Position numbers and translations under genes: made by a program. From positions 58,032,001-58,096,000 of the forward strand of contig OZ287748.1 of assembly GCA_965649765.1 (NCBI GenBank): a DNA stretch of 64,000 nt, written 5' to 3'. Position 1 is the stretch's first letter. The number at the start of each line of letters is the position of its first letter. The stretch is from Bispira polyomma. Lineage: Eukaryota. Below the pieces are notes generated by a model. It did not search any database. It was given only the letters and a program-made list of their open reading frames with translations, and was not told the DNA's origin. Below, piece by piece: positions 1-64,000 of the stretch.

Positions 1-215
1 TTAATACTGAATTACAGTTGAACCACTAAAAGTCGAACATCAAGCAGAAGAATTAGCTCTATTTATTAAGTAGAATTTTAACTTCACAGAATAGATCTGA
101 AAGAAAGATGTATTTATGGGACTTAAAGTACATATAACATATAACAAAGGAAATGAACAGAGTTATAGTTAAAGAGTTAATAAAGTTGTTAAACTGTGCG
201 TAGATCAACTCTTAC

Positions 216-506
216 CACAATTGTCTTCATCCTCCCCATCAGAACAATCACTGTATGTATCACACACAAATGACTCTTGGATATAACTCCCATCAGCACA
301 TCGATATCCTTCAGGCGTAGTGGCCCCAGTAGTGGTACATATGACAGTAGTGGTACTCGTAATACTGCTAGTTCTAGGCCTCTCAGTAGAAGTAGTAGTA
401 GAAGTAGTAGTAATCACACTTTTAGCAGTACCACTTCTACTAGTTGATGTGGTTAATTTTAGATTAGATGTTGGAATCTCAGATGAAGTCAATACAGTGT
501 CTGATT
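216..506 (-). CDS. Internal exon of an LDLa-containing membrane protein (probable protease paralog 1): Thr/Ser-rich mucin-like stem plus LDLa repeat; gene continues off the left edge
   Basis: ttatttccAG acceptor (507-508), TGTG|GTAAG donor (214-215), 291 nt, phase 1-1; ends [29 protein letters not shown] (LDLa DCxDGxDE motif). Confidence 0.85.
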
Positions 507-1244
507 CTGGAAATAAATACCCACATATTCTTTTTTTTAATATTTACATGTACTTACGGTGGGTGACCCTGAAGGTTAATATGGTAAGAGGTCAGAGGTA
601 GTGACGTTCAATGTGTTCTATATTCTCAATAGCATTAGCTATTAAAACAACTTGAATAACAGAAAAACAACAGACAACTGACAACAAATGTTACAATAAA
701 CTCTCTTATCAAGCTTTCTCTGGTACGCAGTAATATATATTGTCAATACTGATTCTTACAACAAAATTTTATGTTCTAGCTGTATCCTCACACATACACA
801 TAGAAGTAACCCAAAGTGTCCCATATATTCTGGGGCAGTCATAATACCGGTCAGGTCACAATACCGTTCCACATATATTTCAATGCTTAAAACATAGATT
901 TCTTCAAAATAAGGTGTTCTGTACTTTAATTCATAGGGATGAAGTAGCATGTGTTTTTAATATTAATTTTCATTATTAAAGTCTTTTAATTAAAGGTTTT
1001 ATGAACGTCTGTGTATGTCTTACCTTTAGAACAGTAATGTACAAGTACTGATAATTATGACTTATTTCATGGGGATTAATATTTACAGTAATTTGACTTA
1101 TTACCCTTTCTGTTACTAAATTTTATGAAGTTCAACCTGTATTGATATGTGAAGTAAACAAATAATCAATCTTAAAAATTAATTTTTTCAAAAATTAAAA
1201 ATGAGTGAACATTTTCTTAAATGTCTACTTCTACAGTATGTTAC

Positions 1245-1346
1245 CTGTTGGTATTGGTGTGGAACCCGCTTCAATATTCCCTTGGTCTGATGGGCCAGCA
1301 GCACTGTTTTTTGCATGAACATCATCATTGCCTCTTTGCTTGTAAA
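1245..1346 (-). CDS. Upstream stem exon of the same gene (xYKQRGNDDVHAKNSAAGPSDQGNIEAGSTPIPT)
   Basis: gtttgtacAG acceptor, ACAG|GTAACA donor, 102 nt, phase 1-1, open and in frame with exon 216-506. Confidence 0.6.
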
Positions 1347-1519
1347 CTGTACAAACACAAAGACATATCTAGCTGATTATGACTTTGTGTTGATCTTTGT
1401 TAATAATTGCTATGATTGTTTATTGCTAGTAATAATATTGCTGTTATAACTATTAAAAAACTAGATAGGTAATAATAAATATAGTTTATTTGCATTACAT
1501 GTATTGACAACAGACATAA

Positions 1520-2248
1520 TCCATTTGACAACAATATATCTACCTATTACATGTGCATTTATTAAATGAATGAAATTTTAAAGCCCCTAGCCAAACTGCA
1601 CAGAGAGGGGGATAGAAGAAGCAAATGTAAGGGGCACCACTGAAGATGCTTGTGATGTTTTTTGTAGATATGTGTAAACTGCTAATGACCTCCATAAGCC
1701 ATAATATTCTGAAGAGAGACATTTTATTGAATGCAAATGTGGCTCCCGACCTTCTAAAGGTATGGAAGCCATGTGATGAGTATTGTATGCCAATGTGGCT
1801 CAGAATTAAATTTAAAGCTGTTTTGACATGAAAATCTACTACTGTTTGATAAGGGAGTGTAAACAGTGTGGCGAACAGTGGTGCAGAAAGTGCCAGAGAT
1901 CTAGACCTGAGTAATTCTTTTAAAGCTAAAACAGGACATATAGCTTTGTTTTTATGAATTGGCAACTGTATAACATGTGTGTTTTTCTTATTTTGTAGGT
2001 TCTTGGCCAATTCCATTGTTACATGCACCCCTGGTGTTGAAATGATATATCTTCCTTCAGGAAGTGCCTAGTGATGTCAAATGCTGCCCTTGAGTGGGGT
2101 GCCAGGTTGGATAGCCTCAAGAACCAAAAAATGCAACTAAGAATATCGCCCTGTATAATACAAGATCTTCCAGTATGTTACAACCTTGTGCAATAAGTGC
2201 CAATTGCTCAATCGTAAAAATTCCCTTAGGTTTTGGCTTAAAAGTTTT
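1520..2248 (-). mobile_element. Decayed DIRS/Ngaro-type tyrosine recombinase fragment
   Basis: FLRLSNLAPHS, CPV and HTFRRSGATFAF motifs, closely matching the recombinase at 46677-47662; frameshifts present. Confidence 0.8.
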
Positions 2249-3713
2249 CTAATATTCTTGAGTTGCTAGCCAAATATTTTTAACGGAATTACATTCAATA
2301 AAAAGATGTTCCAAAGTTTCTTTATGAGTATGACACCAATCACAACTATCAAAAGCTTTGATTTTCATTAGATATAAAATAATATTAGTTGACACACAAC
2401 AGTGAATTATTTTATATTGCAAATCCTTAACTTGGCAGAAGAAAAATATGTTTCCAAATATCTCTGTCAAGCCAATATTTCTCTGAATTTTTAATCAAAC
2501 CAACTGAATTTTAATCAAATCAACAGAATTTTGTAATTTCTTGTGCACAAAAGCATTATATAGAGTCTTAGACATCACTAAATTAATTTCAAATGATGTA
2601 TTATTTATAGTAATACATGTTGTCACTGTTTTATGCACACATTTTAGACTTTGTGCATTAACCCTGAGCATTGTTTTCTAATTTACTGGGATAGAATGTA
2701 CCAGACTTTGCCATAAGAGCCAATATTTAGAACTAATGTTAAGCTTATTCTGAAAGTCATGATATTGCTATCATTATTTAAAATATGTAAAAGTTTTCTT
2801 ACATGTTTTTCAGCAAGTTCTTTATAAAATAGTGTTTGTTTGTTCACCTTAATATATTTATTGTACCATATCATTGAATTAGATATCTCCTTATAATTGA
2901 AATTTTCATTACATCTTAAAGATGATCATTTTGATAAAACTTCTTTATAGAATGGATTAAACTAATATTTAAATTCCTTATTATCATATTCACTTTGCAT
3001 AACTATATCTGTTGATTCTTGTTTTAAGTAAAATTCAAGCATGACCTTCCAGATACTATTACAACCTGTGGTAAAATATCTCTGTACCCGTTTTAGCTGA
3101 AGGGCTGCTATTTTAGATTCCAAATCCAGCATCTTTTGACCTCCCAATTCATATGTCTGTATCATCTGACACCTCTTTACTTTATCTTTAGACCTACCCC
3201 ACAAAAACTTGTAGGTCAAAGTATTAATTAGTTCCACAACCCACAGTGGTATACATATGACTGAGGCCAAGTACAGAAATTTTGAAACTCCCAGTATTTT
3301 TATAATTAAAACCTTTCCTGTTAATGATAAATTTCTCATTTTCCATAAATTCAGTATTTATTTCAAGATCTAAAAGCTTTGACTCAAATTTTTTATTGTT
3401 GGCTTCAGTTGTATTGTATGAAAAACTCGCACCTAATATTTTGAAGGGCCTCTTTGACCATTTTATATTTATATTATAATTTTTATCACTTCCTTTATCT
3501 TGAAGATTACTTGGAAAAACTGCTTCTGTTTTTTTTCAATATTAACTTTGAGACCTGATACTTTTTCAAAATTCTTTAGTATTTTGGGAAACATTTGTGC
3601 AGATTTGATGTCTAATAATATGCCAGTGGTTTACTGTTCTTCTTTCAAATAACTTGTGTTCATTTTTCAGTATCCTTTCCCTCTTTCAGAATTATCATCA
3701 TATTGTACCCTTA

Positions 3714-6456
3714 TGCCGTGGTCATACTGAGCACATTTTGCTTATGTTTTTTTCGCAAACGTGAGGAAACGCAAGTAAACGAAGTCCATTTTTTAGCGTA
3801 AATGACCATAAGCCCAAAATTACATCCAAGCCGCTTCTATTACGCTTTAAGCATGTTTAACCCATTTTCTTCCCGCTTATTCCATATACTAACACACATG
3901 GAATGTGATTTTTAGCTGCCGTTGTATTCACGTTTGTCACGTCCGGCATGTTATTTATCATGTTTAGAAATGTTTAATACGTTTTGGTCACGTATTACTC
4001 ACGTCTAGCTTCCCATTCCATTTGGGATCCGTTTATCATGCTTTGGCCGCTTTCCTCACGCTCCAAGCACACTTCAATTACACCTATTACGTCCCTCACG
4101 CTTCCATTTCGTTTATTACGTTTCTCACACATTAAATACGTATGGGACGTTTTTGCAGCTGTTTCTGGGGGTATATATAAGAGTCGATTGTACATATTTT
4201 CCTCATTATTCAAATTTGTTCTACTGTTCGCTGGATTTTTTAACAATTTCAACAATGACTTTTTTCTTTGTATTGGAACAATTCCAGGTCCTGCAACAAG
4301 CTTTGATAGTTCAAGTACAAGCGATGCGGAATATATTTAATGCAACTGAATATTTGGAACAGGTAGGTATGGAAGAACAGGCAGGTGTGGTGAGAAGGAG
4401 AAGGCAGAGACAGGTGTGGACCAGGCCCTGGATACTTAGAAGACCACTCTTTGGATTCTACGAGCACCTATTGCAGGAGCTTGAGGCTGAGGACCCTGCC
4501 AGTTATAGGAATTTCACCAGGATTGATCCTGTCCTCTTCCGAGAACTGGTCTAACGCTTGAAACCAAGACTGTGAAGGGAAACGGTCAATTTTAGGGCTC
4601 CCCTAGAACCAGGTTTAATGGTGGCCATCACCCTGAGGTACCTGGCTACTGGTTTGGACTACAGATCTCTGGCCTATGGTTTTCGTGTCACACACAACAC
4701 GGTGTCTGTGATTATCCAAAAAGTTTGCCGTGCCATAGAATTGGAATACCGCGATGAAGTTATATGTGCTTCGGACACACCCCAGGGCTAGACTGATATA
4801 TTGCAGAATTTTTCGACAAAAGATGGAATTTTTCTCATTGCATTGGTGCCATAGATGGGAAACACTTCGCCCTATTGAAGCCCCCTCACAGTGGATCGCA
4901 GTTCTTCAACTACAATTATACTTTTGGCTGTGGTGGATGCTGACTACAAGTTCATCTACCTCAATGTTGGTGCAAATGGCTGCTGCTCTGATGCCCAGAT
5001 CAGGAATGCCTCTCACTTGAAGCAAGCCTTAGAGGATGACCTACTCCCACTCCAGCAGTTACTCCTTTGCTCGGTGATAACCAGCCCATGTCCTATTTCT
5101 TGATTGAAGATTATGCATTTGCATTAACAAGATACATGATGAAACCGTATGGACATAGGGCACTATCTTATAAAGAGAAGATTTTTAACTACCGCCTGTC
5201 CCGCACAAGGAGAGTTGTTGAAAATGCTTTTGGCCTCCTAGTCAATAGGTTCAGATGCCTCAGTGGGCAATTGTGCCATGGTCCAGAAGTAACCACTCTG
5301 ATCACCACTTTTTGCTGCATTTTACATAACATTTGCAGAGTGAGGTATCCAAATGGCCAACACCAAGAATTGTTGGACCGAGAAGACGCACAGCACAATA
5401 TGCAACCAGGGGATTGGAGAAATGGGGCAGCGTTGCAAGATATGGAGGAGATACTACTGGGGAACACGGCAAACAGAGAGGCCAAGGCTCAACGGGCCTT
5501 ACTGAAAGGGTACTACAACAACCCATTAGGTGCCGTTTCCTGGCAGGACAGAATGATTTAATGTATACTTTGTATCTAATGTTTGTCATTAATATGTCAT
5601 TTTGTGAATAAATGTTTCTTCTTCTTGTTGTTTTATTTTATAACTAACTGTGAAGGTAACTGTTGAGTTGCTGCTTTCCTCTTTCTAGTAACTCTATCCA
5701 TTTTACAAATGGGGGACAAAAACTGTTATAAACTTTTATAAAACTTGCAAACACGTCCGTGCACAATGAACTATAAATTTTGAATGATGCGAAAGCATAG
5801 TGCCTTGTGGTAGCGGATGACGCTTTTGATGATGTATTGAGTGAATGACGAAAGCACCTGCATATGTCACAACAAAATAAACAAACAAAATTGTGACAAC
5901 ACAAGCGAATCAAACGAAGTAAGAGCGTGGTGAACAAAATGGAAGCGTATTGAACGTAATGAAAATAAGTAAACGGCTTGGTAAACGGGTTGAATGAAAT
6001 AGCATGCAGATCTAACGAAATATCAAACGGGATGTGCGTACTGTACCTAAGCAAAACGAGTCAAACTAAAATATTGATTTTTGGCCAGAAACGGCTATAA
6101 AAACAGATGCAATGTGTAATAAATGACCCATACCAAATGGAACGTCTTGTAAATCCCACATAGGTATAATACGTTTAGGGCCGCTTTAATCAAGTCCAAT
6201 TCTGCAAAATACACTTCAATTTTGTTTCAGATACTTTTTAAAGCCGTTCATTACGCAAATGGTAAAAATTCTAAAAACGTAAAAAATTTCGAAAAAAAAA
6301 AACACTTTTTCAAAATTTCCAATTTTTTTTCAATTTTGATCTTACGCAACCATACTTTCGCATATATATTTTACACTTGTTACGCAAGTGCTTACACAGC
6401 GGTTAGGTTTGCCATTTTTTGGCGTAAGCGAAGCGAAGCTCAGTGTGACCATGGCA
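3714..6456 (+). mobile_element. PIF/Harbinger DNA transposon (2743 bp), transposase only
   Basis: TIRs TGCCGTGGTCATACTGAGC / GCTCAGTGTGACCATGGCA; TTA TSD at 3711-3713 and 6457-6459. Confidence 0.92.
4255..5561 (+). pseudogene. Harbinger DDE transposase (HARBI1-like), disrupted
   Basis: LRYLATG, GAIDGKH, LLAVVDADYKF, YRLSRTRRVVENAFG motifs; several stops and frameshifts; AATAAA at about 5607. Confidence 0.9.
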
Positions 6457-7989
6457 TTAAACTGATCGGTGAATGATCACATTGAAATGAAGTTAAACAA
6501 TTTGTATGTGTGATCCAATCTGTTAAGTTATATAATATCATGCAATAATCTTATCTACAATGTATTTGTGGTTTCTTTTGTCTCCATGTGTATCTTTTGG
6601 TTGTTGGGTTTTGAGGTCTCCAATACTTGATAAAATTCCACCCTTTTTGTTTTCATGTTCTATAACATGCGATAAATCTTCATAACATTTTAGTTGTTTA
6701 ACATCAGTATTAGGAACGTAAATATTTATTAAAACAAATGTCGTTCCCTCAATATGTACTTGAATTATAATAAATCTGTCTAATTTTTTATTTAATACTT
6801 TTTTATATAGAGTCTTTTAAAATAATTATGAATTCATTTGCATCATTACAAGTTTGTCCCATTTGCCCTAAATTAAAGTCCCTCAGCACTCTTTTTGACA
6901 AAGTTGTGCACTGTACAGTATGTCACTTGTAAAAAAAGCAACGTTATCATTCTTTTTTAATATAAGTGAATATACTAGTTATTTTTATAAAGTTATAAAT
7001 TATTATTATTATAACAGTTCTGTTATGGCACTTAATCTTGGCAGCTCAAAGACATGACATGACATTTGCGCTAAGCAATGATAGTTTACCTGCTGTAGTT
7101 TGCTTTGCTGAATTTTCATCTAACAAAACTGGGTATGACATAACAATAAACAACACAAACACTAAAATGTAAAACACAGATAACAAAATAAACAACAGAA
7201 ACACAAAACATGTTACATACTAATTATCAGCCAACACCACAATAACTGAGGACTGGATATGACAAAAACACACAAAAGAGTTTACACAGGATTGGTTGGC
7301 ACACCAACCTTCATTTATTGTCTCATCTCTTTATATTGAGAGTGTAAAATACCAAACATAAAATTAATTGATTCAAATTACCAAACATTAAATTAATACC
7401 TTCAAAGCATTTTCAATATGCATTTCATTATTATTATTATAGTTGTTTGTCCTGTTCTGTAACTTAATAATAAGCGATTGTAATGTAATATTGCATTAGA
7501 AATCATTTAAAGTAGTACTGCAGGATTTTTTTATATTATTCATTTAGCATGCCCAAATTAACAGGTATATATTAAAACCTTTGTTGTCTGAATTTTGAGC
7601 AAAAAGGTATTGTAATAAAAACAGACCCATAAAACATCTAGCAACATGAAAATGCAAGTTTAGGAAGGTTAAAATATATTATTATGGAGTTCTGCTATAT
7701 TCATTCTCAAATGTTTAAAAAGTTTTTATGAAATATATGTATTCATTACAAAACAGTCAAAAAGGTTATAATACAAAATAGTCCTGCAAAATGTTTATTT
7801 ATAACAAAATTAATGTCTTTATTGCTAAATACATGTATTTAAAAAGTTTCTCCACAATAGGCCTGCATAAAGTTTATATTAATAACAAAGTCCTTTATGC
7901 TTTTTGATATTATCAAACATAACTTATCTGTCCCAACAGCACACTGAAGTTCATTTAAAACTAGAGTTGCAGCTTCTTTTATATGATCA

Positions 7990-9563
7990 AATCTGACAAA
8001 TGTGCTGATATGCTACTCGCATCCGTTTTGAAGCTTGTAAACTGCTCACTTATTGAGGGACATGTACCTGATGGTTTTAAAACAGCTGTGGTTACTCCTC
8101 TTATTAAAAAGGCTTCTCTTCCAGCTGATGAGCTAAAGAACTATCGTCCTGTATCTGGTCTTAGTTTCATATCAAAACTGGTTGAACATGACAACCCATA
8201 CCAGTCTGCATATAAAATAAGTCATTCAACTGAGACAGCTCTTCTGTTCAAAAAAAATGAAGTTCACCTATCTTTGTCAAGGGGCAAACATACTGCCCTG
8301 GTGTTGCTCGATCGCTGCTTTTGACACCATTGATCATTCCACTCTTCTCTGTTGTCTTCAGACTTGCTTTGGAGCTGGGATCTCTGTTCTTAAATGGTTC
8401 ACTTCTTACTTAACTGATTGTATCAGTCAATAAAAATTGGTTCTACTTTGTCCGATCTTTGTAAACTCTTGTTTGGTGTTCCACAGGGTTCTGTTTTGGG
8501 CCCTTAACATTGTACACTGCCCCTCTCAGATTGGTGATTGGCAAATACAAGTTTCATTTTTATGATACCGAAATGTATGTGCACTTATCCCATAAGAATA
8601 CATATACTGCCTTTGAACAGTTGAACAAGTGCCTTGACGATGTGAAAGAGTGGATGTCCACTGGTAAACTCAAACTTAATCCCAACAAGACTGAGTTTGT
8701 AATCTTTGGCTCAAAATGACAGAGGGAGAAGTTGAAAGCATGTTTTCCAGTTGACATCCTGGGTAGCCCTTTCAGTCCAGCTGATTTTGTCAAGAACCTG
8801 GGTGTATGGTTCGACTCTGACTTTTCCTTTTCTAAACACATTCAAAGTATCTGCAAAAGTTGTTTTGTGCAACTCCAGGACTTTATGGGGTTTCTCACTT
8901 ATGATACTTCTATACTTGTGGCCAATGCTTTTGTCAGTAGTAGATTGGATTACTGCAATTCACTTTTCAGGAGTCTCTCAAAGTTTAATTTACGCAAATT
9001 ACAATGCATTCAAAATAGTGCAGCTAGAATTGTGTCAAATACCAGTCGATACACCAGTATAACTCCTGTTCGTAAGAAATTGCATTGATTCCCTGTTGAA
9101 CAGCGTTCAGTGTTTAAAACAGCTACACTTGTTTATTCACACTGGTTTTCCAAAGTATTTTGCCCCATATCTTTCCTCTTACACTAGTTCTTATAATACC
9201 AGGTGCAGTCAGAGTGGTAGTAATTTCCTTGTAGTTCCAAAGTTCCACCCGTCTACTCAAAAGTCAGTCAAACAGTTTGGTCACAGCTTTGCTTTTGATG
9301 CTCCCATTGTTTGAAATGCTCTTCCTGATATGATTCATGTGTCCTCCTCACTAGCCTCTTTTAGAAAGCAGCTTAAAACCCACTTGTTCAACAAAGCATA
9401 CTCACCTTAGTCCCACTCATCCCCCGGTGTGCTCTGTGGTGCTTGACCCTTTTCTGTCCCTGGATATTAAAATTGGATTACTGTCTTTTGTGCTGTTGCG
9501 CCTTAGAGTCCCCTTCGTTAAGGGGAGATTAAGCACTATAAAAATCTAATTACAATTACAATT
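7990..9563 (+). mobile_element. 5'-truncated L2/CR1-group LINE (RT and 3' end)
   Basis: [49 protein letters not shown] motifs; (attaca)n tail near 9548-9563. Confidence 0.88.
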
Positions 9564-10249
9564 GTACAAGATTGGTTTAAAATTGTTATTGTTATTTTAA
9601 TGCTGAAGGGCTATGCCAATTGGCCCAAATGTTATATGGCAATTTTAACGATGAAGGGCTATGTCAATTGGCCTCCTTAAATGTTATTAGTTAGCTCTTT
9701 AATTATTGACAGCTCAGTTCTAGAGCTCGACTTATAATGATGTCTGTATTATAGTTGGATCACAAGCGTGTCAAGCACGTTATTTTAGAGTTTTATTAAT
9801 TTTAATTTGATGTATAGGGTGTAGAAAAGTTATTAATTGCAGTTGCCTGACTTGGGGGATGGTGGATCTGATTTCTTTTGGTAAATGGAGATTCTCAGGC
9901 ACTAAATAATCACAATATATTACAATTTAAATGTTAGGGCATAGGTGGTGGACAACAATACAATCAGCCTCAAATGAAGAGTGATGGAGGGTCAGCACCT
10001 ATACACAGTGCGCCCAGTAGAGTCTAAGATGATTAGAACCCTGTCAATATTAGTCCAGAGCTAGAGGTAAGAAGTCATACAGGAGACCAAATGATTATCA
10101 AACCCAAGTAACATGGTAAGGTTCCATAAGTTCAATATAAGTATAGTAGCTCAGTGTGAAGGGAGAGACCCCAGCCAGGATCCCAAGGTAAGCTGTTATA
10201 TCAGAGCACACTTCTAAGCCGACTGGCAATGCAAGTCAAGCAGATACAA

Positions 10250-10760
10250 GCCAGCCATTTATACTATACATCGATCTTGCTATCTTTATATTTGCGACCT
10301 CAAGAAAACACCAATTCCACTAAACAGTCATAGCAAATGCACTCATCAGCAATTGGTTGTACTACTGCCATTCTCTGCTTCTTGGACTAAAGAAGTTCCA
10401 GCTGCAAAGGCTACAGTCAATCCAGAATGACTTGTGGAGAGTTGTGTGGGATCTTGTGTCAGTACCACTCCTTTTCTCAAAAGGCCTTATTGGCTACCAG
10501 TCAAGTACCACATCATTTTCAAGACCAATGTTACTACATACAAAGCTGTAAACCTTGTCACTCTCCACATCTTGCCTCATTGTTGTCTTTCAGCAGACTT
10601 ACCAGGGGGAACAGAATTTCATTCTACGATACTAAAACCAGTAAACAGATTAGAAATCACCTTAAGATCCATCTCTTCACCCTCGCTAACCCTTAATATA
10701 TTTCTTTCTCCTCCACGTCACCCCCCTAATCATGAATGTGCATTAGAAACGAACTACGGA
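10250..10760 (+). mobile_element. L2 LINE 3' fragment
   Basis: YCHSLLLG..LQRLQSIQN, WLPVKYHIIFK, LKIHLFTLA. Confidence 0.7.
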
Positions 10761-11619
10761 TACGAAGCCAGCACACACATCCCCCCCAATGTATGAGGTA
10801 AGTACCAGTCAATTTGAACTAACCATGAAGCACTACACAGATGGGCAATGAGCATGTCGAGCAAGTAGCAAACCAAAGGCCAACTGATAGTGGTCAGTGC
10901 ATAGCTAATTCAGCAAGTAGAAACCAATATGCAAGGTTGAAGACAAACCATACCGCCCTCTGTTGTTACCTTGGTGATATACAAGATGGCCGACACAAGT
11001 CAGACCTCAAGTAAAAAAGGACAAATGTAAATGAAATTAAATCGTAATGTTTTTTATAAAAGTTTATTAAATTAAAAACATTTTGGCAAAAGACACCTAT
11101 AGAAATACACCTACATATTTTATTTGTGCATGATTAGTGAAATAGTTAAACATGAAGTGTACTAATTGATAATAATTTGTATATGGTATAACACATATGT
11201 GAATAATATTTCAAAATACAAAAAAAATATAAGTGGCCTCGAACATAGAAATGAAATAATGTGCACTCTTTCAGGTATTCTCCCTAACATAATTATTTTA
11301 AATGTGTGTAATGTACAAAACCCTCCCCACAGATTTAACTTGGTAGTATCAATAAGTGCTATAACGAAAACAACCTGTGCTTGTATTCCTAAAATGTCCT
11401 ATGAAAAGCCTTTGTTGGTCTTATTTCACAGAATAAAAACACTTTAGTGGAGATTAAACTTATGCCAGGACCACTTGTGTATCAGACCGTAGATATTTGA
11501 CACAGTGTGTTTTTATACAATAAAAACCTACACGATATTGACTCTCGTCTTAAACCCCTAATAAAGAGAAACTTCAGAGATTACCAAGCAAATTAGCAAG
11601 ACAAATGAGGTAATAAAGA

Positions 11620-11950
11620 TAACAAGAGTTGTCTTTTTAAAAAAACATCAGTGCACAATCTGATTGACACCCCTCAGTTTGGCCAGGTCGATTGCTTCTA
11701 ACCAATCCATGAAGGCCTTACATATTATTTCCAATATTTATAAACTTATAAATTTTATCTCAGTGCCCAAATTGCATTTTAAAGAAGAGTGAAATGATAG
11801 ACACTCTTTCTGCAAGTCCCACTGGTACTTCAGAGACCTTCCTTATTTCACGCTCCCAGCTGTGCTTGATAATCGCCTGATAATATAAACCTGACACCCT
11901 TCGATTGCTTCCAACCAGTTCATGAAGGTGTTCATATTTTCAAAATGGCC
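11620..11950. repeat. Dispersed repeat: two partial copies here and an inverted copy at about 14800-14965
   Basis: TCGATTGCTTC-AACCA-TCCATGAAGG at about 11688 and about 11901; reverse complement at 14810-14875. Confidence 0.55.
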
Positions 11951-12289
11951 GCAGCCTTTTCAGAATGAAATCAATATAAATGTGCCTGATAAAAAATGAG
12001 GTAATACAGACATAAAAACAGTCACTGGAGCCCTTCATTGCAAATCAATACAGGGACAACCATATAACAATATAAATGGTGATCATGTCAGAACTATGTA
12101 AACAAAACGGCAGTGTGTATAATGTCTATAATGCATCATGTTCATATTCCTGGAAGTAATATACCGTATTTAGTTGACAATTGGCGGCTGAGTGTAATAT
12201 TTGTCTTTTACCAATGTTGTATGTATGAAATTCAATGGTCACTTTTATCAGGTTATTTTTGCTATAGCATCGATTGATTCTACCAAGTT

Positions 12290-12432
12290 AATTCTGTAGT
12301 ATTGCACAGGTAGCCAATGGAGTCTTTTGTGAAAGGGAGTCATACTGACATGAGATCCTACACAGCATACAACTCTGTATAAGTGATTCTGGATTGACTG
12401 TAGCCTTTGCAGCTGGTACTTCTTTAGTGTCA
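12290..12432 (-). mobile_element. L2 LINE fragment
   Basis: QLQRLQSIQN..TPFHKRLHWLPVQY; similar to the 10380-10510 copy. Confidence 0.7.
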
Positions 12433-13859
12433 ATCATGTAGTAGAAAAACAGTAGAAATCCATAAACAAATGTAGCTTTAAGGTAGTAAATGGCAGGTGT
12501 ATAATTAAACTTACAGGCTACACCTCACAACTACAGTTGCAAAATGACGCTACACCTAAAACTCTTCCCCGTTATAAAAGTACTTTGAAGTCTGACTATA
12601 TGTATATATCATGTTTGCGATGACGTAGAAAGTAACAAACACGTTCAGTGACTAGAATGTCGAGGACGACCTAGTTCACTACTTTTGTAGTCAGTGTGGC
12701 TTGTCGCAGTTCATACTTTGGGACCAACTGGGATGGTTGTGTTAAATTATTTGTGAAAGGTCAAAATATCCTTCATTGGTCACTGTGTCTTTTACGGCTA
12801 GCAGGCAGCATGTGACACATGATAAGCAAATCAAAATGATAGAGAATAGTAGAAATCAATAATTACACACTGGTTAAATAGTAGATTGTCATCTGTAGCA
12901 GAAGAACAACTCAAAAGTATAAGAACCACATATTATTTTAACGAATAGTCACATTATAATCACATAATTTGCATTGGCAATTCAAAAGATGTCATATCCT
13001 TAATTTTGATTTTTGTTTTTCCCTACAACCCTGAGAGAAACTCTAGAGTAGCAGACTTTTGACGTGTTACTGTAGTCTGCCAATTTAACTGATGTCTTGG
13101 ATTATTTACTTTAGATTTATTCAAATATTCATCCAAGTAAAAATGTAAAAACAAACTTCCTCATTTAGTCGATTGATTCAACATTATGTAAGAGACATTA
13201 TAATAATCTTTATTGCTCATTATAAATTCTATCTAATCTCCACCAATGAGAATTATCTGCTCACAACTTCCTTGTTCACAGAATCAATAGCAGTATTTGG
13301 ACAGCTCAGAACGTCGAATAACATTTTTTCCCCCTGTCATTTCTGTTCATTGTCAATATTTTGTTTTCCCTGGTATTAACGACTACAGATCCTATGATCA
13401 TTGCATTAGAGTGTGTCCTGTTTAAGGTTTAAACACTAGCAGAAATCTACTTATAAGACACTAATGGATTAACACACAGACACGTGTAATATATTTGGTT
13501 GTTCCTTTGAAGTATTATTATAGCAGTCTTTTCAGTATGAGAAAGATATGTATACAGTGTTATAACTTGGATATGAACAGCTTATAAATGTATATCCTGA
13601 CACCTGTTTCTTTATCAAGGCATATAATAACATATAATAACATAGAGTCTGCGCTTTGGATGCTTGGGTGAAGCTAATTACATAAATTTATTTTATAGGG
13701 AAGTATAATTAAAATCATTTTTGTAGTTAAAAATTAATATTAAAATTGGTAGAATGTACTTGATATAATAAGGGCTCTCCATTAGAATAGCAGTACAAAG
13801 GTTATGTGACCACTTTAAGCCAATGGCATCTTAGGATTCTCTGCTGAGGTATAATATTT

Positions 13860-14166
13860 ATGAAAGAGGATAACACTGATGTCTATATACACCCTAACCT
13901 ATACAGACAGAATGCTGTCAATCTAAAAAAAAATCATCAATTAATAATGCCAGACCTCTCTTCTAAAACCACTGTCAACTCTGAACCACCAGTAAAGCAT
14001 TTTTTTCGTGGTCTCAGCAATGGACATCTGAAGATCAGGCAAACATCTGTAAATAACGGGTTTCAAGATAATAAACCAGGATTTAGGAGATGCTGTAAAG
14101 TAGTTATTTTTGTTACAGTTAGTGCAGCACTCATCTTTGGTTTGGGTCTAGGGGTTGGTTTGACAG
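13860..14166 (+). CDS. TTSP exon 1: cytoplasmic tail and signal-anchor TM
   Basis: [27 protein letters not shown]; ACAG|GTAAGT phase 1; in-frame TGA upstream at 13845. Confidence 0.8.
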
Positions 14167-17100
14167 GTAAGTTTAGCTTATTAATTTATGGAAGTAACTT
14201 TTTTTTATAACTTTAATTGACTTTTTAATTGTCTTTTTTTTCTTTCACAATTGTATTACAGAGTAATTTGTAAACTTTGTAACGCCGGTGTTGAACATTC
14301 GTTTGAACAGTTGTTATAAATGGGGTATAAACAAAATGATTGGCTTTCTGGATCAGTTTCATCAAGTAATGTGTAATGATACAATAAATTTAGTATTTAA
14401 TTTTCTGTCAGAAATATGAGAAAACAGAAATTTGTTACAATGTATAACATTTCATTTCTTGTTTGTATATATACCATGTCACTAAAACAATTAATAAATA
14501 AAGTATATTCGACAGATTTGATAAAGAAATCAAACACCTTTACATGTACTTGTAATCAGTGTACCTTTCCATTAACAAACTAAATACAATGAGTGCAGCA
14601 TAGTGTGAACACTTAAACAGAGTACAAATAAAAAACACAGGAAGTGTTAAAATAATACATAGCGGCTTTAATATTGCTATATATAAATATGTATATCGTT
14701 ATATGGAGATTAGATTGGTTAGAACTTACATATACAATGTGTATTGTTTTTAAATATGCTGTAAAACATGTAAATACTTCATTTTGAAAAGGGGGCTGCC
14801 ATCCTAGAAATAATATGTAAGGCCTTCATGGATTAGTTAAAAGCAATCGACCTATCCAAATATAGGGGTGTCGAATTTATCTAAATAAATAGAGGCCATA
14901 TTAAGTTTAGTTTTTTTCACACTGTGCACCTAGCTGTGTCTTATTTAAATGACAACTCTTGTCTGGTAACTTCAATTTATTTATATCATAACTACAACAA
15001 AGGATCACTATTGGCTAAAAGGTGATGTGTAAAACCGGTGTACCATGATATGCTCAGTCCCATAAAAATATTTTCCACAGGATTCAAGCAGAGAAGATTT
15101 AAAAAAAGATGTAGGAGTGTACAGAAGGGAGCAACATTGGGTAGGCAAGGTTAAAAAGATAGCTAGGATTTTTCCTAAAACCGATAAGTTTATCAACTGA
15201 TTTGAGGTCAACTGGGAGACTGTTCCATAACAGAGGAACTGCAATTGAGAAAGCTCTGGATCCCGCCTTCCTGGTTGGTCTGACAGAGAGTCTATTGCCT
15301 CTCTTCAGGTTACTGAAAGAGAGAAGGGAAGTGAGGTATGGGAGCTGTTGAGTGACTACAGCCTTGAATGTAACGTGAATGTTGAACAAAATTTAGAGTG
15401 AATGGAAAGCCAGTGTAGTTTTTTGAGGTAGAGTGACATCGGTGTATTTGCCTAGGCGAAAAATCACCCTGCATAGGTTAGTTTTAATTGATTAGAGCTT
15501 TTTAATCAGTGACTTGTTTACTCCAAACAAAAGGGAGTTGCAGTAGTCAAGGCGACTACTTACTATGGCATTTGCCACAGTTATAGAAGTGTCCAGCGAC
15601 AGGTGGTTTCAGGTTATTTTAATGTCACCAATGTGTTAATAGCAGAAGCCAGAAATGAAATAAAGAATAATGATTATAGGAACTCTTGCTTCCAATCAAA
15701 ATAAATTCAATTTTGTCGGGATTTAATTTGTGTAGTTTTTGAGCCGGTTTTTTGTCAAGTCCTGTTTTTTTAGCAAAGGATTAAAATTTGAAGTTTTAAA
15801 ACAAGTGGGAAAATACCATCCCATAGAGAAAAATACTTTAAAATTCAATTTTGTCGGGATTTTAATTTGTGTAGTTTTTGAGCCGGTTTTTTGTCAAGTC
15901 CTGTTTTTTTAGCAAAGGATTAAAATTTGAAGTTTTAAAACAAGTGGGAAAATACCATCCCATAGAGAAAAATACTTTAAAATGTTAGTTATGGGTGTGA
16001 CTAGAATGTCTAGGCATTGATTGAGAATAATGGTTGGGACGGGATCTGGTTCATGGGATTTAATAGGAGAGGATTTTAAAGGTTTTAGAACTTCCTTCTC
16101 AGAAAGTTCATCGTGCGTCGTTAAAAAACTATCACAAATGTTGCTTATTTTGTCAACCTTCGTAGTGGGAAGGGTTTTATGGACACATGGAGTGGGATTG
16201 TCAAGAATAGTTAATAGGCTTTTATTTTATTGTCAACTGAGGCTGTCTACATTCTTGTATGGATGTTTCATGAGGTTAGATGCAAGAATGTTGTCTCTAA
16301 TTTTATTTATGTTGATTTTTGTAATATTTTGGTATTTTAATACACAAGGTTTAAGGAAAATTTAGATGGGCAAAGTTTGGCAAAATTTCTGTTCATTCAG
16401 ATGCTTCCAAATTTAACTCCTAATAAAGTGACTTATTGCACATGCTGTTCTTTCGTAAAGGAGTCTTCTTAAAACTTAGCAAAAACCTTAGCAAAAAAAA
16501 AAGAAAGAGCTGAATCCCAAGTTTTCTGCCAGTCTCTGGCTGAGGTGAAGTAATATTTCACTGCACATAAAGCTGTACACAGATGGTTTTGTTTTTTATA
16601 TTATGTGTTGGTACTGGGGTCTGACTCAAAGGCCTTACAGACTGCCAACTACACGACACAACACTATAATAAAAAAAAACAAGGAAATAGCTACTGACTA
16701 TGCACAATGCCCTAGACACGACACTACACCACATTACATTGCAATTTGACTTGGATAAAAAAAGATCATGTGTTCGCTTAAATTTATTATTTCATTTTTT
16801 GTCTTATACTGCCCCTCATGGCCGTGGAGATGTAGTTTACATTGATTATATAGTGTGGTGTGGTGTTTGGTGTGCATATTACTGTCGTGCAGTGGCGTGG
16901 CGTCCCATGAAGTGTGGTGTAGTGTAGTGTCGTGTAGTCGGTGGTTTGTAAAGCCATTTGGAACTCCAGTTAGTGGTATTTCCATAGGTGTTGATTTTAA
17001 GGCAGCTATAGTATCTACTTGTGACACGGCCATAGCTAGTATAAAACTTCACTTGTGTATCATGCTTAGGTGTTTCTATTAGGGCAGCTCTGGTATTTAA

Positions 17101-20100
17101 AATGTCAATGGTCACTTAACTCTTGCATGGTAGTTTGTTGTGGTATTTAATTTTGAAAATAAATGTTTCTATATTATTTCTATTTATGTTATTATGTTCT
17201 CTTAATTATTCTCTATTGAACGTGGACTTCACATAAATTCAATGATCTCCTATGTTGGCCATCTTGGACTGCAATACGAAACCAATATTAAATTAGGGTC
17301 AATAAGTACACGCTATTTCCACACATAGGGACATCCACATAATTTCATAACATAGTTTCTATTTGACATAGCTGTCACTCAGCTGAAAATTTTTTCTATA
17401 GGAGTATCACAGATATAATAACCTATTTATGTTATGACATCTAAACAATAAATATTCAGCTGATTGTATTAAACATAAACAAATATTATTAGAATAATAA
17501 GGATATTCGTGCCGTAAGATTAGTAATACAACTTGGGAATTATATATGTTATACTATTTTATTATTTGAAAGTTATAATTTTCCGACAATAATAAATCTG
17601 TATTTCAAGCTAATTCTATCATATTTATCATCCCATCTTCTTCTGCATATGGTGTTTATGCAGAAAAAATAGCTTAAATAACAATTTAACCTTTCTTATA
17701 ATAAATAGAATTTGTGTTAATACTCAAAGTGTTAATATTTGAAAATTCCACTTGATGGGTGAAGACCTAGGGTATATGTGTGACTTGTGAGAGGATATAT
17801 GTCACACGAGAGATTGGGCGAGTGACATATATGCCATATTTCTTCACCCTTCGAGTGGACGGGTGATACACACAGAATATAGTGTTCTATATCTCTTTTA
17901 CACAGTTATACAGTCATCTGAGACAGACACACAATCAGGCAATACAGGTAATGCAGTAGGCCTACAGTTTTCTTAAAATGACTGAAGATTTTATTAGTAT
18001 CCATAAAAAGTATAGGAAAACCTACATCTACCATTGTGGACTAGTGAGTGACAAACTTGCTTTGGCACATAAAAAACACAGGTACAATCCCAGCCAAGGG
18101 TTCGAGATACATAGTGGCTCAGATGACCACTTAAAATGCCGGTCCTCTGTTTTGGATCCTATCCCTGCTGGCAGGCTAAAGAATGGTAGGGATGTCCATA
18201 AAAGGTCATCATCGAGCCTCTGTCTTCAATTAGGGGAATGACAGTTACTGGAGCTGTATGGCTGTATTGTGCAATGAAGAAAATGTAATTATTACACTTA
18301 ATCGCAGAAAGCAAAGAATAGATACACTACACCGACTTTAAATATGAATACAGTGTACATATACAAAAAATACTCTCAGAAAGTAGTAGTATGTCATCAT
18401 ATTGCCTTTGTGAACATGTTATCCATTTTGTTAGTATCTATGGTAAAACTGTTGCTGCATTAACTTATTGTATATTACCATTATAGTGCTGATGTTTAAA
18501 TGGTCATCAATATGTAAGATTTTTATTTTCAGGTCAAAACCAATTGCTATAAATGAGATAGTTAGGTGTTTAAATCTATAAAATAGAAATTGAAATGTCA
18601 TACAGAAAATTACTGTGGTTTCAATGCTTAGTGTTATTTAAACATTATCTAACTGTAACTAAAATCAATATATCTAAAAAACTAATATACTGTATGCTGA
18701 TGATTTAATCTCTCTTAATTTGTAACATGCAACTGCAGTATATTTTTTCATGTGCTATAGGAAGTACCTCAATTTTGACAGATGCTGACTGTTCAGTATA
18801 TCAGATTACCTGTCCAAACAGTAAAGAATGTGTAGATAGAATAAAGATATGTGACCAGACAGATGATTGTGACGATGGTTCTGATGAGAAGGGCTGTGGT
18901 TCTAATACAGGTAAAACATTTATTTACATAGTGGTAGATGAAGTTAATGCGGGAGATTATTGGTGCCTTGATATGTACCCTGATAAAGTAACTGCATGGC
19001 TTTAACTGAGCTAAAATATAAATCAAACCTGAGTTCTCTCTGTGTTTCTAAGCCAATGTGTTACCTATTCAAACACAGTGGCAATTTATTGAGTGCCTTT
19101 TACTGATATACAGAACTACACACACACAAAAGGAACAAAAGACCTATTGGACATTATCTTTATGGCTCTGACTAAGCTAAAATATGAATCCAGATGACAT
19201 ATTTATCCAGATCTGATGCCTATCAAAAATAATTTGAGTGTGTTATGTTCAGTGAACTGATTATAGTAAATGTCTCTCGGCTAATCATTCATGTTCTATT
19301 TATGCTACATTTTGTATTCTGTCTAAAGACCCCACCATTTCTTCTGTGACCACAAGTATGAGCAAAATGACCACAACCACTGGGCCTTGTCGAGAGGGTC
19401 AGAGACAGTGTGAAGATGGAGGCTGCCGGAAGGGTTCCTACTGGTGCGACGGATATCTAGATTGTCAGGATTACTCTGATGAATCCAACTGTGGTAGGTG
19501 CCTGTTAATGTGCTTAAATATGAGTGAAAAAGACATATTTTACACTGGCATACAGTGGATATACAGTGTAAACCTTGTGTCTGGTGGGTGATAAGTTAAT
19601 TTTCCTTTTAGAACAAATATGCTCTAACATCACCTATTCTATCTAAATACTAGTGTTACATGATGAGTTTAACAAGGTTATATTTTTTGTTCTACATCAT
19701 TTCAACAGGAGATGACATTTTGTAGACCTTGAATTTAAAAGCAGTAGAAACCTAAAACCCGACAACCTCAAATCAGTCCAAAATGATCCGCAACTTCATC
19801 TGTATATGATCTTTATACAAAAAAAACTATTTACAAGTAAAAGTAGGAGGTGAATGTTCTTGTTGCTATTGCTATTGCCAACTTACACATGAATTCTACA
19901 GTCACTGGCCTCTCACCAGTGTGGGTTCAAATCCCGTTTGTTCCTTGATATGGGAAAGTTTGCCAGGTACTTACCAGTGGTGTACAGCACTTCAGCACTG
20001 GTTTCTTCCACCATTGACTCTAGCCATCGTGATATGACCTAAGCTGGTGAAAGCGACGTAATTCCCAACTAAATTCTAATTATGCTTTTGCATTTCATGC

Positions 20101-23100
20101 TTTTAGAAGGCCGCTGGCTTCATTAGCATATTATTTAGATGTACCCCTTCAAAACATCTGAAACCAAGGTACATGGACCAGCGAGTGCGCATGGTGCTTT
20201 ATTGTCTCAGATTCCGATGCCTCTGATATACTGGCTTCCTCTTTCCAAAAATTACTCTCTAACCCGATGTAATTACTGTTTATCCATTTCTCTTACATTC
20301 CAAGTTTCTACATACTAATTTTGGATTTGGCTGGTAGTATTCATACCACTGATCACCCCCTAATAATCAAATCTTTTAGAGCGCCTAATCTCTCCTTCTT
20401 AGATGATTCTAAGGCACAGACAGTATCCTTTTTCAAATTTGCATTTCCTAATACAAAACACTGTATGTTTAATCCAACAGCAAGTAAAGTAAGTAAAAGG
20501 TACTATAAGATAGGGTGTTACCCGTGCTTAGTACGATGGGGTGCAAGTGCACTGTCATGCTTATATGTGAATCAGTAGGTAAACAGTTCTTAATTCTTTA
20601 AATGTGGTGTCCTGTATGATAACATTGTGTAACATATGATACTTGATTTTAATAACGTATCATGTGATTGGTAATGCAATAGAATTTTGTTGTAAAGTAG
20701 CTGTCTATTGTAATGGTGTAATGTATGTTATAATTTAATGATGGTATGATCATATGATTTTATTATGGTGATCACATGATCCGGATGATAACCCTTAAAG
20801 GGTAAGGTTTTTAATTGATTTACAAAATAGTTTTATAATATCTTAGTTTGGCGCTAGTCGGGTTTGACTTATACGTCATATACAAAGTGTGTTGATTATT
20901 GTGATTAGCTCCTAATTAGAGTGTGTGTAACAGTATTAAATGTAGATTGAATACAATAAATATTGAAGGGCATTTAAGGTGTTTTATTTGGCCTCTGGAT
21001 CTGGGACCTATGTTTAGTCATGCTTTTTTTACCCTCTATTTTCGCAGACTGTACAGGTAAATTTCAATGTCCCAATCGATGTATCCATTCTACATGGGAA
21101 TGTGATGGAGAAAATGACTGTGGGGATTACTCTGATGAAACCAACTGTAGTAAGTTAATTAAACCTAATAGATAAACCTAAAATACCATGTAATATGTAT
21201 TATAATTGTTAATTTATGGTTGCTTAGGTATATTTACATACAACATATTAACGGAAGTTGTGATTGAAATAATTAAAGTCCTGTAGTATTTATGGTATAT
21301 ATATATATATATGACAACTGTGTAATAATAGATGTTTCCTAATATTTGAAGTAATTACTTTGGTTTTTGCCTTTGATGACATTTTAAGTTACCACTCAGT
21401 AACACCTATATTATACTGTGTACATATATTTGATTAACATTACAAGTGAGTGCTCACACAGGTCAGTGTTCAACTGTGGCTATTGCTGCTAGGTTCATTG
21501 GTGGGATAACATCCTTGGGCAAGATATGAACATGTCATTGCCTACAGATGACAGCCCATGTTATGTTGTAGGAGAATGAGCTCATTATAGTGGAGGATAT
21601 ATCAATAGAGCTCTCATATAAATGTTTCAATAATAATAATTATTTTCTTATTATTAACTCGTTAAAATGACCTAATTATATGTACTTTAATAAGATAAAT
21701 AATTATTGCATTCGCACAACATTATTATCTCATTATGAAGAGTTTGCCTTGTGGAAATCAGATAATTAGGTCATTAGTTAATTTTATTCAAATAACATGA
21801 TTGTGCAAAAATATATACAAATCTTAAACAATCTCAGCTCATGTTGTAATAACAAACATTTCTTGGTACAGCTTGTGATGATGGTTTTGAGTGTACAGAC
21901 ACCAAGGTCTGTCTCCAACAGTCTGCTAGGTGTGATCACTATGAGGATTGTCTGGATGGAAGTGATGAGAAGAACTGTAGTAGGTTTATTACAGTAGAAC
22001 CCCTATTATCTGAACACTTTGGGCAAGCAAGATTTTGTTTGGACAATATAAGGTTCATAAAAATAGAAGACGCATTAATGTATCAAAACATAGCAAAACG
22101 TACATTTTGGAGAATAGAAATGAGTTCATGAAATTGAATTTTTTGGAGAACAGGAGTTCGAATAATAGATGTTCCAGTGTAATAAGAGTCAATTATGCAT
22201 GTAAACAGTTTTAGATTTTGCCTTAATGTTCAAATATATTAATATTCTAACATTTTACTTTTGATATTTAACGTTTTTAAAACTTAGTAATTATGTTTTG
22301 TAACATCAACCGGATTTATTATAAACCTATATAGAGGATACATAGTAGGACAAATTATGGCTGATATGTGGTGTAAACATTGACAATGTGTCATAAAAGA
22401 TTAGGAAAATAATGATTTTCATTGTTTCGGTCTTAGTTTATACCAAGAAAATAAAATTTGTAAGAAAGTAAATTGTAAGTTACTTGTTTTAGTATTTATT
22501 GCACAACATTTGAAGATAGAATCCACATATAGATTACTACAATGTCAAAGTAGCCAAGGTGTAAATGTGATAATAATTTTTTATATCAACTATGTGTAAC
22601 CAGCCTGTTCAAGCCGTGAGACAGCCTGTGCAGATGGGACATGTATTCTGAGTGATTGGTTTTGTGACGGCCATATTGACTGTAGTGATGGAGAAGATGA
22701 GGAAAATTGTGTTGGAGGTAGGAAAATGTTGTCATGGTAACTATTTATCCTCTTTTTTTATTAGTAGTTTCAGCCTTAACAAGAGGAACATCCTAAACAT
22801 TCTGAGATGTTTGAAATCAAAGTTAAATATAACAATCAATATACATATACCCTTTTTCATTCAGGTTAAGATGATTAAAAAATTATTTCTAACTTTATTT
22901 TAATAATTATTGTTTTATAAATTAAATCTGCATTGTAATATACCCATTATTATCATTTAATAAATTTGATATTTTATGTAAAATCCTTGAATTAAATTAT
23001 GTTACAAATTATGTGAGACATAGTATTTTGTACTATGCTTATTTTATTTTTTAACGATGTTGCAAGTACCAATATGACATCACCAGTTCCACTTTAAAAT

Positions 23101-26100
23101 TTAAAACTTTGTAAAGATATAAAAAAACTATTCCTTTACAACAGTTATAATATAGTATCTATTAATACTTACTTTTATTATATTTGAGTAAGCAAGAACA
23201 ATTCTAATCAACGTTCTTTTTGCATTTTGAGAAGCCTTTGACAGCAAAATATAATTGGTTCCACCAAAGTGTATTGCAATGCGCGATATTCATTAACATA
23301 TGTCATTTTCAAACTTTATTTTTGTTATTTATAGCAAATTTTGCCAACTGTTCAGACACTGAGTTTGCCTGTGCAGATCATAAAAAATGTGTTCCCAGTA
23401 CTGAAGTTTGTGACCTGAGTACTGATTGCAATGACGGGTCTGATGAATGGGATTGTGGTAAGAAAACAACTTACAACTATATGACTCAGTTTGTCTGTAA
23501 ACTTGAACTTCTCCGAGCATATGATTTAGTCATTAGTAGAACAATTAAAACAGTACATGGTGTACTTTTTCTGTAAGACTAAATTTATGAAGTAGTATTC
23601 AGTTGGGTTTTAGGTCACTTTTAACAGCTTAGGTCATATTTCTATGGCCAGATTAAACTGTGACGATACCAGTGCTAAAGCACTGTAAACTACTGGTTTA
23701 TTGCGACGGAACTTGACAAAATACCCCCAAACAGAGGATCAAATGAGAGTCGAACTCACATTGGTCAGAGGCGAGTGATTTTGAAGCTAATGCTCCTAAC
23801 CACTAGGCCACTGGGACCCCTACATGTGTAAGAGTATATGTTTTAGTCATTGGTACAACATCTAAGCAGCATAAGGTTTACTTTATCTGTAACATTGAAT
23901 TTATGATAGTATATGCTTCAGTTATTGGTAAGGCTAAATTTATGCCAGCATGCCCTTTGGACATGACCCATTTTTATGTCTCCAAAGGGTTACACAGAGA
24001 GTATGTAGTTTTTATGTCAAATGTTAAAGTCTAATTATTATTATTATTACAGAGTATTTATATAGCACCTAATCTATTCAAAGCTTTAGGTGCTAAACAT
24101 AGTTGCCTTAAGTATAACAATAGAAAAATGAAGGAGTGTCCACTGTGGACAAGAAGGTGTTTAGTCATGCTTTGAAACTGTTAAGGGATTCCATGTTTTG
24201 GAGACTGAATGGGAGCCTATTCTAGAGTTTAGGTACAGCATGCTCAAAACATGAGAGGAATGACAGAGCAAGTGTGATATGACACAGTGTATCATTTCCT
24301 TGAAAGTATATTTTGGGTTTACTTTTCTATTTTGTAGTCAACATCTTCCATGTTCCTGGTGAAGGATATCATGAAGTAGTTCTAGTAACCTTAGAATCCA
24401 ACAAAAGAGTCCCAATATGTGCAACCAACTGGAATGATACATGGAATGATTTTGTATGTGAAGAAACAGGAGCTGGGTATGCATTTTGATCTTACATTTA
24501 GAAATAGTTACTTACATTAATTACATACATTAGTCAAATATTAAGATCTATTTTTAGTTTCACATCTCTTTCAATAATTGTGCACTATATGATGATGATT
24601 AGTTTATCAGAGAAGGAAAGCAGTATAGGGTAGTTGGTCACAGCTTTCCTTACTGCAAACGTAGACCCTTCACCAGTTCTACCGTCAACTTCCTCACATA
24701 CATACTGTGACTGAGAACTGATCCTAATTGCAGAGGTGCAAGGCTAGAGTGTTATCTTTATTACCAGGGATCCTAAATTAGTCCAAGCCTTTGTAATTTT
24801 AACCAGTTTTGACTTCAATAAAATATCTTTCATAAAATATACAAAGGTTCTATGTGATCACATTGAGTGTCAGTACCAAGACACAGTAAATTATATTACA
24901 GTTCTGCCTACACCAGTAGTACAATTGACAAAGATATGGAAATACCAGGACATACGGGAGGTTTTGCCATGCCTCTGATCAATATCTCCCCAACAACATC
25001 CATCCTGCAGGTTCACAGTGATACAGTCAGGTATACTAACATCAGTCGTGTTTGTGTTGAGACAATTTTAACAATACATGTAAATAAAAGTTGTTGTATA
25101 GGAAGCCAGTGTAAAGACTTTAAATTAACAGGCAATTTAAGTTACCCCTGGTAAATTGAAATACCCAGAGGTATCTTAAAACTGATTTTAGATTACAGCA
25201 CTATTTGAATTACCCCATATTTTACTGTTATTGCAAACAAGCCACATATGTTGTGCATGTAATTTACATTCAGCATATGTGACTAAGACATAGATTGCAT
25301 TAATTGTTGGGAAAATTATTGCAATTACTAAATCACACTTTTTTAATAGAGATTTTCAATGTAAATAACCACATGCACAATGTTAGCCACTGATGTGTTG
25401 GGTTCTGGGTTTGATCCAACCAAGACATTAATAACTCTGACATTTTTGGTTATAATGTATATACTATATTTAGATATTCACTGCAATAAGATTGCATCAC
25501 ACTTCAGTGTTACGGTATTGATTACCAACAAATTGTCTATCTCGCAGTAGCCAATGCTGTAACAGTACACAACTTGGTGTTTGTCACATGCTACCTTTGT
25601 TTGATCATTATAAAACTAGTATTCAACTGATACACAAGGAAAAGTGAACATCAGGAAGATAGTGGGATATAAAGTTTGTTTAATTAATTACTGGAAATTA
25701 ATCTAAAATTTATTTTAAGGTAAGGTCACCTCCCTGTACTAACTGCGTGTCAACATTCATTGGAAAGAATATGTTGTGCCTTACAAACAGAAAATAATCA
25801 GATATCTTACCAAAAAACTTTGGCTTCAATCTAGTCCTGAAGTTGCCCGTGGTGGTCTGCCTGGGACAAACAGACATACCATCGATGTACAGTTGAATTT
25901 TATTCTGTGAAGACACAAAAATAAATACAGGCATGGTAGCAGCTTTATTCTACCCTAATCTGTAAACTAAATTATATGTGTGATGAGCTCAAACTATCTG
26001 AAATAGCCATCTATTTATGGTTACAATGGGTGTCAAATTTGAGGGAAATAAAACTAAGACTGTTTATGGCATCTACTTTCATCTGATTAAGCAAGAGTGA

Positions 26101-29100
26101 TACATACAGTGCAGCCATTCCATGTTTTTTTAATGATGGTATTATGAAATTGTAGGGTATCTTCAAATCAGCATCAGAAGTTAATGGCCTAACTTAATAT
26201 TGGTGGGTAAAAGCACAACAACGTTAAACGATAGACAAAGATTTAAACTCATAATCAAATTTGGCATGAAATTAAAATCATGTAGAACCTCAAATATACA
26301 TAAAAAATCCTTGTTTGGTTGAGGTATCATTTGGCTACAATCTTCGTTTTTATTCATTTAAAAGAAGGTTTATTAATATTTCAGCAGTGTATTTCTTGTT
26401 TTTAGCTCCTCTTGTTCTAGTGGAATCATAACAGTCAGTTGTATGTATGACCGTAAGTATTTCATGAAGTATCACCACATATAAATATGCATCTAAGGTC
26501 TCACCAAAGTTGGACACCACTAATTCAGACATCATTGCACAGCTTTTTCAAATAGTAGAGATTGCATTTTGTGTGATTTGCCATGTAGAAATCATAAAGT
26601 AGCAAAGTGTGTCAGTGCTATACATCACAAAAAGTAATTAATTATAGAAGCACCTAGTCAAAAACTTTATTCCTGCAAAATTTACTTTTGGCGTGATTGC
26701 TAAATGGAATCATGGTGTAAATTTACCCCATATTCAAGCACATGGCTTATGCATATCACATTCAGTTTTGAACTGTTTACAAACTGTTCAGGAGTGGTTA
26801 AATATGGGTTTTCAAAAAATCCTTGCAAAAATTAGTCATTTGGCTCGGTAATTCAATTAAATTTACAATTTTCAGTGTAACAATAGTCTCATAACATACA
26901 CAGATTACTTGTAATTGTCAATCTAGTGTCAGTGTTACTACAACAGCAATTTTAACAACAGCTATAAATAAAATTATACACCTGTACTCACAGTGCTTTT
27001 AATTGTGACGCCATCTTTAGGGCAATAACAGTTTATATTCATTGAGTGTGGAGGACAGTGCTGGTTTAACTTAGAATTACATTTAACCTCTTCAGAACGT
27101 GGTACCAGGGCCCTCCAGTTCCGTACAACCTACCGACATAAGATACTGCAGGGTTACAGTGCTCAACCAGGGAGCTGGCCTTGGCAGATCTCACTCAGAT
27201 ATAACAGGTAACCTTTAGATTTAGATTTGATCATTTTAACATATATAGGAATATTAAGCATTTCTCAATTTAGAATTGACCATTGTAAGTTGACACTGGC
27301 CTCGGCAGATCTCCCTTAAATATAACAGGTGTAGGAATATTAACCCTGTCTCAATTTAGATATGACCATTTTCAGTTGACAATGGCCTCGTCAGATTTCA
27401 CTCAAATATGACTGGCAGAGGAACATTAACCCTTTTCAATTTAGATTTGATCATTTAAAGTTGACACTGGCCGAGGCCGATCTCACTTAGATATAACAGG
27501 TATAGAAATATTAACCCCTTTTCAATTTAAATTTGACCATTTACAGTTGACACTGGTCTTGGCAGATCTCATGACTGCAGAGGGATATAAATTAACCTTT
27601 TCTCAATTTAGATTTATTAATTTTAAGTTGACACTGGCCTCAGCAGATCTCACTCAGATATGAATGATAGAGGAATATTATGTACGGAAGAGTATAAGGG
27701 CCACCTTTTTTTTTTTTCTTTTTTTTTTTTGAATTGTCGAGATAGTATCTCGATAAATCGTGATAATTTCGATGAAATTTTTTTTTTTTTTTTTTTGAAT
27801 TGTCGAGATAATATCTCGATAAATCGAGATAATTAAAAGGTTTTTTTTTTAATTGTCACCATATTAATTATCCACCATGGAGAAGGAAGGTGTGTGAGTG
27901 GCCAACTGAACAGCCAACATGGAAAAGGACACAAACAGTCATCGGGTCAAAGTTAATCAGCAAACAGTCACAGAGATCAAAAGTAGTTAATCAGCAAACA
28001 GTTATGGGGTCAAAAGTAGTTAATCAGGACAAGACACAAACAGTCATAGATGTCAAAAGTAGTTAATTAGGGCTAGACACAAACAGTCATAGAGGTCAAA
28101 AGTAGTTAATCAGCAAACAGTCATAGGGTCAAAAGTAGTTATTCAGGGCAAGATACAGTCAGAGTTAGGGTCAAAAGTAGGTAATCAGGCTTTTAACAAA
28201 AGTCAATTTCAACAAAATTGGTCAGTATTTATCATTTTATCTACCAATTACAATTTTAGGTGACCAAGAAGTTAGGGTCACTTTAACATAATTAGGTTAA
28301 CCATGAGTATAGATAACACAGTGACTTTCAGATCACCTTACTAAACTATAGAGAATTACCATTTTAAATTACCAAGGGTGACTTAAAGTCAACATAATGT
28401 GAATGACTTTAAGGTTAACATTAACTATAATAACCATGCTTTTAAGGTTAACTTTAATTAGGAAAAGTAGAATGACTTAATGTCATCTACCCCTTATATC
28501 ATACTACTAGTAAAGAAGAGACTTAAGGTCATCTTACATTTAGTTTGAATTACTTAAATCTTTACTAGTAACTCAGCAGTTTTAGTTGAGGCAACCTTAA
28601 GAGCTACCTTTTGAAATAAACTGCCATTTATATTTAAGGGATTACTTGTAGTATGTACTATGTTACAAATGCGTTATGTACATAATTTACTAAAATGCCC
28701 AAACGCCATGCTATCAACTATTGTACATTGGAAAATAAAATATACAAAAAAAAATCTTCTTTATTATCTCGATTTATCGAGATATTATCTCGACAATTCA
28801 AAAAAAAAATTCTTATAAATTATCTCGATTTATCGAGATATTATCTCAACAATTCAAAAAGAAAAAAAAAAAAAATTCTTATAAATTATCTCGATTTATC
28901 GAGATATTATCTCAACAATTCAAAAAGAAAAAAAAAAAAAATTCTTATAAATTATCTCGATTTATCGAGATATTATCTCAACAATTCAAAAAGAAAAAAA
29001 AAAAAAATTCTTATAAATTATCTCGATTTATCGAGATATTATCTCAACAATTCAAAAAGAAAAAAAAAAAAATTCTTATAAATTATCTCGATTTATCGAG

Positions 29101-32100
29101 ATATTATCTCGACAATTCAAATTTTTTTTTTAAATTATCTCAATTTATCGAGATATTATCTCGGCAATTAAAAAAAAAAAAAAGTTGGCCCTTATACTCT
29201 TCCGTAATTATGTGTCACATTTTTCTTTTTTTAAAGGTGAAAGGAACAGACATAAAATAGCTGGCTTGACAGTTATATGGATGTTGTATACATATATACA
29301 TATTTACAAGCCGAAAAGTATCTCCTAAGCAATTCAAAGTGCTAATTTACTATTCCTTGTCTTCACTAGTGCCACATGCAACACTAGTAAATGTTATTCC
29401 AAATATTGAAGAGAGATACTTGAGGATGGCCATTTATTGATGTTTCCAAGGTTCTCTAACCAGCCACTGGCGATGGGATAACATGACACAGAAAACCAAC
29501 ATTTCATCCCATAGTCATCCATTTCATCCCATAGTCATCCATTATGTATCTGCCTGTACCCGGAATGAAATACAGTAAAATATCTTTAGCAGTAAAATAT
29601 TATCCAAGATAGAGTTATTTTTTTTGTCTGCGTTGGTAGATTTGTTTGCTTATCATCAGAATTTTACAAAAACTACTGAGGCAGAACCAATTAACAGGCC
29701 ATAAAGTAAGGTATAAGCCAATTCAAATTCAATAAAATTTTGGAGCAGAGTATAGAAACAAGGCCAGATCCATAAAACACAAGTCAATAGCCTTTGGGGA
29801 GGTATGCACTCTACTGAGTGCCATTCTAGTCATCTGCTGTAAAAACTGCATTTAGTGTCATACCAGATTTATGTGGTTTGTTGAATATAAGTTTGATGTA
29901 CATCTTAACAAGTTTTGTCAAATAAATTTTTTCAATGTCATCCCTTCAAATCTGTTTTGTAGCAATACAGCTCAATATATTGACAATTGTGTACTGATTA
30001 ATTGTACATTATTTTGTGTTTTATTTTTACACAGTGGCCATATTTGTGGTGGTTCACTCATTTGTAGAGGAGTGGTAGTCACGGCAGCACACTGTGTGGA
30101 GAACGACTCCAATAACGCTCACAGATATACAATTTGGCTGGGTGGTGTTAATGCAGTATATCAAGAAGATACGACTTTTGAAGCTACCGTTAATAACATT
30201 ATAATGCACAAGGTAGGTACTGCAATGATAGGATATTCTTTTCTATTTCCTTGTAAAAAGACAGTGCCCAAAAGTATTCATCAAGGTACAATAAATATAC
30301 CTTTGGGTCTGTGTAACAGTCCTTCTGACACACTATTTAAAACCATGTTATGTGTGGTCTTCCATGGACTAGACGTTAAGGTGTTGGTATAGTGATATGG
30401 TGATCAGAAGGTCCCTATTCAACTCTTGTTACTTTTAAAAGAGTAACCTTGAGATAGCATATGCTTAAAATCATGTTATAGGTAATCTCTCACGGCCTGG
30501 TGGTAAGGGTTTAGGTATGGTGATCAGAAGGTCCCAATTCAACTCTAGGTACTTTTATAATAGTAACTATAGGATAACATTCCATTGACTCTTTATGATG
30601 ACGAATTGTATGTTGTAGAGTGGTATGCTATTTAGATAATAGATTGTTCATAGAACGAAAGAGCTATTTTAGTATAAAACAGATGGAAAAATCCAATAAA
30701 TTTAGAAGAGTGAAATTAAGTTCATAAAATATTAATTTTTGACTAATAAAAGCTTTCATAATATTGTGAATAATTGGGAGTATGTTACTTATGTATCAAT
30801 AACAAACACATATGATTACATATGAGTACCAATACTGTATCATTTCAGGACTACAACACCTACAGTCTGGAGAACGACATTGCTGTCATCTTTCTGGAGT
30901 CTAATGTTACCTACACAGACTATATTAGACCGGTTGCTCTACCAGAGGCTGCTACAGATTTTTTCAAAAGAGATGAGTTCATTGAGTGCTATACAAGTGG
31001 CTGGGGTGGTTTAGGTACTTATGTTCAATTGTTGTGGTTTTGTTTCAGTCCAAAAAACTCAAGTTCAACTGAGACTCAGGACGCAATCTAAGGTCACCCT
31101 ATATCTCCGGCTAGAGCAAAGTATATGACATATGCATATTTGAATTCAGTGCTGAAAAAGTTCTTTTGAAATGAAAGACATGCAGAAAGCCTTCATTTGA
31201 TTCTAATCTAAATTTGAGCTACAGTTCCTTTAGAGAATACAGGCCCTGATCATTAAATATTATAACATTGTGTTCATATAGAGATGTACAAAGTTTAGGA
31301 ATTCATTCAAAATAAACAATTGAAACTTTCAAATATACATATTTTTAATAGTGAATAAGAGGCTGTGTTATGCCCCAGTCCCACCGGATTGACGTTAGTC
31401 TATATTAATTACGCAGGGCTCTCGCAAATATTTGTTGCAAAAGTCCACGCACAAGTTGAAAACTCCACATGAAAGTCGATTTATTTACGTCAAAGGCATT
31501 AAGTTACGCAGAGATCCACGTATATGTACGTCAATACCTGTAAAGACACGCACGTGATGCAATGATTCACGTAAAATGTGTACGCAAAGACACGCAAATA
31601 CCTGTTAGACAATGCACATGGAGAAGTCAAAGGCCGTAATATTACGTTAAACCACGAAATTTGTTATGTTGTATATACGTTTTCTATGTAATCTGTTGTA
31701 AGGTTACGTTTTTTACGTTCATATAGGTAATGTTACGTTAAGTTGTATGTAATCTTACGCTGTATTATGTGTATAACGTTAACACTCGTTTGATTATGCT
31801 AAACCATGTTGGCCCACGCGAACTGTCGCAATGCTAGAGTTTCTTTACGTTTCAGTGTGTCATGTTTTTACATCTCTTGCGTGTCTAAATTTCAAACGGT
31901 TTGAAATCAAGAATTTCTTACGTGTCATCGCTCACGTCAGGTTATGTATGTCTATGTATATTACGTCAACTCCCGCAACTACCATGCAAACCCTACGCAA
32001 ATCAATTTTTGTAACGACTGCTTGCGTGAAGGCTGGTGGGACTGGGGCTTTAGTGTCATTTGTAACTTGAACATTCATGATGTCAAATTACTAACACTAG

Positions 32101-33319
32101 ATGTTAGTTAAAAGATGAAGAATTATTAGTTGACCGGTAGTGATAATCTTGATGGTAATATAATATGATTTACTTTAATTGTTGGAACACGAGTTAAGTG
32201 TGATTTTTAAATTAAGTTTTTTTTTTGAGAATACAGTCACTGACACATGGAAGTGCCTACACTTTAAGTTTTGAGATAAAACAATCTGACACAAGAAAGT
32301 GTAGGCTATATTCTAGGTAGTTTATTTCTCTGCTAACAGCAACATTGAAAGGTATTATTGCTTAAAACAACACACAAGCTTTTGATGAGTTTTGGATTAG
32401 TATTGTCAGAGTATTTGTGATCCACTGTTATGGACATTTACTTTTATTGATTTTATAAAGTGGATTACAGAATGACTGGGAGCAATTAGCTGATAGAATT
32501 TCTATGTTAGGTTCTACATTAATGACGTATATTATCTTGTTGTTTTTTTTACAGATGATAAAGCCACCATATCTCCAGATAATTTACAGGAGGCCAAATT
32601 GGGGCTCATTAATGACACAGAGTGTGCTGCTGACAGAGACATAGCTAATGAAGGTTTATATGAGGACGTTATGTTGTGTGCTGGTTACACACATGGGTAC
32701 ATCACAGTCTGCAATGTAAGTTTATTACAGTAATGAATTCCAATAAATCAGAATATTAATGACAGTGTCCCTTGATGTGTACATATAAATATTATATGTT
32801 CGTTTTCTTTACATTACAGTCTGATTCTGGGTATATTTTCCCTGTACCAGGGAGACACTGGGTAACCCTTGGTATGTAGAGATATACATTATACATTAGC
32901 TTACTTTACATTATAGTAAAATTATGTGTGTATGTTCCCTGTACCAGTGAGGGAGTAGGGGACCTTTGGTCTGTACAGAAAATTATTATACATTACTTGT
33001 CTTTACATTACAGTCTAATGATGTGAATATGTTCTCTGTACCAGGGAGACAATGGGAGACCTTTGGCCTCTACAGATATATATAATAACTTAGTTGTCTT
33101 TACAATGTTTGTCTAAATCTGTGTTTGTTTTCTCTGTACCAGGGAGACAGTGGGGGACCCTTGGTCTGTAGAGATAAGAGAAATGTGTGGACACTGGCAG
33201 GAATCACTAGTTGGGGTCCAGTGGATGCCTGGACTTCTTGTAAAGGAATCAGTGTCTATACAGAGGTGTCTGCCTTTGCCAACTGGATACAAGACACTAT
33301 TGGCGGATACTGTGGATAG
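13860..33319 (+). CDS. Type II transmembrane serine protease (cytoplasmic tail - TM - 6x LDLa - SRCR - S1A peptidase), 16 coding exons, about 739 aa
   Basis: Exons 13860-14166, 17906-17947, 18761-18910, 19329-19493, 21048-21149, 21872-21979, 22604-22717, 23335-23457, 24338-24476, 24902-25030, 26406-26452, 27096-27207, 30035-30212, 30849-31014, 32555-32715, 33143-33319. All introns are GT-AG, phases are compatible, total 2220 nt without internal stop; catalytic triad TAAHC / NDIA / GDSGGP intact. Confidence 0.88.
15010..16600 (-). mobile_element. Decayed L2 LINE fragment in intron 1
   Basis: [26 protein letters not shown] and [10 protein letters not shown]-like motifs on the minus strand. Confidence 0.7.
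15703..15983. repeat. Near-perfect 138-bp tandem duplication
   Basis: AAATTCAATTTTGTCGGGA...AAAATACTTTA starts at 15703 and at 15841; copies differ by one T. Confidence 0.9.
16631..16955. mobile_element. MITE (probably Harbinger/Tourist-like)
   Basis: TIR GGCCTTACAGACTGCCAACTACACGACAC vs reverse complement of GTGTCGTGTAGTCGGTGGTTTGTAAAGCC; TSD not clear. Confidence 0.65.
17748..17858. repeat. Nested inverted repeat (hairpin), possibly a Crypton-type non-autonomous remnant
   Basis: CCACTTGATGGGTGAAGA / TCTTCACCCTTCGAGTGG outer arms; ATATATGTCAC / GTGACATATAT inner arms. Confidence 0.6.
17906..17947 (+). CDS. TTSP exon 2 (42-nt stem micro-exon, [14 protein letters not shown])
   Basis: tctcttttacacAG acceptor, ACAG|GTAATG donor, phase 1-1; skippable without frameshift. 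Confidence 0.55.
18020..18290 (+). mobile_element. tRNA-derived SINE, family A (possibly Meta-domain type)
   Basis: Alignable with 33930-34190 (AGTGGCTCAGA..CCACTT.AAATG.CGGTC..GGCTAAAGAA..TTAGGGGA.TGA.AGTTACTGG). Confidence 0.6.
18761..18910 (+). CDS. TTSP exon 3: LDLa 1
   Basis: [36 protein letters not shown]; AG/GT, phase 1-1. Confidence 0.88.
19329..19493 (+). CDS. TTSP exon 4: Thr-rich linker and LDLa 2
   Basis: [35 protein letters not shown]. Confidence 0.88.
19895..20072 (+). mobile_element. tRNA-derived SINE, family B (V-SINE-like)
   Basis: B box GGTTCAAATCC; tail ATATGACCTAAGCTG..AAAG.GAC.TAA..CCCAACT shared with the inverted copy at 23598-23820. Confidence 0.6.
21048..21149 (+). 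CDS. TTSP exon 5: LDLa 3
   Basis: [34 protein letters not shown]. Confidence 0.88.
21872..21979 (+). CDS. TTSP exon 6: LDLa 4
   Basis: [35 protein letters not shown]. Confidence 0.88.
21992..22179. mobile_element. pogo/Tigger-like MITE (188 bp); partial second copy starts at 33598
   Basis: TIR CAGTAGAACCCCTATTATCTGAAC / GTTCGAATAATAGATGTTCCAGTG; TA on both sides. Confidence 0.75.
22604..22717 (+). CDS. TTSP exon 7: LDLa 5
   Basis: [35 protein letters not shown]. Confidence 0.88.
23335..23457 (+). CDS. TTSP exon 8: LDLa 6
   Basis: [36 protein letters not shown]. Confidence 0.88.
23598..23820 (-). mobile_element. tRNA-derived SINE, family B
   Basis: Minus strand starts GGGGTCCCAGTGGCCTAGTGGTTAG (A box) and contains GAGTTCGACTC (B box). 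Confidence 0.7.
24338..24476 (+). CDS. TTSP exon 9: SRCR N-terminal part
   Basis: [21 protein letters not shown]; phase 1-2. Confidence 0.8.
24902..25030 (+). CDS. TTSP exon 10: SRCR middle
   Basis: Phase 2-2, open frame [20 protein letters not shown]. Confidence 0.7.
26406..26452 (+). CDS. TTSP exon 11: SRCR end
   Basis: [15 protein letters not shown]; phase 2-1; homologous to paralog exon 63086-63135. Confidence 0.75.
27096..27207 (+). CDS. TTSP exon 12: activation site RHK/ILQG..WPWQISL
   Basis: Phase 1-2; WPWQ motif. Confidence 0.88.
27175..27682 (+). repeat. About 85-bp tandem array derived from the exon-12 3' end and donor site
   Basis: CTGGCCT.GGCAGATCTCAC..A.ATATAACAGGT units at 27175, 27296, 27382, 27467, 27553, 27634. 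Confidence 0.85.
27683..29206. mobile_element. Non-autonomous DNA transposon with TACGG..CCGTA ends and 6-bp TSD (IS3EU-like)
   Basis: Perfect 21-bp TIR TACGGAAGAGTATAAGGGCCA; TSD ATTATG at 27677-27682 and 29207-29212; palindromic subterminal repeats ATCTCGATTTATCGAGAT (66-bp unit on the right arm). Confidence 0.85.
27930..28190 (+). repeat. Minisatellite (33-45 bp units) inside the MITE
   Basis: AAACAGTCATAG.GGTCAAAAGTAGTTAATCAG repeated about 7 times. Confidence 0.8.
29597..29830 (+). mobile_element. Short Helentron/HINE-type remnant
   Basis: 3' end GGAGGTAT-GCACTC-TACT-GAGTGC-CATTCTAGT (hairpin plus CTAGT). Confidence 0.5.
30035..30212 (+). CDS. TTSP exon 13: catalytic His
   Basis: [19 protein letters not shown]; phase 2-0. 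Confidence 0.92.
30849..31014 (+). CDS. TTSP exon 14: catalytic Asp
   Basis: [25 protein letters not shown]; phase 0-1. Confidence 0.92.
31371..32049. mobile_element. Harbinger (Tourist-like) MITE, 679 bp
   Basis: TIR GCCCCAGTCCCACC / GGTGGGACTGGGGC; TTA TSD at 31368-31370 and 32050-32052; ACG/CGT-rich interior. Confidence 0.88.
32555..32715 (+). CDS. TTSP exon 15
   Basis: [32 protein letters not shown]; phase 1-0. Confidence 0.9.
32750..33175 (+). repeat. About 97-bp tandem array filling the last intron, made of exon-boundary copies
   Basis: CTGTACCAG acceptor-like units ending at 32850, 32947, 33044 and 33142 (the functional one). Confidence 0.85.
33143..33319 (+). CDS. TTSP exon 16: catalytic Ser and stop
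   Basis: [28 protein letters not shown]. Confidence 0.93.
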
Positions 33320-33929
33320 CATTGTCAGCACATGTTCATATGTATATAAAACAAGGACAACAAGTGTTATATCTAAGCTACCAAGTAGCAATATTGTTTT
33401 TTTTTTATAAATACTAGAAATTATATCACTATATTTTTGCTGCATTTTTATTGTAAATATATTATATTATACTTTCTGTGATATTATCTACCCTATTTAT
33501 TGAATTTTAATTTTGTTTTGATGTTTGTGGAGATCTTTTAAAGTGGTGATATTGTGACAAGTTGCTACCATGATAACCGGCTGAGTTGATCAAACTACAG
33601 TAGAAACTCTATTATCCGAACATTTGGGGAGAGCAAGAAATTTTCCTTAAGTGAAACATTAAATTGGTATCAACCTTTACATATAATAGACAATTTCAAA
33701 ATTAATCAAGTGAAGTCTGCACAAGTTACAGATAAATAAACGTTTATTCCATCAGAATGTTACCAGATTTACATTCACTTCTAACATTATAGGAGAGATA
33801 CACAGAATTCCAAATGTTCTATGGGGATGCCTATTTACATGGCTAATACCCTTTTCAGCAGTCCATCAGATTACTGCAACATGTAAAACTTTATATAGTG
33901 TTATTAAGGTTATTTCTATTCCCTTGCCT

Positions 33930-34300
33930 GACCGCTCTTGTGGTCTTGTGGATAACATACTCATTTAGGAACACAGATGATCTGGGTTTATTCACCAGCC
34001 TGGGGCAAACTTGTTCAGGCCGATATATAGTGGCTCAGACCACTTGAAATGGCGGTCATTAGGAACTATCCCCAGTGGTAGGCTAAAGAACCTTGGAGAC
34101 ATTGGATAAATTGTCATTCCTAAACCCCTTGATTCAGTTAGGGGAGTGATAGTTACTGGTGCCAGTTAGCTGTACTTGGCAGTGACAAAACGGTTAAATA
34201 GGGCTTTGATGGCTACCAGATGGAGGTAGATGTTAAGTTAAATACATTTTGTGGTGAAAAGGTTTAGTCATCAATGACCAGGAACCAAATCTACCTATAT
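33930..34300 (+). mobile_element. tRNA-derived SINE, family A
   Basis: A-box-like TGGTCTTGTGG; body shared with 18020-18290 and 58100-58232 (minus). Confidence 0.6.
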
Positions 34301-35269
34301 CATTATTGATCCATTTTTTTTTTACTAAATATATATCTATGAATACATATAGATGTCCCCATATGTTATGTGAGAGTGTAATCCATGCTTTAGGTTTATA
34401 GTATCAGGAGCTGTGAGTCACTATTGTAACTGACTTTGTTTTTCATGGCAAAGTTTGTTGAAGTATGTTGTTTATTTTCTGTTTTGTATAGCAATATGTT
34501 AATATACACAGAGAAGAGCCTTATCAAGAAACATGTAAACGAGGGTTATTAAATATTATTGACAAGATTATCTTGTATATAGACATATATGTGTTATAGC
34601 AGTGTTTATTCAAGGTATCTTATTTAAGTTTTGTTCAAAAGTATTTGCCATTACAATTTAATTGTACACATTACTTGCGATAAATAAAACCTGTGATATA
34701 TCAATAGTCACTGTTATGTAATATTAATGGCATTAATTCATTGATGCTATTTCCTTTATATGTTCAATCAGTCTGTTCTCTTAATGAACACATCTCCAAC
34801 ATATATCACTCTTCTTATTTCCATATTGTGATAACTAAATGGAAACGAACAGCTATCATTTGAAACTGCAGTTATTATTTCTAATGCCCTTGTTAGCAGC
34901 CAACTAGACTATGAAATCTCCCTACTGTGGTGACGTCATTAGAAACAAATGGAAAATCTAGAATGTAGTCTGAAAATAATGTGTAGAGTCATCTATTGTG
35001 TCTTTGCCTAGTCACATCTCAAAAGGCTTCATTGGCTACCTGTTGAGTATCATACTTTGTTTAAGGCTAAAGTAACCATATGTTAGGTGTTAATTTTTGT
35101 CAGCCTCCCTTGCCATAGGCCGGTTGACAGCATTGGTCTCCACCATTAAATCTGAAATGACACAAGCTACATATACACAGCTGTGGAAAATGACATAAAA
35201 CAACCCGACTCAATTCAATCTTTAGTAGGCTTACCAGGTAAAATAGACTACATCTAATAATCAGCTTAT

Positions 35270-35520
35270 AAAAAAGTTGCATCTCATGCTTTTTCTGTGA
35301 TTGGACCCATGATCTGGAATAGTCTACCTACAGATATTAGATCACAATGATCTTTGTCAGGTTTTAGATGCAAATTAAATACCCGTATTTTTACCTTAAC
35401 CAACTCTTTACAGTATTTCCTCCTGCACCCTACCTTCTTTGATCCCGATTGCGCTGTGTATTAGAATCGTGTTTTAAAACCAAAATGTCAATGGGGTTGT
35501 CAGAATATGCCTGGCATCGA
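35270..35520 (+). mobile_element. L2 LINE 3' fragment
   Basis: FSVIGPMIWNSLPTDIRS..SLSGFRCKLNT. Confidence 0.6.
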
Positions 35521-36105
35521 CTGGGCATGTAGGAATCCATATTACATAAATGCTGATCGAACATTTAAGACTATAGATTGATTCCAATAGCATCTATTTT
35601 TTCGAAATTCAAGACAATTGTTAAATTTTGTGTAATATTGTTTTTAATATTCTCTTATCGTATCATTTGGCCAATGTCAGCACGATTTTTGGACATATTC
35701 TTTGCAATTTCATTCTACATTTGTTACCATTTCTTACAAGGTACTAGATACACACCTGTCAGGTTTTCGTATGGATTTTTATGCTTGATGTTTATACCTA
35801 TGTGTCATTCATATGAATGGCCGCTCAGATGTATTCCAGATTTATCCGTGATGGTTAGTCGCATTACTGGGTGATAAGTATCACTATGTCTTAGAAGCAG
35901 TTTGATAAGTGACGATTAGTAGCTCTGTCACGATAGTTTTAAACTGTTTAAAAATAGCACCACGGATCTGCCATCCATAGTGGCCTGAACGTTGTTTCCC
36001 AATTATTTCTGGATTCGTTGGTAAACGTTTCTTATCAAGGATACTCTGTAAAAGCTCTTTGTGGTTGGTTTTTTATTGATATGTTGTTCTGCTTTGTCTG
36101 TGTAA

Positions 36106-36638
36106 TGGCCTGGTCACACCTACACGTGTCAACGTCCCACGTGGTAATAAAAACTGAGCAGTTTATTGTGACGATTTTTGATATTTTGTGATGGTGTACA
36201 CACAGAACGAGAGCAAAAAAAGAACACTTTACTTATAGGATATCACTACCTACTACTACGTAGAGCTACTACACTTCTGCTTACTGGTGCGTTCTGCTAC
36301 TTAGTAAAACGTTTCACGACGGATACAGACGAGTGGAGACAATATAACTACTTTTTACTAAGTTATGCTACATTATGCTACTTATACAAACAAGTAGAGA
36401 CGTCCTCATAAAGCAGAGAGCCCTGCCACGATTATTATATCAACAGTTTGAAACAATCATGACAGCAGGCCAAACGGAGATGTTTCTGGAACGATATCAT
36501 CCATTGAGCAACATCCTGGAGCAAATGCACCAGGGATCCTCACTTTGGCATTACTATTCACAACGTTTATACTAGCTTCAAAACAGTTGAAACCATAACA
36601 CACGCGTAGCTCCAGCACGTGAAGGTATGACCAGGCTT
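36106..36638. mobile_element. Harbinger MITE
   Basis: TIR GCCTGGTCACACCTACACGTG / CACGTGAAGGTATGACCAGGC; flanks TAA and TTA (TWA, one mismatch). Confidence 0.7.
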
Positions 36639-37269
36639 TTAGTGACACATTGGTTGCAGCCTTATGGGTGTACATGCCATGTGACACAAATTTCACTAAA
36701 CCATGTAGATCTTGATATCTCATGCAAACTTTTTTTCCGAAATGACATTTTACCCAAAAAAGCATGAATTATTTTAAATTGGTGTATTTCTAGTTATTAC
36801 CGTGTCAAAACAATAACATTTATCTATAGGAGTTGATATTAAAGAGTTTATTATGTGTAACCTATCAACACATACAGCCCTGTTTTGAAACAAAGAGCTC
36901 CTTTCTAATATAATATATTGTATAACCGAAACATATTGCCACTGATGAACTACGTACCTCATAACAAAGCAAAACTTAGTGAAACAGATGCATTGTACAT
37001 ACTCCTAGAACGAACATATTGAGACAGACTGCCAGATACAATTATATTTCTGCCACAAATTGTCACATAGTGTCACCTACTGTCACAAACGGTCACAAAC
37101 TGTGACATAGTGTGATGTAGTGTCATTGATATGCAACAGATTTCTTACAAACTGTCAGTAGAACACTGACTGTAAACAAATGCTAAAGATTCAAACAAAT
37201 CGCTCCTATTAAACAAAAATCTCTCACATTAGTAAAATCGAACTGCTGCTAATTGAGCAGAACAGCCAT

Positions 37270-38368
37270 ACCAATTTGGATTTTGATGTAATTACCTAAA
37301 TAAAATAAAACTATAGCCAACAATGGACCAACAGTGGACCAGTGTTTACATGATAATTTATCATTACTATTTTATAAAAAGTAGGGATTGTAAACCAATA
37401 ATATTGACCATACTTTTTTTAAAGTGTTACTCACCAGCATATTTAATGTTTAGGTATATGATGAATGTCATTATATTTGACCTATGTATATAAAACGACA
37501 GTAACTAGTCATCAGTGGACCAACAGAGGGCCAACTTGAGAGAATTTACAAAACTGTTTCATTATTTATCTATTAAGGGTGTAGATTATAGTAAATCATC
37601 ATCTTCATTATTGTATTTAAAAGTAAGGCTTTAACCATAACACATTCAATCTGCAAGAAAAACCATAAATATCATTACATTTGACTTAAATAAAATCTAG
37701 GTGGTCCAATGTTGGAGCACTTACATGGTAATTTATCATTAGTATTTTATAAAAAGTAGGGATTGCAAACAAGTAATATTGACTCTTCATATTGAAAGTA
37801 AAGTATTACTCACAAAGCCATTCAATATTCAGGTATTAGGCATCAGTGGGCCAACAGAGGGCCAACCTTAGAGAATTTACAAAACTATTTCATTATTTAT
37901 CTATAAAAGGTTTAGATTATAGAAGTTAAGTATTGTATCTAAAAGTAAGGCTTTAATCGTAACACATTCAATCTGCAGAAATGTCATAAATATCATGACA
38001 TTTGACTCAAATAATATCAGGGCACTAGCCAACAATGGACCAATGGAGGTCCCACTTTGGAGAACGTACAGCACAGTTTATCATAATTAATTTACAAATA
38101 ACAGGCATGCATTGTTTAAATTATATATTTTATATAATTCTAAACTTATTACATCTATAGACTGTTGATAACTATCATAGCATTTAATTATAACCTAAAT
38201 AAAAACTAAGAACTACCAAAGAGTAGACCAACAGTGGCCCAACATAAGTTTAAGTTACATCATATACAGATGTAACCTGGTGAACCAACATTGGCCCAAC
38301 GTTAAAAAATACATTGCGGCGAACTGCTCATTGCAAACATCAGCCTAACATAGTGATGCTAACTGGGT
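37270..38368. repeat. Diverged higher-order tandem repeat (about 150-200 bp subunits with GGACCAACAG motifs) ending in a CTGGG terminus (EnSpm/CACTA-like end, other end not seen)
   Basis: 37340-37690 recurs at 37720-38010; terminal ..GATGCTAACTGGG at about 38356-38368. Confidence 0.55.
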
Positions 38369-40079
38369 AAGTCCTCAAATTTTGAAATATGTTGCAAAAA
38401 AATATGATATTTTTTCGGATTTTATTTTTGGATAGCCAAGTGTAAAACTGATATCATATGGCACATGCTAAAGCATCACGGTGCAAGAGATCTCAGGCAG
38501 CATCAGTAAGGTCACCTGCACCACCCCCAATTCGGGGTACTGAAACTGTGGATACCCTAATAGTAATTCTAAGAATAAGAGCAATTCTTATAATAAGAAT
38601 CTTTGTCAATGCGGCCCCAGGCGACAACACAACATATTGTACATGTTACCACACTATAGCCAAAACACATCTGTCTACCCAAGAGCAATAGAAATTGTCA
38701 TTATTGACAATTAAAACATTAGTCAATGAAAGGAAGATTGATTTCATGAAGTTACTTGTGAAACACCTTGGAAAAACACGTATGCTATGTTTTTTCTGGT
38801 GGACCCAATTTGTTGATTTACTGCACAGCAAAATAAATCTTATTCAATCTCATGTTTAACCTTTTTTAAATGTATGTGTGCAAGGTTATTGTTGTGTTTT
38901 CTCAAACCCTCCATATTTTTATGCAATATCCATATATATTTTAAACTATTCAAAGCTGTTTGTCAACTTTCCATCAAATGCTTTTGTGTCCATTATGTTT
39001 TGTGGGATGAAGTCCATAAGCCTGCTTATCAAACACTGTGGATTCGTGGCCTATTTACAGTTGAAACCTTCACAGTTCATGAAGTCCAGTTAATGTTTTG
39101 TCCCTGCATACTCCATAAGCAGGTGAACTGTATATAACAGTCAGTAAAAAAATAACTATGGAAAAAAATCGCTATCATCAGAGTTTAATTTGAGCTTAAA
39201 CAGACCTTACTTTAAGGTGACCGTAACTTTAGCTTAGTGGCTACTCACTTTGAGGTAGTCGTAATTTAAACTTTTGAGGGTTCACTTTAAGTTGAACTTT
39301 AAACCTTGACTTCTTGTTACCTTACCTTAACCTCAGTTTTCATTGAGGTGACCACAACTTAAACTTAAGTGGGGGTTCCACATTCAGGATTTGATCCCCG
39401 ACCTTCCCGACTTTGAGGTCCGGGACACGTACGGGAAGGTCGGGGAGCAAAAACGGGGTGGTCGGGAAGGTTGGGAAGAATATAAAAAAAGTTAGATATT
39501 TTGAAAATGGTCCCGACTTTTGGTCCCAGACCTCAAAGTCGGGACCATCAATACATTCGATCCTATTGCCAATACGTTCTGTCGGATAGGTCGGGGCGCA
39601 CTGCCGGCCTGTCCTATTGCCGGCCCGGCCTTTCCTTTTGGGATCCGCCCCTTTTTCAATACGACAGGCTGGGCCACCAATCTGATCGAATTTATTTGAT
39701 TCTGGACTTGAGGTATTACTCCCCGATCGTACTTTTTGTCACCCCGGCAGAACTTGGTGTGAATACGTTTTTTTAACCCGATCAAACTTAACACAGCAGG
39801 ACAGAACGTATTGGCTATCAGATCTGCCGGGAGAGGTAAAAGATCGAACGGGGGGAGGATAGGACAGAACTTATCAGCAGTAGGATCTGACATATTCAGT
39901 ACCGACCAGTAGGATCGAACTTATGCAGTATGGGGTGTTTCTGTATAAAAACATCCCGTCAGTACTGGACTCGTTGTATTTAGAGATTGCCGACTGGTAC
40001 TTGAAGTTGTGTTTTTTGTACAAGGGTTTTTATTGTTTTTAAAGCTTAGGTTTATTTTTATCATAACACAACATTAAAG

Positions 40080-41742
40080 ATGTCTAGATTGAGGAGAGTC
40101 AAGAGGAAGATTGTGGAGAAGGAGAGAGAGAAGGAGTTTGAAGTGGGAGTTTCGTCTGATGAGATAGAGAGGAAGAAGAAATGACAGGGGGAGTCCGACA
40201 ATGAGTGAGAGAGCAGAGAGTGAGAGAGAGGATGCTTCACAAAAATTGCCTGGATCTTCACAGTACAGAGGACGTGTGAAGAAGGCAGGGAAGATAGTCC
40301 ACGTCATACTGACAGAGGAGGACGAGGAAGCAGTCGTGGATTTTGTCAGAGACAACAAGGTGCTTTTTAACAAGTGCCACAAACAGTTCAAGGACAGGAC
40401 AGTGAAGGAGAAGTTGTGGTTCGATTTTGCAGCTACCCATGGTTTGAAAACCAACAAGGTTAGGACTTGGTTTGAGTCACAGAAGACCCGCTTCGGAAAG
40501 TTGATGGTTAAGAAGTCTGGACAAGCCGCACCTGATTTTACAGAGGGATAGAACTGGCTGATCCCGCGCTTCTCCTTTCTGGGATCACTCATCGTCAGGC
40601 ATGTCAAGTCTTCAGGCTTCAAGCCCAGCACGACGTCCACTCAGGGATTGTCACCACCCCACCAGGGAAGCCATGATATGTCAAGATGCCCCAGCATCGG
40701 AGGAGAGGGCGACAGCATCACAGAGACCAGCTCCAGGAGCCTCCAGAGAAGTTCTCCATCTCGACTCAGCTCAGACGCCAACCAGATGCTAGAAGAGCAC
40801 CTCGCGCATATCAGGACACTGATGAGTAGCTTGGTTGGAGAACAGAGAAGTCCCCAGAAGCCTGTGACCAACCGTAGAGCCTTTTTCGCCTACCTAGCAG
40901 CCCAGGCAGAGAAGTTGGACGAGGGCAAGTTTCAGAAGTTCCGAGACAGCACCTTCTCCTGCCTCAACCAGATCCAGCAAGGCAGAAGTCAACCCGTCAG
41001 AAGTGCCTTCGCCAGACCAGCTCTGATGTCTACCCTGTCGCGAGCGCCTGGATCGAGCTACGTCCCCCAGCAGCTTGTGCAACAGTCTCAGAATCCTCAG
41101 CTTGTGGTGATGGATAAAACTTCAGAGTCTTCGGCTGTTGGCCAGAAGCCCGCGTTTCAACAACAGAACTTTCCATCCCAGCAGTCTCAGCTTCCACCAC
41201 AGTTCGTTGTGGTGGAAACAGCTACAGAGTTTTTAGCTGCTGGGTCGTCACGGCAGAAGCCTGCTACCACGTTTCAACAACAGAACTTTCCGTCCCAGCA
41301 GTCTCAGCACCCACCACAGTATGTTGTGGTGGGTACAGCTACAGAGTCTTTGGCTGCTGGGTCATCGCACAGTGTGAAGTCGCCGACTTACTTCAGCATG
41401 GAAGAACATTCAGGGGTTGCTACTAAGTTGAAGATGCCAAGCATTTCTCCTAGTAAGCAGTACTCAAACCCACCTTCTAATGCGTCTTTGTTTCAGGAGT
41501 CCGTGCACAACACGTCAACGTTTTCAAACTTTATGAGGAAGTACAACAGCGAACTACCCTAGAACTTTGGATATGAGACAGTTAGTACCAGCACCCCAAG
41601 AATATTGGTTACGCCTTTACCTGTAGACAATCAGCAGTCCCAAGTGGTCCTGATCGACAACACTCAGCATCAGCTACACCTCCAGCCCGCTTCACCAGCA
41701 CCGTCTATCTCTACCACTCCACGACCAACACCACCGCAGTAG
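40080..41742 (+). pseudogene. Harbinger DNA-binding protein (MADF domain, BESS-like helix, Q/S-rich tail)
   Basis: VDFVRDNKVLFNKCHKQFKD..KEKLW..VRTWFESQKTRFGK; in-frame TAG at 40549 and 41560, frameshift near 40170; 117-bp internal duplication. Confidence 0.8.
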
Positions 41743-41989
41743 CCAGTCAGCATTCTCCAAAGGGGTGGTGTGTTTCGAGCCACCCCAGGGTCACCTCTGG
41801 CCCTTTTTTTTTTTTTAGACAAAAATAAATAACCTCGTGAGATAAAAATTTTCCAAATGAATGGTCACACAACTTTTTTGATTTTAACCCTTTTTTGCCC
41901 AAAACAACTGGCACAAAGGGTTTTCATTATGTCTGTCTGTAGGGCTTTTAACATTTTCAATGTTTAGTGGGGGGACTGGTTAAGTTGTA

Positions 41990-43037
41990 TGTATGTAGGG
42001 GTCCTGGGTTCCCTACTGGATATCCTGTAGTTACAAATTATCTGTGCATGGGTGAGTTCCTTCCTTGAGTTCCTTGAGTCATCCACGTTTTCAGGGCAAA
42101 GGTGTCGTCCCCCAGCAAGAAGTATTCCACGTCACGTCGAGACCCCTCAAACAGTGGTGCAGCTCTGGGCAGCCCAATGGAACCATCTTCTATCTTCTGC
42201 TTGAGCTCTGAGAGGTTAAAAATTTGGGCGTTGGAACAGGAACCACTACAGCAAATGTCCACCCAAATAAATCTGTAGTCCGCATCAACCAGGGCAAATG
42301 GGACAATGGAGTGGAAGCCTTTGTAGTTGTAAAATTCGCTCCCAGCCTTGGGAGGCTTCTTGATGGCCACGTGCTTCCCATCAATAGATCCAACAGCATG
42401 AGGGATATTCCACCTGTTCCTGTAGACTTCTTCTATTTTCAGCCAGTCTGCGGGGATGGTTGGGCAGGCTAGATTTTCTGTCTCATATTCCCTAAAGATG
42501 GCCTTGCATACTTCTGGTATAAATTTGGTGATAGATGATTTCCCCACCCTGAACTGGTAGGACAGGGACCTGTAGCTCTCCCCAGTGGCCAGGTGCCTCA
42601 AAGTTCCAGCCAGTTTCAGTCCAACATCCAAGGGCTTTCTGAACCAAGCTATTTCTTTTTTCACATGGGGTGTTATCCTATCCTTGATTTCGTCAAATAT
42701 ATCAGGTGGTAGCTTGAAAAAATTCCTGTATGAGGCTGCATCCCCTTCCTGTAGCTCCGGCACTAAGTTTGTGTAGTAGCCTAGGGCCTCTCTGTCTGAT
42801 CCAAGGCTTGACCCAGCAGATGGGTGACATACGTGGAAGTCTAATCTTCTCCGGGGGAGCCAAAGGGGCGTGTGGTGGTGTTGGGTTCAAATCTTCCTGA
42901 GCCTGAGCCTGGGCCTTGTCTTTCTCATGTTGTAATATAAGCATGAGGATACATATTTCAATCTCAAAAAAAAAAACTAAAAATGTCCCTAGTCTCCTCA
43001 AAAAATCTTCATCACTTTTTCCTGGCATTGTACTCAA
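41990..43037 (-). pseudogene. Harbinger transposase, frameshifted and 3'-deleted
   Basis: LRHLATGESY, GSIDGKH, ALVDADYRF, LLGDDTF motifs; breaks off after CNYRISS, so the VENAFG Glu motif is missing. Confidence 0.88.
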
Positions 43038-44040
43038 TTACTCAATCATTAATGACCTGATTACTAAAACATTCCTGAGTTTTAGGGCTCAAAAAGAGGT
43101 ATTTATAGGATCTGGAAGCACTCCCGACTTCAACTTTCAGAAAGTTCAATCCTATTGGTCGGGATGACCAATACATCAGATCCTATAGTCAAAACGTTCG
43201 ATCCTAAGCCAATACGTTCGATCCTATCGTCAATAAATTTGATCCTATCAAGGTCGGGAAGGTCGGGGGTCAATGGAGTTCAAAGTTGTACGGCCTTTAC
43301 GTACGATCGAGTTTGCGGGCCTTCAAAACGGCGTGCAATAAGTTCGATCAGGAAGGTCGGGGCACATTTTCATTTTTCCGCCCAAAAAGTGGATTTTATT
43401 AATTTTTTGATTCCAACCTTCCCGGCTTTAAAATCGGGGTCTTTTTGCCAATCGAACTTGTATGTGGAACCCCCCCTTTAGGTACCCATAGCTGAATAAG
43501 GTGTGTGATGTTAGTTAGGATTTCTCAACACTGTGTGACCCTGACTCTTTTGCAGAAAAAATTTGTCCACTAACGAATCTCTATTGATCATACTGTGACT
43601 CCTGGTGATCTATCTATGTTATTCTTTGAATATAAAAAAGATAAATATACAATGACGTGTTCAGGAGTTCCCGAAAAAAAAAACTAAACTTATTTTGTCA
43701 TTGGGGTTCCCACCAAGGTACTGACCAAGATACTGGCCAACTGACACATTTCTTATTCATTTTTTGATATTTTATTGACAAAGCTGCTCTTGTTTGTGTA
43801 AACAAACCCAGAAGTAAACAAACTTGCAAGCCATAAGAGTTTTAGATTTATTCCAACAAGGTTATTATTGAGTAAGTGTAAAATGAGGGTACATTTTCCT
43901 AAACTTGATTGTTTTATTTAAAAGTAATTTTTCAGACATTCTGATTACCGAGTGCACACATGGCATTTGATTTGGACTTGAATCCGAACATCTGTTTATA
44001 GTGCAGCAAAATACCACACCATATATATGAAATAGTTAAA

Positions 44041-45504
44041 TTAGTCCATGAAACATTCTTTAATAATGTTCTTCTTACAAGACTTATATGGAAATTTGAA
44101 GAGAATATATTTATTGGATTGACACCAGTATGTGTCCTTCACTTTTAACTTATCCCACACAGGTTCATGAATACCTGGCTTTTTATCTCCAGGAGACTGG
44201 TTACCACAGGCTGCCTCAAATTGGTGGATTAGGAGAGCATTAGAAAAAGTATTGGTGGACATAGTCATAAGCACACAGTCTCCGTATGTCACTTGGAATG
44301 CCTTGCTCCATCGCGTTGCTTTGATATCCATATGCTCCTCCAAAAAACTCTTTAAAAGAAGACGTTGTTGCCCGATAGACGAATCCATAAAACTTGGTGT
44401 AAACTTTCTGCAAATACTACTGCAAAATGTTTTTATGCGCTTCAGAAGTGCCTTGAAATAAGCTACCTCGTCCCAGAATGATGGTGGTTGATTCCTTAAA
44501 ATGGTTCTGGATTTTGGAGAAAAATGCTCATAGATTACATAGTCTGCCAATGAAAATTCCCTATGTAGTCTCTTTAAATCTGCAGAGACACTTTCATTCC
44601 TTGTCGCGCTTTCTCTTTCACCACGTAGGTGTACAAGGTACAATATGTCCTTCATCTCCCAATGAAACAGTTCCTTCAAGTACACCAAACCTTCATTAAA
44701 TTGTTCGGACAAGATAACAAACTCTATTGTTTTATCCAAATAAGCAAGGTGTCGATTAATCGTCTCTATGCTATTGTTCATTGAGTCTTTGTACCCTAAA
44801 TCAAGGGCCTGTATATTTTTCACTCTGACAAAGTTGAGGTCGTGTCGAAAAGAATCGGTGTCGCTTTCCAGAAAAGCTTGTACTGGATCAGGAGAATTTT
44901 CTAAGTTGAATTTCTTGGCCAAGTCAAAATATTCAAAAGAAGACTCCAACTGGGAGAAGGGTTCACGTAAGGTTGCTATGTACTTTATGCCTGGCTGCAT
45001 GTACCTGTTAGAAACTGATTCATCAAACACCGCATGGTCACACATGATGTTGTATCTGGTAAAATTGTCACCCGCCGTAATATTTTCAATGAGGTACCTC
45101 ATTCTTGGAGTGTCTGGAAATGGTCGATAATGTTCACAGTTATACACAGCCACCTTCGAGTCATGCTTAACTGCGAACCTGTGCAGAATATTTTGCATTG
45201 TGGTGCTTCCAGTTTTATGAACTTTCATGTAATAGATATCTTTTACAGGTTGCAGTTCAGTTTCATTTATACTCTCCCCCTGAAAGTCACTGTTTAGAGA
45301 ACCATTGACAGCCCAAGCTCTATGTCTTGGGATAACCCTAGAGATTCCATTGTTTTCACTGTTGAACTCCTTTTGGTTCTTGAACTCAACAATCTCGGGC
45401 CCTGTAACCATTATATTTTGTCTTCTCAAAATCACTATTACAACAAGCCCACAGGATATTAAGATCAGAAGGAAACAATGAACAACCCTCTTGAACAATG
45501 TCAT
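44041..45504 (-). CDS. Galactose-3-O-sulfotransferase family protein (cerebroside sulfotransferase-like), Golgi type II membrane, 487 aa
   Basis: N-terminal TM; 5'-PSB motif KVHKTGSTT; 3'-PB motif LREPFSQLESSFEY; FNEGLVYLKELFHW and ADYVIYEHF motifs; uninterrupted ORF. Confidence 0.9.
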   Translation of the reverse strand: MTLFKRVVHCFLLILISCGLVVIVILRRQNIMVTGPEIVEFKNQKEFNSENNGISRVIPRHRAWAVNGSLNSDFQGESINETELQPVKDIYYMKVHKTGSTTMQNILHRFAVKHDSKVAVYNCEHYRPFPDTPRMRYLIENITAGDNFTRYNIMCDHAVFDESVSNRYMQPGIKYIATLREPFSQLESSFEYFDLAKKFNLENSPDPVQAFLESDTDSFRHDLNFVRVKNIQALDLGYKDSMNNSIETINRHLAYLDKTIEFVILSEQFNEGLVYLKELFHWEMKDILYLVHLRGERESATRNESVSADLKRLHREFSLADYVIYEHFSPKSRTILRNQPPSFWDEVAYFKALLKRIKTFCSSICRKFTPSFMDSSIGQQRLLLKSFLEEHMDIKATRWSKAFQVTYGDCVLMTMSTNTFSNALLIHQFEAACGNQSPGDKKPGIHEPVWDKLKVKDTYWCQSNKYILFKFPYKSCKKNIIKECFMD

Positions 45505-46676
45505 CCTTTCATCTATTTAAAAGCAATATTAATTCACGATTATTAACAAACAATACAGTCATCTCATATTTCAACAATACATTACTTTGTGATTTCAGTA
45601 GACTACTAAATCTCAAATACAAAGTTATTTCAATGTTTTGCATGTATTTCTATTTGCTTTCATGACAAACACAAACTGCTACATTGTCCCATGTTGTGAA
45701 AAAAATTGATTATGGACGTAAAAATACAATTATTGTGTCTATTGAATTGATTACAGACACACCCCAGTATAATGATTTGTGTGTGCATCTGCCCTGTATC
45801 CTGCATCAGTCTGTATCATTCTTAATGATTAAAACAAAAACAGCAAAATAACATTAAGTTTTTAACTGGTTAAACCAGCATTTGAGACTTGTCAAGTGAG
45901 AGGGATTGTGGTAAACACAATAAAAATCATCATATAACTATATTCCCTTTTTTTCACCAAAGATGGAAGAAGAACTGATTGGGCGGTATGGTAGGGTTTT
46001 CCAGAAGGTACTAGAAGGTATTGTAACTTGTCTTTCCGCCTCTTAAAGCAAACTTTTTTCAAATTTACAACATGACTGGGAAAACAAGAAAGCAGTATGT
46101 TTAGTAATGTACAATTCAGACTTACAACAACACAAGTTAAACTGTAACACAGTAAAAGAATTGCGGTAATATACTTATTAGTATGACTAGAGTGTTATAT
46201 CAAAAGTTTACTATATACAGTTTCAGCTTTTACAAAAGTGGGCATAAGGTAAACTTAAAGTCAAATCATTGAGGTACACGTAAGGGCACCATAAATTAGT
46301 TTAAGTTTATAAGAGAAGGGTGACATTAGGTCACTTCAAATTAAATTACAAATTTAAGGTCACCACAAGTTGGCCATAAATTAGATTGAATCGGTTCAGT
46401 ATGAGGTGACCCTAGCTTGAGTTTGAAAGAATGTTTTTAAGGGGTATGCGAGTTAAAGGGGGCCATTTGGTGGCCAAAGTTTCAGTTTAAGCATACCCAA
46501 AGGTAATCTAGCAAAATTTTAAAATGTACTCTGAATGATTACATTATGGATTGAAGTGTAAGTTGACCTTATGCCCAGGACTGTGTACTGTCCAGTTTTA
46601 TATTTTATTTCACATTAAAGTTGTATATGTTCTTCTTCCAGCTGACCAGAGGCCAGACCACCAAACCCAGAGACAC

Positions 46677-47662
46677 CTAGGAGTTGGACTGGAGGGCATT
46701 TCTGAAAGAATCAGCAACCTGGGAGCCAGCAAAAGCAGAGTCTGTAATATATCTCCACACGCAGTCCGACGTCCAGGTGCCATGACGTTGAATGTCCTGC
46801 ACATTGACGTTATTATTAAACGCAAATGTGGCACCCGAACGTCGGAACGCATGAAAAGTAAGATTCGCCTGCTGACAGCCCAGCAGCTGCAGAACATTTT
46901 TTAGATGTCACCTGACCCGAGTATCAGTAAAAGGGCCCCAAGTATTACCAACCTTGTATTGAAACAAAGGAGCATTAGAGCCAGTGGGGGATAACGCTAA
47001 TACGTTTCTAATGGCCGTCACAGGACATAAGCTGGAACGTGGGATGACTGGGATAGTTATCAATCTAATAGCATTGTTTGCCTGCAAGGTCTTTGACCAT
47101 TTGATCAGTAACATTACATAACCTGGTTTGAAAAGAACATCACCCCTGGCAAGATGTTTTGTAGGAGAAAAAGCCGCCATTGAATGGGGGCAAAGGTTGG
47201 AAAGTCTCAAAAAACTAAAAAAACTAGTAAGATAAACAGCTTTAAAAATTTGACCCATATAGGTACTGTCACATTTATCTACCAGAGCTGTGAGAAGGGG
47301 AATATCAAAGATGCTTTTAAGTTTTACCTGAAGTGGTCTATGAGTAATCAGAGCACGATTAAAGTATGAAATTCGGGGGTCTGCAAAGCAGTCCACTTTT
47401 ATATGATACAAAATACACTTGGCTTTAACTGCTGACAAGTAGTTAGCGATTTGCGTGGCCGATACTGAGTTAAAGTTCAGAAATTCTAGAAAACATAGAA
47501 GTCTAAGTACAGTCACCTGAGTGGGGGCCCAATTCATGAAGGCCCCGAAGGCAAGGAAGACTCTGAACATATTATCATAGGCCCGAGCTGTGGAAACCGC
47601 AAAAGCAGAGTGGAGCCGCTTATAGGCTCGACCCGTCAGCAGTAAATCCAGTGGGTGAGAGG
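46677..47662 (-). pseudogene. Tyrosine recombinase with one internal TGA (46908-46910)
   Basis: FLRLSN (R), WSKT (K), HAFRRSGA (HxxR), HGTW, WRY (Y). Confidence 0.88.
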
Positions 47663-47684
47663 CTATAACACAAATAGAGATACA

Positions 47685-49223
47685 TTATAGACTATTATCC
47701 AGCTGTAAGAACGTGGTATCAACATGCAACCATCTTACTGGGCCTGCCCATTGAGCCAACAACTGGTTATTATTACTAACTTTATCCCATCGTGAAAGGA
47801 GATCAGCAATTTTATTTTTGACACCCATAATGTGAATCACCCTTATCTCAATGTCAAAGCGACCAGCCCACATGTAAATGTTTCTCATATAAGAGGCCAA
47901 AGTGGGGTCCTGAGTTCTGCCAGATTCCAGTACACTGGCTACAGCCTGATTGTCGCATTTAAAAAGGACTTTTTGCCCTTGCCAGGAAGCAGACCAAATT
48001 TTTAATGCTACCAGGATATTCAGCATCTCAAGGGAGGCAATATTGTCCTCAGTCATATTTTGGGGAATTGTAAGATTGTACACCTGATCACCACAGATAC
48101 CCCCCATGCCTGTGAGGCATGCATCTAGCTCTACCTGGGCATGCACCGGCTTGTGAGAGAAAAAATTTACACCATTGAACTGTTCAACAAATACATGAAA
48201 CCATTGCAAGTCCTTGCGAAAATCCGGGGTAATTTTAAACCTATTTTTACCATAATTGTCGGGCAATAATTGCAGCATCCTGTTCAGGAATACCCGTGCG
48301 TATTTGACGCACTTGGCTATGTAAAGTAAAGAACCCAATAACGATTGCAACTCTCGTTTAGTACAGTATATTTTGTTCACCCTCATTGAGCATTTCTCTT
48401 TTATTTCATGCAATTTCTCCTCTGGTATAGAGGTAGTAAAAGTTTCTGTGTTTATGAGAATGCCCAAGCAAACGACTTTGGTACTGGGTGGAACCAGTTT
48501 CTTGGCACTGACCGTGAGACCAAGCTCACTCAGTAATTCTTGCAATCGATTATAAATAGGAGTGATTTTACTAGGCAAATTTACCACAAGAATATCGTCG
48601 ATGTAATTGTGTATATTAAATTCCTCAGCTTTCATTATGAACCTTACTGCATCCGACAAACGTTGAAAGATAGTACTGCCGTTCTGATAACCGAACAGCA
48701 AGCACTTATCAATGTAAAAGCCCTTCCAGCTCAGTCCAAGTAAATTAATATCCCCAGGGTCAATAGGTACGTGACGAAACGCGCGACTCACGTCTACCTT
48801 AAACAGTAAGCATCCTCTGCCTAGCCTTATGACGTCACTGGTTAAATTATCGATGGAGGGGTAAGACAGTAAGAATTCTGTATCTAGGTAAGAAGAGGCA
48901 GAAGCCCCTGAATTAACTGAGTGGCCAAGGGGCCAACTAAGATCCACTATTACTTGCCTATTAGCAGAACTCGATTTGTCTCTGGTCATCATTGGTGACA
49001 TGTAGAGTTCATTGATTGGTGGTTCATTAAAAGGTCCAAGAATTGCACCGAATTTACATTCGTCCTCCAAGTACGTTTCAACGTGCTCGGGGTACTCATT
49101 GGCGGAACTATGGTTACAATTTTCTGATTGGTCAATGTTTTTACGATTAACATCCAACGGAAAACCATACTTTACAAGGAGGGGTACTTGCCAATCCCAA
49201 TAGCCTTTAAGGTATTTTCCCAT
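47685..49223 (-). CDS. DIRS reverse transcriptase / RNase H (C-terminal part of a frameshifted ORF2 starting near 50263)
   Basis: FKVDVSRAFRHVP, YIDD, LDACLTGMG, LEMLNIL, CDNQAV, NKIADLLSR. Confidence 0.9.
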   Translation of the reverse strand: MGKYLKGYWDWQVPLLVKYGFPLDVNRKNIDQSENCNHSSANEYPEHVETYLEDECKFGAILGPFNEPPINELYMSPMMTRDKSSSANRQVIVDLSWPLGHSVNSGASASSYLDTEFLLSYPSIDNLTSDVIRLGRGCLLFKVDVSRAFRHVPIDPGDINLLGLSWKGFYIDKCLLFGYQNGSTIFQRLSDAVRFIMKAEEFNIHNYIDDILVVNLPSKITPIYNRLQELLSELGLTVSAKKLVPPSTKVVCLGILINTETFTTSIPEEKLHEIKEKCSMRVNKIYCTKRELQSLLGSLLYIAKCVKYARVFLNRMLQLLPDNYGKNRFKITPDFRKDLQWFHVFVEQFNGVNFFSHKPVHAQVELDACLTGMGGICGDQVYNLTIPQNMTEDNIASLEMLNILVALKIWSASWQGQKVLFKCDNQAVASVLESGRTQDPTLASYMRNIYMWAGRFDIEIRVIHIMGVKNKIADLLSRWDKVSNNNQLLAQWAGPVRWLHVDTTFLQLDNSL

Positions 49224-50233
49224 TGGTCTAATTGAGATTTTACAGCCAATTGCAATCCCTTAAAATTGTGCCTGCCATCATGTCGTAATTTATTGTGCAT
49301 TTGGAAAATGCTAAGCCCGTGATTTGTATTGCCATTGTCCACTATTTTTTTCCCTAGGGTAGTAAGGGGAGTGAATCCGTACTCAACATTACTCTGTGAG
49401 CACCATGCATTATATGTACTATCACATCTGGCTTTAGCCAACAATTCCCGTTTATTTTTCTTTTGTTTTAATTCAAGTGAATATTTGTCACTGCACTCCA
49501 TGGTCTCTTTAGAATCATGTATGGGTGAAGTACATTGCATTACCTGATGTGAGTTATTGTCACTGCCCTCAATAGTGTCAAGATTTTTGTTAGACACGGC
49601 TATGGGATTTGAATTTTTTTACATAAGTGTTTGCTCGACTGGTCCCCACAAAATCAAGCTTAGTGTTGTTTGCTTTTAATATGGTCTTGGCGGCCCACTC
49701 TCCCTCACCATTGTTGTCACCAAGTACAACAGTGGTTTGGCTAAGTGGCAGAAATCTATTTTGTAGCAACACGCCATTGTTCTGGTTGACACTTTTAAAT
49801 ACCTTGACTGGGTGGGGGCTTGTTCCCCTCATCTTACCCACTTTCCTTTGTTTCAAATCACAATGTGATTTTTGCGCGACAGAAACAAAGGAGGGGGTAT
49901 TTCTATTGAGGAACTTCACACCTCCATCCCGAATGGCCTGTGGCCTTTCTGTGTTAATTTTGGAAACACACATCTGTTCACCTGACATTTTAATATTATT
50001 CTTGAAATTTGTACACATTTTGACACCTTTGGGACTCTTGGTGTGAATTCTCATTCTGTTAGTGCACAAATTTACACTATCACACTTTCTATGTACACTT
50101 TGAACAGCCTTGCTGTAAGAACAGCGAGTCTATTTACCTCTGTTATATACAAGCATTTTTGTCTCACCGATTTGTTAAACAAATGAGGTTCCTGAAAATT
50201 TGAATTGTAAAATTCCCTAGTCAAAACAACATT

Positions 50234-50269
50234 ACCCACTGCATTGCTGCAGTGGGCACTCAGTTTTTT
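50234..50269 (-). promoter_or_regulatory. Putative -1 programmed ribosomal frameshift signal at the gag/pol junction
   Basis: A AAA AAC heptamer directly before the gag TGA; 5-nt spacer; GCCCACTGCA-GCAA-TGCAGTGGGT stem-loop. Confidence 0.65.
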
Positions 50270-51292
50270 GTCCCTTTTTTGTTACAAGTGCTGGTTTTGT
50301 GTGTGCCCCCACACGACTCGCATACATGCTTAAAATATGTGTTGCCCGTTTTGTGGCTGTTTGGAAATCTACACGAGCCATCCTGGAAAAATCTACAATT
50401 TGCTGTACCCTGCTTATTAGCCGAGGTACTATTTCTAGTACCAGCCCAACCAAAGTTACTCTGAATTGAATTAGAGTTCGACACGTGATGTTGGGCGTGG
50501 GCTCTTCGGAGCCTGTCAAGTTTGTCCACGTCTGACCAAGATAGCTTGTCTATTTCCATATGGGTTAGGACTACCGCATGGCACGCTTTTGCGGCTTCCC
50601 ATGAAAAATCCTCCGAATCTTCCATTAGGTTTGCCATGTATTCAAGCATGGTTTCCCTTATGGACTCTGACTTCTCATCTTGCACAATTCTCAAGAAACC
50701 ACAAACCCATTGACTCATCGACAAGTCATCATATGTAGGCCTGGAACGAACGCTGCCTGTGAGGACATGGTTCTGGGGCCATTCAACTATACATTTTACA
50801 ACAACATCAACACCCCCCCCCCCCTTTGAGATTTCAATTTACCTTGGGTGGGGCCTTCATTCAACCGTTTTAGATCTGCCAAACGCAACTCGACCTGTGT
50901 CTGAATCTGTGCATTAGTTTTCAAGAAATCTACAGTAGGCATTATATTTTCCAATACACTCTCAGAAGCTACAGTATTAGTAACTGTCGGAACATTACTG
51001 GTGACAGAGGTACTAGCCTGATTTTGAACTCGTTCTCCCGCCAACGCTGCCTCCGTGAGTTGGACACGCTGATCCATTCTTTCCATCATATTGCTCATGG
51101 ACTGTAGTTGAAGCAAAATCTGACTACTAATTTGATTCACACTACCTTCCAGAGCTGTGGTCTCAGACGTGTCCTCCTCATCGGCGACAGCCTTGACAGA
51201 AGCCTGTGAAACGTCCCAGAGTACAAACAACCCGCACCCACCGGACGGGCATGTTTTCCCAAGCATTTCGAGCAATTAACAATTGGAGGCAT
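50260..51292 (-). pseudogene. DIRS gag-like ORF1 with two frameshifts (one at a 12-C run, 50813-50824)
   Basis: N-terminal MPPIVNCSKCLGKHARPVGAGC; C-terminal CRFFQDGSC..H..HVCESCGGTHKTSTC zinc fingers. Confidence 0.75.
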
Positions 51293-52629
51293 TGTAAAAC
51301 GTAAAAGTTACAAATAAAAATATAAAACAGACTAAAAACTTTTTCACCATCTGTTATAAAATACTAGTTGCTTCGTTGGTGTTATTGTGTAAAAAAAAAA
51401 AACTTGATATGAGTTTAAACGTTGCGCACAAAGTATTACACATCCAATATAATTTTTTTTATTCTTTCAAAAACTAATATTTGATAGGAATATCATTACA
51501 TCGTAAGGGCATATATTTATAAGATTATTTATATAGTTAATGTTTGGAACACAGTAGGTAAATAGGAAAAGATCGCGGTAAAATATTTATTAATTAAAAT
51601 ATTGAGTTCTAGACTGCTAAGATTTATAAGTTAAGATATGGAATATCTAGGGCATAAGGTCACCTTAAGTTAAGTGAATATTGAAATTCAAGTTTAAGTA
51701 AATTTTGAGTTAAATTTAGAGTTTGAGTCTAAACTTAAAGATCAAGTTCAGTTTAGGTTAAAGAATTTCAATTTTGACTTTAGGGTTTAAGTCTAAACTT
51801 GAAATGAAACAGTACATTATGCACTTATGTACTGCAAGGGGATCTTATAAGTCCAATTTTTAATATAATACTGTTGATAAATTTTATGTTGTATAAGTTC
51901 AGCTGACCATTGAATTTGGTCCACCAATTCAGACCACCAGGGGAGTAGCTTGGATTTTTCATTTGCTACTCTACAATTTATCCCAATGTCATGATATTAG
52001 GTTTGTCATGATATTAGGTTTCTTATTGCTACCATAAATTTGATTCGGCGCTCACTCTGTCATTAATTATTTTTTCGTTCTGTTTGCTTTAGTGCTACTA
52101 CCATAAATTCATGTGGGGGAAGGGGAAGGGGGATCAATTGGTTATTACAGTTTATGTTTTTGTCATTAAATTGGTACATCTGGGCTTACCTGCTTCTACA
52201 CTAGCTACACCCTTTGACCACCAACAAGTACCACACTCTATACAGTCTTTTGACTGCACACTGTACTATTTTGAGCTTGGTTGTTTCTATTCAAACATAT
52301 TTAAGCCAATATTCAGCATTTTGTGTGCGCATGTCTAAAAGGAAAAAGAGCACGTTTTGATGGATAACAGAAACAAGTGTCCAAATCTTGCAAAATATCG
52401 GCAGTTTCCTTCCACTGTCAAAATTCATTAAATCGATTAATATCAAGCATTAATATAGGCATTCTTTGTCTATACAGAAAGGATTAACTGGATGTTCCTA
52501 ATTATAAGTTCATTTTAACAATAATTGTACGTTGTAATGGGTAATTTAACAAAATGTGGCTACATGATCCGTTTTAGTGGTATATTGTGTATCCTGAACT
52601 AAAGCACGCACACAATAATTTATACAAAG

Positions 52630-53040
52630 TGGCTGGAGTACTGCTAAATACTGTACTCTAATAAAAAGGATGGGGTATGGTTAAATACTGTACTTTAATA
52701 GAAAGGCTGTGGTATTATTAAATACCGTAATTTAATAGAAAGGCTTTGGTATAGTTAAATATCGTACTTTAATAGAAAGGCTGTAGTACGGTTAAATATT
52801 GTACATTAATAGAAAAGCTGGGGTACGTTTAAATACTGTACTTTTAAATACTGTACTTTAATAAAAAAAAAAAAAAGGGCTGGGGTACGGTTAAAAACTG
52901 TTAGTTAATAGTAAGGCTGGGATATGGTTAAATACTGTACTCTAATCAAAAGGATGGGGTATGGCTGAATATTGTACTTTAAAAGAGAGGCTGGGGTAAG
53001 GTTAAATACTGTACTTTCAGAGAAAGGCTAGGGTACGGTT
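52630..53040 (+). repeat. About 37-bp minisatellite, about 11 copies
   Basis: GGCTGGGGTACGGTTAAATACTGTACTTTAATAGAAA consensus. Confidence 0.9.
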
Positions 53041-53242
53041 ATTCAAATTTCTACCACATTAGAACAAAAATGTTACAGTGCAGTAGACAGAAAAAAAAAG
53101 GTTTAAGTTCACTTTAACAGATGAAATTAATTGTTAAATCTGCGCACCTTGTTGTAATTACGTTTGTCTGACCTATGACTCGGCAAGAATCGTCATCGAT
53201 GTGTTGCATTTTATAAAAGAATCATATGCAATATTATATTAC

Positions 53243-53517
53243 CTGATATGTACACATATTTGCTTTGATAAATATCTTATTATTGCTTGAGTGTCTTAGA
53301 AAAGCATATTGCCTAATGTTAATTGACATAATTCAACGAACCCATGATTTAGAGCAACTCATCACAAACAGTACTGTAGCCCACTATAGTAAAGTACGGC
53401 AAAGCGCATTTCAAGTGACTTGTTAGAGGACGGTTATCCATACCATAGCCACGCCCAAAGTTAAAATACAACATGTGTGATTGATAGCCCTGCCCTCCCT
53501 CCCTCCCTGGTTTTATA
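53243..53517 (-). promoter_or_regulatory. Candidate TATA promoter and non-coding first exon for the sulfotransferase
   Basis: TATAAAA at 53517-53511, Inr-like TCAATC about 33 nt downstream, CAG|GTAATA donor at 53242; acceptor ttttaaatAG at 45513-45514, 8 nt before the ATG. Confidence 0.3.
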
Positions 53518-56076
53518 CTTGACTCTGTTACTTTGGGCAGTGCTATCTTTATGGTAACTTTCATCTGGGTATTTTGGGTTTAACCCAAAAGTTATGCAAT
53601 GAGCTAAGTTTCTAAGTATGTCAGTATTTTCATAGTGAGTCTGATTTATAATTACATGATGCTTTGTACAGATTATTGTATTTAGTAACTATCGGAAATG
53701 GTAACATAATAGTATTATATGTCAATAAATTAGATATTACTAAACTAATGTGTTACAGTTCTCTACTAATAACTGTTAAGTGACCTATATAATTGTAAAT
53801 ATGTAATTAATTTCAAAAAAGAAAACTCCAAACATGTTACGTACAATATGTTTATTGGCTAATATTTCTATAAAAAAGGGTTAAATTATATACAAAGACA
53901 ATTTGCTCAGCATGGTATTTCTGGAACATCTGGAAATGCACAATATATTTTATTTCTGAAAGATCAATTTCCCTTTGGATATACTTCAATATAAAAACAC
54001 GTACAGAATCACCAATTTATATGTAAAATGTGCAAATATCTCTTAAAACAGAAAATAATGCTCCAAACTATGACAAATCTTTGCACTTTGGATATTAGGA
54101 TAAAATTACTGGAAGACATTTTTGAGGTTACAGTGCCTAAAAAATTTCTGGATGGTAGCATAATAATAATAATGACCATTAATAAGCACTTTCCACCTTT
54201 TCAGGAAAATTCAGTAGATAGATGAATAGTATATACATACATTTTTTTTATATGAATGATATCAAATATTTCATCCATTTAATATATCACAACTATGTGG
54301 CAAAGGTCTCATAGGAAATTTGTTGAAGGTCACACATCAAAAACTGTGCAAATATACAATAGCTTTGTGTTAGTAATTGTAACTTGGAAAACATCCTACC
54401 TATAGAGAAACCATAATCTATTTTTGAATGTAAATAGAATTATGTATTGAGATTTCAATACAATTTGTAATAACGTATTGATACATTTACTATTTTTTTA
54501 TGAATGACAAAGCAACAAAATACATTTGATGCTTAAATTGTTTTCTACAAAATAATTGTCACCAAATTCTTAAACATGACGCCTATATATTGAGCATACC
54601 TGGAGGTCTTAATAGAAAACAACTGCATTTTAAAGAGTGCTGTTTGTGATGATTTATAAATTAAATCTAACTGTAAATGTCAAACAAACTCAAACAAGTT
54701 TTGCACTTAGCCATATGGTGTATAATTATAACCACGTCTATAAATCAATTGTGAATACATATTTTCTTGTATATACATAACATCAAAGATATATAAAACT
54801 CTCATAAAAAATATGTTTGAGCTCACATTAAAAAACTGCATGAAGATATATAGATAATTACTTAAAACTTTCTTTGTACATGTTGCAGCTTGGACAACAC
54901 CCTACTAGTAGAAAACATTATTATTTTCTGAATATAAACGTATTTATATATAAATGATTATTCAATAAAATTTGTTATTTTTATAAATACAAAAGAATCA
55001 TATCCCATTGATGCTCATTTTTTTCTACACAATAATTGATACTACATTGTAAAATTTTATCAAACATCACTTGGAACAAAATAACTAAACTCATTGATGA
55101 TTATTTTTTCTGAACGATAATGTCACAACATTTTCAAATATATCAGGAACTTTCAGAAATAAGCTCAAGGCCTATCCATATCACAAAGCCTATATCACTT
55201 GACACGACCTTGTCATACCCATATAACTCCCTCTCTGGTAACTATGTAATTTCTGTCCACCAAAAAATGGAACAATTATTCTGGTTGTTGCACTTTTGAC
55301 TCTGCTAATACGGAGATTAAGCACCATTGCAGAATTGATTAGATGAGATTAATCAGTTGATCGATTTCAAGCAAATTGAAAACAGGCTTTACATTTATCC
55401 CTATTGTGTCAAATCTAACTACAATCTACAATATGTTAATTTACAATAAACTATTTATCGAAGTTGAATTCAATTCTCTTCTTATCGTTCACTATGTTTC
55501 TTTAGATTACCACATTAAACACTTAATGCATACACATTTATAAACATATACAAACCGACTTTGTACAAAAATATAGAGATGTTTGTTTTGTTTATGTATC
55601 AACTGATTTTCAATACTGGTATCAAACAGCTGTTATTTTACTAAAATTCTGAATTTAATTTGCCAGAAAATGTGAAACATGCTAAGATCATAGTTTTCTT
55701 CAAGTCTTAACTTAAAACACATCTATTAAATAGCTTTTGAAATATATTAAAATGTCAAAATAACTTGAGCGTTTTTCTTGGTGAAACCCATAGCTGTAAG
55801 CAGGGTCGTTAAATTAAAATTAAGTACTGTTTTATCAAACATTATATATTTTTATTATATTGTATAATTATTTTTTACTCAATGTTATATTGTAAAGCAC
55901 TTTAGAGCATTTCTATGAATGGATAGGGCGCTATATAAATCTGGTATATTATTATTATTATAATCAGTATTTTTTATTTTCCATTTAAAATTTCTATGCA
56001 CTATTGCCCATGACAGTATAATTATATTTAGACTCTTAAAATAGCATGCTCTATCAGTAATACATATTTATATTGC

Positions 56077-56418
56077 TCAAATAAATAGTCCAACAGCAAA
56101 GACAGAGAACAGTAGGAAATCCATACTCCAACAAGGAACCTTGAAAGCAGTGTTTTCAGATTGATCATTATCATCATCATCATTATCATTATCATCATCA
56201 TCATCATCATTATCTGGTATGTCAGTCAGTGGAGTAAATGAAGCCCCTGTGTCAAAGGATTCTATCCAGTTCTGATGGTGAGAGACCTCTGCATACACTG
56301 TGTATCCAAAACATTGAATGTTGTTGGTATCAAACGAAACAACCCAGCTCACAACACCCGCCTGTGTCCAGGTATTTGTAGAGCCACTTCTGCATACCAA
56401 AGGACCACCACTGTCTCC
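56077..56418 (-). CDS. Paralog last exon: GDSGGP, poly-Asp stalk, hydrophobic tail
   Basis: [60 protein letters not shown]. Confidence 0.9.
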   Translation of the reverse strand, partial: GDSGGPLVCRSGSTNTWTQAGVVSWVVSFDTNNIQCFGYTVYAEVSHHQNWIESFDTGASFTPLTDIPDNDDDDDDNDNDDDDNDQSENTAFKVPCWSMDFLLFSVFAVGLFI

Positions 56419-59400
56419 CTGTCAAAGTAAAAAATACAAGCCAAGTGCTGTAAGGTGTCTATCTGCATCAATGGTAAAGTAAATAATTTAACATAATTCT
56501 GCAGAATTATTGCAGAATTAATGCAAAATGTTGCAAAATTGGCAATATTAGCTGTAATTATTCAAAGAAAGTTCATTGATCTTTTATTATATTTACATTT
56601 GAAAACATGTAACAAGTAAGCTACATCTAACCTAAACAATCATTATTAACTGGCTTTTTAAAAGTTTTGCAATACAACAAATGTCACAGTTTAATTAATT
56701 TTATTTCACATAAATATTAGGCAGTTCAGCAATTTGCAGTACATTTATATTTTACAGATTATTTTGTGTAAATGATATTGTTTATACAGAAATAGTTTGT
56801 CTTTCTATTTATATTGATATATGCAGTGACTGGAATTATATTTTGGTCAATTTGCTCTACTGACCTGGCATGCATTTGTGAAATAATCCCCAGTACCGGT
56901 ACAGAGCATTGTTTCAGCATCATAAGGAAGAGGCTGTAAGTTAGTGTAACACATGCTATCACTAACTAGGGCAGTCTTCAGCTCTTGTAGTTTTATAGGA
57001 TATGAATTGGCCTCTTTATCTAAGAGAAAGTACTCACATATTACACATACATATAAAATAAGCAGATCCAACCCTGTTTAGAATAATGGCTTGTATATGA
57101 CAGGCAACCAGTGTTTACTTTCTTTTGATTATTATTATTCCAGACTTTATGACAAGATAAGGTGCCTATACTGACTTTTTACTCTATAGACACCTTCTAA
57201 TGCACTATTTGTTATTATTGAAACATATATTACAAGGCATTAAGTCACAAACCAGTACCAGAAAAAGATCGACATCAGACAACCTAGATATACTTTAGAG
57301 AAAGTTAGTGACAACTAAATTGTCTATATTCTGCATATACTATTTTGTTATTTTTCTTGGACTGCAACTGGGATTTGAAACATCTTAAAATCGCACTTGT
57401 CCTATGGCACAGAACAAATTCAGGTTAGGATCTCGAGATAACTTCCATGAGTTTTCTTTACGATTCAAAAAATTATTATGTTATAGAGACAGCTGTTGTT
57501 TTATAGAACATAAAAGCAAATACCACTGCTTCCATAATAAGCTTGCTGTACCACAGGACTGATGGACATAAAATGACATTATGGATCACATACAAAAATT
57601 AGTAATTGGTTTGTCCACTCAGGAAGTTTAATGTTTATAATACCCTCTAACAGGAGATAGAGACATTTCAACACAAATGTCAACACAAGTGTCATGGATC
57701 ATTGTGGTAGAGTGTATGACAAAACAAAAACAACATAACCAGTAAACTTAAATGACATAACTTACTCAGTCCACCCCATCCGGAAGTATAACATTCCACA
57801 AATTCATGTGGATGAAAGATCTCAGCTTCAGTTGCCAGACAAACAGGTCGGACATAATCATTGACTACAACAGCCTCACTCAGTTGTACAAGGGCAACAT
57901 CGTTGGCCAGAATTACATCATTATATTCCTAAAATAGAATTGCCACTTACATCAATTTGCTCAGAATTTTTCAGGACATTATACTGTGTTTATTTAACTT
58001 TTCAAAAGATTTCAGAGTGATGTGGAAGTGTTCTAGCTGAAATATTCCAGGAATACTTAAAATACACCTAAATAGACAAACGTCCCAAAGGATCTGTCAG
58101 ATGTCTTTCTTTTTAAGTGGTCATCCAAGCCATTATGTACCTGCCCGTACTTGGTCATCAAAGAGTAGGATTAAAGCAACATTCTCTGTGTCCCTAAGCA
58201 AATGTGTTACCCACAAGACCACAGTAGGGGATGCTATGTAGTTCCACCTCTAAATATCATATTATACCCATACGGCCATCAGATCAATTACTTGCATGTT
58301 CATTTATCAACATGTAAAGGATTTGTGTTTCCACATCGTTTCTATTAAGGAAACAGATTAGAGACTTTTCATTAGCTGGTAAGACTTAGATCCCATAATG
58401 TCCTGGCTGATATACTGATGAGAAACAACCACAGGTCCCATGTACAACTTATCCATATCTACCCATTGTAGGTCTTTGAGATAAAAATGGGTAACTGTGA
58501 GGGTTGGTAATATGGTGACTAAAATGCTGGCCAGAATTAAAACTGCCAAACCACGGCTCTGGCCTAGATGATGAGTTCACTAAAACTCTTACCTTGTGCA
58601 TAATAATCTGCTCAACATTTATACTCTGGAGATGCTCAGATTCACCATAGCTGAGAGTAGAGCCAAGTCGTACAGAATAGCGGGCTGGATCTGTAGCTTC
58701 ATGTACACAGTGAGCAGCCGTAAGGACCCACTCACTAGAAATTAGTGACCCTCCACAGATCAGAATTCTGCAAAAACATTTGTTCCACATTTCTGCATTA
58801 CTAATTTTAACTATATTTAGTGAAATAAATTACCACTAATTAATAAATACCTATGCGTGTTTTACTGCAATGAATTACAAGGATGATATTAATATGATGC
58901 TATTTTTTCCTAAAGATTAAGTCACTAATAGGAAATAAATAGTACAATGACAAGATTTTATATTTTATATTTAATATTTATATTAGGATGATATATTTGT
59001 TTAATTACTTGACACCAGTAATTATCAGCATGGCAGCATTTAAAAGCATATATTTTTAAATATAATTTTATGGGATAGCCCAATTTGAAATTGAATGTTT
59101 TTGGGCCTAGTTGGAAAGGCTAACTAGATAAATATGACCTAGGATGAACATTTGGATAATATTAAACTGCTGTTTGTGTGGTACCTATTGTACAGAACAG
59201 TTTTTTATGTTAAAAAATCCAAAACAAAGGTGTTTTTTTCAAAGCATGTCTGTTCTTCAACCATCATGTCAAAGGTTGATGGGTACTCCATTCCATTAAA
59301 TTCTTCCAAGTACATAAAATCAACAAGCTGATCATTCAAAATTTGTGGTTTAATAAATTACTGTGCTTTAACTGATTCACGGCAACTACTTCATGGTCTG

Positions 59401-62400
59401 TTAAATCCAAATACTGATCTTTGTATATCCAAATACTGAGGATGATGGCCTACATCGTGTTCTAAAGCACTTCGGATTGGACAATTAATTTTGAAGAAAC
59501 TTCTGATTCTTGATAATTCTTCTACACATAATCTAATCTAAAATAATATAATCAAACTTTTATACGGCTTTATCTCCATTAAGGTGGATTCTAAGGCGTA
59601 TATGAAATGTTCATATTCAAGTCTCATAACGTCCTTTTCTGAAAAGTGGTCGTATCCCAGGATACGCCTGAATGAATATGTAACTAGGGGGGAAAACCTT
59701 GGCAAACAAGTGTGTCTTAAGTTTGCTTCTAAAAGATGACAAGGTAGAGCAGCACAAATTTCTTGTGGCAGACTGTTTCATAGTTTGGTGCACTATAGGA
59801 GAAACCATGATCACAATGAGTTTTGGATTTGTGTATCGAAGGTGAGTAGATTGGAAACTGGAGAAAAACATTATCAGGATTTCTGCCCCTTGTCCAGGCT
59901 TGACATGTGTATCAAATAACAAAGAATATAAACTAATGTGGCAGCCTTGAACATAACCCGATATCTAATGAGAATAGGTGTTATATGTGAGAATTTAGCA
60001 GTGTTTGTAACTATTCTGGCTGGTGTATTTTGTGTGCAATGTAGTCCAGCAAAATCTCTTAAACTACCAAACATGAAGTTTGAAATACCATTGGCGACTG
60101 TGGTAGCAGTACTCCTGGATAGATACCTTCTGATCTTTTCAAGATCCCTGATGTTGGCAAAACATTATATGTGAAGGACAAATTAGAAATTAATATAACA
60201 CCCATACTTCTAACAATACTTTGGAAAGAGCATATTGCCTAATATATTGACAGGAAGAAATCTGGATAATTTTCCTTGTTGGGTTTTTGAGCCGAATAGA
60301 GTGAACTCTGTCTTATCGGGATTCAACTTTAATTTATTAGAAAGCATCCAGGCCCAAACATCAGTAAGACACTGTTTCAAACTATCAAAGGCCAAAGAGG
60401 GGTCATCCGAGGACAGATGGACGTATAATTGTGTATCATCAGCATAAAAATGGTATTTGATTGATTCATCTTTTTCAATTATACAGCTCAATGGGGTGGT
60501 GTACAGAGAGAACAGGCCTGGGCCTAACACAGAGCCATGGGGAACACGTTATTATAATTTTTATAGATAAGAAATATATTTTCTAATCCTGACAGCGTGG
60601 TATCTATTTGTAAGATAGGACTGAAATCAAACCAAACCATGAGGATAAATAATCCAAAAGAGTATTATGATATCAAAAGCTTTAGAAAGATCAAGCAGAA
60701 CCAATGCAGTGGGCAGGCCCTTGGACAGTGATTATGGTGTAATAATACAGTTCACCAGTACTTGTATTATTTGTGTGACAAACTTCAACTTACCCATCTC
60801 TTACAAGAGATATTTGCCAGGGCCAGTAACCTTCTAAGGCATCATCCCCTCTTACTATTTTACGCCTGTTATTTGCATTCACTACAGCCTCACTTCTTGA
60901 TCCACAGGCTGCATATTATAATACATAAAAGTTAAATTAATTTAGTCTGCCATTTTCTTTCATATTTGGTGCAAAAAGAGAATAGAGATAAATTTTATGT
61001 TTCTATACCATAAACTGAATTATACAGTAGGTTGAATTAACTAATATGTAAATAGAAACAGCACAACAAAATGGCATTTTTTGGAAATAAAATTTATATT
61101 AAACACATACCACGTTAATAACACCAATTTGATCATTTGTCAAACATGAATACTAAATATATCAGTTAGTTTGTATCCTACAGTGATGAAGTTTGATACA
61201 ATAGGTTATTGTGTTTAATTCATAGTAGTGGATATTTGTACAATACAAATTTAACTAGACTGGGTTAACCGATGCATATTTCTATCCACCAGAAAGACAA
61301 AGCACCCTAGGTAGCAAGCACCCTAGCTAGCAGCCTAGCTAGGAGCCAATGATTTCCTTTTTGGGCATTTATGCTAAAGTCTTAAATGCCACAAGTGGGT
61401 TTCACATTGCAAACTAGTGGGACCAATAATAAGTGTGAGATACGCAACATGAAAAGATTTCTAGGCCTTGATTTCGTACAGGTAGGTTTCACATTTGAAA
61501 CCTGTAGAACCAATAATAAGCGACATATAGGCACTTTTAAGTTTGGCCATCTGCATTTGAAATTGAAAGAGGGGCCCAAGGTCAAATCTGAGTACATGAA
61601 AAGATTCCCAGCTCATGATTTTCTATAGATTGGTTTGGCAGTCCAAACCTGTCGGACAAATTATAAGCGAGCTATAGGCACTTTTAAGTTTGGCCATCCG
61701 CATTTGACCTTGAACAAGGGGCCCAAGGTCAAATCAGAGTACATCAAAAGATTCCCAGCCCATGATTTTCTGCAGGTTGGCTTGGCACTCCAAACCTCTG
61801 GGAACAATAATAAGTGAGATATAGGGACTCTTAAGTTTGACTATACGCATTTGACCTTGAACGAGATTCCCAAAGTCAAATCGGTCTACATCAAAAGACT
61901 CCCAGTCCATGATTTCCTAAAGATTGGTTTCAAATCCAAAACCTGTTTGACCAAAAATAAGTGAGATATAGGCAGTTTTAAGTTTGACCATCGCTGTTTG
62001 ACCTTGAAAGAGGGGGCTAAGGTCAAATGTGAGCACATAAAAAGATTCCCAGCCCATGATTTCCTATAGGTTTGTTTCAGATCCCAAACCTCTAGGACAA
62101 ATATTAAGCGAGATATAGGCACTTTTAAGTTTGGCCATCCGCATTTGACCTTGAAAAAAGGGCTCAAGGTCAAATCGGACCACATGAAAAGATTCCCAGC
62201 CCATGATTTCCTATAGGTTTGTTTGAGATGCCAAACTTCTACAACCAATATTAAGTGAGATGTAGGCACCAGGGAAAGTTTGGCGAAAATCGGTCACTTG
62301 GGGTACTTTGGCACTCTGTTGACGACCTAAAATGAGGAGATTCAAGGTCAAATGTCTGCATGCTTATAAAGGACATATATATCCATTAAACACACCACCC

Positions 62401-63135
62401 GTAAAGAGTTTCAACATTCTACAGCTGAGAAACAGACACAGAGAAAAGCCTAATTATTTTCAAAGAAACGCCTGTGGCGGCAATCTTGTTTGTCAAAATG
62501 AGGGCAAAATTATTCCAAGGCAAGGTTTTGTAATGATGAACATTTCCTGTAAATTTCAGGAGCCTAGGTGTAAAAGTTTTCCCAGGAGAAATGGTAAAAT
62601 CTCTACACACACTGACGCGACGGGGGCGGCGGTGTGACAATGAATAATCCATAGTATCCACCGGAGTTACTCCTCCGATGGATACAATAACATTTGATCT
62701 AATATATTATGGGGATTAGCACATGATACAATATTACTAATTGTTAGCATTGCAAGAGCTTGATAATCGTCACTTTTCATTTGCAGGAAAGGTTTCTACA
62801 GATCCATATATGCAAGATATTTAGCAAATATTTCAATCCACTGTTAAAATTCTAAGCCTGTTTCTTTTCGCCGCACTGCGAAATAAATAATAAACTACAT
62901 CTAGACAAAAACTGCAAGATTTAGATAAAATAATTGATGAAATGTATCAGTTACTTTATTACTCTACCCGTAAACTTATTACCTATATTGGTAAATAAGT
63001 CAAAATTGCCATAGAACTGTCAAAAGGATGTGAATATATAATTATTTAAACTGTTTGTAATATTTCGGAAAATTTGGTTTCTTACCATCATATGCACATG
63101 TAAGTGTCACTGCTGATTCATCACAACTGTCTCCA
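56077..63135 (-). CDS. SRCR-serine protease paralog (3' six exons; 5' part not found, probably beyond the window) with acidic stalk and C-terminal hydrophobic (GPI-like) tail
   Basis: Exons 63086-63135, 60794-60908, 58593-58767, 57766-57928, 56865-57019, 56077-56418; GT-AG; same intron positions and phases as exons 11-16 of the plus-strand gene; catalytic triad intact. Confidence 0.88.
56865..57019 (-). CDS. Paralog protease exon
   Basis: PIKLQELKTALVSDSMC..MLCTG..NACQ; phase 1-0. Confidence 0.88.
57766..57928 (-). CDS. Paralog catalytic Asp exon
   Basis: LANDVALVQL..YVRPVCL..CYTSGWG; phase 0-1. Confidence 0.9.
58593..58767 (-). CDS. Paralog catalytic His exon
   Basis: ICGGSLISSEWVLTAAHC; phase 2-0. 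Confidence 0.92.
59530..60730 (-). mobile_element. Decayed L2 LINE in a paralog intron
   Basis: YHFYADDTQLY, LKLNPDKTEF, FRSKLKTHLF. Confidence 0.85.
60794..60908 (-). CDS. Paralog activation exon CGSR..RRK/IVRG..WPWQISL
   Basis: Phase 1-2, AG/GTAAGT. Confidence 0.88.
61252..62690 (-). mobile_element. Helentron-associated interspersed element (HINE/DINE-1-like) carrying about 6 copies of a 147-bp satellite
   Basis: Minus-strand 5' TTATTGTATCCATC with nearby inverted GGTGGATAC, 3' subTIR GGTGGATAG and CTAGTT end; units at about 61518, 61666, 61812, 61959, 62107, 62253. Confidence 0.7.
63086..63135 (-). CDS. Paralog SRCR C-terminal exon
   Basis: GDSCDESAVTLTCAYD; phase 2-1; ttttAG / G|GTAAGA. 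Confidence 0.75.
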
Positions 63136-64000
63136 CTAAAATTAGACAACCAAAGACCCAATCAAACCAGGCATTTTGTGATGAACAAAATAAAAATTGT
63201 CAATTACCTAAGGCTATGTCTATAGATTACTACACCTTAATCAACAATCTAGCAAGTTCAGTTGTAAAAATGTTCGAGTCACTAGCAAAACCCCTTCCTT
63301 GAACAGTGTTATATTTTCTCCATAAAAAATATTTAGGAGCTCAAGCAATAAATGAGTATTGGTGTATGATAAAGGAGTGAAGTTGTTGCTTCAATTTCTA
63401 TGATGCCATCTTAAAAGTATTTTATTAATAAATGTATGAATTTATAAATAATTTTTTTCCATTGCCAATATACACTCATCCATATTGTATATTGTATCCA
63501 TATGTCGTTTTAAGCTTTATTGTAGAATGAAAGTCCATGAGGATAAAAACATCACTTGCTATTAAAGCATTTTAGTATGGGGTCCTATTTATGTAGATAT
63601 TAAGGGCAATTAGATTAGCGCAATTAGTGCAATTAGTGATGCATATCCTCAAAGAAAAAATATGGCTATCATTTACATATTGATGGAATTTTTGTTAATT
63701 ACATGCTGTCACTTTTTGATGACAGACAACCTATATAAGAAACCATTTGTATATTTCTTTGACAGAGAGAAAGGAAACTGATTGGAATATCAAGGACTAT
63801 TGGAATGAGAACAACATTTGTTGGTGTATTGACCAAAAATACGATCGGATGTGACGTACAGAGGTGAAGACATATAATATAATGATTGAAGTATTTATAG
63901 AGTGCCAATTGATGAGAACATCCTCTGAGGCAGTGATATAAAAAGGGGAGGGTCCAGGGACAAGCAAAATGAGATCGTTACCAAAGTATCCAACAGAAAA

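What the first reader, a model, noticed from the sequence alone, without database searches (positions are those of the whole stretch)
50072..50269. Canonical-looking -1 ribosomal frameshift cassette in a tyrosine-recombinase retrotransposon
Seen (minus strand): ..ACA AAA AAC TGA GT GCCCACTGCA GCAA TGCAGTGGGT. This is an X XXY YYZ slippery heptamer in the gag frame, followed by the gag stop, a 5-nt spacer and a 9-bp perfect stem (plus G-U) closed by a GNRA loop. The -1 frame stays open for 63 codons with no ATG; the other two frames stop quickly. Established: this is the architecture of retroviral gag-pol frameshift signals. Inference: this DIRS-order element makes Gag-Pol by -1 frameshifting; together with the YR acceptor, this suggests a retrovirus-like expression programme. 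Caveat: three later frame breaks in this copy interrupt the path to RT.
Basis: partly seen in the sequence, partly recalled or inferred. Interest (0 to 1): 0.7.

Follow-up and report, generated by a model that had tools for sequence, protein, structure and literature searches.

The report
Conserved frameshift signal in Ngaro retrotransposons
A large family of jumping genes in this animal genome keeps a slippery sequence and a hairpin at the end of its first gene across very distant relatives, so it likely makes its reverse transcriptase by a one-base backward ribosome slip as retroviruses do, though this is not yet tested at the bench.

Summary
The element is an Ngaro-type tyrosine-recombinase retrotransposon. 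A AAA AAC ends gag in 86 of 93 copies from all 14 subfamilies, and a 7-bp stem starts 7 nt later. From the junction, the -1 frame runs unbroken into the RT motif in 18 of 93 close and 11 of 20 distant natural copies; the 0 and +1 frames never do. Clades with 33-55% RT identity keep pol in -1 and an AAAAC-ending site with a stem 6-9 nt behind it, although the stop codon moves and the stem differs. Two corrections: the GNRA loop is not conserved (4 of 14), and 'no ATG' comes from this copy's own break, since most sisters have a Met 36-41 codons in. That Met is absent or moved in other lineages. Best reading: -1 frameshifting to Gag-Pol (0.88), untested, no RNA data. The mechanism is textbook. 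I found no such signal described for DIRS-order elements, but the key Ngaro papers were not readable. The scan had not noted this cassette before; it had noted the recombinase splice in this genome several times.

The parts
46135..51394 (-). Decayed Ngaro-type retrotransposon copy, clipped at both ends relative to sister copies
50260..51292 (-). gag-like ORF1 (about 345 aa in open sisters; C-terminal Cys/His fingers); broken in this copy near 51216 and 50824
50263..50269 (-). Slippery heptamer A AAA AAC in the gag frame
50260..50262 (-). gag stop codon, inside the spacer
50234..50257 (-). Stem-loop; conserved 7-bp core 50255-50249 paired with 50242-50236, starting 7 nt after the heptamer
50160..50263 (-). 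Start of the -1 (pol) frame up to this copy's first break; coding constraint in the -1 frame across subfamilies
47685..50263 (-). pol: about 300-codon N-terminal region, RT (YIDD at 48605-48594) and RNase H; no methyltransferase; breaks near 50160, 49620, 49218
50835..50848 (-). Predicted phase-1 splice donor in mid-gag (first intron base 50842)
47657..47684 (-). Predicted phase-1 splice acceptor in front of the recombinase (last intron base 47663)
46677..47662 (-). Tyrosine recombinase ORF (HxxR at 46853-46842); in-frame stop at 46910-46908 in this copy

Best explanation
This is the conserved gag-pol junction of an Ngaro-type retrotransposon family, and it likely works as a programmed -1 ribosomal frameshift signal that yields a Gag-Pol fusion. 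Shown: the heptamer, stop and stem; their conservation; pol in the -1 frame. Inferred: most ribosomes stop at the gag stop and make Gag (about 345 aa); a minority pause at the stem 7 nt downstream, tRNA-Lys and tRNA-Asn slip back one base on A AAA AAC, and translation runs on through about 810-865 codons of pol (N-terminal region, RT, RNase H), giving about 1,150-1,200 aa. No protease domain was found, so the fusion would stay uncut unless a host protease acts. The recombinase is predicted to come from a spliced Gag(N)-YR mRNA. The window's copy is dead; the claim is about the family.
For: Frame: from the junction the RT YxDD motif is reached without a stop in the -1 frame in 18 of 93 copies, never in 0 or +1; median open length 151 vs 31 and 10 codons; 11 of 20 distant loci likewise, none in other frames. 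Heptamer: 86 of 93 copies, present in all 14 subfamilies at 55-76% gag nucleotide identity. The residue before Lys-Asn varies (T, L, A, S, V) but its third base stays A; AAA and AAC are each the majority codon in 14 of 14 subfamilies, while control Lys (KSQR) is AAA in 10 of 14 and control Asn (WPQN) is AAC in 3 of 13. Stem: both 7-nt arms exact and in place in 73 of 93 copies; among the 2.5% most stable 36-nt windows of the element in 13 of 14 representatives. Genome-wide 591 exact matches to heptamer-stop-stem and 369 to a second clade's form, 0 for both reversed controls. In the second clade (RT 48-55% identical) the stop moves one codon later, the stem still starts 7 nt after the heptamer, and its first pair is G-C instead of C-G: spacing is tied to the slip site, not the stop, and lies in the 5-8 nt range given in PMC3458567. 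Segment between stem and first Met: pN/pS 0.65 in -1 vs 1.14 and 1.44 in the other frames over 11 subfamilies, third positions most variable, length differences in whole codons. Other genomes: 35 of 67 homologous Gags with a terminal finger end in KN or KN plus 1-2 residues, and two proteins end in the off-frame reading of the same cassette. A_AAA_AAC is among the most shift-prone eukaryotic heptamers (PMC5009743).
Against: No RNA, ribosome-profiling, peptide or reporter data. The core stem hardly varies, so covariation is weak: 2 of 10 pairs change on both sides, 92 of 500 shuffles do as well; covariation score 33 of 500. Many subfamilies have an 8-bp stem of only about -13 kcal/mol. A Met 36-41 codons downstream is kept in 10 of 11 scored subfamilies, and where it is Thr the codon is ACG, a near-cognate start. 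The most distant clade has G GAA AAC, not a canonical X XXY YYZ. The third clade's structure is not significant by folding (z 0.3 to -0.6). 32 of 67 homologous Gags do not end in KN-like tails. The stop count in the -1 frame is zero by selection of open copies. Copies are related, so copy counts are not independent events.
Confidence: 0.88

Rival explanations
1. Pol is made on its own, by reinitiation or internal initiation at the Met 36-41 codons after the gag stop; heptamer and hairpin are incidental or serve another role.
For: The Met is in the -1 frame and kept in 10 of 11 scored subfamilies of the window's clade and in 18 of 23 copies of the window's subfamily.
Against: It is absent in 3 of 3 open copies of one subfamily and is ACG in 5 of 9 copies of a young subfamily, 4 of which have an 807-codon open pol with first Met at 219. 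In distant clades the first Met of the 11 RT-reaching frames lies at 10-164. The codons upstream of the Met are under coding constraint in the -1 frame. It does not explain silent-site conservation of the heptamer.
Confidence: 0.05
3. The fusion arises by polymerase slippage on the A-run, or the palindrome has a DNA or packaging role and only the heptamer matters for recoding.
For: The core palindrome is invariant rather than covarying, as a sequence-specific site would be. The site contains an A6 run.
Against: The run is only six A long in 83 of 93 copies and seven or more in 4; the C of AAC is kept; the stem lies 3' of the site at ribosome spacing and keeps that spacing in clades with other stem sequences. 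That six A is short for polymerase slippage is recalled knowledge.
Confidence: 0.03

Closest known systems
Ngaro retrotransposons (order DIRS), as described in PMC8547959 (section 11 and passages), PMC9210276, PMC4157794, PMC3783388 (passages)
   Same: gag, RT/RNase H, YR order; no methyltransferase; A1-ORFs-B1-A2-B2 split direct repeats in young sister subfamilies.
   Different: The window's subfamily lacks A2/B2. The passages read give no gag-pol frameshift signal. Poulter and Butler 2015, seen only as a quotation in PMC13003380, propose -1 frameshifting at the RT/RH-YR overlap; here that junction has no fixed frame and looks spliced, while the gag-pol junction carries the signal.
-1 frameshift signals of retroviruses and animal LTR retrotransposons (PMC3458567, PMC5009743 passages)
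   Same: X_XXY_YYZ heptamer, 5-8 nt spacer, 3' stem; pol in -1 (28 of 51 animal retroelements in the survey cited in PMC5009743).
   Different: The host is a tyrosine-recombinase element with no protease or DDE integrase; the overlap is only 5-8 codons with the gag stop inside the spacer; the stem core is nearly invariant in sequence.
Astrovirus ORF1a/1b frameshift signal (PMC2829535 passages)
   Same: Same heptamer AAAAAAC followed by a simple stem-loop.
   Different: RNA virus replicase, unrelated host and stem sequence; a functional analogy only.

Membership tests
Ngaro retrotransposon | RT and RNase H ORF after a gag-like ORF1 | tested here: met
   Pfam RVT_1 and RVT_3 in the window and in 4 of 4 open sister ORFs
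Ngaro retrotransposon | Tyrosine recombinase ORF downstream on the same strand | tested here: met
   PHROG integrase families, E 1.4e-9, for a sister YR; HxxR motif in the window; Pfam and PDB sequence searches gave no hit
Ngaro retrotransposon | No methyltransferase after RNase H | tested here: met
   pol ends 306 aa after YxDD, no Pfam MT hit, no DPPY-type motif in 4 of 4 ORFs
Ngaro retrotransposon | Split direct repeats A1...B1-A2-B2 | tested here: inconclusive
   Both repeat pairs in 4 and the A pair alone in 4 of 14 sister-subfamily loci examined; absent in 3 of 3 copies of the window's own subfamily. Both pairs also in distant clades. Met for the family, not for this subfamily.
Ngaro retrotransposon | RT phylogeny with reference Ngaro elements | not testable with these tools
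   No named reference sequences available; the tree holds only this genome's copies
-1 programmed ribosomal frameshift signal | X_XXY_YYZ heptamer in the zero frame | tested here: met
   86 of 93 copies, all 14 subfamilies; 40 of 56 distant gag ends; most distant clade non-canonical
-1 programmed ribosomal frameshift signal | Stable 3' structure 5-8 nt downstream | tested here: met
   Predicted stem at 7 nt; covariation support weak
-1 programmed ribosomal frameshift signal | Downstream ORF in the -1 frame without a conserved start of its own | tested here: met
-1 programmed ribosomal frameshift signal | Measured frameshifting that depends on heptamer and structure | not testable with these tools
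   Needs a reporter assay or ribosome profiling

The most novel reading that the evidence does not exclude
Ngaro elements run a full retrovirus-like programme from one RNA (Gag, frameshifted Gag-Pol, spliced Gag-YR) without a protease, and the frameshift is regulated: the six base pairs CACTGC/GCAGTG are identical in two clades whose RTs are only about 50% identical, which suggests a protein, perhaps Gag's own Cys/His fingers, reads the hairpin by sequence and tunes the Gag to Gag-Pol ratio.
Probability: 0.13. Interest if true: 0.8.

Novelty: new member of a known kind. Interest (0 to 1): 0.55.

Why it matters
How DIRS-order retrotransposons express their start-less enzyme ORFs has been guessed rather than shown. 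This gives an exact, short, testable cis-signal for Ngaro pol, conserved over four deep clades and probably in other genomes. It also moves the frameshift proposed in print from the RT-YR junction to the gag-pol junction. It would extend gag-pol -1 frameshifting to another retrotransposon order, supply natural stimulator variants behind one slip site, and correct annotation of these ORFs. The mechanism itself is well known.

Tried and rejected
RNA evidence: no RNA holder listed; the three runs of unknown kind laid as contigs showed no GT..AG joint among the 15 of 55 joints displayed and cannot speak to expression. Exact cassette pattern in metagenome contigs: 0 matches. Stop-codon readthrough rejected: pol is never in frame 0. 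A pol splice acceptor 71 nt after the stop rejected as not conserved. GNRA loop rejected as a family feature. C CCA AAA as the slip site of the most distant clade: absent in 3 of 9 copies and inside the stem region, so I prefer G GAA AAC, with doubt. Pfam names no domain in Gag, in the pol N-terminal region or in YR; window 46613-46900, scanned, is not the YR frame and those rows mean nothing. One search failed on a frame slip and was rerun. Rows dropped: 8 of 101 loci lacked a usable junction (L118, L119, L120, L126, L128, L129, L180, L184) before the counts on 93; 3 of 14 subfamilies had no usable copy; 4 of 60 loci had no gag end, and the two searches behind it overlap (L199 and L248 are one copy). 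Literature: ten searches found no paper describing a gag-pol slippery site in a DIRS-order element; Goodwin and Poulter 2004 and Poulter and Butler 2015 are not held and may contain it. No supplements were read.

Full report
Observation. On the minus strand gag ends ACA AAA AAC TGA, followed by GT and a hairpin. The heptamer is at 50269-50263 and the stop at 50262-50260. The 38 nt after the heptamer fold at -20.0 kcal/mol, z -4.6, with 0 of 200 shuffles as stable. The window holds 983 X XXY YYZ sites on its two strands and this is the only one followed by a hairpin of -15 kcal/mol or better. The -1 frame is open for 63 codons and +1 for 9.

The element. It spans about 51394-46135 and is clipped at both ends against sister copies. 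Order: gag-like ORF with terminal Cys/His fingers, pol with RT and RNase H, then a tyrosine recombinase (PHROG integrase match for a sister copy). Pol ends 306 aa after YxDD with no methyltransferase. Young sister subfamilies carry A1...B1-A2-B2 split direct repeats; the window's subfamily lacks the A2/B2 part. This fits Ngaro as defined in PMC8547959, PMC9210276 and PMC4157794 (passages); placement on a tree with named references could not be tested. This copy is dead: breaks in gag near 51216 and 50824, in pol near 50160, 49620 and 49218, and a stop in YR at 46910-46908.

Frame test on natural copies. I examined 101 loci (100 fetched, plus the window); 93 have a usable junction and fall into 14 subfamilies at 55-76% gag nucleotide identity. 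From the junction the RT motif is reached without a stop in the -1 frame in 18 of 93 and in the 0 or +1 frame in none; 74, 7 and 2 of 93 are open for 60 codons or more in -1, 0 and +1. Fourteen copies have -1 frames of 804-865 codons.

The heptamer is conserved beyond protein need. It is exact in 86 of 93 copies and present in all 14 subfamilies. The residue before Lys-Asn is T, L, A, S or V, yet the codon ends in A in 13 of 14 subfamily majorities (the other is a 1:1 tie). AAA and AAC are the majority in 14 of 14, against 10 of 14 for a control Lys and 3 of 13 for a control Asn.

The stem. A 7-bp core starts 7 nt after the heptamer; both arms are exact and in place in 73 of 93 copies. The loop varies and is GNRA in 4 of 14 representatives. 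Formal covariation is weak: 90% of cells pair, 2 of 10 pairs change on both sides, and shuffles reach this in 92 of 500. The pattern has 591 exact matches in the genome against 0 for the reversed control.

Distant clades. Searching the genome with two distant Gag proteins gave 60 loci; 56 had a gag end and 40 had A AAA AAC in frame. RT identity between clades is 33-55%. Clade B has heptamer, one more codon, stop, and a stem again 7 nt after the heptamer whose first pair is G-C instead of C-G; 369 exact matches, control 0. Clade C has the same heptamer followed by an unrelated sequence with two crossing complementarities, read by eye as a possible pseudoknot starting 8-9 nt downstream; folding gives it no significant support. 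Clade D has G GAA AAC ten codons before the stop in 8 of 11 loci and a long predicted stem starting 6-7 nt later (z -1.8 to -4.4); this site is non-canonical and my placement is inference. Among 20 longer loci from clades B-D, 11 reach the RT motif in the -1 frame and none in another.

The ATG. Most subfamilies of its clade have a Met at codon 36-41. It is not a convincing start. It is missing in one subfamily, is ACG in 5 of 9 copies of a young one (first Met at 219 in four 807-codon frames), and the first Met of distant clades lies at 10-164. The segment upstream of it evolves as protein in the -1 frame: pN/pS 0.65 against 1.14 and 1.44, codon-position identity 0.53, 0.61, 0.36, over 11 subfamilies; pairwise values match the rest of the pol N-terminal region. 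No acceptor is conserved in the 140 nt after the stop.

Other genomes. Of 164 homologous proteins, 67 have the terminal finger and a short tail; 19 end in KN, 16 in KN plus one or two residues, 32 otherwise.

The recombinase. Its frame relative to pol is not fixed (0, +1, -1 in 25, 20, 16 of 61 scored copies, some rows misplaced by decay), but a T-rich YAG sits in phase 1 at the same place before the conserved YR N-terminus in the subfamilies shown, and a mid-gag Gly codon is GGT in 87 of 90 copies (background 0.38), forming a phase-1 donor. This predicts a spliced Gag(N)-YR product. The scan noted this earlier in this genome; no RNA confirms it here.

Mechanism. Shown: signal, conservation, frame. 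Inferred: tandem tRNA slippage on A AAA AAC when the ribosome meets the stem, giving a minor Gag-Pol of about 1,150-1,200 aa beside Gag. PMC3458567 gives the consensus and the 5-8 nt spacing, PMC5009743 lists A_AAA_AAC among the most shift-prone sites, and astroviruses use the same heptamer with a stem-loop (PMC2829535). Confidence 0.88.

What is known. -1 gag-pol frameshifting is common in animal LTR retrotransposons (PMC5009743; the held first 300,000 characters contain no 'DIRS' or 'Ngaro'). For Ngaro, PMC13003380 quotes Poulter and Butler 2015 proposing frameshifting at the RT/RH-YR overlap. That review and Goodwin and Poulter 2004 are not held, so a prior mention of a gag-pol frameshift cannot be excluded; I think it quite possible that they noted the -1 overlap. 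Ten searches found no description of the signal. Of the twelve papers opened I read passages only, plus section 11 of PMC8547959; no supplements. Earlier scan notes hold no frameshift finding in this genome and one passing inference for a fungal Ngaro.

Verdict. Real, well supported by comparison, mechanistically ordinary, apparently undescribed as a signal in this order: new member of a known kind, interest 0.55.

Noticed in passing
window 50842 and 47663 (minus strand): Conserved phase-1 donor in mid-gag and acceptor before YR predict a spliced Gag(N)-YR fusion that skips pol; already noted by the scan in this genome.
   Followed up: partly
L031-L049 termini; window copy clipped at 51394 and 46135: The window's subfamily has no A2/B2 repeats; its ends carry short hairpins and a short 5'-3' complementarity, while sister subfamilies have full split direct repeats.
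   Followed up: partly
L251-L253 (also L191-L194, L207), 8-62 nt after the heptamer: Clade C has two crossing complementarities after the heptamer that could form an H-type pseudoknot; not supported by folding statistics, short last loop.
   Followed up: partly
L260-L266, gag end: Clade D (RT 33-41% identical to the others) has G GAA AAC and a long multi-segment stem enclosing the gag stop; possible non-canonical slip site.
   Followed up: partly
pol codons about 10-60 and 280-340 in L031, L098, L110, L171: The pol N-terminal region has two conserved blocks (Y.S.F...LF.K....KM..Y and DKY.L.LKQK...YGF.PL) around a variable linker; no Pfam match, no protease.
   Followed up: no
window 44041-45516 (minus): Single-ORF galactose-3-O-sulfotransferase gene (PF06990, E 7.5e-41) just downstream of the element.
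   Followed up: no
window 42038-42886 (minus): DDE_Tnp_4 (Harbinger-type) transposase fragment.
   Followed up: no
window 52589-53078: Tandem array with a 37-bp period.
   Followed up: no
L044:1-454: A second copy of the element's 5' end lies inverted about 3.3 kb upstream of a full copy.
   Followed up: no
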